This document shows positions 1 through 64,000 of a DNA stretch of 64,000 nucleotides, piece by piece; positions within the stretch are counted from its first letter, which is position 1, and every line of letters begins with the position of its first letter. Both the position numbers and the translations under genes were made by a program. This DNA is from Minisyncoccia bacterium (GTDB lineage Bacteria > Patescibacteriota > Minisyncoccia > Phycocordibacterales > UBA9973), in contig CBFHKH010000001.1 in the NCBI GenBank assembly GCA_965656375.1, positions 132,691-196,690 on the forward strand, written 5' to 3'. The notes beneath the pieces were generated by a model that saw only the letters and a program-made list of their open reading frames with translations, did no database searches and was not told the DNA's origin.

Positions 1-140
1 GTATCTTCAACGAATTGAAGTTCATAGGCTATCTTGTGTGTTAATACTCTTGTTTTTCCACTACCAGGACAGGCAGTTAATAGAACATTCCCTTCCTGTA
101 AAACCGCATTTCTTTGTTCTTTATTTAAACCAGCCAACAT
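1..140 (-). CDS. UvrD/Rep-like superfamily-1 helicase, N-terminal fragment (gene continues past the left edge); probable GajB partner of the upstream OLD nuclease
   Basis: Minus-strand translation from the ATG at 140-138 gives [41 protein letters not shown]. This is the classic UvrD N-terminal Walker A region (AGxGSGKT). The start lies 5 nt downstream of the OLD-family gene's stop. Confidence 0.6.
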
Positions 141-145
141 AGGGG

Positions 146-2275
146 TTATTTTATAAGGTTAACAAGTTTAACTACAGCATCGTTTTTCAAGTGCTTGCTA
201 AATAGTTTAATGCTTTCATCAGCGCTTTTTGCTTTATCAACTTCTGCTAGTATTTTTGCATAATCTGTATTATCCTCTTTCATAGTTTTTTCTTGAAGCT
301 TTGAAAGTCTGTGCCTGATCATAGATAGAATTATTTTTTGATTAATATGTGGACTTGCAAAGGCTACAGCCTCAATTATATAGTCTGGTAACTCTGTTAG
401 ATGGTTGATGTTTTCACTAAGCATTAGTGCAAACCAGCCTTTTTTAAACTTTTCAGCAAGTCTAAGTACCTCTTTTCCGCTTACCGCAACATCTTCATCT
501 TCTAATGCTTCTTTTGCCTTTCTTTTGGCATCATCAGTTTTATACTCTTTATCAATTGTGCTGATTATTTCATAACTGTTTCCAGCTAAAAGAAAATCCA
601 CCTCAAATGTATGCTTGGCATAAAAGACATCAATCCACTCGTTATCTTCCACAAATTCATCTAAGTCCTCTTTTCGTTTCTGCCCACTAATTTGAGAATT
701 CCTAGAATCCTTTTCTTCTTGTGAATCTTTTTTAGGATCAGCCCCCAGTGAGAAAATTGATTTATCCAAATCGGTAACAATGGAGCATCTTTTCTTGATC
801 CTTAGTTCGTCAAAGAGCCTTGCAATATTTTCAAATCCGGTACTGCCGATATTGATTAAACTAATACCTATTTCATCAAGTGCTACACCGTAAACAGCTT
901 TCACCAATTCAGGGATAAGAATTTGTTCTGCGTCTCCTTCAACAAGAATCACACCTTTGGCAAAAAGCAGTGTGCTTCTCACAGCATCCAAATATCTCTC
1001 AACCCGACTTATCTCATTTTTCTTAAGACCATTTGATGGATTAAAAACCCATGCACTTTGTTTTGCCCTGCTCAATATATTTACAGAACTTATCTGGCTT
1101 ACAGATGAAATATGCGTTGAATGAGTTGATATTATTACTTGTGTATTTCTTTTATCTAATCGCTGGAAAAGTGTTTTTTGAATGTGAGTATGAATATGAG
1201 CCTCTGGTTCTTCAATTAATAGAAAATTAGCAACTCTTTCAAGTGCCTTTACCTTTTCATATTCTAATAATTTCAATGAAAGGTATATTAGGTTAGCACC
1301 TCCTAAACTTAATTCCCAAATTCTTCCCTGATAACCTTCTTCATCAGGATCGCCAACCCACATTTTAAGAGACTGTAACAGCTTCTCCATATCAGATGGA
1401 AGTTCTGATTGAATACTGATATTAGGTGCATAAGTCTCACCAACAGCTTCTTTTATGCTTTCTGAAATGCCTGTAGAAATATTCTTAACCTCGTCAAGGC
1501 TTGAAATATCATTGTTTAAAGTTTCTACCTTCTTTTCAATATCTTCTTTCTTTGCTACAGAAATGTATTTTTCCTTTCCTCTTAAAAGATTCAATAGTGG
1601 GTTGTTCCTATATGACTTTAAATCTTCTTCTACATCTCTTAATGCTTTAACAAATGTGCAGGAGACTTCATTCGATATTGAAAAATTTGATAACCTTACG
1701 CCGTAAATATCACTGCTTTCATCATCTGGATTAGGGAAGACAATCTTTTCAAAATCCCCAACATATTTTCTGTAAACATCGTCATCTGAAAAGTCAACAT
1801 TATTTCTTCCACGGTATGTTATTTCATAATCATTCAGGGTGATTTTGGATAAAATTTCTTCTAACCCTTCCTTTTTCCTTTTGGGGAGTTGTGAAAATTC
1901 ATATAACTGCTTTCTCATACTTTCACGGGGTCGACAACATAGCAAAACCGTCCCTTTAGTAGTATCAAACTCATCAACATGCCCAGCCTTGTGCATTGCA
2001 ATTGCTTGTAATTCTTCATCTGCATCTAGTTCGTCAAGTTGTATTTGTATGATTATCCAATGTCCTTTCCATATACCAATTGAGCGGTTAAAATCTGTTT
2101 CATTAAAGTAAGTTCTACGTGGGAGGTTTTCGTCAATTAAGAGTCGGAGGGCATATAGAAGATTAGTTTTCCCAGAACCATTTTCTCCAATTATTGTATT
2201 TACTCCTTTTTGGAAACAAAGCGAAGCATTACGAAAATTTCTGAAATTCCTGATTGACAATTTTGATATATGCAT
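146..2275 (-). CDS. OLD-family ATP-dependent endonuclease (ABC-type ATPase plus C-terminal Toprim), GajA-like
   Basis: 709 aa. N-terminal Walker A ([19 protein letters not shown]), a Walker B-like [11 protein letters not shown] motif, and a C-terminal Toprim signature ([17 protein letters not shown]). A UvrD-like gene immediately downstream gives the class 2 OLD/Gabija architecture. Confidence 0.75.
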
Positions 2276-2815
2276 AGCATTAAGTTTACTATTGCAAATT
2301 TAATCTTTTATTAATATGAATTATTAATTTTCGCCCAGCATCCGGCAAATCTATACCCTCCACACAATTCCGTCAGTAAAGGTCTTCACTCCATTACATT
2401 CCGCTTGCCTCCGGTTTTGCAAAAAAATCTCCACCTCAGAAACTACTGATATTCGGTAGTATTTTTTGTGTCAAAAACTTTGACTTCCTTCCACCGCTTC
2501 AATAGTGGTTGCCTAAGCTGGCCAAATTTTCATTTTGTGCCGAAATCAATTTTTTAACTAACACTCATTGTACGCAACACCAGTTACGATTACGAAACAT
2601 CATGGTCATTTCACGGGAAATCCAAAGGAAGAAAAAGTGTATCCGTTCAAAAGCCCTCCAAAGTGCCTGGGCAATTTCGCAGAACGAGGATATAACTATC
2701 TACTATCTGGTAAAGAAACACAGCCATGAGAAATGCCCTAATAAGGTAAAGGCAGGGGAACTCACACTATTCAATCAGTAAATAATTTCTATTCATAATT
2801 CAAAAATCAACAGCT

Positions 2816-3187
2816 ATGGTACTCATTGGCAGATTAACAAAAGACGCAGTTGTAGCACAACTGAAAGACGACAGGCAGGTAGTAAACTTCATACTTGTTG
2901 TAAATGACGGGTATAAACCCAAAGGGCATACTGAGTGGGTAAACCTCACCACATTCTTTAACTGTGCCTATTGGATAAGCACAAAGATTGCAGAACGACT
3001 AAAGAAAGGTAACTTGATTGAAGTTTCCGGCCGGATGTTTGTAACCACATACAAAGACATGAGCGGGGAAGCGAAAGCATCCATCAATTTCCATGTAGAT
3101 TCAATCAAGGTACACCAGCAGATGAAGGTTATTGCAACCCATGCAGAGGTCCCTAAAGAAGAACTGTTACCTGACCTGCCGTTTTAA
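2816..3187 (+). CDS. ssb: Single-stranded DNA-binding protein (short OB-fold SSB, mobile-element type)
   Basis: 123 aa. The MVLIGRLTKDAVV...VVNFILVVND N-terminus is typical of SSB OB-folds. A strong hairpin follows the stop codon. Confidence 0.55.
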   Translation: MVLIGRLTKDAVVAQLKDDRQVVNFILVVNDGYKPKGHTEWVNLTTFFNCAYWISTKIAERLKKGNLIEVSGRMFVTTYKDMSGEAKASINFHVDSIKVHQQMKVIATHAEVPKEELLPDLPF

Positions 3188-3202
3188 TTGTTAAAGCCCG
3201 GA

Positions 3203-3238
3203 AAGCTGCCGCCGTATTTACGGCGGCAGCTTGGTTTA
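3203..3238 (+). terminator. Rho-independent terminator-like hairpin after ssb
   Basis: aagctgccgccgt-attt-acggcggcagctt is a perfect 13-bp stem. A T-rich tail (ggttt) follows. Confidence 0.5.
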
Positions 3239-3283
3239 GCACTGGCAATATTAATTATACCCATTCTTATTCATTGTTACAGA

Positions 3284-3320
3284 GTACAAGGGTTGGACTA
3301 AACAGTCTAACCCTTGTACT
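3284..3320. repeat. Imperfect palindrome AGTACAAGGGTTGGAC-N6-GTCTAACCCTTGTACT; candidate recombinase site
   Basis: The arms are 12 bp perfect and about 17/18 overall. The CCCTTGTA core recurs at 3346-3353 and 6001-6008, so copies flank the serine recombinase gene at 4199-5938. Confidence 0.5.
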
Positions 3321-4198
3321 ACTTCTTCATTTAGCAAATAATCCCTTGTACTTTAAAGAACAGTTTCCCCCAAATTATTTAAAACGCATTAATAATAAGG
3401 TTCTATAAGAAGTTTTTTCCGCTTAATAACACAGCTACAAAACTGATTTTTTTAGAAAAAAAGACAGTTTGGTTTAAATCTTTTGCAACCGATTATTATA
3501 TAAAGCGAGTTGAAAACCTTCAAAATCGATTTGTCCTTTTTGAAATAAACCGCTTCGAATAGCTTCGTTTTTAATGTAGGAGGTTGCTTAATGAAGGTAG
3601 TAAGAGTTTGTACCCCAATTTTCTGCAACAGAACGATACAGCTAAAATAGTTTTGTTTTTTGTTGACGAATTATACGGTTTTACTTGGCTGGGTTCTCAT
3701 AAATGGAGAGAAAGAAGAGAACACAACCTAATTACTATAGAAATCTTACTGAAAGCTTTACTTTTTAAATATTAGATATAAATACACTAAAATTCTATAA
3801 AAATGGCAGTGCAAAAGAAAGGGATCACGACCTATGAACGTGATAAAAATAAGGTAAAGATTAGCGGTGACCCGGAAAATGTGAAATGGCCAATTCTAAT
3901 TGACCAGGTAAATAGTGTACTACGGTGGCTAATTCCAGTAGTTGTGTTGCTAGTTGTATTACCCAAAACCAGCTTACTACCAATAGTAATAAAATGGGTC
4001 AAGCAACAGATGATGTTATTGGTCCTTTTTGTGGTTATGGTGGGGTGGGATCATTATCTGTTATCAGGTTGATATAACTTTTCTTTTTGAGATTCCAAAC
4101 AATAGAAGTTTGCAGATCATAAGACTTGATTTTTAAAATCTACTAAATTAATTAGTATTATTGGCCTGTTTTTTGTATCTTTAAGAAAAGCTTTTACC

Positions 4199-5938
4199 AT
4201 GAACGAACGAAAGAATATTGGCCTGTGGATAAGGGTTTCAACCGAATTGCAAGTTCAGGGAGATAGTCCTGAACACCATGAAAAACGAACAAAGCTTTAC
4301 GCTGAAGCAAAGGGCTGGAATGTTGTATCTGTATACAGGCTTGATGCGATGTCCGGAAAGTCAATAATGGATTATCCCGAAACAAAGCGGATGCTTAGCG
4401 ACATCAAAAATGGGCTTATTTCAGGAATCATTTTCTCCAAATTAGCTCGACTTGCCAGAAATACTAAAGAGCTCCTTGAAATTTCAGAATTGTTCAGAAA
4501 CAACAATGCTGACCTTATATCCCTTGCAGAATCAATAGACACTTCAACTCCAGCAGGCAGACTGTTTTATACAATGATTGCGGCTATGGCTCAATGGGAA
4601 AGGGAGGAAATTGCAGAGCGTGTTGCAGCTTCGGTGCCTATTCGGGCAAAAATGGGTAAGCCTTTGGGTGGTGCCGCTTCATTTGGGTATAAATGGGAGG
4701 GAAAAGAACTGATGATAGATGAAAAAGAAGCACCAGTGCGAAAGCTGATGTACGAGCTCTTTATCAAAATTAAAAGACGCAAGGCTGTAGCTGCTGAATT
4801 GAATAAATTAGGATACCGGACAAGAAATGGCTCACAATTTACCGATTCAACTGTTACCAGGCTGCTTCGGGATACTTCGGCAAAGGGTTTGAGAAGAGCA
4901 AACTATACAAAAAGCCTGGGAGAGAAGAAGCGCTGGGTTGCAAAGCCAGCAGAAGATTGGGTAATGCTTCCTTGTCCTGCAATTGTTTCAGAAGAAATCT
5001 GGAATGAATGCAACCAGATTTTAGACCAGCAGGAACGAAAGGTCATCAAACCGGGTCCAAGGGTAAGCCATTTATTGTCAGGCTATATTTACTGCGAATG
5101 CGGCAGGAAAATGTACGTGTATCATACAGCACCTGTTTTTGTCTGCAAAACTTGTAAAACCAAAATTGCGACCGCTGATATTGACGAAATTTATCATGCT
5201 CAGCTTAAATCTTTTTTGCTGACAGATTCTGGCGTCAATGATTTTATGGAAAGATCAAATTCGATTCTTCACGAAAAGGAATCATTGCTTTCTTCAACAA
5301 AAACCGAACATGGCAGAATCAAGAAGGAAATGGATGAATTGCTAACGATGAGGCTCTCGGGTGAGCTGTCAAAAGAGATATTTCCTGCCCACTATAAGCC
5401 TCTGGAGCAGCAATATCACCAATTAAGCGCTCAATTACCGGAGTTGGAGGCAGAGGTCGATTTTCTGAAGATTCAGGCCCTTTCTTCCGATACGGTTCTG
5501 GAAGAAGCCAAAGACTTGTACAATGGCTGGAATAACCTGGAATTTGATGAAAAAAGAGCCGTGGTTGAAACCATCACAGAGAAAATAACGATTGGTAAAC
5601 AAGAGATTACAGTAGCTTTAGCCTATATGCCAACACCAACCAACCAATTTATGCAAAATGCCGGGAAAGGGCATCACTTGGTATTTCCTGCATTGCCTTT
5701 TTCCCGGGCTATACATTCTTTAAAAAAACCACCCATTTCAGGTTTTCCCTGGCACCCGAAGACATTAGGAGAGAAGATATTACGAAAAAGGCTTGAACTT
5801 GGCTTGACTCAAGTAGAACTTGCAGAACAATTAGGGGTTAATGACCAAACGATAAGTAGATGGGAGACAGGGGAGAGTAAACCTTGGGCAAAACAGCAAG
5901 ATAAAATAGCTCAATTTCTTAACCAAACTACCTATTAA
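4199..5938 (+). CDS. Large serine recombinase (resolvase/invertase catalytic domain, recombinase domain, zinc ribbon) with a fused C-terminal XRE-type HTH
   Basis: 579 aa. N-terminus IGLWIRVSTELQ with the catalytic Ser context. A Cys-rich ribbon (CECGRKMY...CKTCK). The C-terminus ILRKRLELGLTQVELAEQLGVNDQTISRWETGESKP is a canonical HTH_XRE. Confidence 0.85.
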   Translation: MNERKNIGLWIRVSTELQVQGDSPEHHEKRTKLYAEAKGWNVVSVYRLDAMSGKSIMDYPETKRMLSDIKNGLISGIIFSKLARLARNTKELLEISELFRNNNADLISLAESIDTSTPAGRLFYTMIAAMAQWEREEIAERVAASVPIRAKMGKPLGGAASFGYKWEGKELMIDEKEAPVRKLMYELFIKIKRRKAVAAELNKLGYRTRNGSQFTDSTVTRLLRDTSAKGLRRANYTKSLGEKKRWVAKPAEDWVMLPCPAIVSEEIWNECNQILDQQERKVIKPGPRVSHLLSGYIYCECGRKMYVYHTAPVFVCKTCKTKIATADIDEIYHAQLKSFLLTDSGVNDFMERSNSILHEKESLLSSTKTEHGRIKKEMDELLTMRLSGELSKEIFPAHYKPLEQQYHQLSAQLPELEAEVDFLKIQALSSDTVLEEAKDLYNGWNNLEFDEKRAVVETITEKITIGKQEITVALAYMPTPTNQFMQNAGKGHHLVFPALPFSRAIHSLKKPPISGFPWHPKTLGEKILRKRLELGLTQVELAEQLGVNDQTISRWETGESKPWAKQQDKIAQFLNQTTY

Positions 5939-5953
5939 TTGTACATCTATTAT

Positions 5954-6610
5954 TTATAACTTAACCAAACCAACTTTTACCGCATACAGGGCTAATTGTA
6001 CCCTTGTATTAAGTTGTAATTTTTTACATAAAGCATCCCTGTAACCTTCAATTGTTTTGGGACTCAAGAACATTTTTTCAGCTATTTCAGCATATGTCAT
6101 ATCTGTACAAGCGAGTATCAAAAATGTTTCTTCTTTTTCAGAAAGTTGACCCAAATTAGTGCTGGGCTTAGATGTATTCTGCATTTCGACCGCCATTATT
6201 TCTGTAGCAATATCTGAGTAATACAGGCCTTTATTTGAAATCGCCTCTAAAGCCAGATGCATGTCTTCTACTTCAATATCTTTGGATAAATATCCCTTTA
6301 CACCTAATCGTAACATTTTTATTACCGATTCTTCTGTTTCTACCATTGAAACGACAAGCACACTTATGGATGGATAGTATTGTTTTAACCATCCCACAGT
6401 TTCATACCCATCCATATCCGGCATATCAATGTCCATGAGTATAATATCAGGAAGCATCCTTTTATCAAGTCTTTCCTTTAGCTCAATGCCACTCGCTGCT
6501 TCAAAGAGTACTGTATATTTACTTTCAGGGTCACTAAGGTTAATTAATTTTATGAGCCCTTTCCTGAATAAATTGTGATCATCAACAACAGCAAGGTTTA
6601 TTTTTTTCAT
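5954..6610 (-). CDS. Two-component response regulator, NarL/LuxR family (REC domain plus LuxR HTH)
   Basis: 218 aa. Receiver-domain motifs (LAVVDDH..., DIILMDIDMPDMDG). C-terminal LuxR-type HTH (LSEKEETFLILACTDMTYAEIAEKMFLSPKTIEGYR). Confidence 0.85.
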   Translation of the reverse strand: MKKINLAVVDDHNLFRKGLIKLINLSDPESKYTVLFEAASGIELKERLDKRMLPDIILMDIDMPDMDGYETVGWLKQYYPSISVLVVSMVETEESVIKMLRLGVKGYLSKDIEVEDMHLALEAISNKGLYYSDIATEIMAVEMQNTSKPSTNLGQLSEKEETFLILACTDMTYAEIAEKMFLSPKTIEGYRDALCKKLQLNTRVQLALYAVKVGLVKL

Positions 6611-6625
6611 AAATAGCTCGTTAAT

Positions 6626-7423
6626 TTATTTTGGGAGTACTATTGTTATTTCTGTTCCTTCACCGATTTTACTTTCAATATCCAAGACACCATCTATTAA
6701 TTTTGCCCTTTTTTGCATGTTCAAAATACCAGTGCTTTCATTTTTTCCTGATTCTTTCATTACATTGCCTAAATCAAAACCCACCCCGTCATCACTAATT
6801 TTCAGGGTTAATACAGTTTTTTCAAAATCAAATGTTACATAAATGTTTTTTGCTTTTGCGTACTTTAAAATATTATTAAGAGCTTCCTGGCATAGTCTGA
6901 ATAAGATTATCTCCCTCTCTGGCAACAGTCTGTATTCAACACCTGTTTTGGTAAGATTTGTGACAAATCGCTTTGTTTTAGAAAACCTTGCTAATTCATT
7001 CTCTAAAGCCTTAACAATGCCGATCTTCATAATATGCTCGGTGTTCAAACTAACACTCAATGCTTTTAAATCTCCCAAAACCTGTTTAGCAAGAGCCTTG
7101 GTTTCAAAAATATTTTCCTTAATACTATCAGAACAGTGTGGAAGTATTGCTGATAAATTAATATTGATTAGTGAAACAAGTTGACTGAAATTTGCATGCA
7201 ATTCCTTTGAGATATGGTTAAGAGTTTCTTCTTGTATTTCTATTTTCGACTGTAACAGAGTTTTTGTAAAATCTTCTCTGAGAGCAACTACTTCTTGTTG
7301 ATGTCGGTATCTTTTTTGCTGATACAGTAAAATATAGCGTACAATAATGACACCAAAGATCAATAACAGTACTGTGCTGATGATGATTGTGAGGGTTAAT
7401 ATTTGAGAAGAGGTTTCGGGCAT
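6626..7423 (-). CDS. Sensor histidine kinase, HisKA_3 (NarL-type) plus HATPase_c, with a single N-terminal TM
   Basis: 265 aa. H-box-like ISKELHANFSQL. An ATPase G-box region (DDGVGFD...GEGTEITIVLP). It lies adjacent to the NarL-type response regulator. Confidence 0.75.
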   Translation of the reverse strand: MPETSSQILTLTIIISTVLLLIFGVIIVRYILLYQQKRYRHQQEVVALREDFTKTLLQSKIEIQEETLNHISKELHANFSQLVSLININLSAILPHCSDSIKENIFETKALAKQVLGDLKALSVSLNTEHIMKIGIVKALENELARFSKTKRFVTNLTKTGVEYRLLPEREIILFRLCQEALNNILKYAKAKNIYVTFDFEKTVLTLKISDDGVGFDLGNVMKESGKNESTGILNMQKRAKLIDGVLDIESKIGEGTEITIVLPK

Positions 7424-8073
7424 AAGAATGCAATTGAATAAAAGGTGTACAGGATGCAGTTTAGGCCAAGGTATATGTAGTAAAGAGCGATAGCTAAAGA
7501 CAAATTTTTATGAATCAGATAGTCAAGACTTATGATGTAGGGTAAATTAGCAGCGTGGAAAATAAATGCGCCCAATGAAAGCCAAACCATTGGGTGTCCT
7601 GTCAATTTAATTGATTCGCTTGCATTTCTCAGTTGGTCAAAATAACAGACAGTTAAAAAGATAATAATTGCGCTAGATAATATTATTGTATAACTATTTA
7701 CAGTATGTATTGACTGAGAAAATAAAAGATTTAGTATTGAAAAAGCAGGGAAAAGAATTCCTAGTATTTTAATTATTTTTTTTAGAAATGGAGATTGAAT
7801 TGTTTGATAATAAACCATGAGGTATAAAAGATATTGAGGAATTAGAGCAATATTATACAACCATAAATTTGAATTGGTAAAAGAATAGGTCCCCAGGTTA
7901 TTATAGAAATAATATTTCCAAGAAATTGCAAAAAGTTCTGTAACAGAAATTATTATTAGAAGTAATGAAAAGATTTTATACTGAACAGGCCATCTCAGCC
8001 TGAAAACTTTCAGGCTGAGCAGCGTACTTACAAATAATGGTATGATATAAATGTGTTGCAGCAACTTTTGCAT
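7396..8073 (-). CDS. Polytopic membrane protein (about 6 TM); possibly the membrane sensor domain of the downstream histidine kinase (separate gene or frameshifted N-terminus)
   Basis: 225 aa, very hydrophobic. It overlaps the kinase ORF by 28 nt in another frame. Confidence 0.4.
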   Translation of the reverse strand: MQKLLQHIYIIPLFVSTLLSLKVFRLRWPVQYKIFSLLLIIISVTELFAISWKYYFYNNLGTYSFTNSNLWLYNIALIPQYLLYLMVYYQTIQSPFLKKIIKILGILFPAFSILNLLFSQSIHTVNSYTIILSSAIIIFLTVCYFDQLRNASESIKLTGHPMVWLSLGAFIFHAANLPYIISLDYLIHKNLSLAIALYYIYLGLNCILYTFYSIAFLCPKPLLKY

Positions 8074-8121
8074 ACTTCTAAAGTAATCAATCTTACCAAC
8101 ATATTGTATAATTAATTTATA

Positions 8122-8583
8122 CTAACAGATTGGTGGGCAGGGTGAGCCATAGTTAAATGGCTTAGGTGTTGCTTCTTCATCAAAAGAAATAGCCTTGCTA
8201 TTAGCAGATGCATTCTTTCGTTCTTCAAATCCGGGCTCATTTTCATAGATTATATCTGTATTTCCGGCACCATCGGCTGTAGGACGTGTTAACATTACAA
8301 CTAGGCATTGTTGTCCTGGTGCGATATGGTGATCTTCATCATATGCACCGAAGTATACTCTCATGCCGGTGGCATTCATAATATTCATTTCATCAAGCCA
8401 GGTTTGGACATGCTCCTTTGAGTACCAGACAGATTTTGTTTCATTTCTGTTTGCATCTTTTGCTTTTTGAGCGGCTTGTAGTAGCGGATATTTTTCAGTA
8501 TTATATTTTTCTGCCATTGATTTTACTTTTTCTGTGCCGATAAAAATGTCAGGTAATGGTTGAGCTGATTGAGGAATTTGCAT
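8122..8583 (-). CDS. Hypothetical protein, divergent from the TIR operon
   Basis: 153 aa ORF with no recognisable motif. Coding-like composition. Confidence 0.35.
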   Translation of the reverse strand: MQIPQSAQPLPDIFIGTEKVKSMAEKYNTEKYPLLQAAQKAKDANRNETKSVWYSKEHVQTWLDEMNIMNATGMRVYFGAYDEDHHIAPGQQCLVVMLTRPTADGAGNTDIIYENEPGFEERKNASANSKAISFDEEATPKPFNYGSPCPPIC

Positions 8584-8769
8584 AAAATGTTTTTTGAAGA
8601 ATTAATAAATCGGGTTGTTTTTGAGCTGGCAAGCTACATATGAAGGGGAAAAGAGAAAACCTCATAATACAAGGAAAGCCCCTGAATAAAATACCGGATT
8701 TTTCCCCTTCCAGAAAGGTTTTTTCCAAAAAGCAACATCGCCATCTTTGATAACTAAATCAGTAAAATT

Positions 8770-9180
8770 ATGGCAGACCCAAGAGTATTCATAAGTTTCG
8801 ACTATGATAATAACAAAGATGAAAAAATCCTTTTTGCCGGACAGGCAAAAAATTCCAGAACACCATTCAGTATAGAAGATTGGTCTTCGAAAACAGTATT
8901 GCCGCAAAAAGAATGGGAAGCATTAATTAATGCTAAAATAAATAAGTGCAATTTATTGATTGTATTGGTTGGCAAGAAAACCTATACAGCCACAGGTGTG
9001 GTTAAAGAAATATCATTTGCGAAAGCGAATGATGTTCCAGTGTTTGGTGTGTATGTTGACGGCGCAACTACAGCTACAGATTTGCCAGCAGGGTTACAGC
9101 GTAACCGGACAATAAGCTGGGACTGGGAAAAAATAGCAGATGCCATTGACCAGTGTATGAATGAAGGGAAAAATAAGTAA
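8770..9180 (+). CDS. TIR-like domain protein, DUF1863/MTH538 type (ThsB-like)
   Basis: 136 aa. The N-terminal RVFISFDYDNNKDE and the later LLIVLVGKKTYTATGVVKEISFA...VPVFGVYVDG match the PF08937-style TIR-like pattern. Confidence 0.55.
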   Translation: MADPRVFISFDYDNNKDEKILFAGQAKNSRTPFSIEDWSSKTVLPQKEWEALINAKINKCNLLIVLVGKKTYTATGVVKEISFAKANDVPVFGVYVDGATTATDLPAGLQRNRTISWDWEKIADAIDQCMNEGKNK

Positions 9181-9198
9181 GAGGTTAAATTGTAGATA

Positions 9199-9618
9199 AT
9201 GCTAAATGAGTTATTCGAATGGCTTTTTGGATCTGAGCCGAAAAAGAAAAGAAAAGTATTTATAAGTTTTGCAATTGAAGATAAAAAGTATAGAGACTTT
9301 TTAGTAAGCCAAGTCAAAAATGACAAAACTCCATTTGAATTTATTGATATGTCGGTAAAAAAGCCCTGGAGTGAGGAAGAGTGGAAAAAGCAATGCCGCA
9401 TCAAGATAAAGCAGTGTGACAGTATGATTGTACTGTTGAGCAAAAATACCTGGCACTCAAGTGGTTCAAGATGGGAAATAAAATGTGGTAGGAAAGAAAG
9501 ACTACGGATTATCGGGATGCATGTAAAAAAAGATGATAAGGGAGCTATACCACCTGAATTGCTTGGAAAAAGAGTCATTGAATGGTCATGGAAAAATCTT
9601 GAAAACTTTTTAAACTAA
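9199..9618 (+). CDS. TIR-like domain protein, DUF1863/MTH538 type (ThsB-like paralog)
   Basis: 139 aa. KVFISFAIEDKKYRDF...MIVLLSKNTWHSSGSRWEIKCG has the same architecture as the preceding ORF. It starts 19 nt after the previous stop. Confidence 0.55.
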   Translation: MLNELFEWLFGSEPKKKRKVFISFAIEDKKYRDFLVSQVKNDKTPFEFIDMSVKKPWSEEEWKKQCRIKIKQCDSMIVLLSKNTWHSSGSRWEIKCGRKERLRIIGMHVKKDDKGAIPPELLGKRVIEWSWKNLENFLN

Positions 9619-9623
9619 ATCTT

Positions 9624-10208
9624 ATGCCGTTATATACAAGTAAATACCTGAAATCACTATCTGCTAATAAAACTATAAATGAAAAGGCTAGATTATTTTC
9701 AGAAGCCCGTCAAAGAGCAACACAGTTTGATATTTTTCTCTCACACAGTTTTTTGGATAAAGACGAGGTTGAAGGTATTTATATCGAATTAACGGGCAAG
9801 GGATATTCAGTGTATGTTGACTGGATTATAGACCCGGATTTGAAAAGAAACAATGTTACTAAAGAATCTGCAGAACTTATCAGGAGAAGAATGCGGTCGT
9901 CTGAATCATTGTTGCTGGCAATATCAGATAATGCCGATTTATCAAGGTGGATTCCATGGGAATTAGGTTTTTTGGATGGACAACAATCACGTTGTTCGCT
10001 GTTTCCCGTATCTAAAAGTGATTTTGAGAAAACAACATTTGAGAGAAAGGAATACCTGCTTTTGTACCCGTATGTTAAGCTTGCAGAACTAGACTCCAGG
10101 AAGCAAATTATTCTTACAGAATCTTCAAATATATACACCACTTTAAATGACTGGGTGAAATACAAAATTCAACCGGGATACAAAGTAAAAAACATTAACT
10201 ATTTATGA
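9624..10208 (+). CDS. TIR domain protein (canonical TIR_2-like)
   Basis: 194 aa. FDIFLSHSFLDKDEV (the TIR box-1-like F/DIFISHS motif) and ...SRWIPWELGF (a W..E motif). Confidence 0.65.
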   Translation: MPLYTSKYLKSLSANKTINEKARLFSEARQRATQFDIFLSHSFLDKDEVEGIYIELTGKGYSVYVDWIIDPDLKRNNVTKESAELIRRRMRSSESLLLAISDNADLSRWIPWELGFLDGQQSRCSLFPVSKSDFEKTTFERKEYLLLYPYVKLAELDSRKQIILTESSNIYTTLNDWVKYKIQPGYKVKNINYL

Positions 10209-11173
10209 GAAAAGCATTAGTTGTAGGAATAAATAATTATCCGAATGCATCGCTTGCTGGATGCATAAACGATGCTTCAGCATTTGGAGCAATTATGGGA
10301 ACACATGGAAACGGGGATCCGAACTTTGCAGTTCGCCTTTGTACCGATGTGCCGACAAAAGGAAAGCTTACCGAACTTCTACAGGAACTTTTTAAAGGAG
10401 ATAGTGAAGTTGCGCTCTTTTATTTTTCAGGCCATGGATTTGAAAATGATTTAGGAGCTTATCTCGTAACCCCGGATGCGGCAAAGTTAGATGTGGGGGT
10501 TTCAATGGCTGATTTATTAGTGATGGCAAATAATTCAAAAGCAACTAATAAGGTTATTATTTTGGATTGTTGTCATTCCGGTGCTGCAGGTACATCAATG
10601 ATAACGGGAGGTGTCACAACATCTATAAACAAAGGGGTAACTATATTAACTGCAAGCAAGTCCGATGAATTTGCAATGGAGGTAAACGGGCATGGCGTTT
10701 TTACAAATCTTCTTATAGATGCATTACAAGGCGGTGCTGCAGATATCAGGGGCGATATTACTCCCGGAAGCATCTATTCCTATATTGACCAGGCTTTAGG
10801 GCCCTGGGATCAGCGGCCAGTTTTCAAAACAAACATCACTGAATTTATTTCATTACGGGAAATTGCTCCAAAAGTTCCTAAAGAAACCCTAAGAAAAATT
10901 ATTCAATATTTTTCTGAACCTGAACAGGAATTTCCATTAGACCCTTCATTTGAATATACCAATTCAGAAGAAGTGAAACATACTGTTGTAGAACCATTTG
11001 CAAAAGCTGAAAATGTAGATGTGTTTAAGGATCTTCAAAAATTCCAAAGTGTTGGGTTGGTTGTACCTGTGGGAGCATCTTACATGTACTTTGCTGCAAT
11101 GGAATCACAATCGTGCAGGTTAACTGCGCTTGGGTATCATTATTGGAGATTAGTTAAGGATGGAAGAATTTAA
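10205..11173 (+). CDS. Caspase-like cysteine peptidase (Peptidase_C14 / metacaspase-like) with a C-terminal domain of about 100 aa of unknown function
   Basis: 322 aa. KALVVGINNYP...L.GCINDA, a catalytic His in FYFSGHG (His77) and a catalytic Cys in IILDCCHSG (Cys123). The ATGA start/stop overlap with the upstream TIR gene indicates translational coupling. Confidence 0.75.
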   Translation: MRKALVVGINNYPNASLAGCINDASAFGAIMGTHGNGDPNFAVRLCTDVPTKGKLTELLQELFKGDSEVALFYFSGHGFENDLGAYLVTPDAAKLDVGVSMADLLVMANNSKATNKVIILDCCHSGAAGTSMITGGVTTSINKGVTILTASKSDEFAMEVNGHGVFTNLLIDALQGGAADIRGDITPGSIYSYIDQALGPWDQRPVFKTNITEFISLREIAPKVPKETLRKIIQYFSEPEQEFPLDPSFEYTNSEEVKHTVVEPFAKAENVDVFKDLQKFQSVGLVVPVGASYMYFAAMESQSCRLTALGYHYWRLVKDGRI

Positions 11174-12562
11174 ATGCGGCTAAGCAAAATACAATGTAAA
11201 ATGATGACGAAAAAAGATTGGACAATTGAAATCGGAAGTGGGGTAATAGATTGTTGTAGTAATAGGGGTGGAGACGTTGTAATTGCTGGTGACATTACTG
11301 GAAAATTTATCCTTTGTAATTGTGATGGGAAAATTCTATTAGAAAATAAAGTTGAGTTACCAATTTGGGGCGTGGATTTTTCTACTCAATTGGATGTAGT
11401 TGCAATCGGAACAGCTTCTAAATCTCCTTTAAAAGGAGAGCTTATCGTTTTTAAACAAAATGAAATAATCTTCAAGCATTCCTTATCAAGCCCTGTATGG
11501 GATGTAAAAATTATCGAAAACCTTCAATTAGTAGTTGCATCGACTTGGAAAGATGGATTAATTATTTATAGCCTGCTTTCCCAAACGTTTACAAGCTATT
11601 CTTTTGAAGAATCACTTTTTGGCTTGGCATATGAAGGGTCAAATTTATATATCGTTGCCTCCGAAAAGGGGGTTTATAAATTTGACTTAGATAGCCAAGA
11701 GCCGCCAATATTAATTTATGATGAAAGAACATGTTGCTATAATATTTACCATAACGAAATTGAGAGAGTACTCTATGTTGGATCAAATTCTAACACATTG
11801 TCAAAAATTGATTTAGTAAATACAAAAAATAGCAAGACATATATAACCCTTTCAAGACAAATAAGTGCTATAAGCCACTTTGGAGAGAATATTATAACAG
11901 GAGACCTTTCAGGAAATCTTTATGTCAATAAAATTAATGATTTTTTAGCACCAATCTATTACCAAAAACTTGAAGATGCGATTTGGAACCTACAGTTTAT
12001 AAGCGATAGTAAAAAATTACTTATCGCCAACGGAAATGGTTTTTTAGAGTGTTATTCGCTAAGTGAATCAGAATACAGCTATTGGAATTTTGAAAGCTTG
12101 CCATTTGATGAAAAACATTTAAAGGGTATCAAAATCTTTATTAATTACGCAAAAGAGGACAAGGATTCTGTTCTCAAACTTTATACCGCACTTCACACAA
12201 TTGGATGTACCCCTTGGATGGATGAGTTTAATATTTTACCAGGACAAAATTGGAAATATGAAACAACAAAAGCTATTGAAGAAGCTGACTTTATTTTGAT
12301 TTGCCTATCATCTTTTTCTGTGGCTAAAAAGGGGTATGTTCAAAAAGAGATAAAAATTGCACTTGATATCATCGATTTGTTACCACAAAACAAAGTATTT
12401 ATAATACCAATCAAATTAGATGAATGTAATGTTCCCGACAATTTAAAGGATTGGCAAGCTGTAGACCTATTTGCACCAAACGGGTTTCAAAAATTTGTTT
12501 ACTCAATATTTATTGACAGGATAAAATATCAGAGTATACTTAATAAGAGATTACTAAACTAA
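11174..12562 (+). CDS. WD40/beta-propeller repeat protein with a C-terminal TIR domain
   Basis: 462 aa. N-terminal repeated beta-strand blocks typical of WD40 or beta-propeller folds. The C-terminal IKIFINYAKEDKDSVL...WMDEFNILPGQNW...ADFILICLSSFSVAKKGYVQKEIKIA is a TIR_2 pattern. It starts 1 nt after the caspase stop. Confidence 0.6.
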   Translation: MRLSKIQCKMMTKKDWTIEIGSGVIDCCSNRGGDVVIAGDITGKFILCNCDGKILLENKVELPIWGVDFSTQLDVVAIGTASKSPLKGELIVFKQNEIIFKHSLSSPVWDVKIIENLQLVVASTWKDGLIIYSLLSQTFTSYSFEESLFGLAYEGSNLYIVASEKGVYKFDLDSQEPPILIYDERTCCYNIYHNEIERVLYVGSNSNTLSKIDLVNTKNSKTYITLSRQISAISHFGENIITGDLSGNLYVNKINDFLAPIYYQKLEDAIWNLQFISDSKKLLIANGNGFLECYSLSESEYSYWNFESLPFDEKHLKGIKIFINYAKEDKDSVLKLYTALHTIGCTPWMDEFNILPGQNWKYETTKAIEEADFILICLSSFSVAKKGYVQKEIKIALDIIDLLPQNKVFIIPIKLDECNVPDNLKDWQAVDLFAPNGFQKFVYSIFIDRIKYQSILNKRLLN

Positions 12563-12573
12563 AAACATATATT

Positions 12574-12933
12574 ATGAGTACAGAATTAAAACCAATCGTT
12601 TCAAAAGAAAATACTTTTGACCTACTGGAAATTAGGGTTGGCAGAGTTATAGATGCTGAAATAGAGCCATCGGCACCTAAGAAAGCCTATTTACTCAAAA
12701 TTGATTTCGGAAAATTTGGTATTAAAACCAGCGTTGGCAGATTTACACAACATTCGATTGAAGAGATTAAAGGGAGCCTCGTTTTAGGAGTTTTAAATTT
12801 TGGGAGCATCCAAATCGGAAACATTAATTCTGAAGTTTTGATTTTAGGAACTCAATTTCCAAAGGCGGATAGTGGCGAAGCTACTTTCATAGCTCCAAAG
12901 GCAGAGTCAAAAATTGGCGGAAAACTTTTTTAG
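12574..12933 (+). CDS. tRNA-binding domain protein (CsaA/YgjH/Trbp111-like, Myf/EMAP OB-fold)
   Basis: 119 aa. DLLEIRVGRVIDAEIEPSAPKKAYLLKIDFGKFG...VGRFTQHS is the classic tRNA_bind motif. It starts 12 nt after the WD40-TIR stop. Confidence 0.6.
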   Translation: MSTELKPIVSKENTFDLLEIRVGRVIDAEIEPSAPKKAYLLKIDFGKFGIKTSVGRFTQHSIEEIKGSLVLGVLNFGSIQIGNINSEVLILGTQFPKADSGEATFIAPKAESKIGGKLF

Positions 12934-13045
12934 TTTTATTCGAAAGGAGTATTTACTGAGCAGACCCCTTAATTAAAACCGTTAAAAACAGGTATTTCAT
13001 TCTTTTAAAAATAGGAGAAGTACTATTTATAAGACAAGTATTAAT

Positions 13046-13780
13046 ATGGATCAGTCCATTTATTTTGATAGCCTGGGAAGGAATATTTTGAATCCAACAA
13101 ATTATCCTAAAGGCGTTCAAGAATATTTAAACGACGAGAAAGAATTTATTAAGTCGTTAATGTATAACCATGGTGGTTTGATAGAGGTAGGGTGTTTTGA
13201 TGCGACTTACTCTCTTTTATGTGATTCTCTGTCTAAACTCTATATTGGAATTGATATTGTTCCTGAATACGTTGAAGAGGCTAATCATCGACTGGATTTT
13301 TGGAGCCTTGACAGCGAGAGGTTTGAGATACTCAACTTAGATGCTCATTTGATTGCGCAAATACCTGAAAAAAGTAAACTAATAAAAAATTTGCCTGCCA
13401 AAGAATGGCTAATTGTTTTTCCTTTTAACTGTTTGGGAAACTTACCTTATCCTCAAAAAGTTATAGACGGAATAAAAAGTTTAAAAATTAATAGTTTTTT
13501 CTCAACATTTAAAGTGTCAAAAAAATCAACTCTGATTAGAAAAGAATATTATTCTAATTGCAAGATTTCGGGATTAAAGGCGACCCCTATGAATACCGGA
13601 TTGTGTTTTAGTTCCGGTAATAAATTTTCTTCGGTTGCCTACAGTAATACTTGGATTTTTAACAATCTGTTCGGGCTAAGTAAAAATTCGTACTGCTTTA
13701 ATTTAGGCGATATAGGAATAGCGGTGCTTAATACCTTAAACAAGATTAAAGAAATGGAAATGCCATCTTTTAATATCTAA
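13046..13780 (+). CDS. Hypothetical protein with a weak class-I SAM-methyltransferase-like fold signature
   Basis: 244 aa. LIEVGCFDATYS resembles motif I and IGIDIVPEYVEEAN resembles motif II. Both are degenerate. Confidence 0.3.
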   Translation: MDQSIYFDSLGRNILNPTNYPKGVQEYLNDEKEFIKSLMYNHGGLIEVGCFDATYSLLCDSLSKLYIGIDIVPEYVEEANHRLDFWSLDSERFEILNLDAHLIAQIPEKSKLIKNLPAKEWLIVFPFNCLGNLPYPQKVIDGIKSLKINSFFSTFKVSKKSTLIRKEYYSNCKISGLKATPMNTGLCFSSGNKFSSVAYSNTWIFNNLFGLSKNSYCFNLGDIGIAVLNTLNKIKEMEMPSFNI

Positions 13781-13790
13781 TTATACATGC

Positions 13791-15008
13791 ATGAAAAATG
13801 TTGATGAAAACCAAGCCTTTTGGAATATTGAATATACTTACAAAGATTATTCTGATAAACAGCTAAGGCGAAAATACAAATGGTTTAAAATTTTGAGTAA
13901 CCCCTTTTTTTACAAAATTCTTAATATCACAACCCCTTTATTATCAATTATTCCTAATTGGGCTCTAAAATTTGTTAAGAAATTTGGGCTGTATCAATAT
14001 TTCATTTCAGGGGAAACATCAGCAGAGTGTTTAAACTGTGCAGATATACTCTATAAAAATGGAATTTCCTCTATTCCTGATTTTTGCATTGAAAGAATAA
14101 AACATTTATCCGATGGTGACAAATTTAAAAATGAAATGGGCTCTCTTATGGCACTGGCAAAGCTCCAGACAAAAAAAATTCCGATTGTTGTATTTAAGCT
14201 TTCTGGCATAGTTCCCTTTGATTGGCTGGAAAGGCTAAATAGCAAACTAAAAAATAATGAGCAACTTAGCCTAGATGAAAATCAAGTGCTTAAAACAATT
14301 ATATACTCTATAGATGAAATGTGCAAAAAGGCTGATACTTTGGGAATTAGAATTATGGCAGATGCGGAAGAGTCCTGGATTCAAGATACGATTGACTACG
14401 TCATTCTAAAAATGCAAGAGAAGTATAATAAAACAAAGGCGGTAGTTATTAATACCTATCAGATGTATAAAGAAGAAGGAATAGTTAATTTGAAAAAAAA
14501 TATACGTTTATCGCATACCTCTGGTTTCATATTGGGATGTAAGTTAGTTCGCGGAGCTTATATGGAAGCAGAAAGAGATCGAGCTGCTAAAATGAATTAT
14601 CAATGCCCAATTTTCAAATATAAAATTCAAACAGATGAGGCATTCAATTCTGCACTTGAATTTTGTTTAACTGCAGATCGCCTTTCATTTTTGCTTGTTG
14701 CCTCTCATAACTCAGAAAGTATTACCCGTTTAGTTGAGTTTATGACTAAGAACAATATCCCTCCAAACACTGCAAGCATTCATATTAGTCAATTGTATGG
14801 AATGGGAGATGTTTTGACGTACAACCTTTCAAAAAATGGATTTAATGTAAGTAAGTATCTGCCCTATGGCCCAATAAAAGAATCTATTCCATATTTAAGT
14901 CGGCGAGCAAGTGAAAACTCTTCCACACGAACAATTACATCTAGCGAGGCCTCTATTTTGTTGAAAGAAATAAACCGAAGGAAAAAACTGGGAGAAGATG
15001 AAAAATAA
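13791..15008 (+). CDS. Proline dehydrogenase (PRODH) family protein
   Basis: 405 aa. GCKLVRGAYMEAERDRA matches the PRODH hallmark LVKGAY...E. An ADAEES... barrel region is also present. Confidence 0.5.
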   Translation: MKNVDENQAFWNIEYTYKDYSDKQLRRKYKWFKILSNPFFYKILNITTPLLSIIPNWALKFVKKFGLYQYFISGETSAECLNCADILYKNGISSIPDFCIERIKHLSDGDKFKNEMGSLMALAKLQTKKIPIVVFKLSGIVPFDWLERLNSKLKNNEQLSLDENQVLKTIIYSIDEMCKKADTLGIRIMADAEESWIQDTIDYVILKMQEKYNKTKAVVINTYQMYKEEGIVNLKKNIRLSHTSGFILGCKLVRGAYMEAERDRAAKMNYQCPIFKYKIQTDEAFNSALEFCLTADRLSFLLVASHNSESITRLVEFMTKNNIPPNTASIHISQLYGMGDVLTYNLSKNGFNVSKYLPYGPIKESIPYLSRRASENSSTRTITSSEASILLKEINRRKKLGEDEK

Positions 15009-15097
15009 AAGCCTGCCAAATTTTGATCTGTACCCCAAAAAGTGGACACTTACGTGCCCACTTTTTTTCTGTTCAATTATTAGGTATAACAATAGAT

Positions 15098-15511
15098 ATG
15101 AAGCAACAAACATTCACAAAAGAGCAAATAGATGGATTGTTACGAAATGAAAATGTCTTGAAGTTTTGCGGGACGTATATCGCATATACGCCCGAATTTA
15201 AGATGAGAGCGGTCGATCAGTATCTTCATAAGGGAATGTCACCAAAGGAAATATTTAGGCAGGCGGGGTTTGATTTAACCCTCTTCAGTAAGCATAAGCC
15301 AAGCTATCTGATGTGTGACTGGCGCAAAATATTTAAGAAAAAAGGGATTGATGGATTTAGTACGGAAACGAGAGGTAAGGATGGAGGGAGGCCGAGAAGA
15401 TTTGAAACTTTGTCAGATATGGAGAAAATTAAGCGATTGGAATTAGAGGTGCGATACCTCAAAAAGGAGAATGATTTTTTAGTCAGACTCCGGGCCAGAA
15501 GAGCGGAGTAA
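15098..15511 (+). CDS. IS3-family transposase OrfA (HTH, leucine-zipper-like C-terminus)
   Basis: MKQQTFTKEQIDGLL...LELEVRYLKKENDFLVRLRARRAE is typical of IS3/IS150 OrfA. The upstream ATG at 15023 lies in the inverted repeat and flank and is rejected. Confidence 0.75.
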   Translation: MKQQTFTKEQIDGLLRNENVLKFCGTYIAYTPEFKMRAVDQYLHKGMSPKEIFRQAGFDLTLFSKHKPSYLMCDWRKIFKKKGIDGFSTETRGKDGGRPRRFETLSDMEKIKRLELEVRYLKKENDFLVRLRARRAE

Positions 15512-15525
15512 AACTCTGGCCAAAA

Positions 15526-16392
15526 ATGAAATATGGATTAATACGAGAGATGGGAGATAGTGTTGATGTTCTCTGCGTAATTGCAGGAGTATCGCGAAGC
15601 GGATACTACAAATGGCTGGGACATGCAGACAAGCCAGAGAAAGACTATTGGGATTACAAGCTCATTAAGGATGTGTTTGATGAAGGAAGGGCCAAATATG
15701 GCTGGAGAACCCTGCAAATGAAGCTTAAAGCTGATAAGAGTGTCGTAATGAATCATAAGAAGATCATGAGGATTAAGAATAAGTATCACCTGATAACCAA
15801 GATACGAAGGAAGAATCTATATAAAAATATCATGAAATGCACACCAGACCATAAGACATTCAGGAATATCTTAAATAGGAAGTTTCAACAAAAGAGTCCC
15901 TTTAGAACATTTTGTACGGATATTACCTACCTGCCATTTAATAGCAGTATGGTGTATCTGTCTGCGGTTAAAGATGTTGCGAGTCTGGAAATTGTTGCGT
16001 GGTACTTGTCCCCAAATCTCACACTGAATATTTCTTTAGGAACGATTGAGAATATGAAAAAGAATAAAACCATTCCCACATTGAAGAATGTGTTGATACA
16101 TTCGGATCAAGGATTTTACTACACCAATCCTGACTATGTATATAGGACAAAGGAACTCAAGATGGTGCAATCAATGTCAAGAAAAGGAAATGCCATTGAT
16201 AATGCGCCGATTGAATCTTTCTTCGGTCATTTCAAAGATGACATTGATTACAAAGACTGCAAGACATTTGAAGAAGTAAAAATAGCCACCGGAAAATATA
16301 TAGAGTATTATAACAACGAGAGGCAGCAATGGAATTTAAAAAAGATGACCCCTGTAGAATACAGAAATCATCTTTTGTTGGCCCGCCAGTAG
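15526..16392 (+). CDS. IS3-family transposase OrfB (rve DDE integrase core)
   Basis: 288 aa. HTH_21-like N-terminus and DDE residues in FCTDITYL..., IHSDQGFYYT and NAPIESFFGHFKDD. It is in the -1 frame relative to orfA. Confidence 0.8.
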   Translation: MKYGLIREMGDSVDVLCVIAGVSRSGYYKWLGHADKPEKDYWDYKLIKDVFDEGRAKYGWRTLQMKLKADKSVVMNHKKIMRIKNKYHLITKIRRKNLYKNIMKCTPDHKTFRNILNRKFQQKSPFRTFCTDITYLPFNSSMVYLSAVKDVASLEIVAWYLSPNLTLNISLGTIENMKKNKTIPTLKNVLIHSDQGFYYTNPDYVYRTKELKMVQSMSRKGNAIDNAPIESFFGHFKDDIDYKDCKTFEEVKIATGKYIEYYNNERQQWNLKKMTPVEYRNHLLLARQ

Positions 16393-16465
16393 GTTTAAGA
16401 GTGTCCACTCTAAAGGGTACACATCAATTTCTCCAAGCAGACTTTGTTGTACTAATAATCATAGG

Positions 16466-17383
16466 TTAATCTGATGATTCATTCGCATCTTCTTTTGGTT
16501 CACCTTCCATTCTACCTAGTATCCAATCCACCGCCTTTTGCGCCCCACCGGCAGCGGTAATAATGCACTTTTTGTCGTTTTTCAATACGTCAAGCCAGCC
16601 TTGTATATAGGCGGTATGATTGGCAATTTCAAACGGCAGTATGCTGGTAAACTGGCAAAGGAATGCTGCCCCCATTTCAGCAATTAACTCCTCCTGGGCA
16701 TAGCTTTCTGACCCAAACGAAGTCCGGTCAACAAGTGTTTTTCGGTCAAGCCGTTTAGCTGCACCGGTTGCATGCACCAACTCGTGCCACAAGGTTGCAT
16801 AGTAGCTGTGAGAGGTTTTAAAGTCCTTCATCTTGGGCATTGTGATTTCATCTGTTTCAACATTGTAGTATGCCGAAGCTTTGCCTTTAAATGAGATGAG
16901 TGGCATATCTGCAATATTGTGTAAGATACTCTCACATTCCATGATCGGATCAGGGCTTTTCCAGGCTTCCTGAACCGGGACAATGCTAACCGGAATGTCT
17001 TTACATTGCTCCAGGTTGAAGACTTTGTAATACCTGAGCATAGGAACAGTTGCAAAACTGCCATCGGCATTCTTTTCTTCTGGCTTTTTCTTAACATTCT
17101 TCCAGAATACAATAATGTGGCCCTTTTCGTCCTTAAGGACTGAGCCTTCCAAGGCCTTGATTTGATCCCAGGTTAAGAAGCAGTTACTTTCATACGGAAG
17201 GGCATTTAACAGCCAGAGATTGATACCACGATATGGCCGTTTACTCAGCATGTTGATGGGCATACCGGTTTCTTTCCAGGGTCGTTGCCAGGGCACCACG
17301 CCTTGTTGAAGCAACTCAATTACTTTGTCGGTAACAATTTGATACAAGTCCAAATCTTTGGACGTAGATGTTTGTGAATCCAT
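16466..17383 (-). CDS. ArdC-like antirestriction protein (N-terminal ssDNA-binding domain plus C-terminal zincin-like metalloprotease)
   Basis: LDLYQIVTDKVIELLQQGVVPWQRPW...RPYRGINLWLL is the ArdC-N pattern. HELVHATG is an HExxH motif. The start is taken at the internal Met (MDSQTS...). Confidence 0.7.
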   Translation of the reverse strand: MDSQTSTSKDLDLYQIVTDKVIELLQQGVVPWQRPWKETGMPINMLSKRPYRGINLWLLNALPYESNCFLTWDQIKALEGSVLKDEKGHIIVFWKNVKKKPEEKNADGSFATVPMLRYYKVFNLEQCKDIPVSIVPVQEAWKSPDPIMECESILHNIADMPLISFKGKASAYYNVETDEITMPKMKDFKTSHSYYATLWHELVHATGAAKRLDRKTLVDRTSFGSESYAQEELIAEMGAAFLCQFTSILPFEIANHTAYIQGWLDVLKNDKKCIITAAGGAQKAVDWILGRMEGEPKEDANESSD

Positions 17384-17502
17384 AATTCTAAGATTTAATT
17401 GTGAAAGAATAATTGTTTCTTTCAGCATAGCTGAATTCACATAGAAGCATAAGGGAGGGAAATTTGTCAGATAAGCAAGTGAGAGTGTAAGAAAAAAAGG
17501 AG

Positions 17503-17973
17503 TCATAAGACTCCTATACAATCTTCGAATGAAATAAATCCTTCAGGGCTAAGAACAAGATGATCCAGGACTTTAATATCAAGAAAGCGCCCGCCATTGA
17601 TTATCTTGTTTGTCAGGGTAATATCAGCGTTACTAAACGCGAGATTCCCAGAGGGGTGATTATGAGCAAGGATAATCTGGCAGGCATTTGTCTTTAGGGC
17701 AACTGAAAATACCTGTTTGGGATCCATGACAGTTCCGGTACATGAGCCTGAAGAAATATGATGGATTCCAAGTACCCGGTTAGACCTGTTAAGGAGCAAG
17801 AGTTTTGCCTGTTCAACCAGGTATATCTTGTCCATATCCCAGCACGTAAGGAAAATATTATACGCATCAACTGCGCCTCGAATAAGTGGCAGCTCCGAGG
17901 GCTTCAACCTTGGCCGGTAAATAACTTCAATTTCACAGGCGACAAGGGGTAATGGGTTTTCTGATTCTTTCAT
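17503..17973 (-). CDS. RadC-like JAB/MPN domain protein
   Basis: The JAMM motif AHNHPSGNLAFSNAD is present. The start is taken at the internal Met (MKESEN...). Confidence 0.7.
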   Translation of the reverse strand: MKESENPLPLVACEIEVIYRPRLKPSELPLIRGAVDAYNIFLTCWDMDKIYLVEQAKLLLLNRSNRVLGIHHISSGSCTGTVMDPKQVFSVALKTNACQIILAHNHPSGNLAFSNADITLTNKIINGGRFLDIKVLDHLVLSPEGFISFEDCIGVL

Positions 17974-18096
17974 ACTAATAAGTTTTAAATGAATGTATTT
18001 ATAACAAAGCATATAGGAAGGGAAGTGATGACATAAGGGCGGGTAATTTGCTGATGAGGCAAACAAAAAACAGGAGATATACTCCTGTTTTTTCAG

Positions 18097-18579
18097 TTAC
18101 TTTCCCTGAACAACTAAGGTAGCCACCGCCACTGCTTCAAAGAGCTTTACATAATAGCGTTTCTGGTTCTTCAGTTCCCGCCGGTAGCAGATCATAAGCT
18201 GGGGGAATTGAAGGGTAAGAGATTCCATGAGAACCTTTTTCAGCTTTTGTTTCCCTTCCGGTATTAAGAGATGAAACTCAGAGATTCTCTTTTCAAAAAC
18301 AGGAATGAGGTTGGCCTTAAAGTACTCTTTGAGCCTAAGCAAAAGGTATCTGAAACCCTTTGTCTGATGATGTGGTGGCGGTATTGACAAAATAACTCTT
18401 TTAATACAGTATTGGCGCACACACGGCTCCAGACTGGAGATTATCATATCCGCTTTCCCAGGCGACCAGGACGCTTTATGTAGATGAATTTTGTAGTCTA
18501 CAAGAGCATTCCCCGAGTTGATAATTGCCAGCCCAAGGAGCCGTGTGTTTGTACTAATGCCGAGTGTCATGTTTGGCAT
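18097..18579 (-). CDS. Hypothetical protein, possibly YqgF/RuvX-like RNase H-fold nuclease
   Basis: 160 aa. MTLGISTNTRLLGLAII...ADMIISSLEPCVRQYCIKRVILSIP loosely follows the RuvX pattern (LGIDxG...GVAV...VVGLP). The similarity is weak. Confidence 0.3.
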   Translation of the reverse strand: MPNMTLGISTNTRLLGLAIINSGNALVDYKIHLHKASWSPGKADMIISSLEPCVRQYCIKRVILSIPPPHHQTKGFRYLLLRLKEYFKANLIPVFEKRISEFHLLIPEGKQKLKKVLMESLTLQFPQLMICYRRELKNQKRYYVKLFEAVAVATLVVQGK

Positions 18580-18793
18580 TGCCTTGGTTGATAAGGAAGG
18601 TGTAGAGGGCTGCCCGGCTTTTCCTGATCTTCTCCGGAGGAAGCGTCATCACCTTATTGAGTACCTTTCGTAAGTATTCCTCTTTATACTTCCTGACATA
18701 CTGCAGGTGCATAACCAGGGAATCTCTGTCCTCCAGGGTTTCGGCTATTTCATTGGCAAGCCTTCGTTCATGGGGTTCATAATCATGATTCAT
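18554..18793 (-). CDS. Small hypothetical protein
   Basis: 79 aa ORF in an operon-like run with RadC and ArdC. Confidence 0.3.
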   Translation of the reverse strand: MNHDYEPHERRLANEIAETLEDRDSLVMHLQYVRKYKEEYLRKVLNKVMTLPPEKIRKSRAALYTFLINQGNAKHDTRH

Positions 18794-19008
18794 AGCAATA
18801 GATAGTTACTAATAAACCCCTCCCAATGGACTTATCCACACACGATACGTTCTTTTATCCTTTCGTTATCGTTAATCGTTCGTTTTTATACTATTGAATT
18901 TTCAAACAACAGAATTTCACCCATGAGAGGGAAAATGAAAAGGACAGCAAGTGTCCTTTTCACGTTGTTGCATTGCAACAACCACTGATTCTATGTTTTC
19001 ATATCGGC

Positions 19009-19284
19009 TTAGAGATTAGAAATAATGGACTCAGTTTCCTGAGTAAACAAGGGAACCGAGGCGGTAATATCACGCCACAGTTCCGGAAAAAGTTCATGCG
19101 GCCAAGTTCTGTATATCTGGGCAAGACGGAAGACCTGCACAATGCCAGGAAGCTTACTACCATGCTCCCATCGTGAGAGGGTGCTGGTATCAGCAAGCCC
19201 AAGCATACGTGCCACTTTCTTTTGAGAATACCCGGCTGTGCGCCTGAACATTTTTAACTTGTTTGGAACCCGACTAATTTCCAT
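19009..19284 (-). CDS. XRE-family helix-turn-helix transcriptional regulator
   Basis: TAGYSQKKVARMLGLADTSTLSRWEHGSKLP is a canonical HTH_XRE. Confidence 0.7.
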   Translation of the reverse strand: MEISRVPNKLKMFRRTAGYSQKKVARMLGLADTSTLSRWEHGSKLPGIVQVFRLAQIYRTWPHELFPELWRDITASVPLFTQETESIISNL

Positions 19285-19434
19285 AAATCTGATTGTATGA
19301 AAATATGAGAAGGGATATAAGGGAGGGCTATTTGAGTTTTAGGCAAAAACTGGGGATAACTCAAAAATTGGCTTTTGGAGTGCTATCTTGATTACTTATC
19401 CTTTAGATACTTTAACAAGCTAAAATTATTACTT

Positions 19435-20388
19435 ATGACACTTAAAATCGCAATTACTGAATTTCTCATCCATTGCCGGTTTGAAAAGAATTTGAGCGCT
19501 AAAACACTCAAAGCCTATGAAATAGACTTGAATCAGTTAAATACATTTTTGGTTACTAAAGACCGAATTGTTGATATTTCAAAAGACGATTTAAGGAACT
19601 ACCTAGTGTTACTCTCCTCCTTAAAACCAAAATCAATAAAAAGGAAAGTAGCTACGATGAAAGCGCTATTCAATTACCTGGAATTTGACGATAAAATAAT
19701 GATAAACCCCTTTCGAAAAATGCGAATAAAAATTAAAGAGCCACAGACATTGAGGCCCGTTATGGATGTTCGTGAAGTGATAAAGATTTTAAAAGCAAGT
19801 TATCAAAAGAAGAATTTGGTAAAGGATAGATGTAGTTACTCATACTTTGAATCACTTCGCAATATTGTAGTGCTTGAATTACTTTTTAGTACCGGTGCCA
19901 GAGTTTCAGAAATTGCAAATATTAAATCAGAATGTATCAATTTTCGTACCGGTTCAATTCTTATTAAAGGCAAGGGGAATAAGGAACGGAATATTCAGAT
20001 ATGTAACAAGGAAACATTAACCCTTTTACAAGAGTATTCTCAATTATTAAAAAGTAACAAGTCTCAGCAAGAAGGGTGGTTTCTTATCAATAGGTTTAAT
20101 AAAAAAATTTCTGACCAGTCTATTCGGAACATTGTAAGTAAAATATCAAGAAAGGCAGGTTTATCAAGACATATTACGCCCCATGTCTTTAGGCATACTT
20201 TTGCCACCTTGCTTCTTGAGAAAGATGTGGATATCAAATATATACAATCATTGCTGGGTCATAGTTCAATTACAACAACTCAAATCTATACTCATGTTAA
20301 TCAAAAGCGCCAACGTCAAATTTTAAGAACTAAACACCCTCGAAAAGACTTTACAATGGATATTTTAAGTTTCACCAACAGTGGATAA
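19435..20388 (+). CDS. Tyrosine recombinase/integrase (XerC/D-like phage integrase family)
   Basis: An N-terminal SAM-like core-binding domain. C-terminal HVFRHTFATLLLEKDVDIKYIQSLLGHSSITTTQIYTHV contains the R..H..R..Y catalytic residues. The start is taken at the internal Met (MTLKIAITEF). Confidence 0.85.
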   Translation: MTLKIAITEFLIHCRFEKNLSAKTLKAYEIDLNQLNTFLVTKDRIVDISKDDLRNYLVLLSSLKPKSIKRKVATMKALFNYLEFDDKIMINPFRKMRIKIKEPQTLRPVMDVREVIKILKASYQKKNLVKDRCSYSYFESLRNIVVLELLFSTGARVSEIANIKSECINFRTGSILIKGKGNKERNIQICNKETLTLLQEYSQLLKSNKSQQEGWFLINRFNKKISDQSIRNIVSKISRKAGLSRHITPHVFRHTFATLLLEKDVDIKYIQSLLGHSSITTTQIYTHVNQKRQRQILRTKHPRKDFTMDILSFTNSG

Positions 20389-20410
20389 CTAATTATTATC
20401 AGCTAACACC

Positions 20411-20971
20411 TTGCTAAAGGAAAAGAGAGATATTATCATCGTCCAACTTATTACATTAAGTAGGGCCATAGCGGCTTTAGTGTTTATTACAATTGCTCTT
20501 ACACCCAAATTTGTCTTCGCAGCTACTGTCTTATTTATCTATGCTTGTGTAACTGATGTAGTTGATGGATTTCTCGCGAGGAAATTTTCCTGCACTACAA
20601 ATACTGGAAAAATTTTAGATCTGTTTGGTGACAAGTATCTTACTGTGATTTCATTAACTTATGCAATCGCAAGAGGGATGCCAGCCTTGCCCTGTGCAAT
20701 TGCAATTTTAAGGGAAATATTATTACTATCTATGCGGTCTATATATATGGAGGGAGAACCTTTATTTCCTCCACAAAGATTATTAGGAACTTTAATGGTA
20801 ATTCCAATATGGTCTGGAACTGTCTTATTACTTTTATCACAAGATATTTTACCTGCATCAACAACTTTTTTCGCATTCTATTTTTGGATATTAGGTGGCT
20901 TAGCAAGCATAAACCTGACATACAAAATACTAGTAAACTGGAAAAAAATATTGCAATCTTTTAACTCTTAG
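20411..20971 (+). CDS. CDP-alcohol phosphatidyltransferase family membrane protein
   Basis: DVVDGFLARKFSCTTNTGKILDLFGDK matches the D-G-x2-A-R-x8-G-x3-D-x3-D signature. Multiple TM segments. Confidence 0.6.
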   Translation: MLKEKRDIIIVQLITLSRAIAALVFITIALTPKFVFAATVLFIYACVTDVVDGFLARKFSCTTNTGKILDLFGDKYLTVISLTYAIARGMPALPCAIAILREILLLSMRSIYMEGEPLFPPQRLLGTLMVIPIWSGTVLLLLSQDILPASTTFFAFYFWILGGLASINLTYKILVNWKKILQSFNS

Positions 20972-20977
20972 TTAAGA

Positions 20978-22126
20978 TCAGAATACTGTTTTTAGGGCGG
21001 GCCAAACATTTTTAAGTAGTGATATGATTAATGGAATATTTATTATTCCAACTACTTTTAATATTGATTTCCAATAAGGCCAAACTGAGATTAATTTTAC
21101 TTGATTAAAAACTGAACTTAGGGTGTTGAGTGTTTCCAAATCATCCGGCTTGAGTATTGATTTTTCATATTTTACAAGTTCAAAATAAAGAGCATTCTGT
21201 TTTCGTGCTATATCATCTAGTTGATTCTTTTTCTCAGACTTAATGATATTTCTAAGTTGAATCGCGGGAATTAGGTATATTATAATAAGTAAAAGACTCA
21301 TTAAACTCAAGCCAATAATAGGGGTAATACTAATATGGCCATGAATAAAAAAAGCGCTTACTACCGACGCGAACCCAACTAGCATTATTGGAATAGGTGG
21401 ATTAATTGCTATTTTAATGATTTCTCCTGCCCCAGCGTGCTCATCTTGGCTATAAGGCATTAGTTTAAAGAATTTTTCTCGTCTTGCTTCATGCAGTAAC
21501 TTATATAAAACAAATAAGCTGCTTAGATGTATATGAATAATGGCAGGTAGAAAAAACACCCACATATAGAGTTTATATACCCTAGTTAACCAATATCCAA
21601 AAAAGTGATTACTTGAATCCCAAAAATCAAAGCCTAAAAATCTAAGCGGCTCTTGATTTTGAAATGAATTCCAGGCAAAGCAAGCTAACCCAATTAAGGA
21701 AATTATTGCAAATGAAAGCCTACTTATGTTTGTTTGCTTTAACGTATGTTTATTGAGTAATGAGATATAAGTTGTTAAATCTTTACTTGCATCAATGACA
21801 TCATTTCCTTTCAAAAAGCCAAGCAACTTATTAATTGATTTTTGAAGAAACCAAGGAGCAATAATTTGCATTACTATAAATCCCCAAAAAGTTGAATGTT
21901 CAAGTAAACCTACATTTATTCCCTCCATTAGTAATGTGTGATCTAAGAGAGAACCAATTACTAATAGTAATATAAAGAGGGATGCTATAAAACAAGATTG
22001 ACCAAATACAGACTTCTTAAACAGAAATGACACCTTTTTACCAAATTGAAAGATGGAGTAATTATAAAAGAAGTCTGTATTTTCTAAAATCTTCATCTTA
22101 ATTAGCTGATAATAATTAGTTATCAA
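20978..22126 (-). CDS. Polytopic membrane protein of unknown function
   Basis: 382 aa and highly hydrophobic with many TM segments. No known motif. Confidence 0.4.
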   Translation of the reverse strand: MITNYYQLIKMKILENTDFFYNYSIFQFGKKVSFLFKKSVFGQSCFIASLFILLLVIGSLLDHTLLMEGINVGLLEHSTFWGFIVMQIIAPWFLQKSINKLLGFLKGNDVIDASKDLTTYISLLNKHTLKQTNISRLSFAIISLIGLACFAWNSFQNQEPLRFLGFDFWDSSNHFFGYWLTRVYKLYMWVFFLPAIIHIHLSSLFVLYKLLHEARREKFFKLMPYSQDEHAGAGEIIKIAINPPIPIMLVGFASVVSAFFIHGHISITPIIGLSLMSLLLIIIYLIPAIQLRNIIKSEKKNQLDDIARKQNALYFELVKYEKSILKPDDLETLNTLSSVFNQVKLISVWPYWKSILKVVGIINIPLIISLLKNVWPALKTVF

Positions 22127-22242
22127 TTGTTGGAGTAAGAAAGATAATGAAAATATATAAATTATTCATAGCTTATTTTAACAGACACTAGATATTCCCA
22201 ATTATTTAAGTAAATAGTATTGTATAAAAACTAACAATAATT

Positions 22243-22623
22243 GTGTTGCTTATTATTAGTGATATAATTAGCTCAGTGAATGCCGCTAACATATTTTTCT
22301 TCTGTTTTTTCATAACAATCTTGATAACAAGGGTACTAATTTACTTTAAGCCCACTTCTAGCCCGACTGTATTTAAGCTAAGGCTACATCATTATATGTA
22401 TGGCATAGTAGCTATTTTGGGCGGTTTTATTCTTAGGTCTATGATTGTCGTTGCGTTTGGTTTAGGCCTCTTCATTGACGAGCTTACTTACATTTTAATA
22501 AAAGGGAAATCTCATACAGACAACTACTCTCCAAAATCAATTATTGGAACTGTTCTCTTTATAATTTTGATATTTCTATTCCGAGAAAAACTGGTAGCAA
22601 TTTTAACCTCAAGCGGATTTTAG
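22243..22623 (+). CDS. Small membrane protein of unknown function
   Basis: 126 aa with 3-4 TM helices. Confidence 0.3.
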   Translation: MLLIISDIISSVNAANIFFFCFFITILITRVLIYFKPTSSPTVFKLRLHHYMYGIVAILGGFILRSMIVVAFGLGLFIDELTYILIKGKSHTDNYSPKSIIGTVLFIILIFLFREKLVAILTSSGF

Positions 22624-23105
22624 AAATTAGAATATCATTGCTACAGAAGTCTATATATTAATAGCAGTAGAGATGAATAAAAATGGAGAAGCTATGAGCA
22701 ATGGAAAGGATTGTTTGTTTGCCATAATGCATTTTAAATGCATTGTAACATTTGAATTCTAAGAGATAAGTGCGGGAAAGATGCTGAAAATGCAAATTAT
22801 CCTCCCTTACCCTACATCTTCTTAAATGTAACACTGAAAGGGTTAATAAATATTGCCTATTGGTACAAAATGAGTCAAACGATAAACAACAAGGTTACGT
22901 CGCGTGCGGATTGCAAACAATCTTTTTCAATGCAAGCGCAGACTCCAAGTAAAAAGAGGCTTCAACAATTCCATCTTGAATATAAATTTATAGATCCTTC
23001 GGATAACAGTTTGGATAAGGCATTCGAAATACTTTTTGATGAGACTTTGAAAATTACTACCAATAATAGTTGACAGTTTGGAACAACTAGGAGTATTATT
23101 CAACA

Positions 23106-23273
23106 ATGGAATACTACACAAAAAATGAGGTAGCAAAACATTTCAGAGTTCACCCCAGGACAGTCGAAAGATGGCTTAAAGGAGGTGTTTTAAAAGGCCA
23201 CAAACTTGGAAACGGGAAAACCTCTTTGTGGCGTATTAAGAAAAATGAGGTTAAGAAATTTTTAGGAAAATAG
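23106..23273 (+). CDS. Excisionase/AlpA-like helix-turn-helix DNA-binding protein
   Basis: This 56-aa ORF is too short for the ORF track. Its product MEYYTKNEVAKHFRVHPRTVERWLKGGVLKGHKLGNGKTSLWRIKKNEV is the Xis/AlpA HTH_17 pattern. It ends 12 nt before the recombinase start. Confidence 0.55.
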   Translation: MEYYTKNEVAKHFRVHPRTVERWLKGGVLKGHKLGNGKTSLWRIKKNEVKKFLGK

Positions 23274-23285
23274 ATAAGAGCAAAA

Positions 23286-24980
23286 ATGTCAGATGACTTT
23301 GTACAAATAAATAAACAGATAGCTGTTTACGCCAGAGTGTCTTCATCAAATCAGGAAAATGAAGGAACCATTGAAACCCAGCTATCAGCCATATATGAAT
23401 ATGCCAAAAGGGAAAAATATTTAATTGTTGAACAATACCTTGATAATGGCTGGAGTGGAGACAGCATAATACGGCCGGAACTTGACAGGCTCCGGGTAGA
23501 TGCCAAAAAGAAAATCTGGAATACAGTTTTAATGTATGACCCTGACAGGTTAGCAAGAAGATATTCTTACCAGGAATTGGTAATGGATGAACTAAGGGAA
23601 GCTGGTATAGAGGTTCTTTTTGTAACAACCCCTGCTCCGGCAAATGGGATTGAAAAGATATTATATGGAGTACAGGGATTATTTGCTGAATATGAAAGGG
23701 CAAAGATTACAGAGCGATTCCGCCTGGGTAAAGTACGGAAGGCAAATGAAGGACATATCATCGTAAGCGAAGCCCCCTATGGATATACGTTTATTCCTAA
23801 GCATGGCAAAAGAGGTGATGCTGATTTTAGACAAGGGTATTACCAAATCAATGAGCACGAGGCTGAAATAGTAAAGAAACTGTTTTACTGGGTAGCAAAT
23901 GATGGTTTAACAATAAGGGGGATAATCAGAAAACTTCAAAATTTAGGTATAACGCCAAGGAAAAGTAAAAGAGAGGTCTGGAGTACAAGTACACTAAGCA
24001 CGCTTTTGAGAAATAAGACATACATTGGAGAAGGGCATTATGGCGCTTCCTATGCAGTGGTGCCATTAAATCCAATTAAAAAAGACGGCTACCGGAAAAT
24101 AAAGAAAACCAGTAGACGAGGTAAACCAGAAGCTGAGTGGATAAAAATTCCGACTCCTAAAATTATAGACGAAGCCCTGTTTACCAGAGTGCAACAGAAA
24201 TTAAAAACAAACTTTGAAGCTGCTTCCAGAAATACGAAAAATGAATACCTGCTTTCTGCAAAAATTTGGTGTTCATGCGGTAGCAGGCTCACAGGGGAAG
24301 GTGTAAAGAACGGGAGAAATCTCTATTATCGTTGCACAAACAGGGTGCGTAATTTCCCTTTACTCCCAACCTGCACAAGAAAAGGGATTAATGCAAAAGT
24401 TATTGATGAATCTGTGTGGCAGCAGATCAAACACTTAATGAGTTCTCCGGAATTGCTGGAAGTGCAGGCAAAGCGCTGGTTCAATGAGCGGCAAAACAAA
24501 AAATTTCATTCTTCTATTGATAAAGGAACTATCCAAAAAGAGATTGATAAACTGAAAGAGCATGAACATCGTTATACCAAGGCTTATGGAGCAGGTCTGA
24601 TCTCGATTGAACAATTGAAAGAATACATACAGCCGGTGAGAGATAAAACCAAATCATTAATAGAACAGTTGGAAAAGAATCGGGTGGAAAGTGAACAAAA
24701 TGGAAAAACAATATTACCAGCAAGTGATCAGATTGAATTGTTTGTGCAAAAAGCTGCTAAGACTCTGCAAAACTTGAACTTCGGAGCAAAAAAGGCAATA
24801 ATTAAAAATGTAATCGAAAAGATTATTGCAACACCACAGGAATTATTAGTTTATGGATATATACCAATTAACAAATTAGAAGATGTCCCATTATGTTCTG
24901 TCCATTGGAATCGTAGGTCTGCCGAACGTCGGAAAGTCGACGCTTTTCAATGCGCTCACAAAGAAAGGCGTACCAGCTGA
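23286..24980 (+). CDS. Large serine recombinase (integrase); 3' end reads through into the ychF coding region
   Basis: 564 aa. IAVYARVSSSNQ with the catalytic Ser. Recombinase domain, Cys-rich zinc ribbon (CSCGSRL...CTNRVRNFPLLPTC) and coiled coil. The last roughly 33 codons overlap the ychF start in another frame. Confidence 0.85.
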   Translation: MSDDFVQINKQIAVYARVSSSNQENEGTIETQLSAIYEYAKREKYLIVEQYLDNGWSGDSIIRPELDRLRVDAKKKIWNTVLMYDPDRLARRYSYQELVMDELREAGIEVLFVTTPAPANGIEKILYGVQGLFAEYERAKITERFRLGKVRKANEGHIIVSEAPYGYTFIPKHGKRGDADFRQGYYQINEHEAEIVKKLFYWVANDGLTIRGIIRKLQNLGITPRKSKREVWSTSTLSTLLRNKTYIGEGHYGASYAVVPLNPIKKDGYRKIKKTSRRGKPEAEWIKIPTPKIIDEALFTRVQQKLKTNFEAASRNTKNEYLLSAKIWCSCGSRLTGEGVKNGRNLYYRCTNRVRNFPLLPTCTRKGINAKVIDESVWQQIKHLMSSPELLEVQAKRWFNERQNKKFHSSIDKGTIQKEIDKLKEHEHRYTKAYGAGLISIEQLKEYIQPVRDKTKSLIEQLEKNRVESEQNGKTILPASDQIELFVQKAAKTLQNLNFGAKKAIIKNVIEKIIATPQELLVYGYIPINKLEDVPLCSVHWNRRSAERRKVDAFQCAHKERRTS

Positions 24981-26004
24981 GAACTACCCATTTTGTACTA
25001 TTGATCCATCAGTGGGAATCGTACCGGTGCCTGATGCACGACTCTCTAAACTTTCTGAATTCTCGAAATCTGCAAAAACAATTCCTGCTGTTATAGAATT
25101 CGTTGATATTGCAGGATTGGTAAAAGGTGCTTCTGCTGGTGAAGGTCTTGGTAATAAATTTCTTTCAAATATCCGTGAAGTTGATGCCATATTTGAAATG
25201 GTCCGCATTTTCCCGCTTAAAAATGAAGGAGGGAACGAAGTCATCCATGTATATGGTGATATTGACCCACTGCGTGATATCGAAGTTATCAATCTTGAAC
25301 TCATACTTGCTGATCTTGAAACCGTTACAAAGCGTAGAAATAATTTAGGAAAAGATTTGAAGAAAGGCGACAAAGAGGCACTCATTGAAGATGCTGCACT
25401 TGCGAAACTAATTACTACGCTTGAAACTGGAAAGCTTGCAAATTCATGTGAGTTCGATGAGAAAGAAATAGAAAAAGTGAAGATGCTCAATCTCCTCACT
25501 TTGAAACCTTTTATCTATGGGCTTAACAAACGCGGTGGTGCAAAGAACTTGGACGAAACGAATCCAGAGATATTCAAGGAACTGACCGACTATATTATGA
25601 ATATGGGCTCACGGTATGTTGTTCTTGATGCCAAGATTGAAGAAGAACTAAAAGATTTCGAAGGTGAAGAAAAAGAAACATTCCGAAAGGAATTAGGCGG
25701 AAACGATGATGGGATCAATAACCTCATAAGCGAAGGGTACAAGCTCCTTGGGCTCGATACATACTTTACGACAGGAGAAGATGAAACTCGTGCATGGACG
25801 ATCAAACACGGCTCAACAGCACCAATTGCAGGTACTGCGATACACACGGATTTCAAAGATAAATTCATCAGGGCAGAAGTGGTATTTTGGCAAGATCTAC
25901 TCGATGCAGGATCATACGGCGAGGCTCGATCAAAAGGTAAAGTTCGTACAGAAGGGAAGGAATACATCGTCAAAGATGGTGATGTAGTGGAATTCAAAAT
26001 ATAG
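24883..26004 (+). CDS. ychF: Ribosome-binding ATPase YchF (Obg-family GTPase)
   Basis: GIVGLPNVGKSTLFNALT P-loop. A C-terminal TGS domain. Full length at 373 aa. Confidence 0.9.
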   Translation: MSHYVLSIGIVGLPNVGKSTLFNALTKKGVPAENYPFCTIDPSVGIVPVPDARLSKLSEFSKSAKTIPAVIEFVDIAGLVKGASAGEGLGNKFLSNIREVDAIFEMVRIFPLKNEGGNEVIHVYGDIDPLRDIEVINLELILADLETVTKRRNNLGKDLKKGDKEALIEDAALAKLITTLETGKLANSCEFDEKEIEKVKMLNLLTLKPFIYGLNKRGGAKNLDETNPEIFKELTDYIMNMGSRYVVLDAKIEEELKDFEGEEKETFRKELGGNDDGINNLISEGYKLLGLDTYFTTGEDETRAWTIKHGSTAPIAGTAIHTDFKDKFIRAEVVFWQDLLDAGSYGEARSKGKVRTEGKEYIVKDGDVVEFKI

Positions 26005-26007
26005 GTT

Positions 26008-26454
26008 ATGCTACTTGTAAAAACTAAGATTAAGGAAAGTAATATACACGGAATCGGATTATTTGCAGATCAGTTTATTCCAAAAGGAACTGAAATTTGG
26101 AAATTCACCCCAGGCTTTGATCAGAAGTTTACGCGAGAGCAAATCTTAAATTTTCCAGATCTGCTTCAAATTTATATTTACAAATATACGTGGAGAAGCA
26201 AGAAGAGTAAATTGTATTGCTTCTCGTCCGATAATGGAAAATATTTTAATCATTCTGATAATCCGAATGTCTTATCTGAACATAGGGATGATGAAGAGGA
26301 GGTGGTAACAGTTGCGATACGGGATATCGAGATCGGAGAGGAGATCTTGGATAACTATAATTCATTCGAGTATGAAAAAAGCGAGAATGACGTTCTCGAT
26401 GAAATTGCTGAAAAATTCAAATTACAGGATGAACTCGATCCACGATTTAAATAG
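26008..26454 (+). CDS. SET-domain protein (putative lysine methyltransferase)
   Basis: IHGIGLFA..., FNHSDNPN and GEEILDNY are SET signature motifs. Confidence 0.6.
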   Translation: MLLVKTKIKESNIHGIGLFADQFIPKGTEIWKFTPGFDQKFTREQILNFPDLLQIYIYKYTWRSKKSKLYCFSSDNGKYFNHSDNPNVLSEHRDDEEEVVTVAIRDIEIGEEILDNYNSFEYEKSENDVLDEIAEKFKLQDELDPRFK

Positions 26455-26480
26455 ACAGGATATGTTTTATTAAAATAAAA

Positions 26481-26508
26481 AGCCTGACATTATTGTGTCA
26501 GGCTTTCC
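26481..26508. terminator. Bidirectional rho-independent terminator between the SET gene and the sigma-factor gene
   Basis: agcctgaca-ttattg-tgtcaggct is a 9-bp perfect stem with T-rich flanks. Confidence 0.5.
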
Positions 26509-26524
26509 AGTACTGTCTTACTTT

Positions 26525-27385
26525 TTATCCAAGGTATACCTTTAATGCTCTACTATAGCGAGCCTTTTGTAGTTGCTCAATAGCTTCATCTTTTATTTGC
26601 CGTATTCGTTCCTTACCCTTATTCAGAATCTCGCCGATAGTTTCCAAAGTTTCAGCATGACACCCGATACCAAAAAACAATATTATTACCCGACGTTGTA
26701 TTTCGGGTAAGTTATTGAGAACTAGTTGAACATCTTTTTCCAGATCATTCGAATCTGTAAGATGATGAATTGGATCAGGACTTGTAAGTAAGTCACCCAG
26801 TGTTATATCTTCAGCTTCGTACACAGGTGCATCAAGTGAAGTGTGACGGGTATTGCTTTGGAATATATCATTGATCTCCATCTCAGACATTTCCAATACT
26901 TCAGCCAACTCTTCGGTTGATGGTTCACGCTCATATTGCTGTTCAAGCTGTATATAGGCTTTATTTGCTTTATTGTACGTCCCCTGTTTGCTTACAGGTA
27001 AGCGAACTAATCGGCCTCGTTCTGCGAGTCCTTCTAGTATGGCTTGGCGGATCCACCATACAGCGTAAGAGATGAATTTGAATCCCTTCGTTTCATCAAA
27101 TCTTTTGGCAGCCTTAATCAGACCACAGTTTCCTTCATTTATTAAATCACTCAATGAAAGTCCTTGATGTTGATATTGCTTTGCTACTGATACTACGAAA
27201 CGAAGATTTGCTCGTGCCAATTTGTCTAATGCGTTTTGATCTCCTGTTTTGATCTTTATAGCTAACGCAACTTCTTCTTCAGGTGTTATTAAAGAAATTT
27301 TTGTGATATCCTGCAAATATTTTTCTGCAGATCTTGATTCACGATTGGTCGTTTGGGTTTCGATTTTTAACTGTCTCATTGCCAT
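26525..27385 (-). CDS. rpoD: RNA polymerase sigma-70 family factor (RpoD-like, regions 2-4)
   Basis: 286 aa. Region 2 ...LIKAAKRFDETKGFKFISYAVWWIRQAI. A region 4 HTH near the C-terminus. Confidence 0.85.
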   Translation of the reverse strand: MAMRQLKIETQTTNRESRSAEKYLQDITKISLITPEEEVALAIKIKTGDQNALDKLARANLRFVVSVAKQYQHQGLSLSDLINEGNCGLIKAAKRFDETKGFKFISYAVWWIRQAILEGLAERGRLVRLPVSKQGTYNKANKAYIQLEQQYEREPSTEELAEVLEMSEMEINDIFQSNTRHTSLDAPVYEAEDITLGDLLTSPDPIHHLTDSNDLEKDVQLVLNNLPEIQRRVIILFFGIGCHAETLETIGEILNKGKERIRQIKDEAIEQLQKARYSRALKVYLG

Positions 27386-27493
27386 GGTATTTAAATTTTA
27401 AGGGTGAGTTTTGAATGGTTGAAATTTACTTTATAGTAATACAGAAACTATCTTTTGTCAAAATACATTCTTTAGATATTATTTAGGGATTTA

Positions 27494-27838
27494 ATGTATA
27501 CTTACTCTATGGATTTATTAAAAGAAAAATGCGTACCGTGCGAAGGAGGAATCGAGCCAATGACAAAGGCAGATGCCGAGGGTATGATCATGTACCATGT
27601 AAAGGATTGGACTCTTTCAGAAGATGCGCGGCATATTTCGAAGAAATTTACATTCAAAGATTTTGCTCACGCACTTTCATTTGTAGATAGTGTTGGTGCT
27701 ATCGCCGAGAGTGAAGGCCACCATCCTGATATTCATTTGATCGATTATAAATTTGTGACTATCGACCTTTCTACTCATGCAATCGGAGGTCTTTCGCAGA
27801 ATGATTTTATTGTAGCAGCAAAAATAAATGTACTCTAA
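27494..27838 (+). CDS. Pterin-4a-carbinolamine dehydratase (PCD/DCoH)
   Basis: The 114-aa ORF contains the EGHHPDI motif. Confidence 0.75.
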   Translation: MYTYSMDLLKEKCVPCEGGIEPMTKADAEGMIMYHVKDWTLSEDARHISKKFTFKDFAHALSFVDSVGAIAESEGHHPDIHLIDYKFVTIDLSTHAIGGLSQNDFIVAAKINVL

Positions 27839-28412
27839 CGATTGGAAAAAAGCAGAAGAAGTTCTTAAGAAGGGCGGAGTTGCATTTGTACCTACAGATA
27901 CGCTCTATGGTGTGGTTGCGAGTGCATTCGATAAAAAAGCAGTAGAGAGAATTTACAAAATCCGCGGACGGGATAAGAGTAAGCCCTGTATTGTTCTCAT
28001 TTCATCTGTTTCTGATCTCAAGAAATTCAACATCGTTCTCTCTTCAAGCCAAAAAGAATTCTTAAAAAAAGTTTGGCCAGGGAAAATAAGTGTAATCCTT
28101 CCATGTCCCGAACGGAAATTTGAATATATACACAGAGGTACAAAGACCATCGCGTTTCGAATGGTTGGGCCTCGCAATAAAAATCTCTCTAAAATCCTCA
28201 AGACTATCGGACCTGTCATTGCTCCAAGTGCGAATCCAGAGGGGTTACCACCTGCGCAGAGTAGAAAAGAAGCGAGGAAATATTTCGGTACGAATGTTGA
28301 CGCATATGTATGTGTGGGTAATCGAGATGGAAAACCTTCAACTGTTGTAGAGTATAAAGATGGGAAACTTATTGTGTTACGAGAAGGGGCAGTACAGATT
28401 AAAAAAGAGTAG
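27828..28412 (+). CDS. tsaC: L-threonylcarbamoyladenylate synthase (YrdC/TsaC family)
   Basis: VAFVPTDTLYGVVASAFDKKAVERIYKIRGRDKSKPCIVLI is the YrdC signature. Confidence 0.8.
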   Translation: MYSNDWKKAEEVLKKGGVAFVPTDTLYGVVASAFDKKAVERIYKIRGRDKSKPCIVLISSVSDLKKFNIVLSSSQKEFLKKVWPGKISVILPCPERKFEYIHRGTKTIAFRMVGPRNKNLSKILKTIGPVIAPSANPEGLPPAQSRKEARKYFGTNVDAYVCVGNRDGKPSTVVEYKDGKLIVLREGAVQIKKE

Positions 28413-28419
28413 CATTTCG

Positions 28420-28947
28420 CTACTCTTTTTTATTTGTCTTTTTTAGTTCCGCAATCTCTTCCATAAGTTTACCAAGGGTATTTTCTATTCTACCGAGGAC
28501 AACATCATCATGGGCATGATCGGATGATTCTTCTTCGCTTTCACTGATTTCCTCAACGTCTTCCTGGATCTCATCCACATCTTTCTCAATCTCCTCGACA
28601 TCTTCTTGAATCTCTTCAACGTCTTTTTGAATCTCATCCACATCTTTTTCAATACCTTCGACATCCTCCTGAATCTCCTCGACATCTTGTGCCACACTAT
28701 CAAGGTCTTGTGCTTGCTTGTTCACACTCATCTGAATGAAAATCGCAAGGTAGATTGCTTCGAGGGATACCAGCGTAGTAACGACAAGTAGAATCTTGTC
28801 AAAATCAATACCAAAAAAGTAGAGTCCAAAAGAAAAAGCGAAAAGAACTGTGTGTACCACAATTGAACTTGTAGAACCAATCCAGCTGGTGGCTTTGGTG
28901 GCTACGCGACCGAGTGTTCTTTTTGATTTTTCTCGTATACGTTTCAT
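28420..28947 (-). CDS. DUF1003-like membrane protein with an acidic heptad tandem-repeat tail
   Basis: Two TM helices followed by seven DVEEIQE-type heptads. Confidence 0.45.
   Translation of the reverse strand: MKRIREKSKRTLGRVATKATSWIGSTSSIVVHTVLFAFSFGLYFFGIDFDKILLVVTTLVSLEAIYLAIFIQMSVNKQAQDLDSVAQDVEEIQEDVEGIEKDVDEIQKDVEEIQEDVEEIEKDVDEIQEDVEEISESEEESSDHAHDDVVLGRIENTLGKLMEEIAELKKTNKKE
28540..28686 (-). repeat. In-frame tandem repeat of 7 x 21 nt encoding DVEEIQE-like heptads
   Basis: Near-identical 21-nt units (gacatcttcttgaatctcttc variants) lie inside the CDS at 28420-28947. Confidence 0.55.
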
Positions 28948-28995
28948 AATAAGTCTTGTGTATTATACACGAATTTTCTGCTATAATCTATAAAT

Positions 28996-29553
28996 ATGGA
29001 TACTATACATCAAGAACCAATTTTGCACGAGAAAAAGAAGTTTCGTTTTATTCATGTCGCTATAATTGTTGCGATTGTTATCGTTCTCAATCTCTTCTCT
29101 AACTATGCTGTTTCTCTCATCTATCAAGAGCCCGCATATGAATCGTATGTGAAGCCTGCGCAAGTTGTCGAAAATATTACTACAAAAGACAAATGTATCT
29201 CAGTGGGTGGCCAGTGGAGCGAGAATGCATATCCAACAGAAAAAGGCGCAACAAAAATTGAAGGGTACTGTAATCCAAATTACACAAAAGATCTCGATTT
29301 CCAAAAAGATCGTGCTTCATATGAGAAAAAAGTTTTCATAACACTTATTGTGTTCGGAGTCTTGTTGCTTGTGCTTGCAGGTTTTATGACCGTACAGATT
29401 CTCTCTGTCTCATTTGCCTGGGGCGGCGTACTTTCTCTTATTATTGCATCAATGCGATATTGGTCACTTGCTGATCGAGTTGCAAAAGTTGCGATTCTCG
29501 CGCTCGCACTTGCGCTTCTTATATGGCTCGCTGTCAAAAAGTTTAATAAATAA
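28996..29553 (+). CDS. Membrane protein of unknown function
   Basis: 185 aa with an N-terminal TM and two C-terminal TM helices. Confidence 0.35.
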   Translation: MDTIHQEPILHEKKKFRFIHVAIIVAIVIVLNLFSNYAVSLIYQEPAYESYVKPAQVVENITTKDKCISVGGQWSENAYPTEKGATKIEGYCNPNYTKDLDFQKDRASYEKKVFITLIVFGVLLLVLAGFMTVQILSVSFAWGGVLSLIIASMRYWSLADRVAKVAILALALALLIWLAVKKFNK

Positions 29554-29570
29554 AACCACTTGCATTCTGA

Positions 29571-32500
29571 ATGAAAAATTACGATCATAGTAAAATTGAA
29601 AAAAAATGGCAGAAAGAGTGGGATAAGAAAAAGATCTATAAGACAGAATCTCCAAGTAAAAAAAAGAAATTCTACGTACTCGATATGTTTCCGTATCCGT
29701 CTGGTGCTGGACTCCATGTAGGTCATCCACGTGGGTATATTGGCTCTGATGTATACGCTCGTATGAAACGCATGCAAGGGTTCAATGTTCTTCATCCGAT
29801 GGGATATGACGCATTCGGTTTGCCTGCAGAGCAGTATGCAATTGAACACAAAATTCACCCTAAAAAGGCAGTCGACATAAATGTAGCCACATTCGAACGT
29901 CAGCTCTCTGTGATCGGCCTTTCGTATGATTGGTCTCGCAAAGTAAATACGACTGATCCCACGTACTACAAATGGACGCAGTGGATTTTTATCGAAATAT
30001 ATAATTCTTGGTATGACAATACAAAGAACAAAGCTCGACCGATCGGAGAGCTCGTAAAATTGTTTGAGCGTGATGGAAACAAAAAAATAGATGCGGTATG
30101 TGATGCGGCGTACTCAGATATATTCTCCGCGAATGAATGGAAAGGGTATAGTGATGTAGAGAAGCAAGACATACTCATGAAATATAGACTCGCATACGAA
30201 GGATATGCGCTTGTAAACTGGTGCCCAAAACTCGGCACTGTTCTTGCAAATGATGAAATCGTAGAAGACAAAGATGGCAACCAGGTCTCAGAACGTGGTG
30301 GATACCCGGTAGAGAAGCTTTCTATGCGTCAATGGTTTATGCGTATCACCGCATATGCTGATCGCTTGCTTACTGATCTCGAAGGGTTGAATTGGTCATC
30401 ACATATCAAAGAGATACAGAAAAATTGGATTGGAAAGAGCGAGGGAAGTGAGATCGAATTTAAAACCACTATCAATAGAACTGTGAAAATCTTTACCACA
30501 CGTGCGGATACACTTTTTGGTGTTACCTATGTAGTACTTTCACCAGAACATGCCAATATCGGAGAATTTATCGTGCAGTCACAAAACATGGCTGAAGCAT
30601 CAGCATATATCCGCGAAGCAAAAGAGCGAATGAAGAAAGAAGACATGCCTGCGCATGCAGGAAAGACTGGCATAGAACTCAAGGGTATCAAAGCTATCAA
30701 TCCAGCAAATGGGGAGGAAGTTCCTGTATGGATCGGGGACTATGTCCTTGCGAACTACGGTACTGGAGCTGTGATGGCTGTACCTGCACACGATGAGCGA
30801 GATTTTGAATTTGCGAAGAAATATAACTTGCCAATGAAGAGGGTGGTAGAACCAAAATTTGTATATTCGGAAGGTGAAGCTGCATATAGAGAAAAAGAAC
30901 CATATGTATACAGAGAGTGTATTTGTGCAATTGTGAGAAATCCAAAAGATGATACATATCTTTGTGTAAGCTGGAAAAAATTCAAGATGCATGGTCTAGT
31001 TACGGGAGGTATTGAAATTGGTGAGGATCCAATCGAAACTGCTAAGAGAGAGATCTATGAAGAAACAGGATATAAGAATGTAATTCTGACAAAAGATCCG
31101 AAATTTGGTCTTCAGACTTTTTTCTATCATCGTGTTAAAGAGATCAATAGACGGGCTCGATTTCAGTATCTTTTCTTTGATCTAGTTAATGAAGAACAAG
31201 ATCCATTAGCAAAGGAAGAATTTGATCTTCATGATGTTGTTTGGATTCCCAAAAATGAAATAAAAACTTTCTTTACTGTAGCCGAAGGCGAGTTTACATA
31301 CAATCTTATTGAGAATCCTGATTACATACACAAAGAAGATGGTATTTTATATTATTCTGGAAAATTTGATGGGATGGATTCTGATGAAGCCCGAAAGAAA
31401 ATCACGGAGGAGGTTGGCGGAAAAATAGTAACAAAATACAAAATGCGTGATGCGATATTTGCGCGCCAGCGATACTGGGGTGAGCCGATACCACTTAAGC
31501 ATGATAAGAAGACAGGCCTCACTTCTCCACTCAAGACAAAAGAATTACCACTCAAACTACCAAATGTAACCTCATACGAACCGACAGGTACCGGAGAGTC
31601 GCCACTTGCATCTGTGAATGCATGGGTAAAAAGTGGTTATGAGACTAATACAATGCCCGGCTGGGCAGGATCTTCATGGTACTTCCTGCGATATATGGAT
31701 CCAAAAAATTCTAAAGAATTCGCAAGCAAGAAATCGCTTGCGTACTGGAAAGATGTCGACATGTATATTGGTGGTCAGGAACATGCGACCGGGCATTTGC
31801 TCTACTCCCGCTTCTGGCACAAATTCCTCTATGATATGGGCTATGTTCCTACCAAGGAACCATTCAAGACGCTCAAGAACCAAGGTCTCATCATAGCTTC
31901 TGATGGACGCAAGATGAGTAAGCGATGGGGAAATGTGATCAACCCTGATGAAATAGTAAAAACATATGGAGCCGATACTCTCCGTGTATATGAAATGTTC
32001 ATAGGGCCATTTGATCAAACTGCACTTTGGAGCACTGAAAGTATAATTGGATCTCGGAGATTCATCGAGCGCGTCTATAGATTGCAAGAAAAGATAGTCA
32101 AGAAATATTCACATCCTTCGACTCTCGAGAAAGCACTTCACAAGACAATTAAAAAGGTCACAGAAGATATAGAAGGGATGAATTTTAATACAGCGATTTC
32201 TTCTATGATGGTATGCATCAATGAAGCAGACAAGGCAACAGAAATATCTCTTGATGACTTTAAAAAATTTTTACAAATCCTCGCACCATTTGCACCGCAT
32301 ATTGCAGAGGAGCTTTGGAATTCTTCAGGCGAGAAAAAATCTATACATACATCCGTATGGCCGAAGTGGGATAAGAAAAAAATCGTAGACGATACAGTGA
32401 CTATCGCTATTCAAGTCAACGGCAAATTGAGAGCAGAGCTCGTTATCCCTCTTGATATGGCAGAAGAAGATGTTCGAACTCTGGCACTTGGGGACAAGGC

Positions 32501-32579
32501 TATCGGAGGCTGGATAGAAGGCAAAGAAGTACGACGTGTGATTTATGTGAAAAATAGACTTATGAACATTGTTGTCTAG
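29571..32579 (+). CDS. leuS: Leucyl-tRNA synthetase with an inserted NUDIX hydrolase domain
   Basis: HIGH-type motif HVGH, CP1 editing motif TTRADTLFGV and KMSKRWGN. Between AHDERDFEFAKKYNLP and ARQRYWGEPIP sits an insert of about 170 aa with the Nudix box GGIEIGEDPIETAKREIYEETGY. Total length 1002 aa. Confidence 0.9.
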   Translation: MKNYDHSKIEKKWQKEWDKKKIYKTESPSKKKKFYVLDMFPYPSGAGLHVGHPRGYIGSDVYARMKRMQGFNVLHPMGYDAFGLPAEQYAIEHKIHPKKAVDINVATFERQLSVIGLSYDWSRKVNTTDPTYYKWTQWIFIEIYNSWYDNTKNKARPIGELVKLFERDGNKKIDAVCDAAYSDIFSANEWKGYSDVEKQDILMKYRLAYEGYALVNWCPKLGTVLANDEIVEDKDGNQVSERGGYPVEKLSMRQWFMRITAYADRLLTDLEGLNWSSHIKEIQKNWIGKSEGSEIEFKTTINRTVKIFTTRADTLFGVTYVVLSPEHANIGEFIVQSQNMAEASAYIREAKERMKKEDMPAHAGKTGIELKGIKAINPANGEEVPVWIGDYVLANYGTGAVMAVPAHDERDFEFAKKYNLPMKRVVEPKFVYSEGEAAYREKEPYVYRECICAIVRNPKDDTYLCVSWKKFKMHGLVTGGIEIGEDPIETAKREIYEETGYKNVILTKDPKFGLQTFFYHRVKEINRRARFQYLFFDLVNEEQDPLAKEEFDLHDVVWIPKNEIKTFFTVAEGEFTYNLIENPDYIHKEDGILYYSGKFDGMDSDEARKKITEEVGGKIVTKYKMRDAIFARQRYWGEPIPLKHDKKTGLTSPLKTKELPLKLPNVTSYEPTGTGESPLASVNAWVKSGYETNTMPGWAGSSWYFLRYMDPKNSKEFASKKSLAYWKDVDMYIGGQEHATGHLLYSRFWHKFLYDMGYVPTKEPFKTLKNQGLIIASDGRKMSKRWGNVINPDEIVKTYGADTLRVYEMFIGPFDQTALWSTESIIGSRRFIERVYRLQEKIVKKYSHPSTLEKALHKTIKKVTEDIEGMNFNTAISSMMVCINEADKATEISLDDFKKFLQILAPFAPHIAEELWNSSGEKKSIHTSVWPKWDKKKIVDDTVTIAIQVNGKLRAELVIPLDMAEEDVRTLALGDKAIGGWIEGKEVRRVIYVKNRLMNIVV

Positions 32580-32637
32580 TATTATCATTATTTATTAGGT
32601 ATAATAGAGCCATTATTATTGGCGCAAACAAAACAAA

Positions 32638-34968
32638 ATGGAATCAAAAAAAGTAGAATTTTTTAACAAATTATCATTCGCGACGCTTCTCGGTACGATT
32701 TTCCTCTCATTATTCTTTTTCATACCGTTCATACCAGTTACTCTTGATGCGAGTAAGGGGTTCTTGATCTCGGTTGGGATGACGATCGCCGTCTTCTTTT
32801 GGCTCATCGCTCGACTTGGAGAAGGAAAGTTCGTTATTCCAAAAGACAGAGTACTTTTGTTTGCAGCTTCGATTCCTCTTGTTTTCTTTGTGGCGTCTTT
32901 CTTTTCTTCATCTCGATATACGTCGCTTTTTGGAAGCGGATTCGAGATCGGAACGTTCGGCTCGATGCTGATCTTGTTCATTCTCTTCTTCCTCTCAACG
33001 CTTTATTTCCAGAGTGAGAAACGCATTTGGTATTTTTATGTACTTCTGTTCGCTGGAGCACTTATCCTTGCAGTGTTTGAACTCTTCAACATGTTTATCG
33101 GTTTTGGTTTTGCTCCAAATCTCTTACAAGGCATATCATCAGGGAATCTTGTAGGGAGTTGGAACGATTTTGCATTACTGTTCGGACTCATTGTGCTTTT
33201 GACCGTATTCACGCTTGATTTCTTGAAGTCAAAGAAACTGTTCCATATAATACAGATCTTTTTGCTTATTGTTGGCTTGTTCTTTCTTGCTATCATCAAC
33301 ATACCTCTTGTATGGCTCCTTATTGGTCTCTTCTCAGCTATTATTTTTGTATATAGCATCTCTATTCAGCAGGCAGGTGTACAGATAACGCCCGGAGCTG
33401 ATGGTGCGCAAAAGAAAAAGTTCCCATTTGTCGCACTTATCGTTGTGTTCGTAAGCTTTATCTTTTTGGTAGGTAGTAATTCTATTGGTGGATTCATTTC
33501 TCGATATATCAATGTCTCTAATGTTGACATCCGACCTTCTATTACCACAACTTCACAAATCGCATGGAAAGCTATCAAGCACAATCCAGCATTTGGTACA
33601 GGACCAAATACATTTGTTATTGACTGGGCACTTTGGCAGCCAAAAGATATAGCCCAAACACTATTTTGGAATGTAGATTTTACAAACGGATATAGTTTAC
33701 TCGCAACATTTGTAATTACTACTGGAGTACTAGGTCTTGTCGTATGGCTACTTTTCCTTGGTACATTCTTTATGCGTGGATTGAAATCTCTCAAGGTGGC
33801 ACTTCAGAATCCGCTTTCGAATTATTTCGTGATGGCGACGCTTGTTACTTCGATCTATACATGGGTAAGTGTCATCTTTTACACTCCGAATATTATTATG
33901 CTTGTACTTGCATTTACTTCAAGCGGAATCCTTATCGGAATACTCGTGAGTCGCCAGGCTATACCTGTTCGTACATTCTCTTTCTTGAGCGATCCTCGCC
34001 ATAGTTTCTTCTCGATCTTGGGGCTCATGGTTCTTATGATTGTCACACTCTCTACTACATATCTGTATGCTGAGAAATTCACTTCAATTATCTATTTCTC
34101 AAAAGCTGCAACAAGTACTACAAATACGCTCGAATCTCTGGGACGATCAGAGAGAATGCTTAACAACGCTCTCGTCTTTGATAAAAGTGATATTTACTAC
34201 CGTACGCTCTCACAAGTGTATATTGGAGAAATTCAAGCTCTCCTTGCTGATAAAACCATTTCTCAAGATACGCTTAAATCAAACATCCAGAAACTTGTAA
34301 ATGCAGCTGAGGGATCTGCGACTGCCGCAATCGGACGTAATCCAAAACAATATCAAAACTATGTGAACCTTGGTAATATCTATACCTCTCTCGTATCACT
34401 CGGAGTGGAAAAAAGTTATGAGAGTGCAGCAGCAGCGTATGACAAGGCTCAATCTTTTGCTCCAAATAATCCATCTATAAAACTTGCTCGTGCATCACTT
34501 GAGGTGGCAAATAAAAATAATACTGAAGCAAAGAAATTCATAGAACAAGCCCTTACCCTGAAAGTGAACTACACGGATGCGATCTTCCTCCTAGCGCAGA
34601 TTGAAACAAGTGAAGGAAATCTTGGAGAAGCTATCAAGCAGGCAGAACGCGCAGCAAGTCTCACTCCAAATGATCCTACCGTATTCTTCAGGCTCGGATT
34701 ACTCCGCTACAATAATTCAGATTACACAGGTGCAGTGAGTGCGTTCGAACAAGCTGTTATCCTCGACACGAATTATTTGAATGCACGATATTTCCTCGGT
34801 CAGGCATATCAGAAAGTCGGTCGTTCGAGTGACGCGCTTATCCAATACAAGATCTTGAGTAAGGTATTGCCTGATAATCAGGACGTAAAGAATGCGATCG
34901 ATTCTGTCTCAGGCACATCAACACCTGCTCCTGAAACAACAAAATCTCCTCTACCAGAAAAACAATAA
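32638..34968 (+). CDS. Polytopic membrane protein (O-antigen ligase/Wzy_C-like) with C-terminal TPR repeats
   Basis: At least 10 TM helices at the N-terminus. C-terminal TPR-like repeats (YDKAQSFAPNNPS..., LGLLRYNNSDYTGAVSAFEQAV...). Confidence 0.55.
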   Translation: MESKKVEFFNKLSFATLLGTIFLSLFFFIPFIPVTLDASKGFLISVGMTIAVFFWLIARLGEGKFVIPKDRVLLFAASIPLVFFVASFFSSSRYTSLFGSGFEIGTFGSMLILFILFFLSTLYFQSEKRIWYFYVLLFAGALILAVFELFNMFIGFGFAPNLLQGISSGNLVGSWNDFALLFGLIVLLTVFTLDFLKSKKLFHIIQIFLLIVGLFFLAIINIPLVWLLIGLFSAIIFVYSISIQQAGVQITPGADGAQKKKFPFVALIVVFVSFIFLVGSNSIGGFISRYINVSNVDIRPSITTTSQIAWKAIKHNPAFGTGPNTFVIDWALWQPKDIAQTLFWNVDFTNGYSLLATFVITTGVLGLVVWLLFLGTFFMRGLKSLKVALQNPLSNYFVMATLVTSIYTWVSVIFYTPNIIMLVLAFTSSGILIGILVSRQAIPVRTFSFLSDPRHSFFSILGLMVLMIVTLSTTYLYAEKFTSIIYFSKAATSTTNTLESLGRSERMLNNALVFDKSDIYYRTLSQVYIGEIQALLADKTISQDTLKSNIQKLVNAAEGSATAAIGRNPKQYQNYVNLGNIYTSLVSLGVEKSYESAAAAYDKAQSFAPNNPSIKLARASLEVANKNNTEAKKFIEQALTLKVNYTDAIFLLAQIETSEGNLGEAIKQAERAASLTPNDPTVFFRLGLLRYNNSDYTGAVSAFEQAVILDTNYLNARYFLGQAYQKVGRSSDALIQYKILSKVLPDNQDVKNAIDSVSGTSTPAPETTKSPLPEKQ

Positions 34969-34980
34969 CCCGATTTAGAA

Positions 34981-36669
34981 ATGGTAAAGCGTATTCTTAC
35001 ATTTCTGAATAAGGAGTTCCATGGAGTAAATGAAGCCGCCCTGCTCTTAGGCGGCTTTGCTTTTCTCTCTCAACTTTTGGGTCTTGTGCGTGATAGAGCG
35101 CTTGCGCATATTGTTGGCGCTGGTCCAGTACTCGATACCTACTATGCTGCATTTCGTATTCCTGACTTTTTGTATATATCAATAGCATCACTTGCATCTA
35201 TCACGGTGCTCATGCCGTTTTTAATGGACAAAATACATTCAGATGCTGATGGTAAAGAAAAGGCCCGAAAATTCCTCAACGGCATTTTCAGTGTCTACAT
35301 GCTCTTTATGGTAAGTGTGAGTCTCGTGGTTGCACTACTTATGCCATATATCGCAAGGTACATTGCTCCGGGATTCAGCGAAGTACAACTTCAATCGCTC
35401 ATCACTACGAGCCGGATTATGCTCTTTTCTCCAATTTTCATTGGACTCTCGAATTTGATTGGTACGGTCACTCAGTTATTTCGGAATTTCTTTGTCTTCT
35501 CGCTGTCACCGGTCTTTTATAATATTGGAATCCTTGTAGGAATCATTTTTCTCTATCCGATATATGGTGTATACGGACTTGCAGGTGGGGTAATCATCGG
35601 TGCGGTTATGCATCTGTTGATACAGGTTCCTGTAGTTATATCTCATGGTTTTTTTCCGCGCTTTACATCTCGAATCGCGTGGAAAGAAATTTTCCATGTT
35701 ATACGAGTGTCCCTCCCACGAACACTGACACTTTCATGTAATAGTTTGGCATTTATATTGCTTATCGCGATCGCGTCCACACTCAAAGAAGGTTCTATAT
35801 CGCTCTTTACCTTTTCATACAACCTCCAGTCTGTACCTGTCGGCATCATCGGTATCTCATATTCCGTCGCAGCATTTCCGATTTTGGTGAAATCATTCTC
35901 TATGAAAGATATGGACAATTTCATCGCCCATATAACACAAGCAGCACGACAGATAATTTTTTGGTCGTTGCCCGTTATCACACTCCTTGCTGTACTTCGT
36001 GCGCAGATCGTTCGTGTGATCCTCGGATCAAATACATTTTCGTGGTCAGATACTCGCTTGACTGCTGCAGCAGTAGCGCTCTTTATCATATCGCTTCTCT
36101 CACAGAGCCTCGTCCTTCTGTTTATTCGCGGATATTATGCTGCTGGTAATACCAAGAAGCCACTCTTTGTGAATGTCTTCTCATCAGTGATGGTTATTGT
36201 GTTTGCATATACTACGATCTACATGTTCCGTACGTATCCATCTGTGCTCCATAACCTTGAAGCAGTGCTTCGCGTCTCTGGTGTACCGGGTACGAGTATG
36301 CTCGCGCTTCCTATCGCATATGCGCTTGGATCGCTTTTAAACTTCTTCTTAATCTGGATTCTTTTCAAAAAAGATTTCCTCGAGGGCTCTTCATCAAAAC
36401 TTTCTAATACCTTTGTGCAGAGTGCTACAGGAGCGCTTGTCATGGGTATCGTGACCTATATTGCACTTGGTGTATTCGATGATATCTTTACTCTCAATAC
36501 TGGACGCGGTATCTTCTTCCAAGGATTCTTCTCGGGCTGTATCGGCATTATAGCTGGTGTTCTGGTTCTTTTTATCATGAAGAACAAGGAATTGAGCGAC
36601 TTGGCAAAAGCTCTCAGTCACAAGTTCTGGCGCGGCCGTGTTCTCGCTCCAGAGCAGAAGGAACTCTAA
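34981..36669 (+). CDS. murJ: Lipid II flippase MurJ
   Basis: 562 aa. 14-TM MOP-superfamily pattern with a MurJ-like N-terminus (AALLLGGFAFLSQLLGLVRDRALAHIVGAG). Confidence 0.8.
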   Translation: MVKRILTFLNKEFHGVNEAALLLGGFAFLSQLLGLVRDRALAHIVGAGPVLDTYYAAFRIPDFLYISIASLASITVLMPFLMDKIHSDADGKEKARKFLNGIFSVYMLFMVSVSLVVALLMPYIARYIAPGFSEVQLQSLITTSRIMLFSPIFIGLSNLIGTVTQLFRNFFVFSLSPVFYNIGILVGIIFLYPIYGVYGLAGGVIIGAVMHLLIQVPVVISHGFFPRFTSRIAWKEIFHVIRVSLPRTLTLSCNSLAFILLIAIASTLKEGSISLFTFSYNLQSVPVGIIGISYSVAAFPILVKSFSMKDMDNFIAHITQAARQIIFWSLPVITLLAVLRAQIVRVILGSNTFSWSDTRLTAAAVALFIISLLSQSLVLLFIRGYYAAGNTKKPLFVNVFSSVMVIVFAYTTIYMFRTYPSVLHNLEAVLRVSGVPGTSMLALPIAYALGSLLNFFLIWILFKKDFLEGSSSKLSNTFVQSATGALVMGIVTYIALGVFDDIFTLNTGRGIFFQGFFSGCIGIIAGVLVLFIMKNKELSDLAKALSHKFWRGRVLAPEQKEL

Positions 36670-36727
36670 TAATCTTTTGTTTTTAATGGTTTTCTGGTAG
36701 AATATAAGACTACTAATAGTATTTACT

Positions 36728-38497
36728 ATGTCTCAGAAAAAAAAATCTACCCTACGTCGAATAGCCCTACATCTAAAAGGTCATAATAAAACAGTGACAT
36801 TTTTGCTTATTCTGGTAGTAATTTCTCAAACAGCTAGTATTATCGTTCCTTTTATTTCAAAAACTCTTATAGACTCTTTAACTGGATTTATAAAAAACGG
36901 AGGGGCTTTGCCATGGGGAATGTTAATATATTGTGCTATCGGAATTCTTACCATGGCACTCATTAGCAGTATCTTGCAATCTTCTTATAATTACAATCTT
37001 TTCAAGATGGTAACAAAAGTAGAGGATAAAATTAGAAACCTAGCATTTAAGAAATATTTACAATTACACTCATTGTTTCATCATGGAGCTTCAAGTGGCC
37101 AAATTATTGGACGCATTGATCGGGGTGCAACCTCTTTCTATACTATTGTTAATGACATCGTTGGACAAAAGATTATCCCACCTATAATAATATTCCTCGG
37201 TGCATTTGGTGCTCTCTTGTATGAAAACGTATGGATAGCACTTGCAGTACTAGTTCCATTTCCAGTTTATATTCTTGCAACTCGTAAAATTGCTAATAAG
37301 ATTTACTTAATCGAGCAGCATTCAAATGATGCTTTTGAAGGAGTGTCAAAGGAAATGTATGATGTAGCGGGCAATGTTCTTACTGTGAAGAAATTTTCCC
37401 AAGAAGAAGTAGAAACTTTAAGTAATAGAAATTTATTAAAAGATGCTCGTAAGATACAATATAGCGCGGAACGATTATGGCAACGTATTGAAAATTTACA
37501 AGCAATAATCTCTACTACTGGTCGGATAGCAGTTCTGGGGCTTTCAGCATTCTTTGTTATGAAAGGTGATGCCAGTATAGGCCAGTTTGTCTTATTCATA
37601 ACTCTTCAAGATATGGCTTACAAACCTCTTTCAGAGCTTGGTTCGCTATTTACGCGTATTAGGAGAAATACTACGAGAGTAGAAAGACTGTTCAGTATTT
37701 TAGATGAACCACTACATGTTACAGATATGGACGGCGCCGTAGAGCTTCCGCTTCTTGAAAAGCAGATTGAGTTTAAGGATGTTTCTTTCTCTTATCGCAA
37801 TGACGAACAATGGGCACTTAAAAATATTAATGTTGTGATTCCAGCTGGAACTACATGCGCGCTAGTAGGCAGATCTGGGAGTGGAAAAACAACATTCATT
37901 AATTTGCTTTTACGATCATATGATCCACAAAAAGGAATGATTTCAATTGATAATATAGATATCAAAAAAGCTACTCAAGCAAGTTTGCGAGGACAAATCG
38001 CTGTCGTTCCTCAGGAAGTTGATCTTTTCTCTCGAACAGTATATGAGAATATTGCCTACGGAAAAGGGGATATATCTCAAGAACAAGTTGAAAACGCAGC
38101 TAAAACTGCACTCGCACATGACTTTATTTTACGGTTAGACAATAGGTACAATACAATCGTTGGGGAAAGGGGGATCAAACTCTCGGGCGGTGAACGTCAA
38201 AGAGTAGGTATCGCACGGGCGGTGTTACGTGATCCAAAGATCCTGATCCTAGATGAAGCTACAAGTCATCTTGATACACAAAGTGAACAGCTCATTACTC
38301 GCGCGACTGATGCACTAGTCAAGAATCGCACATCACTCATCATCGCTCACCGCCTCTCTACTGTTATTCATGCAGATATGATATTAGTGTTTAAAGATGG
38401 AAGTATAGAAGCTAGAGGAACTCATGCAGAGTTACTTGAATCCAGTTCTACATATGCTAAACTGCATTCATTACAGTTTGCCGAGGATGAACAATAG
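36728..38497 (+). CDS. ABC transporter permease/ATPase fusion (MsbA-like exporter)
   Basis: 6-TM domain. Walker A GRSGSGKTT, signature LSGGERQR and Walker B ILILDEATS. Confidence 0.85.
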   Translation: MSQKKKSTLRRIALHLKGHNKTVTFLLILVVISQTASIIVPFISKTLIDSLTGFIKNGGALPWGMLIYCAIGILTMALISSILQSSYNYNLFKMVTKVEDKIRNLAFKKYLQLHSLFHHGASSGQIIGRIDRGATSFYTIVNDIVGQKIIPPIIIFLGAFGALLYENVWIALAVLVPFPVYILATRKIANKIYLIEQHSNDAFEGVSKEMYDVAGNVLTVKKFSQEEVETLSNRNLLKDARKIQYSAERLWQRIENLQAIISTTGRIAVLGLSAFFVMKGDASIGQFVLFITLQDMAYKPLSELGSLFTRIRRNTTRVERLFSILDEPLHVTDMDGAVELPLLEKQIEFKDVSFSYRNDEQWALKNINVVIPAGTTCALVGRSGSGKTTFINLLLRSYDPQKGMISIDNIDIKKATQASLRGQIAVVPQEVDLFSRTVYENIAYGKGDISQEQVENAAKTALAHDFILRLDNRYNTIVGERGIKLSGGERQRVGIARAVLRDPKILILDEATSHLDTQSEQLITRATDALVKNRTSLIIAHRLSTVIHADMILVFKDGSIEARGTHAELLESSSTYAKLHSLQFAEDEQ

Positions 38498-38498
38498 T

Positions 38499-40298
38499 AT
38501 GGATATACAAAAAATTAGAAATTTCTCCATTATCGCCCATATTGATCACGGCAAATCGACCCTTGCTGATCGAATGCTTGAAGTGACGGGTACGATTGAG
38601 AAGCGCAAGATGAAGGATCAAGTTCTCGACTCTATGGAGCTCGAGCGTGAACGTGGTATCACTATCAAAATGCAGCCAGTACGTATGGAACATGTGGTAG
38701 ATGGAGAGAATTATATTCTCAATCTCATTGATACGCCAGGACACATCGATTTCTCATATGAAGTTTCTCGAGCGCTTAAAGCAGTTGAAGGATCAATACT
38801 CCTTGTTGATTCTACTCAGGGAGTCCAGGCGCAAACATTAACCACACTTGGCATGGCACGCGAATCTGGCCTCGTCATTATTCCAGTACTTTCAAAAGTA
38901 GATTCACCGCTTGCGCGTGTTGATGAAGTAAAGATGGAACTCGCAGTTCTTCTTGATATTGATCCGGATACAATACTCGAAGTGTCAGGAAAGACCGGGG
39001 AAGGGGTAGAAGTACTCCTTACAGAACTGGTAAAAAGAATTCCACCTCCAAATGTAAAAGTTGAGACTGCGTCAGGACGGGCACTTGTGTTTGATTTTAA
39101 ATATGACAACCATAGAGGGGTTATCGTCTACGTACGAGTAATAGAGGGAAGCTTTAAGAAAGGAGAATCACTTCTCTTTGCAATATCAGATGAAAAATTT
39201 ATCGCGCTTGAGGTAGGAACTTTTTCTCCTGAAGAGTTTCCTCGTGAAAAGATCAGCGGCGGAGAGATTGGCTACATTGTCACTGGTATCAAAAAGCCCG
39301 GGATTGCATCTGTGGGTGATACGATTACGTATGCAAAACGTCCGCTCGAAGCTCTCCCTGGATACATGAATCCATCACCAGTCGTGTGGGCATCTGTATA
39401 CCCGGAGTCTGCAGATGATTTTCCAGAGCTCAAAGCTGCACTTTCAAAGCTTAAGCTTTCTGACTCTTCGTTCTCGTATGAAGAAGAGACTTCCGGCAGT
39501 TTAGGGAGAGGATTCCGTTGTGGATTCCTCGGAATGCTTCATCTTGAAATCGTCACAGAGCGACTCAATCGTGAATTTGATCTTGAGCTTGTTGTGACGA
39601 TGCCGTCTATCACATACAAAGTCATACTTCGAAATGGAAAGGAGCAGATGATCTATTCTCCGCATCTTTTCCCTGATGATGGGAATGTGCAGAAAATATT
39701 TGAACCATGGGTAGATGTACGGATCATCGTGCCTTCGAAGTACGTAAGTGTGCTCATGCCATTCTTTTATGACCATGAAGGGGAAGTAAAAATGACGGAA
39801 AACTTTGGAGATAATCGTTCCTCAATTGATCTTGAAATGCCACTCCGAGAACTCATGCGAGATTTCTTTGATGAACTCAAAAGTGTTACATCTGGATATG
39901 CGTCGATTTCCTACGAAATAGGTGACTATCGAGAGGCGGATGTAGTTCGCCTTGATATTCTCGTTGCAGATGAACCTATGGTTGCATTCACGAGAGTGGT
40001 ATCTCGCCGCAGAGTAGAGGAGGAAGCAAAAAGTCAGGTGGAACGACTCAAGAAAGTTATTCCTCGTCAGCAATTCGCATTCAAGATTCAAGGTAAAGCT
40101 TTGGGTCGCATCATCTCATCGGAATCTGTAAGTGCCTTTATGAAAGACGTCACGCAGCATATGTATGGAGGGGATATTACACGCAAGATGAAACTTCGAG
40201 AAAAGCAGAAGAAGGGTAAGAAGAAAATGGCTGGTAGAGGAAAAATAAACATCTCTCATGATGTCTTCTTGAAAATGATGCGTAGTGGAGATAACTAG
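38499..40298 (+). CDS. lepA: Elongation factor 4 (LepA)
   Basis: IRNFSIIAHIDHGKSTLADR G-domain. LepA C-terminal domain. The start is taken at MDIQK and the upstream overlapping ATG is rejected. Confidence 0.9.
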   Translation: MDIQKIRNFSIIAHIDHGKSTLADRMLEVTGTIEKRKMKDQVLDSMELERERGITIKMQPVRMEHVVDGENYILNLIDTPGHIDFSYEVSRALKAVEGSILLVDSTQGVQAQTLTTLGMARESGLVIIPVLSKVDSPLARVDEVKMELAVLLDIDPDTILEVSGKTGEGVEVLLTELVKRIPPPNVKVETASGRALVFDFKYDNHRGVIVYVRVIEGSFKKGESLLFAISDEKFIALEVGTFSPEEFPREKISGGEIGYIVTGIKKPGIASVGDTITYAKRPLEALPGYMNPSPVVWASVYPESADDFPELKAALSKLKLSDSSFSYEEETSGSLGRGFRCGFLGMLHLEIVTERLNREFDLELVVTMPSITYKVILRNGKEQMIYSPHLFPDDGNVQKIFEPWVDVRIIVPSKYVSVLMPFFYDHEGEVKMTENFGDNRSSIDLEMPLRELMRDFFDELKSVTSGYASISYEIGDYREADVVRLDILVADEPMVAFTRVVSRRRVEEEAKSQVERLKKVIPRQQFAFKIQGKALGRIISSESVSAFMKDVTQHMYGGDITRKMKLREKQKKGKKKMAGRGKINISHDVFLKMMRSGDN

Positions 40299-40430
40299 CT
40301 TTTTATTGAAAAATAGGCAAATAGAGAAGAACCATGCTTATCATGACGATGACAGATATTACCGTAAAAATAAGTTTCATTCTCTTTTGACCTTTCTGGC
40401 TGAAAATCATGATATAATTATACATATTTT

Positions 40431-40811
40431 ATGGCGCAATTCAATAAGAAAAATACATACAAATTTTGGCACTCTCCACTTGCACTTATCGTGCTTTTTT
40501 GTATTTTTGTACTGTTTGCCTATAATATGGTCGGGCTTATGAAGAAAGAGCGGGAAACCAGCAGAAATAAAGCTTCAGAGCTTAACAAGATCGAAGATCT
40601 TCGTGCTCGTGAAGCTCTACTCAATCGGGATATCGATAGACTTAATACAGACGAGGGCATAGAAGCGTCAATCAGAGATAAATTCCAAGTCGTAAAGCCT
40701 GGGGAGAAGGAAGTCTTAATAGTACAAGAAGAGAGTAAAACAGAGACACTCGAAAAAGAGTCTGACCATAGTTTCTGGGGATACATAAAACGTTTATTCA
40801 AGCGGAATTAG
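40431..40811 (+). CDS. Septum-formation initiator-like protein (FtsB/DivIC family)
   Basis: An N-terminal TM followed by a coiled coil (LNKIEDLRAREALLNRDIDRLNTDEG). Confidence 0.45.
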   Translation: MAQFNKKNTYKFWHSPLALIVLFCIFVLFAYNMVGLMKKERETSRNKASELNKIEDLRAREALLNRDIDRLNTDEGIEASIRDKFQVVKPGEKEVLIVQEESKTETLEKESDHSFWGYIKRLFKRN

Positions 40812-40872
40812 TTTAGTGGTAGAACTGGTGCTTCCCAAGCATCGGGCAGGGGTTCGATTCTCCTATTCCGCA
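40802..40872 (+). tRNA. tRNA-Gly (anticodon CCC), no encoded CCA
   Basis: GCGGAAT acceptor pairs with ATTCCGC. Anticodon loop TTCCCAA. T-loop TTCGATT. It overlaps the last codons of the upstream ORF. Confidence 0.8.
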
Positions 40873-40915
40873 CAGATTTGCATATTAGGCAAAATATCCT
40901 TCCTTAATGGAATAG

Positions 40916-41422
40916 TTATTCTATTGTATATGTAAACACTTTAACTGGAATTCCTTTATCCTGGGCTTTTGTTATTGTATCTTGCGTTCCTTCTGTCTGG
41001 TTAATATGGAAAGCGATAAGTTCATCTGAGTTATCAATAATCGTTGTTATTCTTGCGAAATAAGCTTCTTTATTTAAAATGATGTCTTTTCCTTCTATAA
41101 GTGAATTTGGGTTTCTATTTTTTAAATCTTCTAGTTGGTTAATAAGCCTTGTTGCTTGTTCAAAAGTAATAACACCTTCGTTTGCACGATTGAGATAGTG
41201 AGTTCGATATACATCTAGAGTAGACGGAATATATATTTTAATTTTACTAGCATCAGGGTTATGCTTGAGGGCCTCATCTAGAGCGATTGAATCAACACCT
41301 AATGCACCCCCTGAAACAATCCCGTTTCCATCAATAAAAATATTCTTTAGAGCAACTCTAATATCTTTATCTACTTCTAAGTTAGTTTTCCGCCAAGCAC
41401 CTGCAATTGCGATCCATTTCAT
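40916..41422 (-). CDS. SLOG/DprA-like Rossmann-fold protein (putative nucleotide-binding)
   Basis: 168 aa. GIVSGGALGVDSIALDEAL resembles the DprA/SLOG glycine-rich nucleotide-binding motif. Confidence 0.35.
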   Translation of the reverse strand: MKWIAIAGAWRKTNLEVDKDIRVALKNIFIDGNGIVSGGALGVDSIALDEALKHNPDASKIKIYIPSTLDVYRTHYLNRANEGVITFEQATRLINQLEDLKNRNPNSLIEGKDIILNKEAYFARITTIIDNSDELIAFHINQTEGTQDTITKAQDKGIPVKVFTYTIE

Positions 41423-41494
41423 TCTTCAATTATATCAGAAAATGTTATTTACCCTCCCTTCCAAAGAATACCAATTCGGTGATAGAATGGACTA

Positions 41495-41974
41495 ATGAAT
41501 AATTATGCTTTCATCGATAGTCAAAATGTCTATCTCTCAATAAAATCATTAGGATGGAGTATTCACTGGAAGCGATTTCGAGTCTATTTAAAGGAACATT
41601 ATAGAGTGACTAAAGCTTTTTTATTTCTTGGATATGTAGAAGGGAACAATGCTATGTATTCTGAACTTCAAGAAGCTGGGTTCATTTGTATCTTTAAACC
41701 GGTGCTGACATATAAGGATGGAACAGTAAAAGGCAATGTTGATGCAGAGCTTGTACTCCATACGATGGTTCAGTATGCTAATTTTGAAAAAGCTGTCATT
41801 ATTACCGGTGATGGAGACTTTTATTGCTTAGTTCAATATCTGTTAGAGAACAATAAACTACAGACAGTATTAGTTCCAAACAAGAATAAATACTCTGCTT
41901 TGCTCAAGCGCTTTGCGAAGAAGCATATTGCATTTATGAATGATTTGGAGATGAAGATTGGTCAGGCTAAATAA
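41495..41974 (+). CDS. NYN-domain (PIN-like) ribonuclease family protein
   Basis: AFIDSQNVYLS...ITGDGDF is the NYN/LabA pattern. Confidence 0.65.
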   Translation: MNNYAFIDSQNVYLSIKSLGWSIHWKRFRVYLKEHYRVTKAFLFLGYVEGNNAMYSELQEAGFICIFKPVLTYKDGTVKGNVDAELVLHTMVQYANFEKAVIITGDGDFYCLVQYLLENNKLQTVLVPNKNKYSALLKRFAKKHIAFMNDLEMKIGQAK

Positions 41975-42233
41975 AAAGGACCCCTGCAGGACGAACCTGC
42001 AAGGGGACTTTTCGTGGTGATATAATCATTATAGCTGATCTGGATTACGTGTCAAGGAGCGCTGTATAAGATGTTATTTGCAGGTCATTTATGCTGCTAT
42101 CTTCAATATGTTTCTCATTATAAGTTCTAACTTCGTTGATTAGGCTGTACATATGTCAAGTATTGCAATATATATGGGTATGATATAATGAGGGTCAATT
42201 ATTAAATATCACCGCGTTTGCGGTTTACACAAT

Positions 42234-42473
42234 ATGAGTACAGTCACTATTTATAGCACTCCATCATGTCATTTTTGTCACATGGCAAAAGAGTTTTTTA
42301 AAGAAAAGAATGTCGAATTCGTTGATTTTGACGTAGCAGGGGATCAGGAAAAGCGCAAAGAAATGATCGCAAAAAGCGGTCAGATGGGTGTACCAGTCAT
42401 CGCCATTGGAAATACTATTGTTGTTGGTTTTAATAAGCCAAAGATTGTAGAGCTCCTCGGTATTACTGAGTAG
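42234..42473 (+). CDS. Glutaredoxin-like protein (NrdH/Grx family)
   Basis: 79 aa. CHFC active site in a thioredoxin-fold context (IYSTPSCHFCHMAKEFF). Confidence 0.7.
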   Translation: MSTVTIYSTPSCHFCHMAKEFFKEKNVEFVDFDVAGDQEKRKEMIAKSGQMGVPVIAIGNTIVVGFNKPKIVELLGITE

Positions 42474-42500
42474 CATTTACTACCATTTTAACGTATGATA

Positions 42501-42524
42501 AAAACACCCGTACGGGTGTTTTTA
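42501..42524 (+). terminator. Rho-independent terminator after the glutaredoxin gene
   Basis: aaaacacccgta/cgggtgtttt is a perfect hairpin followed by T-run. Confidence 0.55.
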
Positions 42525-42540
42525 TGTAAACTCAATATTT

Positions 42541-42612
42541 GTCCTTGTAGTTCAACGGATAGAACAGTCCCGTCCTAAGGGATAGATGTAGGTTCAATTC
42601 CTGCCAAGGACA
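42541..42612 (+). tRNA. tRNA-Arg (anticodon CCU), no encoded CCA
   Basis: GTCCTTG pairs with CAAGGAC in the acceptor stem. Anticodon loop GTCCTAA. T-arm GTAGG-TTCAATT-CCTGC. Confidence 0.8.
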
Positions 42613-42682
42613 CAGCTATGTACTCGCGGTCGGAGTGAAGGCACACTTTTATTTTTGACTGAAATATGCTAAAGTTTGGTTC

Positions 42683-42976
42683 ATGGATGAAGTAACCAAA
42701 CAGCTTCTGAAAGAAACATTAGAAGTCTCAAAAGCCAATAATGTAATGCTTGTAAAGCTTGCTCGATCGCAAAAGCGAGCAAATATCTATCGATTGGTAT
42801 ATTGGGGAGTCATTGTTTTCTTTTCATTTGGAATATACTATCTCATCCAACCGTTTATGAACAATTTAATGAGTCTTTATACAGGAGGAGCATCGGATGG
42901 TAGTAGTTTCACTGATTTGATGAAGAACTTCAGCAACAAAGAACAGTTAAATAATTTGATAGATACAATCAAATAA
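42683..42976 (+). CDS. Small membrane protein of unknown function
   Basis: 97 aa with one TM. Confidence 0.3.
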   Translation: MDEVTKQLLKETLEVSKANNVMLVKLARSQKRANIYRLVYWGVIVFFSFGIYYLIQPFMNNLMSLYTGGASDGSSFTDLMKNFSNKEQLNNLIDTIK

Positions 42977-42982
42977 TCCTAT

Positions 42983-42997
42983 GCCGAGATAGCTCAG
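42983..42997 (+). repeat. 15-nt direct repeat identical to the 5' end of tRNA-Phe (GCCGAGATAGCTCAG). It forms the left boundary of a GIY-YIG insertion unit and is followed by two GC-rich hairpins.
   Basis: It matches 43306-43320 exactly. Downstream are the hairpins ccccgac-N9-gtcgggg and agccgac-N6-gtcggct. Confidence 0.6.
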
Positions 42998-43048
42998 CCC
43001 CGACGTGAGTACAGTCGGGGAGCCGACAGAATCGTCGGCTTTGGCGCC

Positions 43049-43315
43049 ATGAAACCAGTTGTTTATATTTTAAAATCAAATTTGGGCAAGTATTATATAG
43101 GTAGTACTTATAATTTAGAAAGAAGGCTTGCTCAGCATGCTGAGGGACATACCCACTCAACAAAAAGAATGGGGTATATGGAACTAGTTTTTTCTCAAGA
43201 ATACAAGAGCCTGAAAGATGCTAGAAATGTAGAGTTTCATATAAAAAAACTCAAGAGAAAAGACTTTGTTGAAAAAATCGTGAAAGAAGGTTATATTAGG
43301 ATTACGCCGAGATAG
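43049..43315 (+). CDS. GIY-YIG nuclease family protein (YhbQ/UPF0213-like)
   Basis: KPVVYILKSNLGKYYIGSTYNLERRLAQH has GIY-YIG and the R...H catalytic core. The last codons and stop are supplied by the tRNA-Phe 5' sequence. Confidence 0.75.
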   Translation: MKPVVYILKSNLGKYYIGSTYNLERRLAQHAEGHTHSTKRMGYMELVFSQEYKSLKDARNVEFHIKKLKRKDFVEKIVKEGYIRITPR

Positions 43316-43378
43316 CTCAGTTGGTAGAGCGCTCCCCTGAAGAGGGATAGGTCACCAGTTCGACTCTGGTTCTCGGCA
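43306..43378 (+). tRNA. tRNA-Phe (anticodon GAA), no encoded CCA
   Basis: GCCGAGA pairs with TCTCGGC in the acceptor stem. D-loop AGCTCAGTTGGTAGAGC. Anticodon loop CTGAAGA. T-loop TTCGACT. Confidence 0.8.
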
Positions 43379-43383
43379 CAATA

Positions 43384-43411
43384 GAAAAATCCCCACAGTG
43401 GGGATTTTTCT
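43384..43411. terminator. Bidirectional terminator between tRNA-Phe and the hsp20 gene
   Basis: gaaaaatcccca-cagt-ggggatttttc. Confidence 0.55.
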
Positions 43412-43425
43412 ATTGTGCTTTAATG

Positions 43426-43932
43426 TTATATCGATTTCACTTTCAATTTTGTCTCTTTGTTTTTGTTTATCTTCGGAAGCTTTATTATAAGGAGCCCATG
43501 CTTCTCTATTGCCTCAGCTTCTTCGGGATCAACTTCTTCAGGAAGAGAGATAGTTCGTGCAAACGAACCCCAGTAGAGCTCTTGCACAAAATAATTATCG
43601 TGGTTTATAGATTGATTCTCTTCGCGCTTGCCACGGATGGTGATCAAGTCGCGAGTGATCGTGATCGCGAGATTTTCCGGGAGTACGCCTGCGACCATCG
43701 TTTGAACGATAATATCTGTTGGAGTCTGATAGAGGTCTACAGTCAGTTGGGCTTCCTCCTCTTCTTCCCATTTGGATTCTTTCTTCTCATTATTTAAACC
43801 ACCCATATCCTTGCTTACCGGGAGGGTTATCTTTTTTGCTGTGTCTGTCGCTTGGAGAGGGGAACTAACTTCTTCTTCGTCTTCAAAGCGCATGCTTCCT
43901 GTGAGACGCTCGAGAAATGATTTTTTTGCCAT
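43426..43932 (-). CDS. Small heat-shock protein (Hsp20/alpha-crystallin family)
   Basis: Alpha-crystallin domain with the A.G-like motif ...ENLAITITRDLITIRGKREE... and an I.I-type C-terminal tail. Confidence 0.75.
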   Translation of the reverse strand: MAKKSFLERLTGSMRFEDEEEVSSPLQATDTAKKITLPVSKDMGGLNNEKKESKWEEEEEAQLTVDLYQTPTDIIVQTMVAGVLPENLAITITRDLITIRGKREENQSINHDNYFVQELYWGSFARTISLPEEVDPEEAEAIEKHGLLIIKLPKINKNKETKLKVKSI

Positions 43933-43940
43933 AAATAATA

Positions 43941-44663
43941 TTAGCGTTCAACAGGAATACTGATAGTAGCATTTCCCATACGCTTTAACTTTTCAAAAAT
44001 AAGTATACTAATAATCGCGACGACCCATAACAATCCGAATACGCTCAAGAAGTTTTCACCGCTTCCTTTCATTATAAAAAAATTAAACACGCTGTGCAAT
44101 ACTATCGCACAGAGGAGTCCACACAGCATATATATACCTCTATATTGACGGATATAAAAAGAAAGACCAAGCGCGCTTCCGATGAGTCCGCTCGCAATCG
44201 CGTGAAGAAGCGTTGATCCCAGGAATCGAAGGTTGCCGGTAAGGAGGCCAACAACGGTGCCGTCGACAGCGAGTGGGCGAAGGAGGTAGAGGATATTTTC
44301 GAATGCTGCAAAGCCGAGCGCTACAGCGATGAAATACATCGGATAATCTATCGGTTCATCAACAACTGTTGTTCCGCTTATGATAATGAGAACACCAAGG
44401 AGTTTCAAAATCTCCTCGATAGTTGCCCATGCTACTATCTGAGTCGTATTATCAGGTAGGTAATTGAGAGAATACTTTTCCATCCATATCGCGATAAGTA
44501 CTATGATTCCGCCAAGAATGAATGAAAGTACGATGAGTCCACGCGGCTCTTTGTGGCCTTCGTCTTCTTCACGAAGCCAAAACCATAACCAAAATACTGC
44601 TGGCAATGCACCGCCGAGAACTGCAAATAACAATGTCTTTGGATCTTTAAGCAGTTCGATCAT
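43941..44663 (-). CDS. PrsW-family intramembrane metalloprotease-like protein
   Basis: TIEEILKLLG is the EExxK motif, AAFENILY is the FxxxE motif and LLHAIASG is the HxxxS motif. Multi-TM. Confidence 0.5.
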   Translation of the reverse strand: MIELLKDPKTLLFAVLGGALPAVFWLWFWLREEDEGHKEPRGLIVLSFILGGIIVLIAIWMEKYSLNYLPDNTTQIVAWATIEEILKLLGVLIIISGTTVVDEPIDYPMYFIAVALGFAAFENILYLLRPLAVDGTVVGLLTGNLRFLGSTLLHAIASGLIGSALGLSFYIRQYRGIYMLCGLLCAIVLHSVFNFFIMKGSGENFLSVFGLLWVVAIISILIFEKLKRMGNATISIPVER

Positions 44664-46857
44664 TGGAATGCCATTTTGTTACCATAAGTAAATTCTTGTC
44701 TTCGACTGGCCTGTCTGCGCAGGTGGACAAGAGTGACCAGATCTCTTCAGTTACGAACGGCATGAATGGATGGAGTGTGATCACTATCTTTGTGAGCGTT
44801 CCGAGTAAGAATTGTGCACGAGAATTTCTATCTTCATTGTCTGCTCCTTGGAGAATTGGTTTACTCTCTTCGATGATTACATCAGCAAATCGTGCCCAGG
44901 TGTACTGGTAAATCTTGTCTCCTGCGAGATAGAATTTATACTCTTCCATTTCTTTTGTAATCGTTTTTAGAATCTCATCTCTTTCATGGATAAGTTCCAT
45001 ATCTTTATTCGTGTATTTTTCGAACTGTGGATCGTAGGTAAGATTTTCTGTGTATGAGAGTACAAAGCGAGTAATATTCCAGAGTTTATTCGCATAGTTT
45101 TTGTATGCTTTTATTTTATCCTCACTCATTTTACTATCATTACCGGGTCCAGTTCCTATAATGAGCGACATACGCACTGCGTCGGCTCCATATTTTGCTA
45201 TGACATCAAGTGGATCGATGATATTACCAAGTGATTTTGACATCTTTCGTCCTTGTGCGTCACGGACAAGGCCGTGGAGATATACAGTCTTGAATGGGAT
45301 TTCACCCAAAATATATTGAGACATGAGAATCATACGTGCCACCCAGAAGAACAGGATGTCGTATCCAGTTTCGAGGATTGTTGTCGGATGATAGGTTTCT
45401 AGGTCTTTTGTTTTCTCTGGCCATCCAAGTGTTGAGAATGTCCACAGTCCCGATGAGAACCAAGTATCGAGTGTGTCTTCATCTTGAACCCATCCTTCTT
45501 CATCTGGCTCTTCAACTCCGCAGTATACTTCGGTGCCCTTATACCACACTGGAATTCGATGCCCGTACCAGATCTGGCGAGAGATACACCAGTCACGCAG
45601 ATTATCTACCCAGTTGAAATATACTCTCTCGAAGTGATCAGGAAGTATATCAATATCTTTATTGCGAATTGGTTCAAGCATTAACTCCTTGAGCGTTTTG
45701 TTATTTCGATCAGGAATCGGTTTGTTCACATTGATGAACCACTGATTCATAATTTGTGGTTCAATAACTGCTTCAGTACGTTCTGCTGTGGCTACGTTGT
45801 GAGTATAGTCTTCAATTTTCTCTACCAAGCCTTTTGATTCGAGTTTTTCGATGATCTTTGCTCTTGCGTCTTTGATCTTCATACCTCCAAATTCGCCAGC
45901 GATAGGGAGGAGCTTGCCGTACTTATCAATGATCTGCTCTTTGTCGAGATTGTGACGCTGTGCGATTTCAAAATCGACAGTACTATGCCATGGAGTGATA
46001 GTCATGACACCTGTACCGAATTCCATATCAATACTTTCATCTTTGATGATCGTTGCTTCTATTGGTCCGTTGATCCACTCGACGGTTATCTTGTCTCCAT
46101 GAGTGTATGTGCTGTATCTGGCATCATCAGGATGCATGACCACGTATTTATCTCCAAATTTTGTTTCTGGTCGTGCAGTACCGATGGTGAACGGTCCATA
46201 CTTTAGATAGTAGAACTTTGTCTTTTCTTCTTTGTATACCATCTCGTCGTCAGAGATTACTGTCTGGCCTTTTGGATCCCAGTTTACGATGCGGTGGCCA
46301 CGATAGATGAGTCCGTCATCGTACATTTTCTTAAATGCTGTGCGCACTGCAAAGTTACGTTTCTCGTCGAGCGTGAACGCTTCTCGTGACCAGTCGATAG
46401 ACGCACCCATTTTCTTCACTTGGGAGACGATTGTGTCATGGCTGTCTTGTGCAAATGTCTCTACTCGCTTGAGAAATTCTTCGCGACCAAGGTCACTTTT
46501 TCTCTTACCTTCTTCTTTCTCGATCAGCTTCTCAACTTTTGATTGCGTCGCGATTGCTGCGTGATCTGTTCCAGGAAGCCAGAGAGTTCGCTTTCCTTGC
46601 ATACGAGCGAAGCGGACCATGATATCTTCGATAACGAGCATAGCTGCATGGCCGATATGGAGTGTTCCCGTGACGTTTGGGGGAGGTAATACTATAGAGA
46701 ATGGTTCACCATCTGCTTTCGTTACTCCTTTCTCTATACAGATATCAGGATTAAAAAAACCACTCTCTTCCCAGAGTTTGTATATGCGGTCTTCAGTTTC
46801 ACCCGGATTATATGGAGAGAGGAGTTTTGGGTTTATATCAGGCATATCTTCTTTCAT
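44647..46857 (-). CDS. valS: Valyl-tRNA synthetase (short form lacking the C-terminal coiled coil)
   Basis: PPPNVTGTLHIGHA HIGH motif, KMSKSLGN, and editing-domain motifs. 736 aa. Confidence 0.9.
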   Translation of the reverse strand: MKEDMPDINPKLLSPYNPGETEDRIYKLWEESGFFNPDICIEKGVTKADGEPFSIVLPPPNVTGTLHIGHAAMLVIEDIMVRFARMQGKRTLWLPGTDHAAIATQSKVEKLIEKEEGKRKSDLGREEFLKRVETFAQDSHDTIVSQVKKMGASIDWSREAFTLDEKRNFAVRTAFKKMYDDGLIYRGHRIVNWDPKGQTVISDDEMVYKEEKTKFYYLKYGPFTIGTARPETKFGDKYVVMHPDDARYSTYTHGDKITVEWINGPIEATIIKDESIDMEFGTGVMTITPWHSTVDFEIAQRHNLDKEQIIDKYGKLLPIAGEFGGMKIKDARAKIIEKLESKGLVEKIEDYTHNVATAERTEAVIEPQIMNQWFINVNKPIPDRNNKTLKELMLEPIRNKDIDILPDHFERVYFNWVDNLRDWCISRQIWYGHRIPVWYKGTEVYCGVEEPDEEGWVQDEDTLDTWFSSGLWTFSTLGWPEKTKDLETYHPTTILETGYDILFFWVARMILMSQYILGEIPFKTVYLHGLVRDAQGRKMSKSLGNIIDPLDVIAKYGADAVRMSLIIGTGPGNDSKMSEDKIKAYKNYANKLWNITRFVLSYTENLTYDPQFEKYTNKDMELIHERDEILKTITKEMEEYKFYLAGDKIYQYTWARFADVIIEESKPILQGADNEDRNSRAQFLLGTLTKIVITLHPFMPFVTEEIWSLLSTCADRPVEDKNLLMVTKWHSNDRTA

Positions 46858-46896
46858 ATAGAAAATATAGCATTTTAGAGCCTTATTTCCAATATT

Positions 46897-48150
46897 TTAT
46901 AGAGATAGATTTCCTGTAGCTTTAAACTTTTTACCTCCTTTAGTTGGCTTCTTTTTTTGATACTGGAAGTATCCAGCGATTGCGATCATGAGGGCATTAT
47001 CCGTGCTCAGGATTTTTGTAGGGAAATGGATTTTAATACCTTTTTCCATATTTTTGAGCTGTCCTTTGAGAACATTTTGCAGGTGTGTATTTCCTGAGAC
47101 TCCACCACCGAGGATGAGAGTTTTTGCTTTATACATATCCATCGCCTTTAAAGTCTTTGCGACGAGAACATCAACAACTGCATCTTCGAATTCTTTGGAG
47201 ATTTCTCGTTTCATTTTATCTGTAAGAGGTCCGGTATCGCGTATATAGTAGAGTACCGCTGTTTTCAAACCAGAAAAAGAGAAATCGAAATCTTTTGAGT
47301 ATATCATTGGGCGAGGGAAGGTTACCTGCTTCGATTCCGAAAGCAATTTTCCAGGTCCTCGGGTTGGTTCACCAGACCGTGTAAAATTACTTTCGGAATC
47401 TCCGCATTTCCGCTCAGCTTCAGCAAGCTTTGAGATTTCTGGTCCACCAGGATACGGTAGTCCGAGCATGCGAGCGACTTTGTCGAATGCTTCGCCCGCT
47501 GCGTCATCTCGAGTAGATCCTATGATCTTGTATTTTCCAAATTCTTTTACAAGTACAATTTCGGTGTGTCCACCAGAGATGAGCAATGAAAGAACAGGGA
47601 AGCTAAGCGTGTCTTTGGTGTACGTAAATGTCTTTTTATTTTGGACAAGCGGTGAGAGCAAATGGCCTTCCATATGATTGACTGGGATAAGCGGTATATT
47701 CCACGCAAGCGATAGTGCTCGCGCGCAACTGATGCCTACCCAAAGCGCTGGTTCAAGTCCAGGACCGACAGTGACAGCGATTGCATCGATATGCGGTTTC
47801 TTCGTTTTCTTGATGAAATCTAAAAGTATATCTGCGAGATCATTTTCTCGAGCAAGGACCTCTCTGATTTTCTTTTCCAATTTTTGATCAATTATAGTAT
47901 TATTTTTCTTCCACATCTTTGCTTCCTTGAGTGCAGCATGGAGCGTTGGAATGATATTTTTCCCGTGTTCACGCTTGGCCATCATCGGGAATATTCCTCC
48001 GTACCCAGTATGGATGTCTATTTGAGTGTGTATCTTATTTGCGAGTATCTTAAATTTTGCAACATCCCTTTCCTTGAGAGTTTCGAGTATGGCAATACCT
48101 GTGTCGTCGGCCGAGGTTTCAATTGCAAGAAGCGTAAGCCCTTTTTTCAT
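46897..48150 (-). CDS. tsaD: tRNA N6-adenosine threonylcarbamoyltransferase TsaD/Kae1 family
   Basis: LLAIETSADDTGIAIL and the HMEGHL His motif. The start is taken at MKKGLTLL. It contains an insert and a Lys-rich C-terminus. Confidence 0.85.
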   Translation of the reverse strand: MKKGLTLLAIETSADDTGIAILETLKERDVAKFKILANKIHTQIDIHTGYGGIFPMMAKREHGKNIIPTLHAALKEAKMWKKNNTIIDQKLEKKIREVLARENDLADILLDFIKKTKKPHIDAIAVTVGPGLEPALWVGISCARALSLAWNIPLIPVNHMEGHLLSPLVQNKKTFTYTKDTLSFPVLSLLISGGHTEIVLVKEFGKYKIIGSTRDDAAGEAFDKVARMLGLPYPGGPEISKLAEAERKCGDSESNFTRSGEPTRGPGKLLSESKQVTFPRPMIYSKDFDFSFSGLKTAVLYYIRDTGPLTDKMKREISKEFEDAVVDVLVAKTLKAMDMYKAKTLILGGGVSGNTHLQNVLKGQLKNMEKGIKIHFPTKILSTDNALMIAIAGYFQYQKKKPTKGGKKFKATGNLSL

Positions 48151-48207
48151 AAAAGCACTATAGCACAAGGGTTTTTATTTGACCATTTTTGTGATAGGCT
48201 GAGATAT

Positions 48208-48819
48208 ATGAAGAAAAAACAACTCGGATTTAACCTGATTCTGATGGGAATGATCGCTTCCGGTAAAGAGACGCAGACTGAAATCTTGAAAAAGAAATAC
48301 TCGCTTCAATCTGTTGAAACAGGTGTATATACAAGGAAGCTTTTAAAAGAAAAAACTGCCAATGGAGATTGGGCACGGCGCACAGCGGGGAAAGGGTTAC
48401 CACTACCCACAGTTTTAATGCAAAAATTCCTTATTGTTCAAATAGATAAAAAACCAAAAAATAAAGACTTGATTTTTATCGGAGGGCCACGTCTTAAACC
48501 AGAAGCTCAATTGACCAAAAAAATTCTTACCGAAAGAGGACAGGATATATTTGCACTTTATATCTCTCTTCCTGATAAATATGTATATGAACGATCTCTT
48601 AAAAGAAGAGTAGGAAACATGAAGGATATCTACAAAGTTTTTGATACAAAAGAGCTTATAAAGAAGCGAATCAAATGGCATAAAAAGCAAGTATCGAAAA
48701 CAGTGGCATATTTCGACAGTCTCGGAAAACTGAAAAAGATAAATGGCAATCAATCAATCGAAAAAGTATCACAAGATATAGAAAAAGCGATTTCTCAATT
48801 TCAAAAACAGCTAAAATAA
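48208..48819 (+). CDS. P-loop nucleoside-monophosphate kinase-like protein (divergent adenylate kinase family)
   Basis: NLILMGMIASGKETQTEIL resembles the Adk P-loop (GxPGxGKGTQ) but is degenerate. The long upstream ORF extension is rejected. Confidence 0.45.
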   Translation: MKKKQLGFNLILMGMIASGKETQTEILKKKYSLQSVETGVYTRKLLKEKTANGDWARRTAGKGLPLPTVLMQKFLIVQIDKKPKNKDLIFIGGPRLKPEAQLTKKILTERGQDIFALYISLPDKYVYERSLKRRVGNMKDIYKVFDTKELIKKRIKWHKKQVSKTVAYFDSLGKLKKINGNQSIEKVSQDIEKAISQFQKQLK

Positions 48820-48820
48820 T

Positions 48821-50239
48821 ATGAAACTCTTGCAAACTGTCATAAAGAATATGAAAGTCCTCGAAACACATGGCAATGTGGAGGTATATATTTCTTCTTT
48901 GTCATTTAATTCGCAAACAGTGGAAGCTCACACGCTCTTTGTTGCTATAAAGGGTACTACTCTCGACGGACATGCGTTTATTGAAGATGCTGTAGAGAAA
49001 GGTGCCAATGTCATCGTTCATGAAGATGAGCTTTCCGAATACAAGCACGGGGTGACCTATGTGAAAGTTCCTGATACAAAGGAGGCGCTGGGAATTATTG
49101 CAAGTAATTTCTACGGACATCCGTCTCAGAAATTGAAGCTTGTCGGCGTGACAGGTACGAACGGAAAAACTACTATCACAACTCTTCTCCACCAACTCTT
49201 TCTTAATCTCGGTCATAAGTCAGGAATGATCGGTACTGTTGCAAACAAAATAAATGATACCGTGTTTGAAGCAGAACGGACTACTCCGGATGCCATTACA
49301 CTCAACAAACTTCTCGATATGATGGTAGAGGAAGGGTGTACGCATTGTTTTATGGAAGTGAGTTCTCATGCGATATCATTGAAGCGTATTGCGGGTCTCA
49401 CATTTACAGGTGGAGTGTTTACGAATCTAACCCTTGATCATCTTGATTATCACGAGACATTTGAGAATTATCGAGATGCGAAAAAAGAATTCTTTGATAA
49501 TTTGCCAGAGAGCGCATTTGCGCTTTCAAATAAGGACGATATGAATGGTGAGTATATGCTCATCAATACCAAAGCAAAACAGTATTTCTATTCGTTTAAA
49601 AAGTCATCTGATTTTATGGAACGACTCACCACAAAACTCATTGGTGAATTCAATGCCTACAACGTGCTTGCAGTATATGGAGCAGCGACGTTGCTTGGTG
49701 AGGATAGAGAAAATATAAAAGAATTAATAAAAGGTCTCGAGCCTGTAGAAGGGCGCTTTAATTATATAAAGAGTAAAGAGGGAATAACAGGTATCGTAGA
49801 TTACGCTCATACTCCAGATGCACTTGAAAATGTTCTCAAAGCTATCACAGAATTAAAATGGAATGGCCAACCGTCAGATCGATCTCGTAAAATCATCTCC
49901 GTATTTGGCTGTGGTGGAGATCGAGATCGTTCAAAGCGTCCTATTATGGCAAAGATCGGTAACGATATGAGTGATACAGTGATACTGACATCTGACAATC
50001 CCCGCAGTGAAAATCCAGAAACAATACTCGAAGAAATGAGAAATGGTCTGCCGAGAACACTTGGCGATACGGTCCATATCATCGTTGATCGAAGAGAGGC
50101 AATCGCAAAAGCATGTTCACTTGCTCACAAAGGTGACTTTATATTGATTGCAGGCAAAGGTCATGAAAAATATCAAGAAGTGAGTGGTGTGAAAAATCAC
50201 TTTGATGATATGGAAGAATTAAAGAAGTTCTTAATTTAA
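48821..50239 (+). CDS. murE: UDP-N-acetylmuramoyl-L-alanyl-D-glutamate--2,6-diaminopimelate (or L-lysine) ligase MurE
   Basis: GVTGTNGKTT and TSDNPRSENP (DNPR motif) in a Mur ligase domain architecture. Confidence 0.85.
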   Translation: MKLLQTVIKNMKVLETHGNVEVYISSLSFNSQTVEAHTLFVAIKGTTLDGHAFIEDAVEKGANVIVHEDELSEYKHGVTYVKVPDTKEALGIIASNFYGHPSQKLKLVGVTGTNGKTTITTLLHQLFLNLGHKSGMIGTVANKINDTVFEAERTTPDAITLNKLLDMMVEEGCTHCFMEVSSHAISLKRIAGLTFTGGVFTNLTLDHLDYHETFENYRDAKKEFFDNLPESAFALSNKDDMNGEYMLINTKAKQYFYSFKKSSDFMERLTTKLIGEFNAYNVLAVYGAATLLGEDRENIKELIKGLEPVEGRFNYIKSKEGITGIVDYAHTPDALENVLKAITELKWNGQPSDRSRKIISVFGCGGDRDRSKRPIMAKIGNDMSDTVILTSDNPRSENPETILEEMRNGLPRTLGDTVHIIVDRREAIAKACSLAHKGDFILIAGKGHEKYQEVSGVKNHFDDMEELKKFLI

Positions 50240-50244
50240 AATAT

Positions 50245-51576
50245 ATGACTAGCTACAAAAACTATTTCAAGAATAAGAAAATCACGATCATGGGCCTTGG
50301 TCTTTTGGGACGGGGAATTGCATATACCAAATTCTTGGCAGAGTGTGGAGCAGATCTCACGGTGACTGATCTAAAAACGAAGGAGCAACTTGCTTCATCA
50401 CTCAACGAACTCAAGAAATATAAAAATATAAAATATGTTCTCGGAAAACATGACCTCAAAGATTTCAAGAATAAAGATATGGTAATCAAGGCAGCAGGAG
50501 TACCACTTGATTCTATCTATATACGTGAAGCAAAGAAGAACAAGATTCCAGTCGAGATGGATGCGTCATTGTTCGCTCAATGTGCGCCAGATGTGACAAT
50601 TATCGGAGTTACTGGTACTCGTGGAAAAACTATGACGACAATGCTCATATATGAAATCTTAAAAAGAGAGGAGAAGAATTTAAAATGCAAAGTCTATGCT
50701 GGCGGCAACATTCGTGGAGGTGCTACGCTGCCACTCCTTGCAAAAGCGAAAAAAGGCGACATCGTAGTGCTCGAGCTTGATTCATGGCAATTGCAAGGAT
50801 TTGGCGAAGCGAAACTATCTCCCCAGATTTCAGTATTCACTTCATTCATGCCGGATCACATGAATTACTATAAGAGTGATCTAAAGAAATATTTCGAAGA
50901 CAAAGCAAATATCTATAGATATCAGAAAAAGGGTGATATACTCGTCATCCGTCCAGGTATGAAGAAATTGATCCAAAAGAATATAAAAGGTAAACTCGTC
51001 GTTGCTCAGGCAAAAACTGTAGCACGGTATGATTTTATTGTGCCAGGGAAATATCAACTGGAGAATCTTGCGTGTGCCATTGAGGTCGCAAAACTGTTCA
51101 AGATTCCTGAGAATGCCCTCAAGAAGACAGTTAAAAATTTCAAAGGAGTAGAAGGACGACTTCAATACGTGAAGACAGTTCTGGGAGTGAAGATATATAA
51201 CGACAATAATGCTACTACTCCAGAGGCAACCACTTCTGGCCTCGAAGCATTAGGAAAGAAGAAAAACATCATATTGATTGCCGGTGGAGCAAGCAAAGGC
51301 CTTGAGACGAGTGGACTTGTAAAAGCTATTAATAAATACTGTAAAGATATCGTACTCCTTGATGGTTCGGGGACTCAAGAAATGCTCTCAGAAAATAAAT
51401 TTAAAACTCCATATAGGGTCGTATCAAGTCTTAAAGATGCCGCAGAACTTGCATCCGGTCTTGCAAAGAAGGGCGACATTGTCCTTTTTTCTCCAGCATT
51501 TGCGTCATTTGGAATGTTTACAAATGAATACGATCGTAACGACCAGTTTATGAAGATACTTAAAAAATTGAAATAA
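50245..51576 (+). CDS. murD: UDP-N-acetylmuramoylalanine--D-glutamate ligase MurD
   Basis: GVTGTRGKTMTT in a Mur ligase central domain. Its position next to murE is consistent. Confidence 0.8.
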   Translation: MTSYKNYFKNKKITIMGLGLLGRGIAYTKFLAECGADLTVTDLKTKEQLASSLNELKKYKNIKYVLGKHDLKDFKNKDMVIKAAGVPLDSIYIREAKKNKIPVEMDASLFAQCAPDVTIIGVTGTRGKTMTTMLIYEILKREEKNLKCKVYAGGNIRGGATLPLLAKAKKGDIVVLELDSWQLQGFGEAKLSPQISVFTSFMPDHMNYYKSDLKKYFEDKANIYRYQKKGDILVIRPGMKKLIQKNIKGKLVVAQAKTVARYDFIVPGKYQLENLACAIEVAKLFKIPENALKKTVKNFKGVEGRLQYVKTVLGVKIYNDNNATTPEATTSGLEALGKKKNIILIAGGASKGLETSGLVKAINKYCKDIVLLDGSGTQEMLSENKFKTPYRVVSSLKDAAELASGLAKKGDIVLFSPAFASFGMFTNEYDRNDQFMKILKKLK

Positions 51577-51580
51577 GATC

Positions 51581-52165
51581 ATGACTAAATATATTTTAGT
51601 TGGAGGATATATACACAGAGCCACAGATGGAGGCAAGGCGTTTTGTGAAGAATTAATTAAAGGTGTTGAAAGCAAGCCTGTAAAAATATTAGATTGCATG
51701 TTTGCACGTTCCCGAGATTCTTGGGAAGAAAAAATTCAAGAAGACACCATCTTCTTTTCAAAATTTATTAAAGATTTTGAGCTCGAACTTGCACAACCTG
51801 AAATATTTGTTGAACAAGTTAAAAGATCAGATGTTATCTTTTTACGAGGAGGAGAAACTCGCCCTCTAATCGATGCATTGTCCAAGGATCCTAGCTGGAT
51901 TCAAGAATTAAATGGTAAGGTTCTTGCTGGAAGCTCAGCTGGCGGCGATGTAATTGCAAAATATTATGCAGTTGGAAAAACAGGAAGAACAAGTGGTGAA
52001 GGACTCGGTCTACTAAACGTAAAATTCATTCCACATTGGGAGTCAGATACATTTAAAGAATACGGTATAAGTTGGGATGAACTCCTAAAAGGATTAAAAG
52101 AACATAAAGAAAATTTACCAGTGTATACGGTAAAGGAAGGCGAGTTTAAAACTTTTGAGATATAA
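51581..52165 (+). CDS. Peptidase S51 (PepE/cyanophycinase-like) family protein
   Basis: GSSAGG nucleophile elbow (GxSxG) in a class-I glutamine-amidotransferase-like context. Confidence 0.45.
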   Translation: MTKYILVGGYIHRATDGGKAFCEELIKGVESKPVKILDCMFARSRDSWEEKIQEDTIFFSKFIKDFELELAQPEIFVEQVKRSDVIFLRGGETRPLIDALSKDPSWIQELNGKVLAGSSAGGDVIAKYYAVGKTGRTSGEGLGLLNVKFIPHWESDTFKEYGISWDELLKGLKEHKENLPVYTVKEGEFKTFEI

Positions 52166-52174
52166 TACGATTGT

Positions 52175-52960
52175 ATGGAAAAATTTGAGATAAAAAATAG
52201 ATACGGTCTAAAAATCATTGGAGAGCTACATCTTCCAGAAAATCCAATTGGACTTGCATTTATACAGCATGGACTCGGTGGCTTTAAAGAGCAAGTTGCG
52301 ATAGTAGCTACTGTTAATACTCTTTTAGAAAATGACTATATTGTCATCAATTTTGATAGCACTAACTCGGTTGGAGAGAGTGAGGGTAAATATGAAGATG
52401 CAACCATGCAGTTGCACTATGAAGATCTGGTAGATGTTATAGAATGGGCAAAAACTCAATCTTGGTATATAGAGCCTTTTATACTTTCTGGATCAAGTTT
52501 GGGTGGGTATTCGGTTGTTCGATACGGGGAAGAATATTCTAATAAAGTAAAAGGTATTTTTGCGAAAGCTCCAGTAGTTGCTGGGGAACTGAGTTTTAAA
52601 ACTAACGAAAGACATGATCCTGAAAATCTTAAAAAATGGAAAGAGACTGGTTGGAATGAAAGAAAAAGTGTATCAAAGCCAGGTATAATTAAAAGATTAC
52701 CGTGGTCGCATATGGAAGAGCGTCTAAAGCATGATCTTCGACCCCAAGTCTCAAAATTAACAATGCCACTAGCCATAATTGTTGGTGAAAATGATACTTC
52801 ATGTCCGTCAGATATTCAGCAACTATTCTATGATTTACTTCCAGAAAAAGGAAATAAAGAATTACACATAACCAAAGGAGCGCCGCATACATTTAAAGAA
52901 GATAAAGATATTTTAGATTTACGGAATACATTGGACTCATGGTTAAAGAAATTGAAATAA
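52175..52960 (+). CDS. Alpha/beta-hydrolase fold protein
   Basis: GSSLGG nucleophile elbow and a C-terminal GAPHTF His. Confidence 0.5.
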   Translation: MEKFEIKNRYGLKIIGELHLPENPIGLAFIQHGLGGFKEQVAIVATVNTLLENDYIVINFDSTNSVGESEGKYEDATMQLHYEDLVDVIEWAKTQSWYIEPFILSGSSLGGYSVVRYGEEYSNKVKGIFAKAPVVAGELSFKTNERHDPENLKKWKETGWNERKSVSKPGIIKRLPWSHMEERLKHDLRPQVSKLTMPLAIIVGENDTSCPSDIQQLFYDLLPEKGNKELHITKGAPHTFKEDKDILDLRNTLDSWLKKLK

Positions 52961-52961
52961 T

Positions 52962-54305
52962 ATGGAATTAGATTTATCAAAAATCAAACATGTGCATTTT
53001 ATCGGTATCGGTGGTATCGGTATTTCGGCGATGGCACGCATGATGATGCATGAAGGCAAGAAGATAAGCGGTCAGGATATCACGAAGTCTGATATTGTAG
53101 AGGAACTTGTAAAAAGTGGAGCAACAATAACAATTGGCCAGCATTTCGACTGTATTCCAGAGGATGCAGAGCTTGTCGTCTATACTATCGCTATCGAAGG
53201 GTATGCTCCCGATCTGTACGAAAAACTTAAATCGCAAACAGATTTTCCTATTCGCTCGTATCCAGAGATGCTTGGTTTGGTAAGTAAAGAAAAATATACA
53301 ATTGCTATTTCCGGAACTCATGGCAAGACCACGACTACGGGTATGATAGCCCAGATACTCTCTGACGAGAAAATGGATCCGACTGTTATTATTGGAAGTC
53401 TTCTTGTCGGCAAGAAAAATGAAAAGAAAAGCAATTTCATTGCGGGTAAGAGTAATTTCTTTGTCGTCGAAGCATGTGAATACAAGCGATCTTTCCTCAA
53501 CATCACTCCAAACATTTTGGTGATTACAAATATTGATGCTGATCATCTTGACTACTACAAAGACATCGAAGATATAAAAAGCGCATTCCGTACTCTTGCG
53601 ATGAAAGTTCCTCCGACTGGGTACGTTGTTTGTAATCCTGATGGTGAAAATATGCATGATGTAATTGAAGGTATACAGGCGAAAGTCATCAACTATACGG
53701 ATTTCTTGAATCCAATCACAACGCTCAAGATTCCTGGTCTTCATAACAAAGAGAATGCAAGCGCAGCATTTGCGGTAGCATCTATCCTCGCTGCTTCATA
53801 TACAAACACCAACATTGCACTTGGGAATTTCCCTGGTACATGGCGAAGATTTGAATACAAAGGAGTGCTTGCACCGAGCGGGAGCCTCATCTATGATGAT
53901 TATGCGCACCATCCTAAGGAAATAAAAGCAACGCTCCAAGGATTCAGAGAGCTCTACAAAAAAGAAGACGGCTGGGCAATCACTGTTGTATTCCAACCTC
54001 ATCTTTTTAGTCGCACGAAGCTTCTTTTACCGGATTTTGCTACGAGCTTCTCCGAGGCTGATATGGTTCTCGTCTTACCTATCTATTATGCACGTGAAGA
54101 AGATGATGGAACGATCTCTTCAAAAATTCTTGCAGAGAGAATAGAAGCAGCCGGCACAAAAGCTCTTTCATTCCCGGATTTCGCAAGCGCGGGCAAGTAT
54201 ATACATATATGGCTACCGAATATGAATAACAAAGACGTTATTGTTACCATGGGAGCAGGAGAGGCATTCAAAATCGGGGACAGCTTACTTGAAAGTAGCC
54301 TCTAA
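52962..54305 (+). CDS. murC: UDP-N-acetylmuramate--L-alanine ligase MurC
   Basis: HVHFIGIGGIGISAMARMM and GTHGKTTTT. Confidence 0.85.
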   Translation: MELDLSKIKHVHFIGIGGIGISAMARMMMHEGKKISGQDITKSDIVEELVKSGATITIGQHFDCIPEDAELVVYTIAIEGYAPDLYEKLKSQTDFPIRSYPEMLGLVSKEKYTIAISGTHGKTTTTGMIAQILSDEKMDPTVIIGSLLVGKKNEKKSNFIAGKSNFFVVEACEYKRSFLNITPNILVITNIDADHLDYYKDIEDIKSAFRTLAMKVPPTGYVVCNPDGENMHDVIEGIQAKVINYTDFLNPITTLKIPGLHNKENASAAFAVASILAASYTNTNIALGNFPGTWRRFEYKGVLAPSGSLIYDDYAHHPKEIKATLQGFRELYKKEDGWAITVVFQPHLFSRTKLLLPDFATSFSEADMVLVLPIYYAREEDDGTISSKILAERIEAAGTKALSFPDFASAGKYIHIWLPNMNNKDVIVTMGAGEAFKIGDSLLESSL

Positions 54306-54313
54306 AAGAAGAG

Positions 54314-55060
54314 GTGTGGTATACTAAATATATGGAAAATACACGCAAATCTTATTTTATTAATTCGAGACTTTTGATCGCGCTTGCGATCATTGTGAGT
54401 ACTGCGATCGCAGCGTATACGTTTTACTCTATTCGCTCTTTTGACAACACACTCACCGTTACGGGTTCTGCTACCAAGCAAGTTACATCTGACCACGTAA
54501 AATGGGTAGGTACGATTACACATATTGTAAAAGCAAGTACACTCAAAGAAGGCTATGCCGATATGGCGAGCGATCTTGCTAATGTAAAAGCATTCTTGAA
54601 AGAGAAAAATATTAGCGATGACCAAGTTGTCATTTCTCCAGTTTTTATGGAGCAGAACTATGATCAGCAGCAAAGCATAGAACGAAGTTACACATTGCGC
54701 CAAATGATCGATGTGAATTCATCAGATGTAAACGGTATCGCTGAGATTGCAAAAAATATCCAGCCACTTATCGATAGAGGAGTTATGTTCTCTACACAAT
54801 CACTCGAGTACACCTATAGTAAACTTCCAGAAGAGCGAGTCGCAATGCTCGCAGATGCAATCAAAGACGCAAAAGCTCGTGCAGCATCACTTGCAAAATC
54901 AACTGGTAAATCTGTCGGTCAGCTCAAAAGTGCTTCATCTGGAGTGGTGCAAGTTATGTCCGCAAATGCGCTCGATGTCTCTGACTATGGTTCATACGAT
55001 ACATCGAAAGTCGACAAGACGATCATGATCACAGTCAAAGCTTCATTTACACTCAAGTAA
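54314..55060 (+). CDS. SIMPL/DUF541 (BP26-like) periplasmic protein
   Basis: An N-terminal TM/signal region followed by SIMPL-domain patterns (AIKDAKARAASLAKSTGKSVGQL). Confidence 0.6.
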   Translation: MWYTKYMENTRKSYFINSRLLIALAIIVSTAIAAYTFYSIRSFDNTLTVTGSATKQVTSDHVKWVGTITHIVKASTLKEGYADMASDLANVKAFLKEKNISDDQVVISPVFMEQNYDQQQSIERSYTLRQMIDVNSSDVNGIAEIAKNIQPLIDRGVMFSTQSLEYTYSKLPEERVAMLADAIKDAKARAASLAKSTGKSVGQLKSASSGVVQVMSANALDVSDYGSYDTSKVDKTIMITVKASFTLK

Positions 55061-55061
55061 A

Positions 55062-55931
55062 ATGAGACGATACCTCTTCATATGCATCCTTGTGATATTC
55101 GGTAGTATTTCTACCTCGTATGCAGATACTTCGAGTACCGCAGGCTTTATTCCAGGGCAAATCTGGTATTCTCAGGATTCACTTGTAGAAGGAGAGACCG
55201 TCAAAATATATACCGCGCTCTGGAATGGTGAAGCAACATCACTTGTTGCGCATGTTGAATTCTACGACGGCAAGACATTGCTTGGCGCGCGGGACGTTAC
55301 CGTTCCACCATCTGAGATACAAGATGTCTCGATATCATGGAAGGTAACGGTAGGTGACCATGCGATTTTGGCAAAAATAAGTTCTTCGAGTACTACCATA
55401 AGTGGCAAGAAACAAGAGCTTATGCTCGATAATAATAAGACCGAAGAAAACAAGACATTCGTTCAAGCAAAAGCTGCGAGTACTGATGTGATCAAAGAGG
55501 GTATTGATAAAGCTACAGATACCGTAAAGGGGATTATTCCTACATCAGTTCCAGCACCTATTGCACAGAGTTTTGGAAGCATTGATTCGGTACGTGCAAC
55601 TACGTATGCAGATATTTCCCATACAAAAGCAGAAACACAAAAACGGATCGATGCACTCAATGGCGTTACAAAGGTTACTACGGCACCGATTGATGCTTTA
55701 CCTAAAAGTACAACATCAAAAAAGAATACAACAGTAAAAAATCCAAAAAAAGCGGAACAATCTCCATCCAAACCACTTGATGCGACAGAAAAGCCTATCG
55801 CATATGTGAAGCTCTTTCTCTTTTCGATACTAGCATTTATTTTCGGCTACAAGCTTGTCTTCTATGGGTTGATTGCGCTTATACTCTTTTTTATACTACG
55901 CTTCATCTACCGCAAAATACGACGTAAATAA
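55062..55931 (+). CDS. Secreted/membrane-anchored hypothetical protein
   Basis: Signal-peptide-like N-terminus, Thr/Ser-rich middle region and a C-terminal TM. Confidence 0.35.
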   Translation: MRRYLFICILVIFGSISTSYADTSSTAGFIPGQIWYSQDSLVEGETVKIYTALWNGEATSLVAHVEFYDGKTLLGARDVTVPPSEIQDVSISWKVTVGDHAILAKISSSSTTISGKKQELMLDNNKTEENKTFVQAKAASTDVIKEGIDKATDTVKGIIPTSVPAPIAQSFGSIDSVRATTYADISHTKAETQKRIDALNGVTKVTTAPIDALPKSTTSKKNTTVKNPKKAEQSPSKPLDATEKPIAYVKLFLFSILAFIFGYKLVFYGLIALILFFILRFIYRKIRRK

Positions 55932-55999
55932 AATTGAATAGGTACTAGAAAAGGACCAAGAAAAATCTTGATCCTTTTTTGTAATATTGTTGTCATGTT

Positions 56000-56263
56000 T
56001 TAATCTTTTAACCATTCTATGAATTCTTCGTAGGTAAGAACCGTCGAGTCAGGTTCCAGTTTAAATTGGTTAAAATTTATTTCATCATGATTCCCATCAA
56101 ATGACAGGTACAACATTTTATGCCCGCATTCCTCAATATATTTTTCGATGGAAATATCTCCATTTATACTGAATAGTGCTTCTGTGGCGGCTTTCAATGC
56201 TGCCTCAATTTTTTCCGGGTCTTTGTCTACTTTTACGTAAACAACTGAAGGTTTTTTGGCCAT
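56000..56263 (-). CDS. Small hypothetical protein
   Basis: 87 aa ORF. Confidence 0.3.
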   Translation of the reverse strand: MAKKPSVVYVKVDKDPEKIEAALKAATEALFSINGDISIEKYIEECGHKMLYLSFDGNHDEINFNQFKLEPDSTVLTYEEFIEWLKD

Positions 56264-56276
56264 GTTTTTAGTTTTT

Positions 56277-56326
56277 GTTTAAACACAAAAGACTTAGTAC
56301 AATCTTCTGTGTTTAAACAAAAACTA
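56277..56326. repeat. Large palindrome (16-bp arms, 1 mismatch) in a divergent intergenic region
   Basis: tgtttaaacacaaaaga...tcttctgtgtttaaaca. Confidence 0.4.
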
Positions 56327-56407
56327 TGTATAGCAGTCGATTTAAGCATAACAATATCATACTTAAACTAATTTGTCAATTATACCCTTATAGAGTATAC
56401 TTATTAT

Positions 56408-56677
56408 ATGAAGCGCGTTATTTTTGATATTGTCCTCTTCGTATCAGTATTTACCTTGCCATGGTGGGTACCAGCAATCCTCGCGCTTATAGGCATGTTC
56501 ATGTTTGTGCAATTCTATGAATTCCTTGGAGTAGGAATCATCATATATGCGCTCTATGCGATACCTGGGACACGGGTTATCGCATCGCCAATTTGGTTTC
56601 CGATCTGTATCTCGATCGTCTACATCGCAATCCAATTCGCACGCCGATATATAATCCTATATAAAAATGAAATTTAA
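56408..56677 (+). CDS. Small membrane protein upstream of the PBP gene
   Basis: 89 aa with 3 TM helices. Its stop overlaps the PBP start. Confidence 0.3.
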   Translation: MKRVIFDIVLFVSVFTLPWWVPAILALIGMFMFVQFYEFLGVGIIIYALYAIPGTRVIASPIWFPICISIVYIAIQFARRYIILYKNEI

Positions 56678-58364
56678 AATCAATCACAATCGAATAAAAA
56701 GAGATATCGATCCGGATGAGATATTTCTCGATTCACAAAACTTGCCCGACTTCAACACTCAGCAATTTGAAGGTCGTCTCGAGAAACCAATCCCTAAGCG
56801 TTCTATTTACATTTTGTCCATCTTTTTTCTTGTGGTAGCGATGTCATTTATGTGGAAGGTTGGAGTCCTTCAAGTTGCGAAAGGGGAAGCATATTCCAAA
56901 AAGAGTGAAAACAATACTCTCAACAAACAGCCAATATTTGCAGATAGAGGGTTGATTTATGATCGCAATGAAACTATGCTTGCATGGAATACATGGGAAA
57001 AAACTGATGAAAATAGATTCCAGGCACCAAAGCGTTCGTATATTGCCAAACCTGGCTTCGGATTACTTCTCGGCTATGTCAGCGCGCCAGCAAAAGATTC
57101 ATCGGGTAATTATTGGCAAGATACATTTATCGGCAAAGATGGAATTGAGAAAGCATACAATACAAGCCTCACTGGAGCTAACGGTGTTCGTATTACCGAA
57201 ACAGATGTTTTAGGCGCAGTCCAGTCGGAGAATACCGTTTCTCAACCAAAAGCAGGAGACAATATAACTCTCTCAATCGACGCCAAGATCCAAGAACAAA
57301 TGTATAAGTCCATCGTAGCAATGGCAAACAGTGTATCATTCTCTGGTGGTGCGGGCGCACTTATGGATATCAAGACAGGTGAACTCCTTGCCCTTACGAG
57401 CTACCCAGAATATAACAATACAATCCTTTCTGACGGAAAAGATAAAAAAGTGATTAGCGGCTACTTCGATGACAAACGAAAAGTATTTCTCAATCGTGCA
57501 GTGTCTGGACTTTATACTCCGGGATCTATTGTAAAGCCGTTTGTCGGTTATGGCGCACTTGTAGAAGATGTAATCAGTCCACTCAAGCAAATACTTTCAA
57601 ATGGTTCTATTTCTATTCCGAATCCATATTTCCCTGACAAGAAATCAGTATTTAAAGATCACGGAAGTTTCGGATATGTAGATATGCAAAAAGCTATTGC
57701 AGTTTCTTCTGACGTATATTTCTATGAAATTGGCGGTGGATTTGAAGATCAAAAAGGGCTTGGAGTTGCAAACATCGACAAATATATCCAAATGTTCGGT
57801 ATTGCGGATAAAACGGGCATTGATATTGGTGGAGAAAAAATTGGCGTCATACCTACTCCTGAATGGAAGGCAAAAACATTCAAAGGAGACATCTGGCGCG
57901 TCGGTGATACCTACAACACATCTATCGGGCAATATGGATTCCAGGTCACACCACTTCAAATGGTTCGTGCAGTTGCTGGTATTGCGGGGAATGGAGTTTT
58001 GCCTACACCGCATTTACGCCATGAAGATAGTGCATATGAAGCAAAAAAGACTACACTTTCACTTGATCTTGAAAAACTTGCTGTAATCAAAAGTGGAATG
58101 CGTCGCGCAGTCACCGAAGGTACTGCTACGGCACTTAATCTCTCATCTGTGAAAGTCGCTGCAAAATCAGGTACTGCTCAAGTTGGAGTTGGCAATACCA
58201 ATACCAACTCGTGGATCATTGGCTTCTTCCCATACGAGAATCCAAAATACAGTTTCGCCATACTCATGGAACGCGGACCAAAAGCAGCATCGGGTAACGC
58301 CACTCAGGTCATGAGGGAAGTTGTAGACTTCATGAGTGTGAATACTCCGGAGTATTTGAAATAG
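56667..58364 (+). CDS. Penicillin-binding protein 2/FtsI-type transpeptidase
   Basis: N-terminal TM. SxxK (GSIVKPF), SxN-like and KSGT motifs. Confidence 0.8.
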   Translation: MKFKINHNRIKRDIDPDEIFLDSQNLPDFNTQQFEGRLEKPIPKRSIYILSIFFLVVAMSFMWKVGVLQVAKGEAYSKKSENNTLNKQPIFADRGLIYDRNETMLAWNTWEKTDENRFQAPKRSYIAKPGFGLLLGYVSAPAKDSSGNYWQDTFIGKDGIEKAYNTSLTGANGVRITETDVLGAVQSENTVSQPKAGDNITLSIDAKIQEQMYKSIVAMANSVSFSGGAGALMDIKTGELLALTSYPEYNNTILSDGKDKKVISGYFDDKRKVFLNRAVSGLYTPGSIVKPFVGYGALVEDVISPLKQILSNGSISIPNPYFPDKKSVFKDHGSFGYVDMQKAIAVSSDVYFYEIGGGFEDQKGLGVANIDKYIQMFGIADKTGIDIGGEKIGVIPTPEWKAKTFKGDIWRVGDTYNTSIGQYGFQVTPLQMVRAVAGIAGNGVLPTPHLRHEDSAYEAKKTTLSLDLEKLAVIKSGMRRAVTEGTATALNLSSVKVAAKSGTAQVGVGNTNTNSWIIGFFPYENPKYSFAILMERGPKAASGNATQVMREVVDFMSVNTPEYLK

Positions 58365-58382
58365 GATCAAAAACACAAAAAT

Positions 58383-58422
58383 AAATACCCGGCGTGTATT
58401 GCTTTATGCCGGGTATTTTTTG
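58383..58422. terminator. Bidirectional rho-independent terminator
   Basis: aatacccggc-N14-gccgggtatt followed by a T5 run. Confidence 0.5.
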
Positions 58423-58644
58423 CTACAATCCGTGATTTTCATCTTTGAGGATGTCAGGACCTGTTGCTTTTGCTTCTTCTTCATCAGAGTTTTTTTTCTT
58501 GACTGTGCTTTTCGTAAATTTCTCCTGCTCTTCTTTAGATAAATTATTAAAAGCTGTGGCAAAAGCGGGGTTGTTGCTCATGATTTTTTCTAATTCAGAA
58601 TTTTCCATAATTAATGTTTTAGTCGTTATGAAATGAGGTTTGTT

Positions 58645-59778
58645 CTAAGCTCTTAATCGCTCCTTGAATCTCCTGATTACGAAGCCTTTCATGATGCGAT
58701 CTGTTGAGATCTTTTCTCGTAAGGATTTAAGGTATAAATGAATATCCTTCGGAAGATGCATCCCCAAGTATGGGTTGCTGCCTTCTAAAAATGCGATCAC
58801 TCGATTGCTTTTTGCTTGTAAGAGTGGCATGTATCCTTCAATGAAGACTTTGTTTTTTTGTGGAGTGTACTGTTCGCCTAAGGATTTTTCAAAAATATGC
58901 TTGATGATTCCATTGTATTTCATCTTTAGTTCACTTGATTGCCGTTGCAAATCAGTGAGAAGACATTCGGCTATATATTTATCCCGGTATTTATCCCGAT
59001 ACTGATTAAGTTCGTAGAAATATTGGGTCTGGATCTTTTTCCAAGGAGTCCTTTCTATTACAGTCTTCAACTTATACTTCTTGTCTTTAAAGGTCATGTA
59101 TCTCTTATCTGCATTCGGTACATCTTTCAGGGATTTATTTTTCAAGAAAATAAAGTGCCCGATAATAGCATTGAGCATTCCGTCATTGAAGTTTTGGATG
59201 ACAATAGCATTAAATCTGACATTATCTTTTAGGTCTTTTTCATACCAGATATATCCTTTTTCCTTATTCATTTTCCCATGAAGTTTTTTAAGCTTCATCT
59301 CTTCTGTGTCGCATAAGAAATAATTATTTCGGATTTTAATGATAATTAGGCCATGATCTGTAAAAGTGCCAAAGTTCAAGCCGAGAAAAATCTGATACGC
59401 ATGTTTGCTGGCTTGTAGGTATGAACCTAAAAGGATAGCCCTCCCAAGACAATTGAAACCTATCGTTTCCTTATATTTCTCTCTTGTGGCAAGTCTAGGG
59501 GTAAATCCGCTTCCATAACGGATATGATATGTCGAGGTCCACATAACTGTACCTATATAGCTTTTTTCTACAAAACTCTCTATACGTTTGTTTCCATATC
59601 CTATTGCATTTTCTAAATAATCGCCTTCGAGGATATCACCCAAGGCAAGGATATATTTAGAAGTATGAAGGAAATCTCTCAGGATTTCATCGACGAGGCT
59701 TTTGACATCAAAAACCTCACTTTGTGTACGCTTCACTACGAACACTAATTTATTCATTGCATGAAGTAGTTTTTCCAT
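58645..59778 (-). CDS. Hypothetical protein (377 aa)
   Basis: Long ORF with coding-like composition and no recognised motif. Confidence 0.4.
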   Translation of the reverse strand: MEKLLHAMNKLVFVVKRTQSEVFDVKSLVDEILRDFLHTSKYILALGDILEGDYLENAIGYGNKRIESFVEKSYIGTVMWTSTYHIRYGSGFTPRLATREKYKETIGFNCLGRAILLGSYLQASKHAYQIFLGLNFGTFTDHGLIIIKIRNNYFLCDTEEMKLKKLHGKMNKEKGYIWYEKDLKDNVRFNAIVIQNFNDGMLNAIIGHFIFLKNKSLKDVPNADKRYMTFKDKKYKLKTVIERTPWKKIQTQYFYELNQYRDKYRDKYIAECLLTDLQRQSSELKMKYNGIIKHIFEKSLGEQYTPQKNKVFIEGYMPLLQAKSNRVIAFLEGSNPYLGMHLPKDIHLYLKSLREKISTDRIMKGFVIRRFKERLRA

Positions 59779-59902
59779 GAGTATGAAGTTTTTAATGAAA
59801 AGATAATTTAAAAATTGTTATCATAATAACATTTATATACACACGCGTCAAATAAGCTTTTTGTACGAGTCTTGTTTACTTTTGAGTATAGATTAATGGG
59901 AA

Positions 59903-59931
59903 ATACTTTGACAAATATGCTTATAACATAT
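59903..59931 (+). promoter_or_regulatory. Sigma-70-like promoter (TTGACA-N17-TATACT) abutting the greA start; possibly a leaderless transcript
   Basis: TTGACA at 59903-59908. TATACT at 59926-59931. ATG at 59937. Confidence 0.35.
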
Positions 59932-59936
59932 ATACT

Positions 59937-60410
59937 ATGCCGATTATGGATGAAATACATTACATTACAGAAGAAAAGAAACAATCATTAATCGAAGAAT
60001 TAAATCATTTAAAGACCGTAAAACGCAAGGAAATCCTTGAGGCGCTTGAAGCTGCAAAAGCACTCGGTGACCTGTCTGAAAATGCCGAATATCACCAGGC
60101 ACGCGAAGATCAAGGTAAAACTGAAGATCGTATCAATCAGATCGACTTCATGCTCCAAAATGCAGTTGTGGTGAAGAAGCATCATAGTACAAAAGTAGAG
60201 ATTGGTACGACTATCGATGTCAAAAAAGAAGGATCAAAGGAAATTGTTACCTACAGCATTGTCGGCGCTGAAGAAGCTGACATGGCTGCGAACAAAATCT
60301 CTAACAAGTCTCCACTCGGAGAAGCGCTTTTTGGTAAATCAAAAAATGATGTGGTGTCTATCACCACTCCAAAGGGGCTGGTCAAGTATACTATAGTTAA
60401 GATACAATAG
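59937..60410 (+). CDS. greA: Transcription elongation factor GreA
   Basis: An N-terminal coiled coil and a C-terminal FKBP-like domain (IVGAEEAD...SPLGEALFGK). Confidence 0.8.
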   Translation: MPIMDEIHYITEEKKQSLIEELNHLKTVKRKEILEALEAAKALGDLSENAEYHQAREDQGKTEDRINQIDFMLQNAVVVKKHHSTKVEIGTTIDVKKEGSKEIVTYSIVGAEEADMAANKISNKSPLGEALFGKSKNDVVSITTPKGLVKYTIVKIQ

Positions 60411-60541
60411 GAGGGACCCTCGTATTTGGCACATTTCGTCGTTGCGAATTCGTTTGCTCTCTCACTGTACGTGTGTACAGCTTGGTCGCAAGCCTCATTC
60501 GCGCCTCGAACTGTGCTCAAATCCGCTAGTCCCTAAATCAT

Positions 60542-62464
60542 ATGGCTTCACTCGAAGAATTACGAAACGCACGTGTCCAAAAAATTAAACTCTTACAAGA
60601 AGCAGGTATGGACCCATACCCGGCTTCTGTCCCGCGTGATTACTCAATAGAGTATGTTAAGCAATCTTTTGATACACTCGCTCCTACTTCAGAAGAAACG
60701 AATATCTCAATTGTAGGAAGAGTTATGGCAGTGCGTGGTCAAGGAGCAATACTCTTCATTGTGCTTCAAGACGGTACCAGTAGACTGCAAGCGGTCCTCA
60801 AAAAGGATTCTTTAGATGAAGATTCATTTAATCTTTTTGTAAATACGATTGATAATGGCGATTTTGTTTCTGTTACTGGCTCTTTATTTGTAACTGAGAG
60901 AGGGGAACAAAGTATCCTGATAAAGGAATGGATGATGGCTACCAAGGCTCTGCTTCCATTACCTGATAAATGGCATGGGCTCCAAAACATAGAAGAAACA
61001 TACAGAAAGAGATATTTAGATATTGTGATGGATAGCGAAGTGTACAAGAGATTTGCACTTCGATCTAACATTATAAAATCGATACGAACATTTTTTGATG
61101 CTAAGAATTTTCTTGAAATAGAAACTCCTATTTTGCAAAACCAAGCCGGTGGAGCCATGGCTGAGACATTCAACACCTACCATAATGATTACAGTATGGA
61201 TATGGTACTTCGCATCGCGCTTGAACTCGAACATAAAATGATCATGACAGGGGGATACGAACGAGTATATGAAATAGGCAAGAATTTTAGAAATGAAGGT
61301 TCAGACCCAACGCACTTACAAGAATTCACCATGATAGAGTGGTATGCCGCATATGAAACACTTGAGACAAATATGAAATGGACTGAAGAGCTCATCAAGT
61401 CTATTGCAGCTGATGTCATGGGAAAAAATACGTTCACTGTGTACGACAATGACGGTACTGCTGTCGATGTAGATATTAGCGTTGAGTGGCCTCGCATAAC
61501 ATTCGGAGAATTGCTACAAAAAGATGCAGGTATCAATATTGAAACTATAACGCTCCAAGAAGCACAGCGCGAAGCGCTCAAGTGGGGTATCGCAGAAGAT
61601 GAAGTCAAAAAATTAGGACGCGGTAATTTGCTTGATAAAATTTACAAGAAATCTTCTCGAAAAAAGATCATTAATCCTACATTTGTTACAGATTTTCCTG
61701 GAGACCTCAAGCCTCTCGCTCAGCAGAATCCAAATGGTACGGCAAAGGTATGCCAGCTTATCATCGCTGGGGCAGAAATCACAAATCAATATGCTGAACT
61801 CGTGAATCCGCTCATTCAACGGGAATTGCTCGTGTCGCAATCACTGGCAAAGGAAAATGGAGACGCTGAAGCAATGGATGTAAGTGAAACGTTCCTTACT
61901 GCTATGGAGCATGGAATGCCTCCGATGACTGGGTTTGGTATGGGTATTGATCGGCTCGTTTCAATATTTACTGAGCAAAAAAATCTACGTGATGTGATAT
62001 TTTTCCCCATAATGAGGCCCGAGAATTCAGTGGCACGTAAGAAGAAAGAAACAATGCTTGCGGTAGCAGTTCTAAATACAGGTGCTTCACTTCTTCCATG
62101 GCAGGAACTCAACACCATTGCGCATTTAAATGCTGCGTTTGGCGCACATGTAGGAAAGGAACTATTTACAAAAGATTTCGTTACTTCAAAGGATAATCAG
62201 AAGATAAAGCTCAATATACAAAACGCAATTGTTATTAAAAAGACGGCAGATGCAGAAGCGCTCCGCAGAGTTGTTCTTGATGCACAGAAGGGTGGACTGG
62301 AAGTAGATGAATTCACACGTGAAATGTTAGAGACTACGAACGACAAGAAAATCACTGAGATCACAGCAGCTAAGAATTTTGATGAAATTGAATATCTCGG
62401 AGTTTTGATATACGGCCCTAAAAATTCTGTTGAGGAAATTACATCTCAATTCGAACGGTACTAA
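60542..62464 (+). CDS. lysS: Class II lysyl-tRNA synthetase with a C-terminal extension of about 135 aa (DUF2000/PTH2-like)
   Basis: An OB anticodon-binding domain followed by class II motifs (FRNEG..., GMGIDRLV). The core ends near FFPIMRP. The extra tail contains LLPWQELNTIAHLNAAFGA. Confidence 0.85.
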   Translation: MASLEELRNARVQKIKLLQEAGMDPYPASVPRDYSIEYVKQSFDTLAPTSEETNISIVGRVMAVRGQGAILFIVLQDGTSRLQAVLKKDSLDEDSFNLFVNTIDNGDFVSVTGSLFVTERGEQSILIKEWMMATKALLPLPDKWHGLQNIEETYRKRYLDIVMDSEVYKRFALRSNIIKSIRTFFDAKNFLEIETPILQNQAGGAMAETFNTYHNDYSMDMVLRIALELEHKMIMTGGYERVYEIGKNFRNEGSDPTHLQEFTMIEWYAAYETLETNMKWTEELIKSIAADVMGKNTFTVYDNDGTAVDVDISVEWPRITFGELLQKDAGINIETITLQEAQREALKWGIAEDEVKKLGRGNLLDKIYKKSSRKKIINPTFVTDFPGDLKPLAQQNPNGTAKVCQLIIAGAEITNQYAELVNPLIQRELLVSQSLAKENGDAEAMDVSETFLTAMEHGMPPMTGFGMGIDRLVSIFTEQKNLRDVIFFPIMRPENSVARKKKETMLAVAVLNTGASLLPWQELNTIAHLNAAFGAHVGKELFTKDFVTSKDNQKIKLNIQNAIVIKKTADAEALRRVVLDAQKGGLEVDEFTREMLETTNDKKITEITAAKNFDEIEYLGVLIYGPKNSVEEITSQFERY

Positions 62465-63125
62465 TAAATTCCCTGAAATAAAAAAGATCTGCAGTTAGAC
62501 TGCAGATCTTTCCGTTAAAAACGATTATGAGGTACATACAAGTACATATACAAAGCTCGGGCTTTGCTTCTTAAAGCAAAGAAAGCAGTATTTGCTTTTT
62601 TCTTGAAAAGCCCGTTTCTTTTTTCTACGATTAAATACCGTATCAAATCTGGAAGGATCAAATTCCATTCTCGATCACTTATCTCAAGTAAGCTTTTTCT
62701 AATCGTTCCTAGCAGCCACACTGAGTACGTGACATCACTTTTCATAGATGTGATTTGTAAATGTAGATCAATTAAAAGAATAACGTTACATTTTTCGGTG
62801 GGCGCAAGTGAATGGGTATGCATCCAGGCCGGATTTGTGCTATATTTCTTTCTTTTAAAATTGCTTCATCCAGGTGATGTTTTGCAAAATGATAGTCAAG
62901 CTGATCTTTATTACTCTGAAGCTGGTTATTATTGTACGGCAAAAGTGTAAGTGCCTTATCGCTCAGTACAAAGACATACATAAAAGGAATTTTCATAATT
63001 GCAATTTTTTGATTTAAAATTTATTTTCTTTCTATTAGAATACCACACAACTAATTAAATTTCAAGTCAAGTAGCTTCTGCATTGTTCGTTATCCACAGT
63101 TTTCTGGGGGATTTTTGTTTGTATT

Positions 63126-63170
63126 GTGGGACAAAGTGGTTTATAATTAAGTTTAGTGGGATTAAGTGGG
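63126..63170 (+). promoter_or_regulatory. Putative MraZ operator: GTGGG(A) direct repeats phased at 10 bp upstream of mraZ
   Basis: GTGGG at 63126, GTGGT at 63136, GTGGG at 63156 and GTGGG at 63166. Confidence 0.5.
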
Positions 63171-63213
63171 AAAAATAAATTTAGGAATATAACCCTTATC
63201 ACACAAGATTATT

Positions 63214-63648
63214 ATGCTTATCGGCGAATTCACTCACACACTAGACGACAAGAACCGCATGTCATTGCCGGTGAAGTTTCGCAAAGAGATGGGGAAGAAG
63301 GTAGTAGTTGCTCCTGGGCTTGATAACTGCCTTTCTATATTTACCGTAAAGGAATGGGAGAAGATCACAAGCAAACTCTCTGACTCCTCGATGCTCGCAT
63401 CTGATAATCGTAGTTTCTCGAGATTTATGTTTGGTCAGGCAGTCGATGTAGATGTCGATGCAAACGGCCGAATATTGATCCCGGAAAATTTAAAAACTCG
63501 TTCAGGACTTTCTTCAAAAGTGATCGTCATCGGAGTGCAGAACCGCGCAGAAATCTGGAACGAGAAAGCATGGAATGACTACAAGCGTGTTGTAGACGGA
63601 CAGGCAGACGCCCTCGCAGATAAATTAGGGCAAATAGGAGTTCTTTAA
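63214..63648 (+). CDS. mraZ: Division/cell-wall cluster transcriptional regulator MraZ
   Basis: MLIGEFTHTLDDKNRMSLPVKFRK and a second DxxxR repeat. Confidence 0.85.
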   Translation: MLIGEFTHTLDDKNRMSLPVKFRKEMGKKVVVAPGLDNCLSIFTVKEWEKITSKLSDSSMLASDNRSFSRFMFGQAVDVDVDANGRILIPENLKTRSGLSSKVIVIGVQNRAEIWNEKAWNDYKRVVDGQADALADKLGQIGVL

Positions 63649-64000
63649 TATGACGCATATCCCTGTACTTCTCGATGAATCGATAGATGGCTTGGCTATC
63701 ACAGAGGGTAATATTGTAGTCGACGGCACACTAGGCGGCGGCGGACATACCCTTGAGATTATCAAAAGATTTGGCCCCTCTGTAAAAGTAGTTGGCCTCG
63801 ATCTTGATCGCGATGCTCTCGATCGGGCAGAAGCTCGTATTGGCGACTTACCTCATGATGCAGTCTTTGTGACAATCGGTTTTCAAGATATAGACCAGGC
63901 ACTTGATGAACTCAACATTCCACATGTCGATCGCATCCTCTTGGACCTTGGACTCTCGTCGTTTCAACTCGAAGTTGCAGGAAGAGGATTCTCTTTCCAG
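63649..64000 (+). CDS. rsmH: 16S rRNA (cytosine1402-N4)-methyltransferase RsmH, 5' portion (continues past the window end)
   Basis: MTHIPVLLDESIDGLAI...VVDGTLGGGGHT. The ATG overlaps the mraZ stop. Confidence 0.8.

Follow-up and report, generated by a model that had tools for sequence, protein, structure and literature searches.

Is a small nuclease gene that lies between two copies of a tRNA 5′ end a mobile insertion, or an ordinary gene that happens to adjoin a tRNA gene? The question is raised by a locus in a 64,000-nt stretch of Minisyncoccia DNA (hereafter the window), which an inspection of the letters alone (the sequence-only reading) had described as a GIY-YIG nuclease gene bracketed by a 15-nt duplication of the tRNA-Phe 5′ end, the footprint of a small, homing-type mobile cassette. 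We consider it reasonably probable, with ample room for doubt, that the region is a copy of an old, lineage-wide, mostly vertically inherited and often lost mobile cassette of Patescibacteria that splits and restores tRNA genes, and the family of tRNA-gene-invading DNA elements to which it would belong is apparently undescribed so far. In the searchable literature we found no earlier description of this cassette architecture and no work on YhbQ/UPF0213 combined with GIY-YIG.

Anatomy of the tRNA-Phe locus

The sequence GCCGAGATAGCTCAG occurs twice on the forward (+) strand, on which all parts of the locus lie, at positions 42983-42997 and 43306-43320. These are the sole matches in the 64 kb even when up to 2 mismatches are allowed, compared with a chance expectation of 0.02, and the repeat reaches 17/18 nt if the preceding TA is counted. 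The upstream copy is a pseudo-tRNA-Phe identical to positions 1-15 of the tRNA (the acceptor 5′ strand and the 5′ half of the D-arm), followed by hairpin 1 (hp1, CCCCGAC-GTGAGTACA-GTCGGGG, 42998-43020) and hairpin 2 (hp2, AGCCGAC-AGAATC-GTCGGCT, 43021-43040). The hairpin region folds at −31.9 kcal/mol (z −3.4), and GC content is locally 0.49 versus ~0.35 in the surroundings. Past hp2 the bases TTGG (43041-43044) correspond to pseudo-tRNA positions 16-19, resuming after a hairpin insertion at 15/16. Four bases are meaningless alone; the inference is carried by relatives, which have TTGGTAGAG, CTGGTTAG or TGGATAG at the post-hairpin position and agree with the local tRNA to about position 23. 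Because tRNA sequence resumes past hp2, we conclude that the upstream element is a hairpin-interrupted tRNA 5′ arm (positions 1-19) and not a bare 15-mer.

A 4-nt spacer, CGCC (43045-43048), lies ahead of the start codon without an obvious Shine-Dalgarno sequence; its counterparts in relatives are rich in AT, differ in sequence and span 5-30 nt. The gene for the 88-aa GIY-YIG nuclease, of Slx1/UPF0213 (YhbQ) type, occupies 43049-43315, is the sole ORF of the 323-nt cassette unit, and has its last 10 nt within the tRNA-Phe gene. The sequence-only reading had placed the final codons and stop (ITPR*) in the tRNA copy, which holds for the last 10 nt (tRNA positions 1-10), from the third base of the Thr codon by way of Pro and Arg to the TAG stop, but not for the Ile codon, which precedes the tRNA. 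An ordinary 126-aa ORF (40431-40811) overlaps tRNA-Gly identically, by 10 nt with its stop at U8A9G10, and the ORF/tRNA overlap is therefore a habit of this genome and no evidence of insertion. The tRNA-Phe(GAA) gene itself (43306-43378/43379) is intact, has no encoded CCA, and was identified by ARAGORN and by Rfam RF00005 (68.6 bits). Sequence search, ARAGORN, Rfam and PF01541 thus bear out the repeat, the two GC-rich hairpins, the ORF and the intact tRNA-Phe as originally described. An intrinsic terminator at 43376-43418, a 21-bp perfect inverted repeat and T-run whose 5′ arm starts within the tRNA 3′ end, is the probable close of an ORF-tRNA transcription unit.

Several other identities for these parts were considered and set aside. 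An internal tRNA promoter has one 10/12 match (43269-43297), but 5 such matches were found in total against 3.9 expected by chance. As promoter-like matches are at chance level and the sole terminator follows the tRNA, co-expression of ORF and tRNA is plausible. The hairpins do not resemble an intrinsic terminator of the upstream gene, having no T-run and differing in look from the real terminators of the genome. Among known RNA families only sub-threshold matches appeared, to rpfG in the hairpin region (E 0.65) and to ohsC/mir-583 at the hairpin of the terminator. The Rfam model Intron_gpI (RF00028), which does detect the true group I introns in loci L073 and L051, gave no match at E ≤ 1 in 40000-45000, and the tRNA-Phe gene is uninterrupted. 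An integrase-type island is likewise rejected, as the unit encodes no recombinase and repeats the 5′ arm of the tRNA and not its 3′ part.

The 88-aa nuclease

The protein matches PF01541 (GIY-YIG) over residues 3-71 with 54.3 bits against a 22.6-bit gathering cut-off (E 1.7e-14), and Y6, Y16, G18, R26, H30 and E62 are invariant in an alignment of 38 sequences. The AF2 model (pLDDT 90) contains elements E4-10, E15-20, H23-32, H36-39, E44-51 and H55-68, and model and alignment together give the beta-beta-alpha-alpha-beta-alpha fold and the catalytic residues of the GIY-YIG superfamily. Its best solved relatives are the UPF0213 proteins 1zg2 and 1ywl (phmmer against the PDB, 2.2e-6 and 3.9e-3), which agrees with the designation YhbQ-type, and Foldseek ranked 1zg2, 1ywl, Slx1 6seh (rmsd 2.3 Å, 31% identity), 4xm5 and then UvrC. 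A minimal stand-alone domain without the C-terminal Asn of the UvrC/HEase lineage characterizes the Slx1/UPF0213 group (PMC1564403). The cassette protein has both properties: family members are 86-88 aa long and no Asn appears in invariant or near-invariant columns after E62.

The label homing-type calls for revision. The whole protein is a catalytic domain plus one basic helix and has no DNA-binding part such as a Zn finger, NUMOD or HTH, TIGR01453, a model of group I intron endonucleases, scored 22 bits against a 56-bit cut-off and covered only the N-terminal 36 residues, a PHROG homing endonuclease match was N-terminal only (E 0.002), and I-TevI came only 15th in the Foldseek ranking (TM 0.41). 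We conclude that the nuclease is of the Slx1/UPF0213 type and not of the I-TevI type. At E ≤ 1e-10 its clade comprises 779 clusters (50% identity); an exact-sequence look-up of the window protein gave no record. Many database members of the family carry spurious N-terminal extensions. Membership in a defense system was rejected, the PADLOC search returning only matches too weak to count (E ~0.006-0.008).

The double-hairpin element

The two hairpins form a dyad-symmetric unit, the only one of its kind in the window, and follow a family consensus. Hairpin 1 reads NN-CCGACG-loop-GTCGG-NN, with G as the first loop base in 42/46 pairs, and hairpin 2 reads NN-CCGAC-loop-CGTCGG-NN, with C as the last loop base in 38/46. 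The outer stem pairs are complementary in 125/144 hairpins and comprise at least 8 pair types (covariation), and the type of hairpin tracks the nuclease clade. A pair of neighboring GC-rich hairpins whose stems are conserved and whose loops vary, set in an AT-rich genome, also characterizes the mitochondrial double-hairpin elements (DHEs).

This raises the alternative that the double hairpin is itself the mobile element, a bacterial DHE counterpart or a miniature palindromic MITE that prefers tRNA-like stem-loops and persists only where the tRNA copy it hits is not essential. The GIY-YIG gene would then be a trans-acting mobilizer or a mere neighbor, and the tRNA duplications would have an origin of their own, such as repair following a lethal hairpin insertion. 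Much of what the element does would fit such a picture, including its dyad symmetry with a TIR-like inverted 6-mer at the boundary (CCGACG...CGTCGG), its occurrence in both orientations and nested inside its own loops, and its presence at several tRNA positions (10/11, 15/16, 30/31 and 35/36). It also lies inside a full-length, ORF-linked tRNA without any duplication (L038), as ORF-less solos at tRNA-Arg (L027 and L077) and at 4 non-tRNA sites. However, a scan of 0.84 Mb gave 72 strict hairpin-pair sites, with 51 upstream of the ORF, 17 in adjacent tRNA remnants and ~4 elsewhere. With 68/72 sites inside GIY-YIG cassettes or their remnants and only 2 stand-alone pairs in ~400 kb of unbiased sequence, the element does not appear to behave as an independently proliferating repeat. 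The correspondence between hairpin type and nuclease clade, and the constant position of the arm end described below, also speak against hairpins moving on their own, and we regard this alternative as quite unlikely.

Recurrence across Patescibacteria

A search of other tRNA loci for the repeat-hairpin-GIY-YIG combination, as the sequence-only reading had suggested, found it at many. Our survey of the family covered 80 Patescibacteria loci. A tRNA gene on the same strand starts within 50 nt of the ORF end in 68/80, three further loci have tRNA-Asn genes masked by group I introns, and the remainder are truncated or have intervening tRNA remnants; all evaluable ORFs directly precede a tRNA gene. 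The adjoining tRNAs represent 20 isoacceptors and 11 amino acids, to which distant paralogues add Ser, Gly and Glu, and the layout recurs beside at least 14 kinds of tRNA gene, with several cassettes per genome, each at a different tRNA. Adjacency to a tRNA gene is not a general trait of UPF0213, since the homologues of Aeromonas and Radiobacillus, taken as two non-CPR controls, have no adjoining tRNA gene.

In ~55/80 loci the 5′ arm of the local tRNA lies upstream, split by a CCGAC/GTCGG hairpin pair at 15/16 or 10/11. Its acceptor strand is identical (7/7) to that of the local tRNA in 30/45 scorable loci, and the bases after the hairpins mirror peculiarities of the local tRNA at His, Lys, Ile and Arg loci. 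Paralogues of 33-43% identity have the same layout with unrelated hairpins and the anticodon loop as insertion site, and this variant duplicates tRNA positions 1-41. A simple 15-nt target-site duplication is incompatible with both the resumption of locally peculiar tRNA sequence after the hairpins and the 1-41 variant. Whichever loop is used, the duplicated arm always ends 5-13 nt beyond the hairpin site, which links the duplication and the hairpin to one process. What had been called a 15-nt duplication is thus better described as a tRNA 5′ arm that runs ~5-13 nt past the hairpin site, with the hairpins themselves forming a conserved element. In 15 loci there is a long form, which has a further hairpin pair and, downstream, the displaced tRNA 3′ part. 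Hairpins sit at the unusual position 35/36 in L134 (a paralogue) and L009 (a remnant), and a tRNA-Asn locus holds both cassette and group I intron in L051 and L073.

A phage or plasmid origin was also rejected: viral contigs (IMG/VR) and phage records (INPHARED) contained no relatives of the cassette, and plasmid records (PLSDB) contained no cassette and only two distant UPF0213 matches.

Occupied and empty tRNA-Phe sites

To sample sites without bias we anchored on the flanking glutaredoxin gene and obtained 39 syntenic orf97→tRNA-Phe loci, 37 of them empty and 2 occupied (~5%). The check for empty sites in related genomes, proposed when the locus was first described, therefore found such sites, and presence/absence polymorphism at a defined target site, one of the hallmarks of homing endonucleases, exists at tRNA-Phe. 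The closest relatives of the window by flank proteins are empty at this site, and occupied and empty loci are interleaved in the flank-gene tree. At the occupied window locus, the upstream arm is broken by the hairpins exactly at the junction and a fully intact tRNA remains; the first 48 nt of this tRNA-Phe are those of the empty-site tRNA-Phe in L089. This one syntenic tRNA-Phe site holds cassettes of three lineages (15/16, 10/11 and L157-type), and one tRNA-Phe allele is common to different host clades, where it is accompanied by a cassette or a scar. Cassette scars were found in L097, L104, L121 and L142, and L082 has a displaced tRNA 3′ remnant downstream.

Relatives that always carried the gene, with no repeat and no empty sites, would have pointed to coincidence; we found that repeats recur and empty sites exist. 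A chance repeat beside an ordinary gene has the small size of the repeat in its favor and nothing else: the two copies found where 0.02 were expected, the tRNA-specific upstream copies in dozens of independent loci at different tRNAs and the empty sites together make it vanishingly improbable, and we rule it out.

Selection, age and transfer

The nuclease ORF is under purifying selection (dN/dS about 0.15, range 0.05-0.39). The pseudo-arm and hairpin stems, unlike the loops and spacer, are conserved beyond neutral expectation; the window and L001 agree at 15/15 pseudo-arm positions although dS is ~1.1. The pseudo acceptor strand does not appear to be kept for pairing with the tRNA 3′ strand, since mismatches in L011, L043 and L061 break that pairing. 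In every close pair of loci the cassette is as diverged as its flanks, and the nearest cassette pairs always share the same tRNA type. Recent horizontal transfer was sought among the closest pairs and none was found; a 100%-identical stretch between L002 and L004 lies in genomes that are 91-94% identical overall. Trees of the 88-aa protein (NJ) are weakly resolved. Because cassettes diverge in step with their flanks while ORF and pseudo-arm are conserved, the insertion is not recent. The proposal of a mobile insertion at the tRNA 5′ region is thus upheld by the empty sites and the recurrence at many tRNAs, and needs amending as to age.

The same data bear on the alternative of a domesticated host gene, a UPF0213 nuclease of tRNA or RNA metabolism encoded in tRNA leaders, whose patchiness would reflect dispensability and repeated loss. 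The hairpin pseudo-arm would then be a cis-regulatory or processing structure, such as an mRNA stabilizer, a translational brake or an RNase P decoy. Purifying selection on the ORF, the conservation of arm and stems and the matching divergence of cassette and flanks are all consistent with this explanation; furthermore, hp2 ends 8 nt before the AUG and could occlude the ribosome. In Radiobacillus the UPF0213 copy sits between a tRNA m6A37 methyltransferase gene and rsmI, and such genes have been noted as linked or fused to tRNA/rRNA methyltransferases, including a UPF0213-TrmH fusion (PMC1564403). Domestication does not readily account for the low occupancy of the syntenic tRNA-Phe site, for three distinct cassette lineages at that one site, or for non-CPR homologues away from tRNA genes. 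Paralogues at more than 20 different tRNAs each have a freshly matching arm, which requires repeated insertion, and remnants on both sides of the tRNA, nested hairpins, solos and scars are signatures of insertion and decay and not of regulatory design. We therefore consider a domesticated gene unlikely, but an explanation to be taken seriously.

A model for a probable mobile cassette

Returning to the mobile cassette, a full unit would consist of the 5′ arm of the resident tRNA, which remains upstream; the dyad-symmetric GC-rich double hairpin exactly at the break in a tRNA loop (in the window, D-loop 15/16); a few more tRNA bases after the hairpins; the gene for the 88-aa Slx1/UPF0213-type GIY-YIG protein; and a complete tRNA fused to the end of the ORF, which would maintain the supply of that tRNA in the cell. 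A deletion between the repeated tRNA 3′ parts could have turned a long form into the short form of the window. As to function, we infer co-transcription, DNA cutting by the nuclease and a route of copying. Transcription of the nuclease gene probably starts at the upstream promoter of the tRNA itself, with the gene as a long 5′ leader, and a cut by RNase P at the start of the tRNA would both free the tRNA and remove the stop codon of the mRNA, resulting in low nuclease expression. The substrate is probably DNA that the double hairpin folds into a branch or hairpin within the tRNA arm, or else the conserved D-arm of empty tRNA genes. A cut could lead to break repair or gene conversion, for which tRNA sequence would be the only homology between genomes. 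Direct repeats of the tRNA arm would permit precise loss and so regenerate clean empty sites.

Several points count against the mobile reading, among them the lack of recent transfer in the closest pairs, the tRNA type that nearest cassette pairs have in common, the absence of cassettes from the viral, phage and plasmid records and the weak resolution of the NJ trees. Strong purifying selection in vertical descent is not what a fixed, purely selfish homing gene displays, and the protein belongs to the "housekeeping" Slx1/UPF0213 lineage with no recognizable specificity domain. Since the restored tRNA does not differ from the presumed target, immunity of the occupied allele is not evident, and L038 shows that the hairpin element can strike the ORF-linked tRNA too. 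Homologous recombination into another tRNA type would give a mismatched acceptor stem, and no single-step mechanism that we formulated accounts for all forms.

A more speculative variant, which we hold to be highly unlikely, makes the leader a guide. The leader, as RNA or ssDNA consisting of tRNA 1-15, the hairpins and tRNA 16-23, would pair with an empty tRNA gene so that the hairpins protrude at 15/16, and the Slx1-type nuclease, unable to read sequence, would cut the three-way junction at that branch. The target arms would be rewritten whenever the cassette settled at a new tRNA. The observations are compatible with such a guide. On either side of the hairpins the arm sequence is that of the local tRNA and is more conserved than neutrality predicts, the stems are likewise conserved and vary with the nuclease clade, the arm stops shortly beyond the hairpin site in any loop, and the protein has no specificity domain. 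Its logic would resemble that of omega-RNA/TnpB and the IS110 bridge RNA, but with a different, far smaller enzyme, in a system of ~320 nt.

Implications

If the mobile-cassette reading is true, a family of elements that invade tRNA genes is widespread in the streamlined CPR/Patescibacteria, and the enigmatic bacterial Slx1/UPF0213 (YhbQ) nucleases would gain their first role in a mobile element. The family would also be a bacterial counterpart of the mitochondrial DHEs. How those elements spread has been an open question since the 1990s, and a hairpin unit paired with its own 88-aa nuclease allows it to be addressed in vitro. An essential single-copy gene would have been invaded without an intron, by splitting the gene, supplying a replacement 5′ part and keeping tRNA homology arms. 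For annotation, programs that call tRNAs and genes in CPR genomes will be misled by pseudo-tRNAs split by hairpins and by ORFs that overlap tRNAs. The cassette also appears to take tRNA alleles along with it, a point that bears on the use of tRNA loci as phylogenetic or synteny markers.

Comparison with known systems

Group I introns occur in tRNA genes of Patescibacteria (PMC13011429, which makes no mention of GIY-YIG), and they resemble the cassette as selfish tRNA-gene insertions in the same phylum, sharing the 35/36 position and a tRNA-Asn locus. The cassette has no ribozyme, however, and its tRNA is restored by DNA duplication instead of splicing. Islands and prophages with a tyrosine integrase also insert into tRNA genes, create a direct tRNA repeat and restore the tRNA by element-borne sequence. 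Unlike the recombinase-free cassette with its duplicated 5′ arm, they encode an integrase, are kilobases long and duplicate a 3′ part of the tRNA (from the anticodon loop, T-loop or 3′ end).

The Slx1/UPF0213 proteins (YhbQ, BH0048 1zg2, EF2693 1ywl) are the best sequence and fold matches and share the minimal stand-alone domain. Slx1 is a nuclease of branched DNA, a kind of substrate that DNA with hairpins would provide. Housekeeping UPF0213 genes differ in being single-copy and, in the two controls, not beside tRNA genes, and we know of none in a mobile element or with an associated hairpin unit.

Free-standing mitochondrial homing endonuclease genes accompany partial duplications of the target gene, for example the C-terminal parts of atp6 and cob (PMC6279837). 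As in the cassette, an endonuclease gene lies beside a duplicated piece of the invaded gene, which stays functional; by contrast, 3′ ends of protein genes are duplicated and not tRNA 5′ arms, and no Slx1-type nuclease is implicated. The Allomyces atp6 and mobile ORF case is reportedly a comparable mitochondrial example.

DHEs come from chytrid and fission-yeast mitochondrial DNA (Paquin & Lang; summarized in PMC10085805). Like the cassette hairpins they are short, GC-rich and paired, lie in AT-rich DNA, keep their stems while their loops vary, and bear signs of having moved. DHEs are organellar and scattered in intergenic regions and rRNA genes, whereas the cassette is locked to one gene class. 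The likeness is one of architecture.

Another parallel is phage T4 SegB, a free-standing GIY-YIG homing endonuclease encoded in a tRNA gene cluster that cuts conserved tRNA motifs (PMC2330249). In both cases a free-standing GIY-YIG gene is found among or beside tRNA genes. With a conserved tRNA motif as target, many tRNA genes are open to attack by SegB, its own genome retains cleavable tRNA genes, and flanking tRNA sequence is co-converted on inheritance, showing that the criterion of site destruction or immunity can be relaxed (PMC2330249). SegB differs in its size (~220 aa), its C-terminal NUMOD3 DNA-binding part, its I-TevI-like lineage, its recognition of the T-psi-C arm and its phage-borne location, and it leaves neither a duplicated tRNA arm nor a hairpin element. 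The cassette protein, in comparison, is an 88-aa enzyme of Slx1/UPF0213 type with putative cleavage activity, encoded on CPR chromosomes and tied to the D-arm or the anticodon loop.

Results

Anatomy of the window's tRNA-Phe locus

The 15-mer GCCGAGATAGCTCAG forms an upstream tRNA-Phe 5′ arm at 42983-42997 (+) and recurs at 43306-43320 (+) as positions 1-15 of an intact tRNA-Phe(GAA), with two GC-rich hairpins and a GIY-YIG ORF between the copies, which confirms the arrangement and coordinates of the sequence-only reading. No other copy occurs in the 64-kb window even at ≤2 mismatches, and because 0.02 matches are expected by chance, a fortuitous repeat, the alternative that reading had itself raised, is excluded. 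Hairpin 1 (42998-43020, CCCCGAC/GTCGGGG) and hairpin 2 (43021-43040, AGCCGAC/GTCGGCT) are followed directly by TTGG, tRNA positions 16-19, where the tRNA sequence picks up again. The duplication is therefore an exact repeat of the tRNA-Phe 5′ end, as had been claimed, but not a bare 15-mer.

The last 10 nt of the 88-aa ORF (43049-43315, +; GIY-YIG domain match, E 1.7e-14) are shared with tRNA-Phe, whose positions 8-10 serve as the TAG stop of the ORF. That the ORF ends within the tRNA copy is correct, but this is no mark of insertion: an ordinary 126-aa FtsB/DivIC-like ORF (40431-40811, +) overlaps tRNA-Gly(CCC) (40802-40873, +) by 10 nt in the same geometry, with its TAG stop at U8-A9-G10, so the overlap is a habit of the compact genome. 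RNase P processing would strip the stop codon from that mRNA too. The sole terminator, a perfect 21-bp inverted repeat at 43376-43418, sits 3′ of tRNA-Phe, its 5′ arm beginning within the tRNA 3′ end (GCAC...); the sub-threshold Rfam candidates ohsC and mir-583 at these positions were rejected as merely the terminator hairpin. None of the window's three tRNA genes encodes CCA. The cassette is preceded at a distance of 1.1 kb by an NYN-domain gene (predicted RNase; 41495-41974), and a homologue with 55% identity directly follows a GIY-YIG/tRNA-Arg cassette in another genome (L045:3455-3928; L numbers denote compared loci), which may be coincidence.

The nuclease family adjoins tRNA genes across Patescibacteria

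Searching 1.84 billion cluster representatives with a profile gave 779 clusters at E≤1e-10, and the hundreds of 86-88-aa relatives all come from Patescibacteria (CPR) assemblies. Many database members (proteins P0121-P0269) are annotated at 112-147 aa, with 20-60 extra N-terminal residues. Rather than forming real domains, these residues probably come from gene callers reading through the GC-rich hairpin region, which contains no stop codon. In 68 of 80 genomic loci carrying the ORF, a same-strand tRNA gene starts ≤50 nt from the ORF end, and in 28 of these 68 the ORF stops inside the tRNA. Three further loci have tRNA-Asn(GTT) genes 3′ of the ORF that were overlooked by ARAGORN, each split after ...CTGT (35/36) by a group I intron (L051:3310-3900, L073:475-840, L078:3270-3577; RF00028 at 84.7 and 80.3 bits); the L051 intron contains an HNH-like ORF. 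Here one tRNA gene hosts two different selfish elements. Such intron-split genes escape standard tRNA finders. The remaining loci end at contig ends or carry tRNA remnants between ORF and tRNA. The tRNAs 3′ of the ORF represent 20 isoacceptors and 11 amino acids, and paralogues at 33-43% identity extend the range to Ser, Gly and Glu. At the two non-CPR control loci (Aeromonas, Radiobacillus), no tRNA gene lies beside the UPF0213 gene.

A split tRNA arm and a cognate double hairpin

The repeat-hairpin-GIY-YIG unit was looked for at other tRNA loci and recurs: in about 55 of the 80, a copy of the local tRNA 5′ arm, 45-120 nt before the ATG, is split by a CCGAC...GTCGG hairpin pair. The hairpins lie between tRNA positions 15 and 16 in class A, which includes the window, and between 10 and 11 in class B; 3′ of them the tRNA sequence runs on as far as position ~23, and a short AT-rich spacer separates it from the ATG. 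Among 45 scorable loci, the acceptor strand of the arm (positions 1-7) is identical to that of the local tRNA in 30 and matches it at 6/7 positions in six others, and the post-hairpin bases track local D-loop peculiarities at His, Lys, Ile and Arg loci.

A constant, dyad-symmetric signature characterizes the hairpin pair: NN-CCGACG-loop-GTCGG-NN then NN-CCGAC-loop-CGTCGG-NN, with the extra G in 42/46 pairs and the extra C in 38/46. Its outer base pairs covary (125/144 complementary, at least 8 pair types); the loops vary, and the same motif is frequently nested within them. In Arg-associated cassettes the arrangement of the pair is the reverse complement. This TIR-like symmetry, together with the multiple insertion positions, would fit a rival reading in which the hairpin pair itself is what moves and the nuclease either helps it or is a bystander. 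However, near-exclusive confinement to cassettes does not fit: of 72 strict sites in 0.84 Mb, 51 lie upstream of the ORF, 17 in cassette-adjoining tRNA remnants and about 4 elsewhere; the window has a single site. Nor does the coupling of hairpin site to duplication boundary. We conclude that the double hairpin is tied to the nuclease/tRNA system.

That coupling holds across variant forms. Distant paralogues show the same architecture with unrelated hairpins: a single long CCCGCCCG hairpin in the D-loop at L157 (Phe), a different GC-rich cluster at 14/15 at L057b and L063b (Ser), and, at L134 (Glu), a double hairpin at 35/36 in the anticodon loop of an arm duplicated over positions 1-41. Remnants also have hairpins at 35/36 and 30/31. 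The arm always ends 5-13 nt past the hairpin site, so where the tRNA loop is broken, the hairpins and how far the duplication extends all belong to a single process.

In the long forms (15 loci) the intact tRNA is followed by an extra hairpin pair and the 3′ part of another tRNA copy (11-15, hairpins, 16-74); in L002 and L004 both hairpin copies are near-identical, nested loop included. Joined together, the upstream and downstream remnants make up one hairpin-split tRNA gene; the ORF and the intact tRNA appear to have been inserted into it. The window's short form would derive from the long form by deletion between the repeated 3′ parts. Mirror forms (L033, L038) have intact tRNA, ORF and hairpin-split tRNA in that order, and in solo forms (L027, L077) a hairpin-split arm precedes tRNA-Arg(CCT) by 6-20 nt and the ORF is absent.

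Separately, tRNA 3′ ends (positions ~56-74) are repeated 150-250 nt beyond the intact tRNA (L002:3637-3654, L004:3515-3526, L007, L013, L031, L052, L055, L056, L057, L076), and at L082 a displaced 3′ remnant of another tRNA-Phe allele lies just after tRNA-Phe. Such copies might be displaced resident 3′ ends, or att-type repeats belonging to other small integrated elements. Several relatives also differ, by up to 2 kb, in the spacing between tRNA-Phe and hsp20.

The nuclease belongs to the UPF0213/Slx1 lineage

The label "homing-type" calls for revision. The predicted structure (pLDDT 90) matches UPF0213 proteins, then Slx1 (6seh, rmsd 2.3 Å), then UvrC, with I-TevI 15th, and the protein falls far under the cut-off of the group I intron endonuclease model. 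The closest solved proteins by sequence, 1zg2 and 1ywl of UPF0213, have been assigned to the bacterial Slx1 family of minimal domains, which lack the C-terminal Asn of the UvrC/homing lineage (Dunin-Horkawicz et al., PMC1564403). The nuclease family has no conserved Asn after E62, and a search for phage, plasmid or defence-system links found none. The nuclease is probably of the structure-specific type, and it has no sequence-reading domain. In Radiobacillus kanasensis (L162, NZ_CP088021.1 11696-11971) a UPF0213 homologue overlaps the end of the tRNA1(Val) m6A37 methyltransferase gene and precedes rsmI, an operon context that hints at an RNA-related role for housekeeping UPF0213 members.

Empty sites, scars and constraint

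The window's gene order (glutaredoxin, tRNA-Arg(CCT), orf97, cassette, tRNA-Phe, hsp20, membrane protein) is common to at least 16 cassette-bearing genomes. Empty tRNA-Phe sites were sought in related genomes by retrieving the neighbourhood through the glutaredoxin gene, regardless of the nuclease, and were found: among 39 loci with orf97 then tRNA-Phe, 37 were empty and 2 occupied. At empty sites such as L089, AT-rich spacer directly abuts tRNA-Phe, the first 48 nt of which are identical to the window's. In a tree of three flanking proteins, occupied and empty loci interleave, and the clade of the window and L001 includes nine empty relatives.

Four empty loci (L097, L104, L121, L142) carry a hairpin-less conserved pseudo-arm, GC[CT][GC]AGGTAGCTGTTTTGGTAGGTATaCGcAA, 10-60 nt upstream of tRNA-Phe with no ORF. 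It is common to different host clades. We read it as a scar, perhaps of an L157-type cassette, although its conservation is such that it may be a separate feature. The same syntenic site is held by class A, class B and L157-type cassettes in different lineages. A distinctive tRNA-Phe allele (GCCGAGG...GGGAG ATGTC ACCAG...CCTCGGC; L082, L104, L118, L121, L142, L157) has at least 5 linked positions unlike the alleles of closest relatives, yet spans host clades, accompanied by cassette or scar, which suggests that tRNA genes were exchanged horizontally at these loci.

Recent movement was sought in close pairs (L002/L004, L052/L070, window/L001), and cassette divergence equalled flank divergence in all; nearest cassette pairs always share tRNA type. 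The nuclease has dN/dS of 0.05-0.39 (0.146 for window versus L001, at dS ~1.1). Between these two the 15-nt arm is identical (15/15) and all stem bases are conserved, whereas hairpin loops, spacer and outer flank have diverged; arm and stems are thus no passive footprint but are maintained, whether through selection or through gene conversion against the neighbouring tRNA. Purifying selection on the ORF, vertical descent and a Bacillaceae homologue among tRNA/rRNA-methyltransferase genes suggest a host-serving tRNA- or RNA-related role. Such a role, however, leaves unexplained the 5% occupancy, the remnants, scars and nested hairpins, and the three cassette lineages at one site. The data are best fitted by a history of ancient residence with mostly vertical descent, frequent precise loss via direct repeats, and rare re-invasion or target switching.

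Discussion

In this compact cassette a tRNA gene is split within a loop: the resident 5′ arm (in long forms the 3′ part too) stays behind, a cognate double hairpin stands at the break, and the cassette brings a nuclease ORF to which a complete tRNA is fused. Cassettes are conserved and polymorphic, occur in multiple copies and have multiple targets. Since the sole terminator lies after the tRNA, we infer transcription from the tRNA's promoter, and RNase P would separate mRNA from tRNA. The nuclease may act on branched or hairpin DNA of the double hairpin in the tRNA arm, or alternatively on the conserved D-arm of empty tRNA genes, and would start repair or gene conversion with tRNA sequence as the homology. 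Recombination between arm repeats would give precise excision.

Literature searches turned up no account of this architecture; a recent paper on tRNA introns of Patescibacteria describes anticodon-loop group I introns and leaves GIY-YIG unmentioned. Precedents exist for the parts: SegB cuts conserved tRNA motifs, some within its own genome; free-standing mitochondrial homing endonuclease genes adjoin partial duplications of their own target genes; and double-hairpin elements of AT-rich mitochondrial genomes are thought mobile. The kinds involved, namely free-standing tRNA-targeting GIY-YIG genes, double-hairpin elements and tRNA-restoring insertions, are known; what is new is their combination in an unreported way on the Slx1/UPF0213 nuclease lineage.

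Follow-up and report, generated by a model that had tools for sequence, protein, structure and literature searches.

Why a lysyl-tRNA synthetase (LysRS) should carry a C-terminal DUF2000 domain, and what that domain might do, is the question raised by one gene in the 64,000-nucleotide stretch of DNA analysed here (the window). This gene, lysS-DUF2000, is a complete open reading frame (ORF) on the + strand (60,542–62,464), which runs from ATG to stop and encodes 640 residues plus the stop codon, according to both the ORF list and the translation. Upstream, on the same strand, lies greA (59,937–60,410, + strand), and downstream lies mraZ (63,214–63,648, + strand), where the dcw cluster starts. 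The motifs FFPIMRP, VAVLNTG and LLPWQELNTIAHLNAAFGAHVG, from which an extended synthetase was originally predicted, are all found in the 640-residue translation.

That mis-assembly, a frameshift or stop read-through has joined lysS to a separate downstream gene has next to no probability. An independent Logan assembly contains the identical 640-aa ORF, a protein on an 840 kb contig (P0019) is 100% identical to the LysRS-DUF2000 of the window, and GTDB species genomes contain 74 full-length orthologues of the same architecture; the identical ORF and these intact orthologues, in separate genomes, rule out an artefact. The observations on the other side are a Kuenenbacteria contig on which the gene is split by a 1-nt deletion, and several calls of ‘stand-alone’ DUF2000 genes of 119–152 aa. 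As split gene pairs, both were rejected: the Kuenenbacteria MAG (n = 1) has a 1-nt frameshift inside the DUF2000 domain, and the short CPR calls are truncated, beginning at an internal Met on contigs of ~1 kb. Around the gene, no Rfam matches to regulatory RNAs were found, and counts of terminator and promoter patterns were at shuffle level. LysRS-DUF2000 matched no PADLOC or PHROGs family, and an anti-phage defence role or phage affiliation was rejected on that basis.

Judged from its sequence, the product is a normal and presumably working class II LysRS. An N-terminal OB-fold anticodon-binding domain (residues 55–131; 60,704–60,934, + strand; PF01336, E = 2.5e-14) is followed by the class II catalytic domain (residues 151–491; 60,992–62,014, + strand; PF00152, E = 5.7e-71, profile positions 3–307 of 308). 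Both curated models score above their cut-offs: NF001756 (lysine--tRNA ligase) reaches 521.5 bits against 468, aligning residues 6–494 with model positions 2–488 of 488, and TIGR00499 reaches 459.7 bits against 427.6. By these models the core occupies residues 1–494 (60,542–62,023, + strand). The original prediction had placed its end at about residue 503, at FFPIMRP, with roughly 135 residues to follow. The motif is present and the extension is real; the boundaries needed correction, as FFPIMRP lies at residues 487–493 and the extension comprises 146 residues, a linker (495–506) and a domain (507–640), of which the interval 62,051–62,464 first assigned to it covers residues 504–640 plus the stop codon.

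The linker, NSVARKKKETML (62,024–62,059, + strand), is Lys-rich (KKK) and predicted to be disordered, and leads into the DUF2000 domain (62,060–62,461, + strand). Against the tail alone, PF09391 scores 74.4 bits (E = 1.1e-20, cut-off 25 bits) over profile positions 5–130 of 133, and a profile of 71 homologous tails matches PDB 2gax (Atu0240) with E = 2.2e-20; the resemblance to DUF2000 is far beyond chance. The AlphaFold model of the tail is confident (mean pLDDT 92.6, pTM 0.82) and of regular alpha/beta topology, and a structure search with the tail returned 2gax and then only structures of peptidyl-tRNA hydrolase 2 (PTH2), which supports the predicted PTH2-like fold. The alternative that had been raised alongside, a tail that is a low-complexity linker, is rejected on the profile match and the confident model. 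In a full-length AlphaFold monomer (pTM 0.62), residues 485–502 fall below pLDDT 50, as expected of a disordered linker, and the tail is not confidently docked near the active site. On these models, the tail is an independently folding domain on a flexible tether of 12–18 residues.

The relationship to PTH2 is a distant one. The tail has the alpha/beta fold of PTH2, but PF01981 finds no match in the window protein at E up to 1, and no PTH2 chain is among the matches of the DUF2000 profile up to E = 10, so that membership of PTH2 at the sequence level was rejected. Comparison of the two families by hhalign gives a remote signal only (E = 1e-5 to 2e-4), and DUF2000 is a distant structural relative of PTH2. 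In PTH2 (Sso numbering), K18 of the GKGK loop, Q22, H25 and D86-x-G88-x-T90 are invariant, and Fromant et al. 2005 reportedly assigned them a catalytic role. Of these, only the His has a counterpart in the alignment (H528 of the tail). The tail lacks the segment that holds the GKGK loop, and in place of the D-x-G-x-T loop it has T-x-E-M-x-x-T-x-x-D together with an inserted helix. As K18 and D86-x-G88-x-T90 are not conserved in the tail, hydrolase activity is not transferable by homology. Further differences are a beta-hairpin in place of the second helix of PTH2, an additional helix (601–609) after beta3, and a mildly acidic character (pI 5.2, net charge −4), whereas most PTH2 enzymes have a pI of ~9. 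An acidic domain is unusual for an RNA binder, which speaks against a hydrolase of tRNA-Lys, although a domain acting in cis would need to bind the CCA end only.

The tail has instead its own set of conserved motifs. The first, W520-Q-E-L-N524-T-I-A-H528-L529, at the start of helix alpha1 (62,099–62,128, + strand), has W, N, H and L invariant in the 74 fused orthologues and is topologically equivalent to the GKGK..AQ..H segment of PTH2. Strand beta2 and its preceding loop carry L557-N558-I-Q-N-A-I-V-I-K566 (62,210–62,239, + strand), with N558 invariant and K566 conserved at 99%. F591-T-R-E594-M595-L-E-T598-T-N-D601-K-K603 (62,312–62,350, + strand), with F, M, D and K invariant, forms the loop and short helices after beta3, at the position of the catalytic D86-A-G-x-T90 loop of PTH2 but with an insertion, and G620-V-L-I-Y-G625 on strand beta4 (62,399–62,416, + strand), with both Gly invariant, is equivalent to G-I-G-P of PTH2. 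From this topological equivalence, the conserved residues are likely to lie close together in three dimensions. Across DUF2000 as a whole, the invariant W14, N18 and G114 correspond to W520, N524 and G620 of the window protein, and the near-invariant Q15, T86, T92, D95 and G119 to Q521, T592, T598, D601 and G625. H528 is invariant in the LysRS-fused clade and is replaced by Phe in the large free-standing Atu0240-like clade; a His-based mechanism would consequently not be family-wide, a further point against a tRNA-Lys hydrolase.

The fusion occurs in at least 125 GTDB species, from many CPR phyla and from DPANN archaea, and in several DUF2000 clades, with LysRS as the fusion partner in all matches. 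The original prediction, which viewed the tail as lineage-specific remodelling, has therefore held in part: a DUF2000/PTH2-like domain on LysRS is confirmed and recurs in other CPR LysRS, as it was proposed to check, but it is not specific to one lineage. The closest relatives of the source organism have cleanly lost the tail, their proteins stopping at FFPIMRPKE*. In two of these (L094 and L095), blastn similarity ends at window position 62,019 and starts again at 63,089, so that the stretch without a counterpart (62,020–63,088) comprises the tail-coding DNA and ~625 nt of downstream intergenic DNA; tblastn found no tail remnant in either (E = 0.68). The greA-lysS-mraZ synteny is kept in the tail-less relatives, and their LysRS cores, 84–86% identical, show no compensating change. 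DUF2000 has thus been repeatedly fused to LysRS and lost from it, and the repeated loss shows that cells do well without the tail.

Some LysRS-DUF2000 variants additionally carry AlaX-type or B3/4 tRNA-editing domains, or an HD domain. Free-standing DUF2000 genes adjoin AraC regulators and LysE-family amino-acid exporters. For the tail of the window protein we favour, with a probability of about 0.45, a cis-acting hydrolase whose target would be tRNA-Lys in mis-acylated or N-blocked form, cleaved at its 3′ ester, the catalysis, the tRNA-Lys ester as substrate and the particular ester all being part of the proposal. The domain would act on the tRNA of its own LysRS: once charged, tRNA-Lys could swing its flexible 3′ CCA end out of the synthetic site and into the DUF2000 pocket. 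This pocket is putatively lined by helix alpha1, at the end that bears N524 and H528, and by the loop E594-M595...T598...D601-K603. Here wrong products would have their ester bond cleaved, whether they are tRNA-Lys carrying a non-cognate amino acid or an N-blocked or peptidyl-tRNA-Lys, and the tRNA-Lys set free could be charged anew. Such a tail would be an accessory module for quality control and recycling, which aminoacylation itself would not need. Editing of mis-acylated tRNA-Lys is favoured over peptidyl-tRNA hydrolysis. A tblastn search of the 64-kb window (genome ~840 kb) for canonical Pth, using an E. coli Pth query, gave nothing convincing. The absence of the PTH2 residues, the dispensability of the tail and its lack of confident docking in the full-length model weigh against a tRNA-Lys hydrolase, as does the AraC/LysE context, which fits a small-molecule role equally well.

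Some of these same observations would suit a domain that binds without cleaving. DUF2000 could bind an amino acid or a related small molecule, modulating LysRS allosterically and, in free-living bacteria, serving an amino-acid export circuit; the absent PTH2 catalytic residues, the acidic pI, the dispensability of the tail and the tight linkage of free-standing members to AraC regulators and LysE-family exporters are all consistent with this, and the conserved pocket residues could equally be a binding site. Sensing is nonetheless rather unlikely, as the neighbouring AraC regulators already have a ligand-binding cupin domain of their own (PF02311), the AlaX-type, B3/4 and HD domains on the same chain in relatives are left unexplained, and the characterised members of the PTH2-like fold are all hydrolases. 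We regard as improbable a hydrolase of small molecules, cleaving a non-tRNA ester or anhydride that LysRS produces or that is chemically akin to the LysRS substrates, such as a lactone, thiolactone or lactam from pre-transfer editing, an aminoacyl-AMP or Ap4A. LysRS is a known producer of Ap4A, the fold of the tail is that of an esterase family, its acidic surface has no obvious RNA-binding region, and the LysE-family exporters beside free-standing DUF2000 belong to a family that includes homoserine and homoserine-lactone exporters. However, nothing indicates a nucleotide-binding motif in the tail, and proteins for which phosphohydrolase chemistry is plausible bear an additional, separate HD domain; the substrate of the AlaX-type and B3/4 domains fused alongside is aminoacyl-tRNA rather than a small molecule.

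Equally improbable is a non-catalytic module that, by dimerising or by binding the acceptor end, would raise tRNA affinity or hand Lys-tRNA-Lys to a partner. Many aminoacyl-tRNA synthetases (aaRS) bear appended tRNA-binding domains, and the linker here is Lys-rich. PTH2 is a homodimer (PMC11994314), and on a LysRS dimer two tails could pair. The polar residues N524, H528, N558, E594 and D601, which are conserved and of buried-pocket type, nevertheless exceed the usual needs of a scaffold; the tail is acidic, and where the closest relatives have lost it, their core shows no change that would compensate. An aminoacyl-transferase, using the Lys-tRNA-Lys of the attached LysRS to lysylate another acceptor, has LysX as a precedent for a LysRS fused to a Lys-tRNA-consuming enzyme, and lysS-DUF2000 does sit among cell-wall genes. 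This is very improbable, given that the same fusion is found in DPANN archaea, which lack peptidoglycan, that relatives without the tail have the very same cell-wall synteny, and that no transferase is known with a PTH2-like fold.

To our knowledge, only a handful of aminoacyl-tRNA proofreading folds exist, no post-transfer editing domain has been reported for class II LysRS, and this enzyme has pre-transfer editing as its sole means of proofreading. Because it is conserved across CPR and DPANN, repeatedly fused and lost, and occasionally co-fused with AlaX-type, B3/4 or HD domains, this PTH2-fold domain, partnered only with LysRS, is a strong candidate for a new activity in the quality control or recycling of tRNA-Lys, and LysRS-DUF2000 may represent a clean-up module for tRNA-Lys of a new kind. 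If so, this would be the first function for DUF2000, which has thousands of members and has had a crystal structure since 2006; searches of the literature for DUF2000, Atu0240 and PF09391 gave no matches, including for biochemistry of any DUF2000 protein. It would also account for the conserved AraC-LysE-DUF2000 modules of Gram-positive bacteria, and a deacylase would extend the short list of aaRS editing domains by a new fold. A broader version, in our view doubtful, makes DUF2000 a new class of aminoacyl-tRNA deacylase with a PTH2 fold, dedicated to tRNA-Lys: in CPR and DPANN it would act in cis, supplying class II LysRS with its missing post-transfer editing domain, and in Firmicutes and Actinobacteria in trans, under AraC control and next to a LysE-type exporter through which the toxic lysine analogue, once released, would leave the cell. 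The whole fused gene, being common to CPR bacteria and DPANN archaea, adds to the cases in which genes have been exchanged between these two great radiations of ultra-small symbionts, in both of which LysRS-DUF2000 is widespread. No published description of the fusion was found, and LysRS-PTH2-like fusions are absent from the CtdA papers, the deacylase-guided discovery paper, Burroughs and Aravind 2019 and the archaeal fusion survey.

Among known systems, the PTH2 enzymes (PF01981; P. horikoshii 1WN2, S. solfataricus 1XTY and human Bit1/PTRH2 1Q7S) are free-standing, whereas the tail is fused to an aaRS. Atu0240 (PDB 2GAX), the structural-genomics representative of DUF2000, shares the fold of the tail at ~22% identity, but belongs to the free-standing ‘NVTAF’ clade with AraC/LysE neighbourhoods, is not fused to LysRS and has Phe where the tail has H528. 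LysX (MprF-LysRS) of mycobacteria likewise joins a class II LysRS to a second domain, one that acts on Lys-tRNA-Lys; its partner is an N-terminal membrane lysyl-phosphatidylglycerol synthase, whereas that of the window protein is a C-terminal soluble PTH2-fold domain. The match to the LysX model NF002821 is confined to the LysRS part (model positions 619–1101; 473 bits against a cut-off of 742), with no N-terminal MprF domain in the window protein. No CP1, INS/YbaK, AlaX/SAD, B3/4 or DTD-like family was found in the tail by profile, nor any such fold among its structure matches, and the folds of known editing domains are unrelated to it. In their manner of occurrence, the aaRS editing factors (AlaX/tRNA_SAD, PheRS B3/4, CtdA, YbaK/ProXp and DTD) are a parallel, being likewise small, appended or free-standing, tied to one aaRS system, sporadic, dispensable, and found both in cis and in trans. 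CtdA is an example of a stand-alone B3/B4 protein that can remove a toxic analogue from the tRNA charged with it (PMC10018355, PMC12449066), and it is the known editing domains of the AlaX and B3/4 types that relatives carry together with DUF2000 on the same LysRS.

The lysS gene of the window is a single ATG-to-stop ORF of 640 aa (60542..62464, + strand) that joins a lysyl-tRNA synthetase (LysRS) to a C-terminal DUF2000 domain. Curated lysine--tRNA ligase models span residues 6–494 over their whole length, each exceeding its cut-off (NF001756, 521.5 bits vs 468; TIGR00499, 459.7 bits vs 427.6), and Pfam places the OB anticodon-binding domain (PF01336) at residues 55–131 and the class II catalytic domain (PF00152) at 151–491. 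The core closes with the motif FFPIMRP (residues 487–493), some ten residues earlier than the original prediction, which had put its end at about residue 503. A Lys-rich linker, NSVARKKKETML (residues 495–506), leads into the 134-residue DUF2000 domain (residues 507–640); its Pfam match to PF09391 has E = 1.1e-20 and a score of 74.4 bits (cut-off 25), and covers nearly the whole profile. The DUF2000 extension predicted at 62051–62464 is thereby borne out, these coordinates corresponding to residues 504–640 plus the stop codon.

An artefactual origin of the fused ORF has a vanishingly small probability: an independent Logan assembly encodes the identical 640-aa protein, as does an 840 kb NCBI contig, and its architecture is common to 74 full-length orthologues from genomes of different GTDB species. 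Several short CPR metagenome genes resembling stand-alone DUF2000 proved to be calls truncated at an internal Met, on contigs of ~1 kb. In a Kuenenbacteria MAG (JACQWZ010000090, locus L001/L048 2130–2400) and at locus L002, one nucleotide is deleted within the domain, from the Pro codon preceding the conserved Trp (aag cc tgg gaa gaa atg), and the fused gene is thereby split into a 521-aa LysRS and a 119-aa ‘DUF2000 family protein’, with a 4-nt overlap of the two. This split sequence recurs in a Logan assembly; pseudogenisation of the tail, sequencing error and programmed frameshifting are all candidate explanations.

Queried with the tail, an exhaustive HMMER search over 1.84 billion representative proteins returned 119 matches, and every long match carries a class II LysRS core (core identity 30–49%, tail identity 27–55%), barring a few apparent chimeras with only partial domains. 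A scan of GTDB species genomes found the tail subfamily encoded in 125 genomes, with the fusion present in 80 of the 80 loci examined. Bacterial hosts include Paceibacterota, Nomura-, Doudna-, Wolfe-, Taylor-, Morani-, Peregrini-, Kuenen- and Gracilibacteria, so other CPR LysRS enzymes do carry the tail; in Gracilibacteria MAGs (L041 1–1830; L056 416–2455) the gene is broken by TGA under table 11 and continuous under code 25, its 7 and 4 in-frame UGA codons, respectively, being consistent with UGA as Gly. The archaeal hosts are DPANN, namely Woesearchaeota (including one complete genome), Nanoarchaeota and Aenigmarchaeota, which encode a bacterial-type class II LysRS-DUF2000 (L021, L026, L028, L030, L036, L039, L043, L044, L046, L047, L055, L057, L062, L064, L078, L083 and L085). 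With this spread over CPR and DPANN the fusion is not new to the present lineage, and the lineage-specific synthetase remodelling first proposed does not hold for LysRS. Some homologues (P0166, P0170, L017, L023, L007) bear N-terminal extensions of ~60–155 residues before the OB domain, without a Pfam match.

Neighbour-joining of LysRS cores places the archaeal fusions in two groups nested inside those of CPR bacteria, a pattern suggestive of transfer of the entire fused gene between the two radiations. In the corresponding tree of DUF2000 domains, LysRS-fused sequences fall into at least three clades, in each of which they alternate with genuine free-standing proteins of ~140 aa; fusion or fission has therefore been repeated. 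Within the Nomurabacteria/Paceibacteria group, tailed genes are basal and scattered, and the nearest tail-less cores share 84–86% identity with that of the window, the nearest tailed one 87%. As the tail-less relatives have the same greA-lysS-mraZ-rsmH synteny, have their stop right at the junction (FFPIMRPKE*) and show no remnant of the tail, the tail is an accessory module that can be cleanly removed.

Longer architectures occur in CPR bacteria and DPANN archaea alike, and comprise LysRS-DUF2000-AlaX with an AlaX/AlaXM-type (tRNA_SAD) domain (P0154, archaeal L026), LysRS-B3/4-DUF2000 with the B3/4 domain between the other two (P0215), and LysRS-DUF2000-HD with an HD/HDIG domain (P0141, P0142, P0151, Doudnabacteria L038, Moranbacteria L045, archaeal L046). 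Both the AlaX-type and the B3/4 domain are known to deacylate aminoacyl-tRNAs. CtdA, a stand-alone B3/B4 protein, deacylates canavanyl-tRNA-Arg (PMC10018355, PMC12449066). Among the free-standing DUF2000 loci compared (L086–L093, L097, L098, L099), the gene adjoins an AraC-type regulator in all five of Staphylococcus, Streptomyces, Pelosinus, Clostridium and Brevibacterium, with a LysE-family amino-acid exporter also alongside in three of these genera; in Pelosinus and Clostridium the three form a co-directional LysE-AraC-DUF2000 operon. A sixth gene belongs to an operon in which a MarR-GNAT fusion precedes it and a CN_hydrolase follows. Arrangements of this kind are characteristic of small modules that detoxify an amino acid or an analogue. 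The tail matched no defence-system or phage family.

Twelve residues are invariant in the 74 fused orthologues (W520, N524, H528, L529, N558, F591, M595, D601, K603, K611, G620 and G625), and conservation reaches 95% or more at N512, T525, D551, K566, E594 and T598, a pattern that, at the level of sequence, is the signature of a putative specific pocket and not of a mere spacer. Across the whole DUF2000 family only the Trp, N524 and G620 are invariant, the equivalents of Q521, T592, T598, D601 and G625 are near-invariant, and His528 is replaced by Phe in a large free-standing clade resembling Atu0240 (PDB 2GAX), the solved DUF2000 structure.

The tail may act as a cis-acting hydrolase on the 3' ester of tRNA-Lys, in editing or recycling; this prediction is the best-supported reading, at a probability of about 0.45. 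In one version it would perform post-transfer editing, removing a non-cognate amino acid, which is favoured by the co-fused editing domains and the exporter context. In the other it would be a Pth-like recycler, removing an N-blocked or peptidyl group, which is attractive because Pth-deficient E. coli is reported to be limited specifically by Lys-tRNA-Lys (Heurgue-Hamard 1996, as cited in PMC11994314), and because Lys is abundant in the window ORFs, as the third commonest residue (8.6%, 66% AAA). In the full-length AlphaFold monomer the linker is disordered (pLDDT <50 for residues 485–502) and the tail has no confident placement (pTM 0.62); the model is compatible with a mobile tethered module whose reach to the tRNA stays putative.

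Confidence in the cis-acting hydrolase is held at that level by the missing catalytic residues of peptidyl-tRNA hydrolase 2 (PTH2), the acidic surface and the non-universal His. Given the same pocket-like conservation, the tail might instead be a ligand-sensing domain, which is unlikely. A hydrolase of small molecules is quite improbable, as is a structural or tRNA-binding module, while the odds of a lysyl-transferase are very slim.

Elsewhere in the window, a LeuRS of 1002 aa (29571..32579, + strand; TIGR00396, 912 bits) carries a NUDIX domain (PF00293, residues 448–567, E = 4e-13) as an insertion immediately C-terminal to the CP1 editing domain (PF13603, residues 284–431). The LeuRS-Nudix fusion of the original prediction is thus confirmed, PF00293 lying inside the TIGR00396-matching ORF, and is a second aminoacyl-tRNA synthetase (aaRS) in the genome with an appended hydrolase-type domain. 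ValRS (44647..46857, - strand) has only 736 aa, covers positions 4–698 of 860 in its curated model, and appears from this match to lack the usual C-terminal domain. The ~625 nt from the lysS stop to the region upstream of mraZ (62465..63088) have no counterpart in the syntenic tail-less relatives, and hold only short unannotated ORFs, including one of 102 aa (62515..62823, - strand) with no Pfam family on record, and no Rfam match. Upstream of greA lies a 377-aa ORF (58645..59778, - strand) without a Pfam family, also present in the Logan assembly; the DNA flanking lysS held nothing notable.

Pfam gives the window protein no match to PTH2 (PF01981), and a 71-sequence DUF2000 profile, run against the PDB up to E = 10, retrieved no PTH2 chain; by sequence, the tail is not a PTH2 family member. 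Authentic PTH2 sequences, taken from PDB alignments and then aligned, have as invariant positions the GKGK loop (K18), Q22, H25 and D86-x-G88-x-T90 (S. solfataricus numbering). Profile-profile alignment with DUF2000 is collinear and weak (E = 2e-4 and 1.3e-5), and of these invariants only the His is kept, as H528. The GKGK loop falls within a deletion, F-T-x-E-M-x-x-T-T-x-D-x-K and an inserted helix take the place of the D-x-G-x-T loop, and the second helix of PTH2 becomes a β-hairpin in the predicted model. The conserved DUF2000 residues nevertheless occupy the same two topological sites as the PTH2 invariants, one where helix 1 begins and one in the loop that follows strand 3, and superposition suggests their spatial proximity. 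With a pI of 5.2 the domain is mildly acidic; of five PTH2 enzymes, four have a pI of ~9.

Automatic annotation in public databases already assigns PF00152 and PF09391 to these proteins, and a literature search on DUF2000, Atu0240 or a PTH2-like domain on any aaRS found no paper. An aaRS with an appended hydrolase-fold domain is already a known kind; what is new is the PTH2-like fold on LysRS, the wide occurrence of this fusion in CPR and DPANN, and its multi-domain variants.
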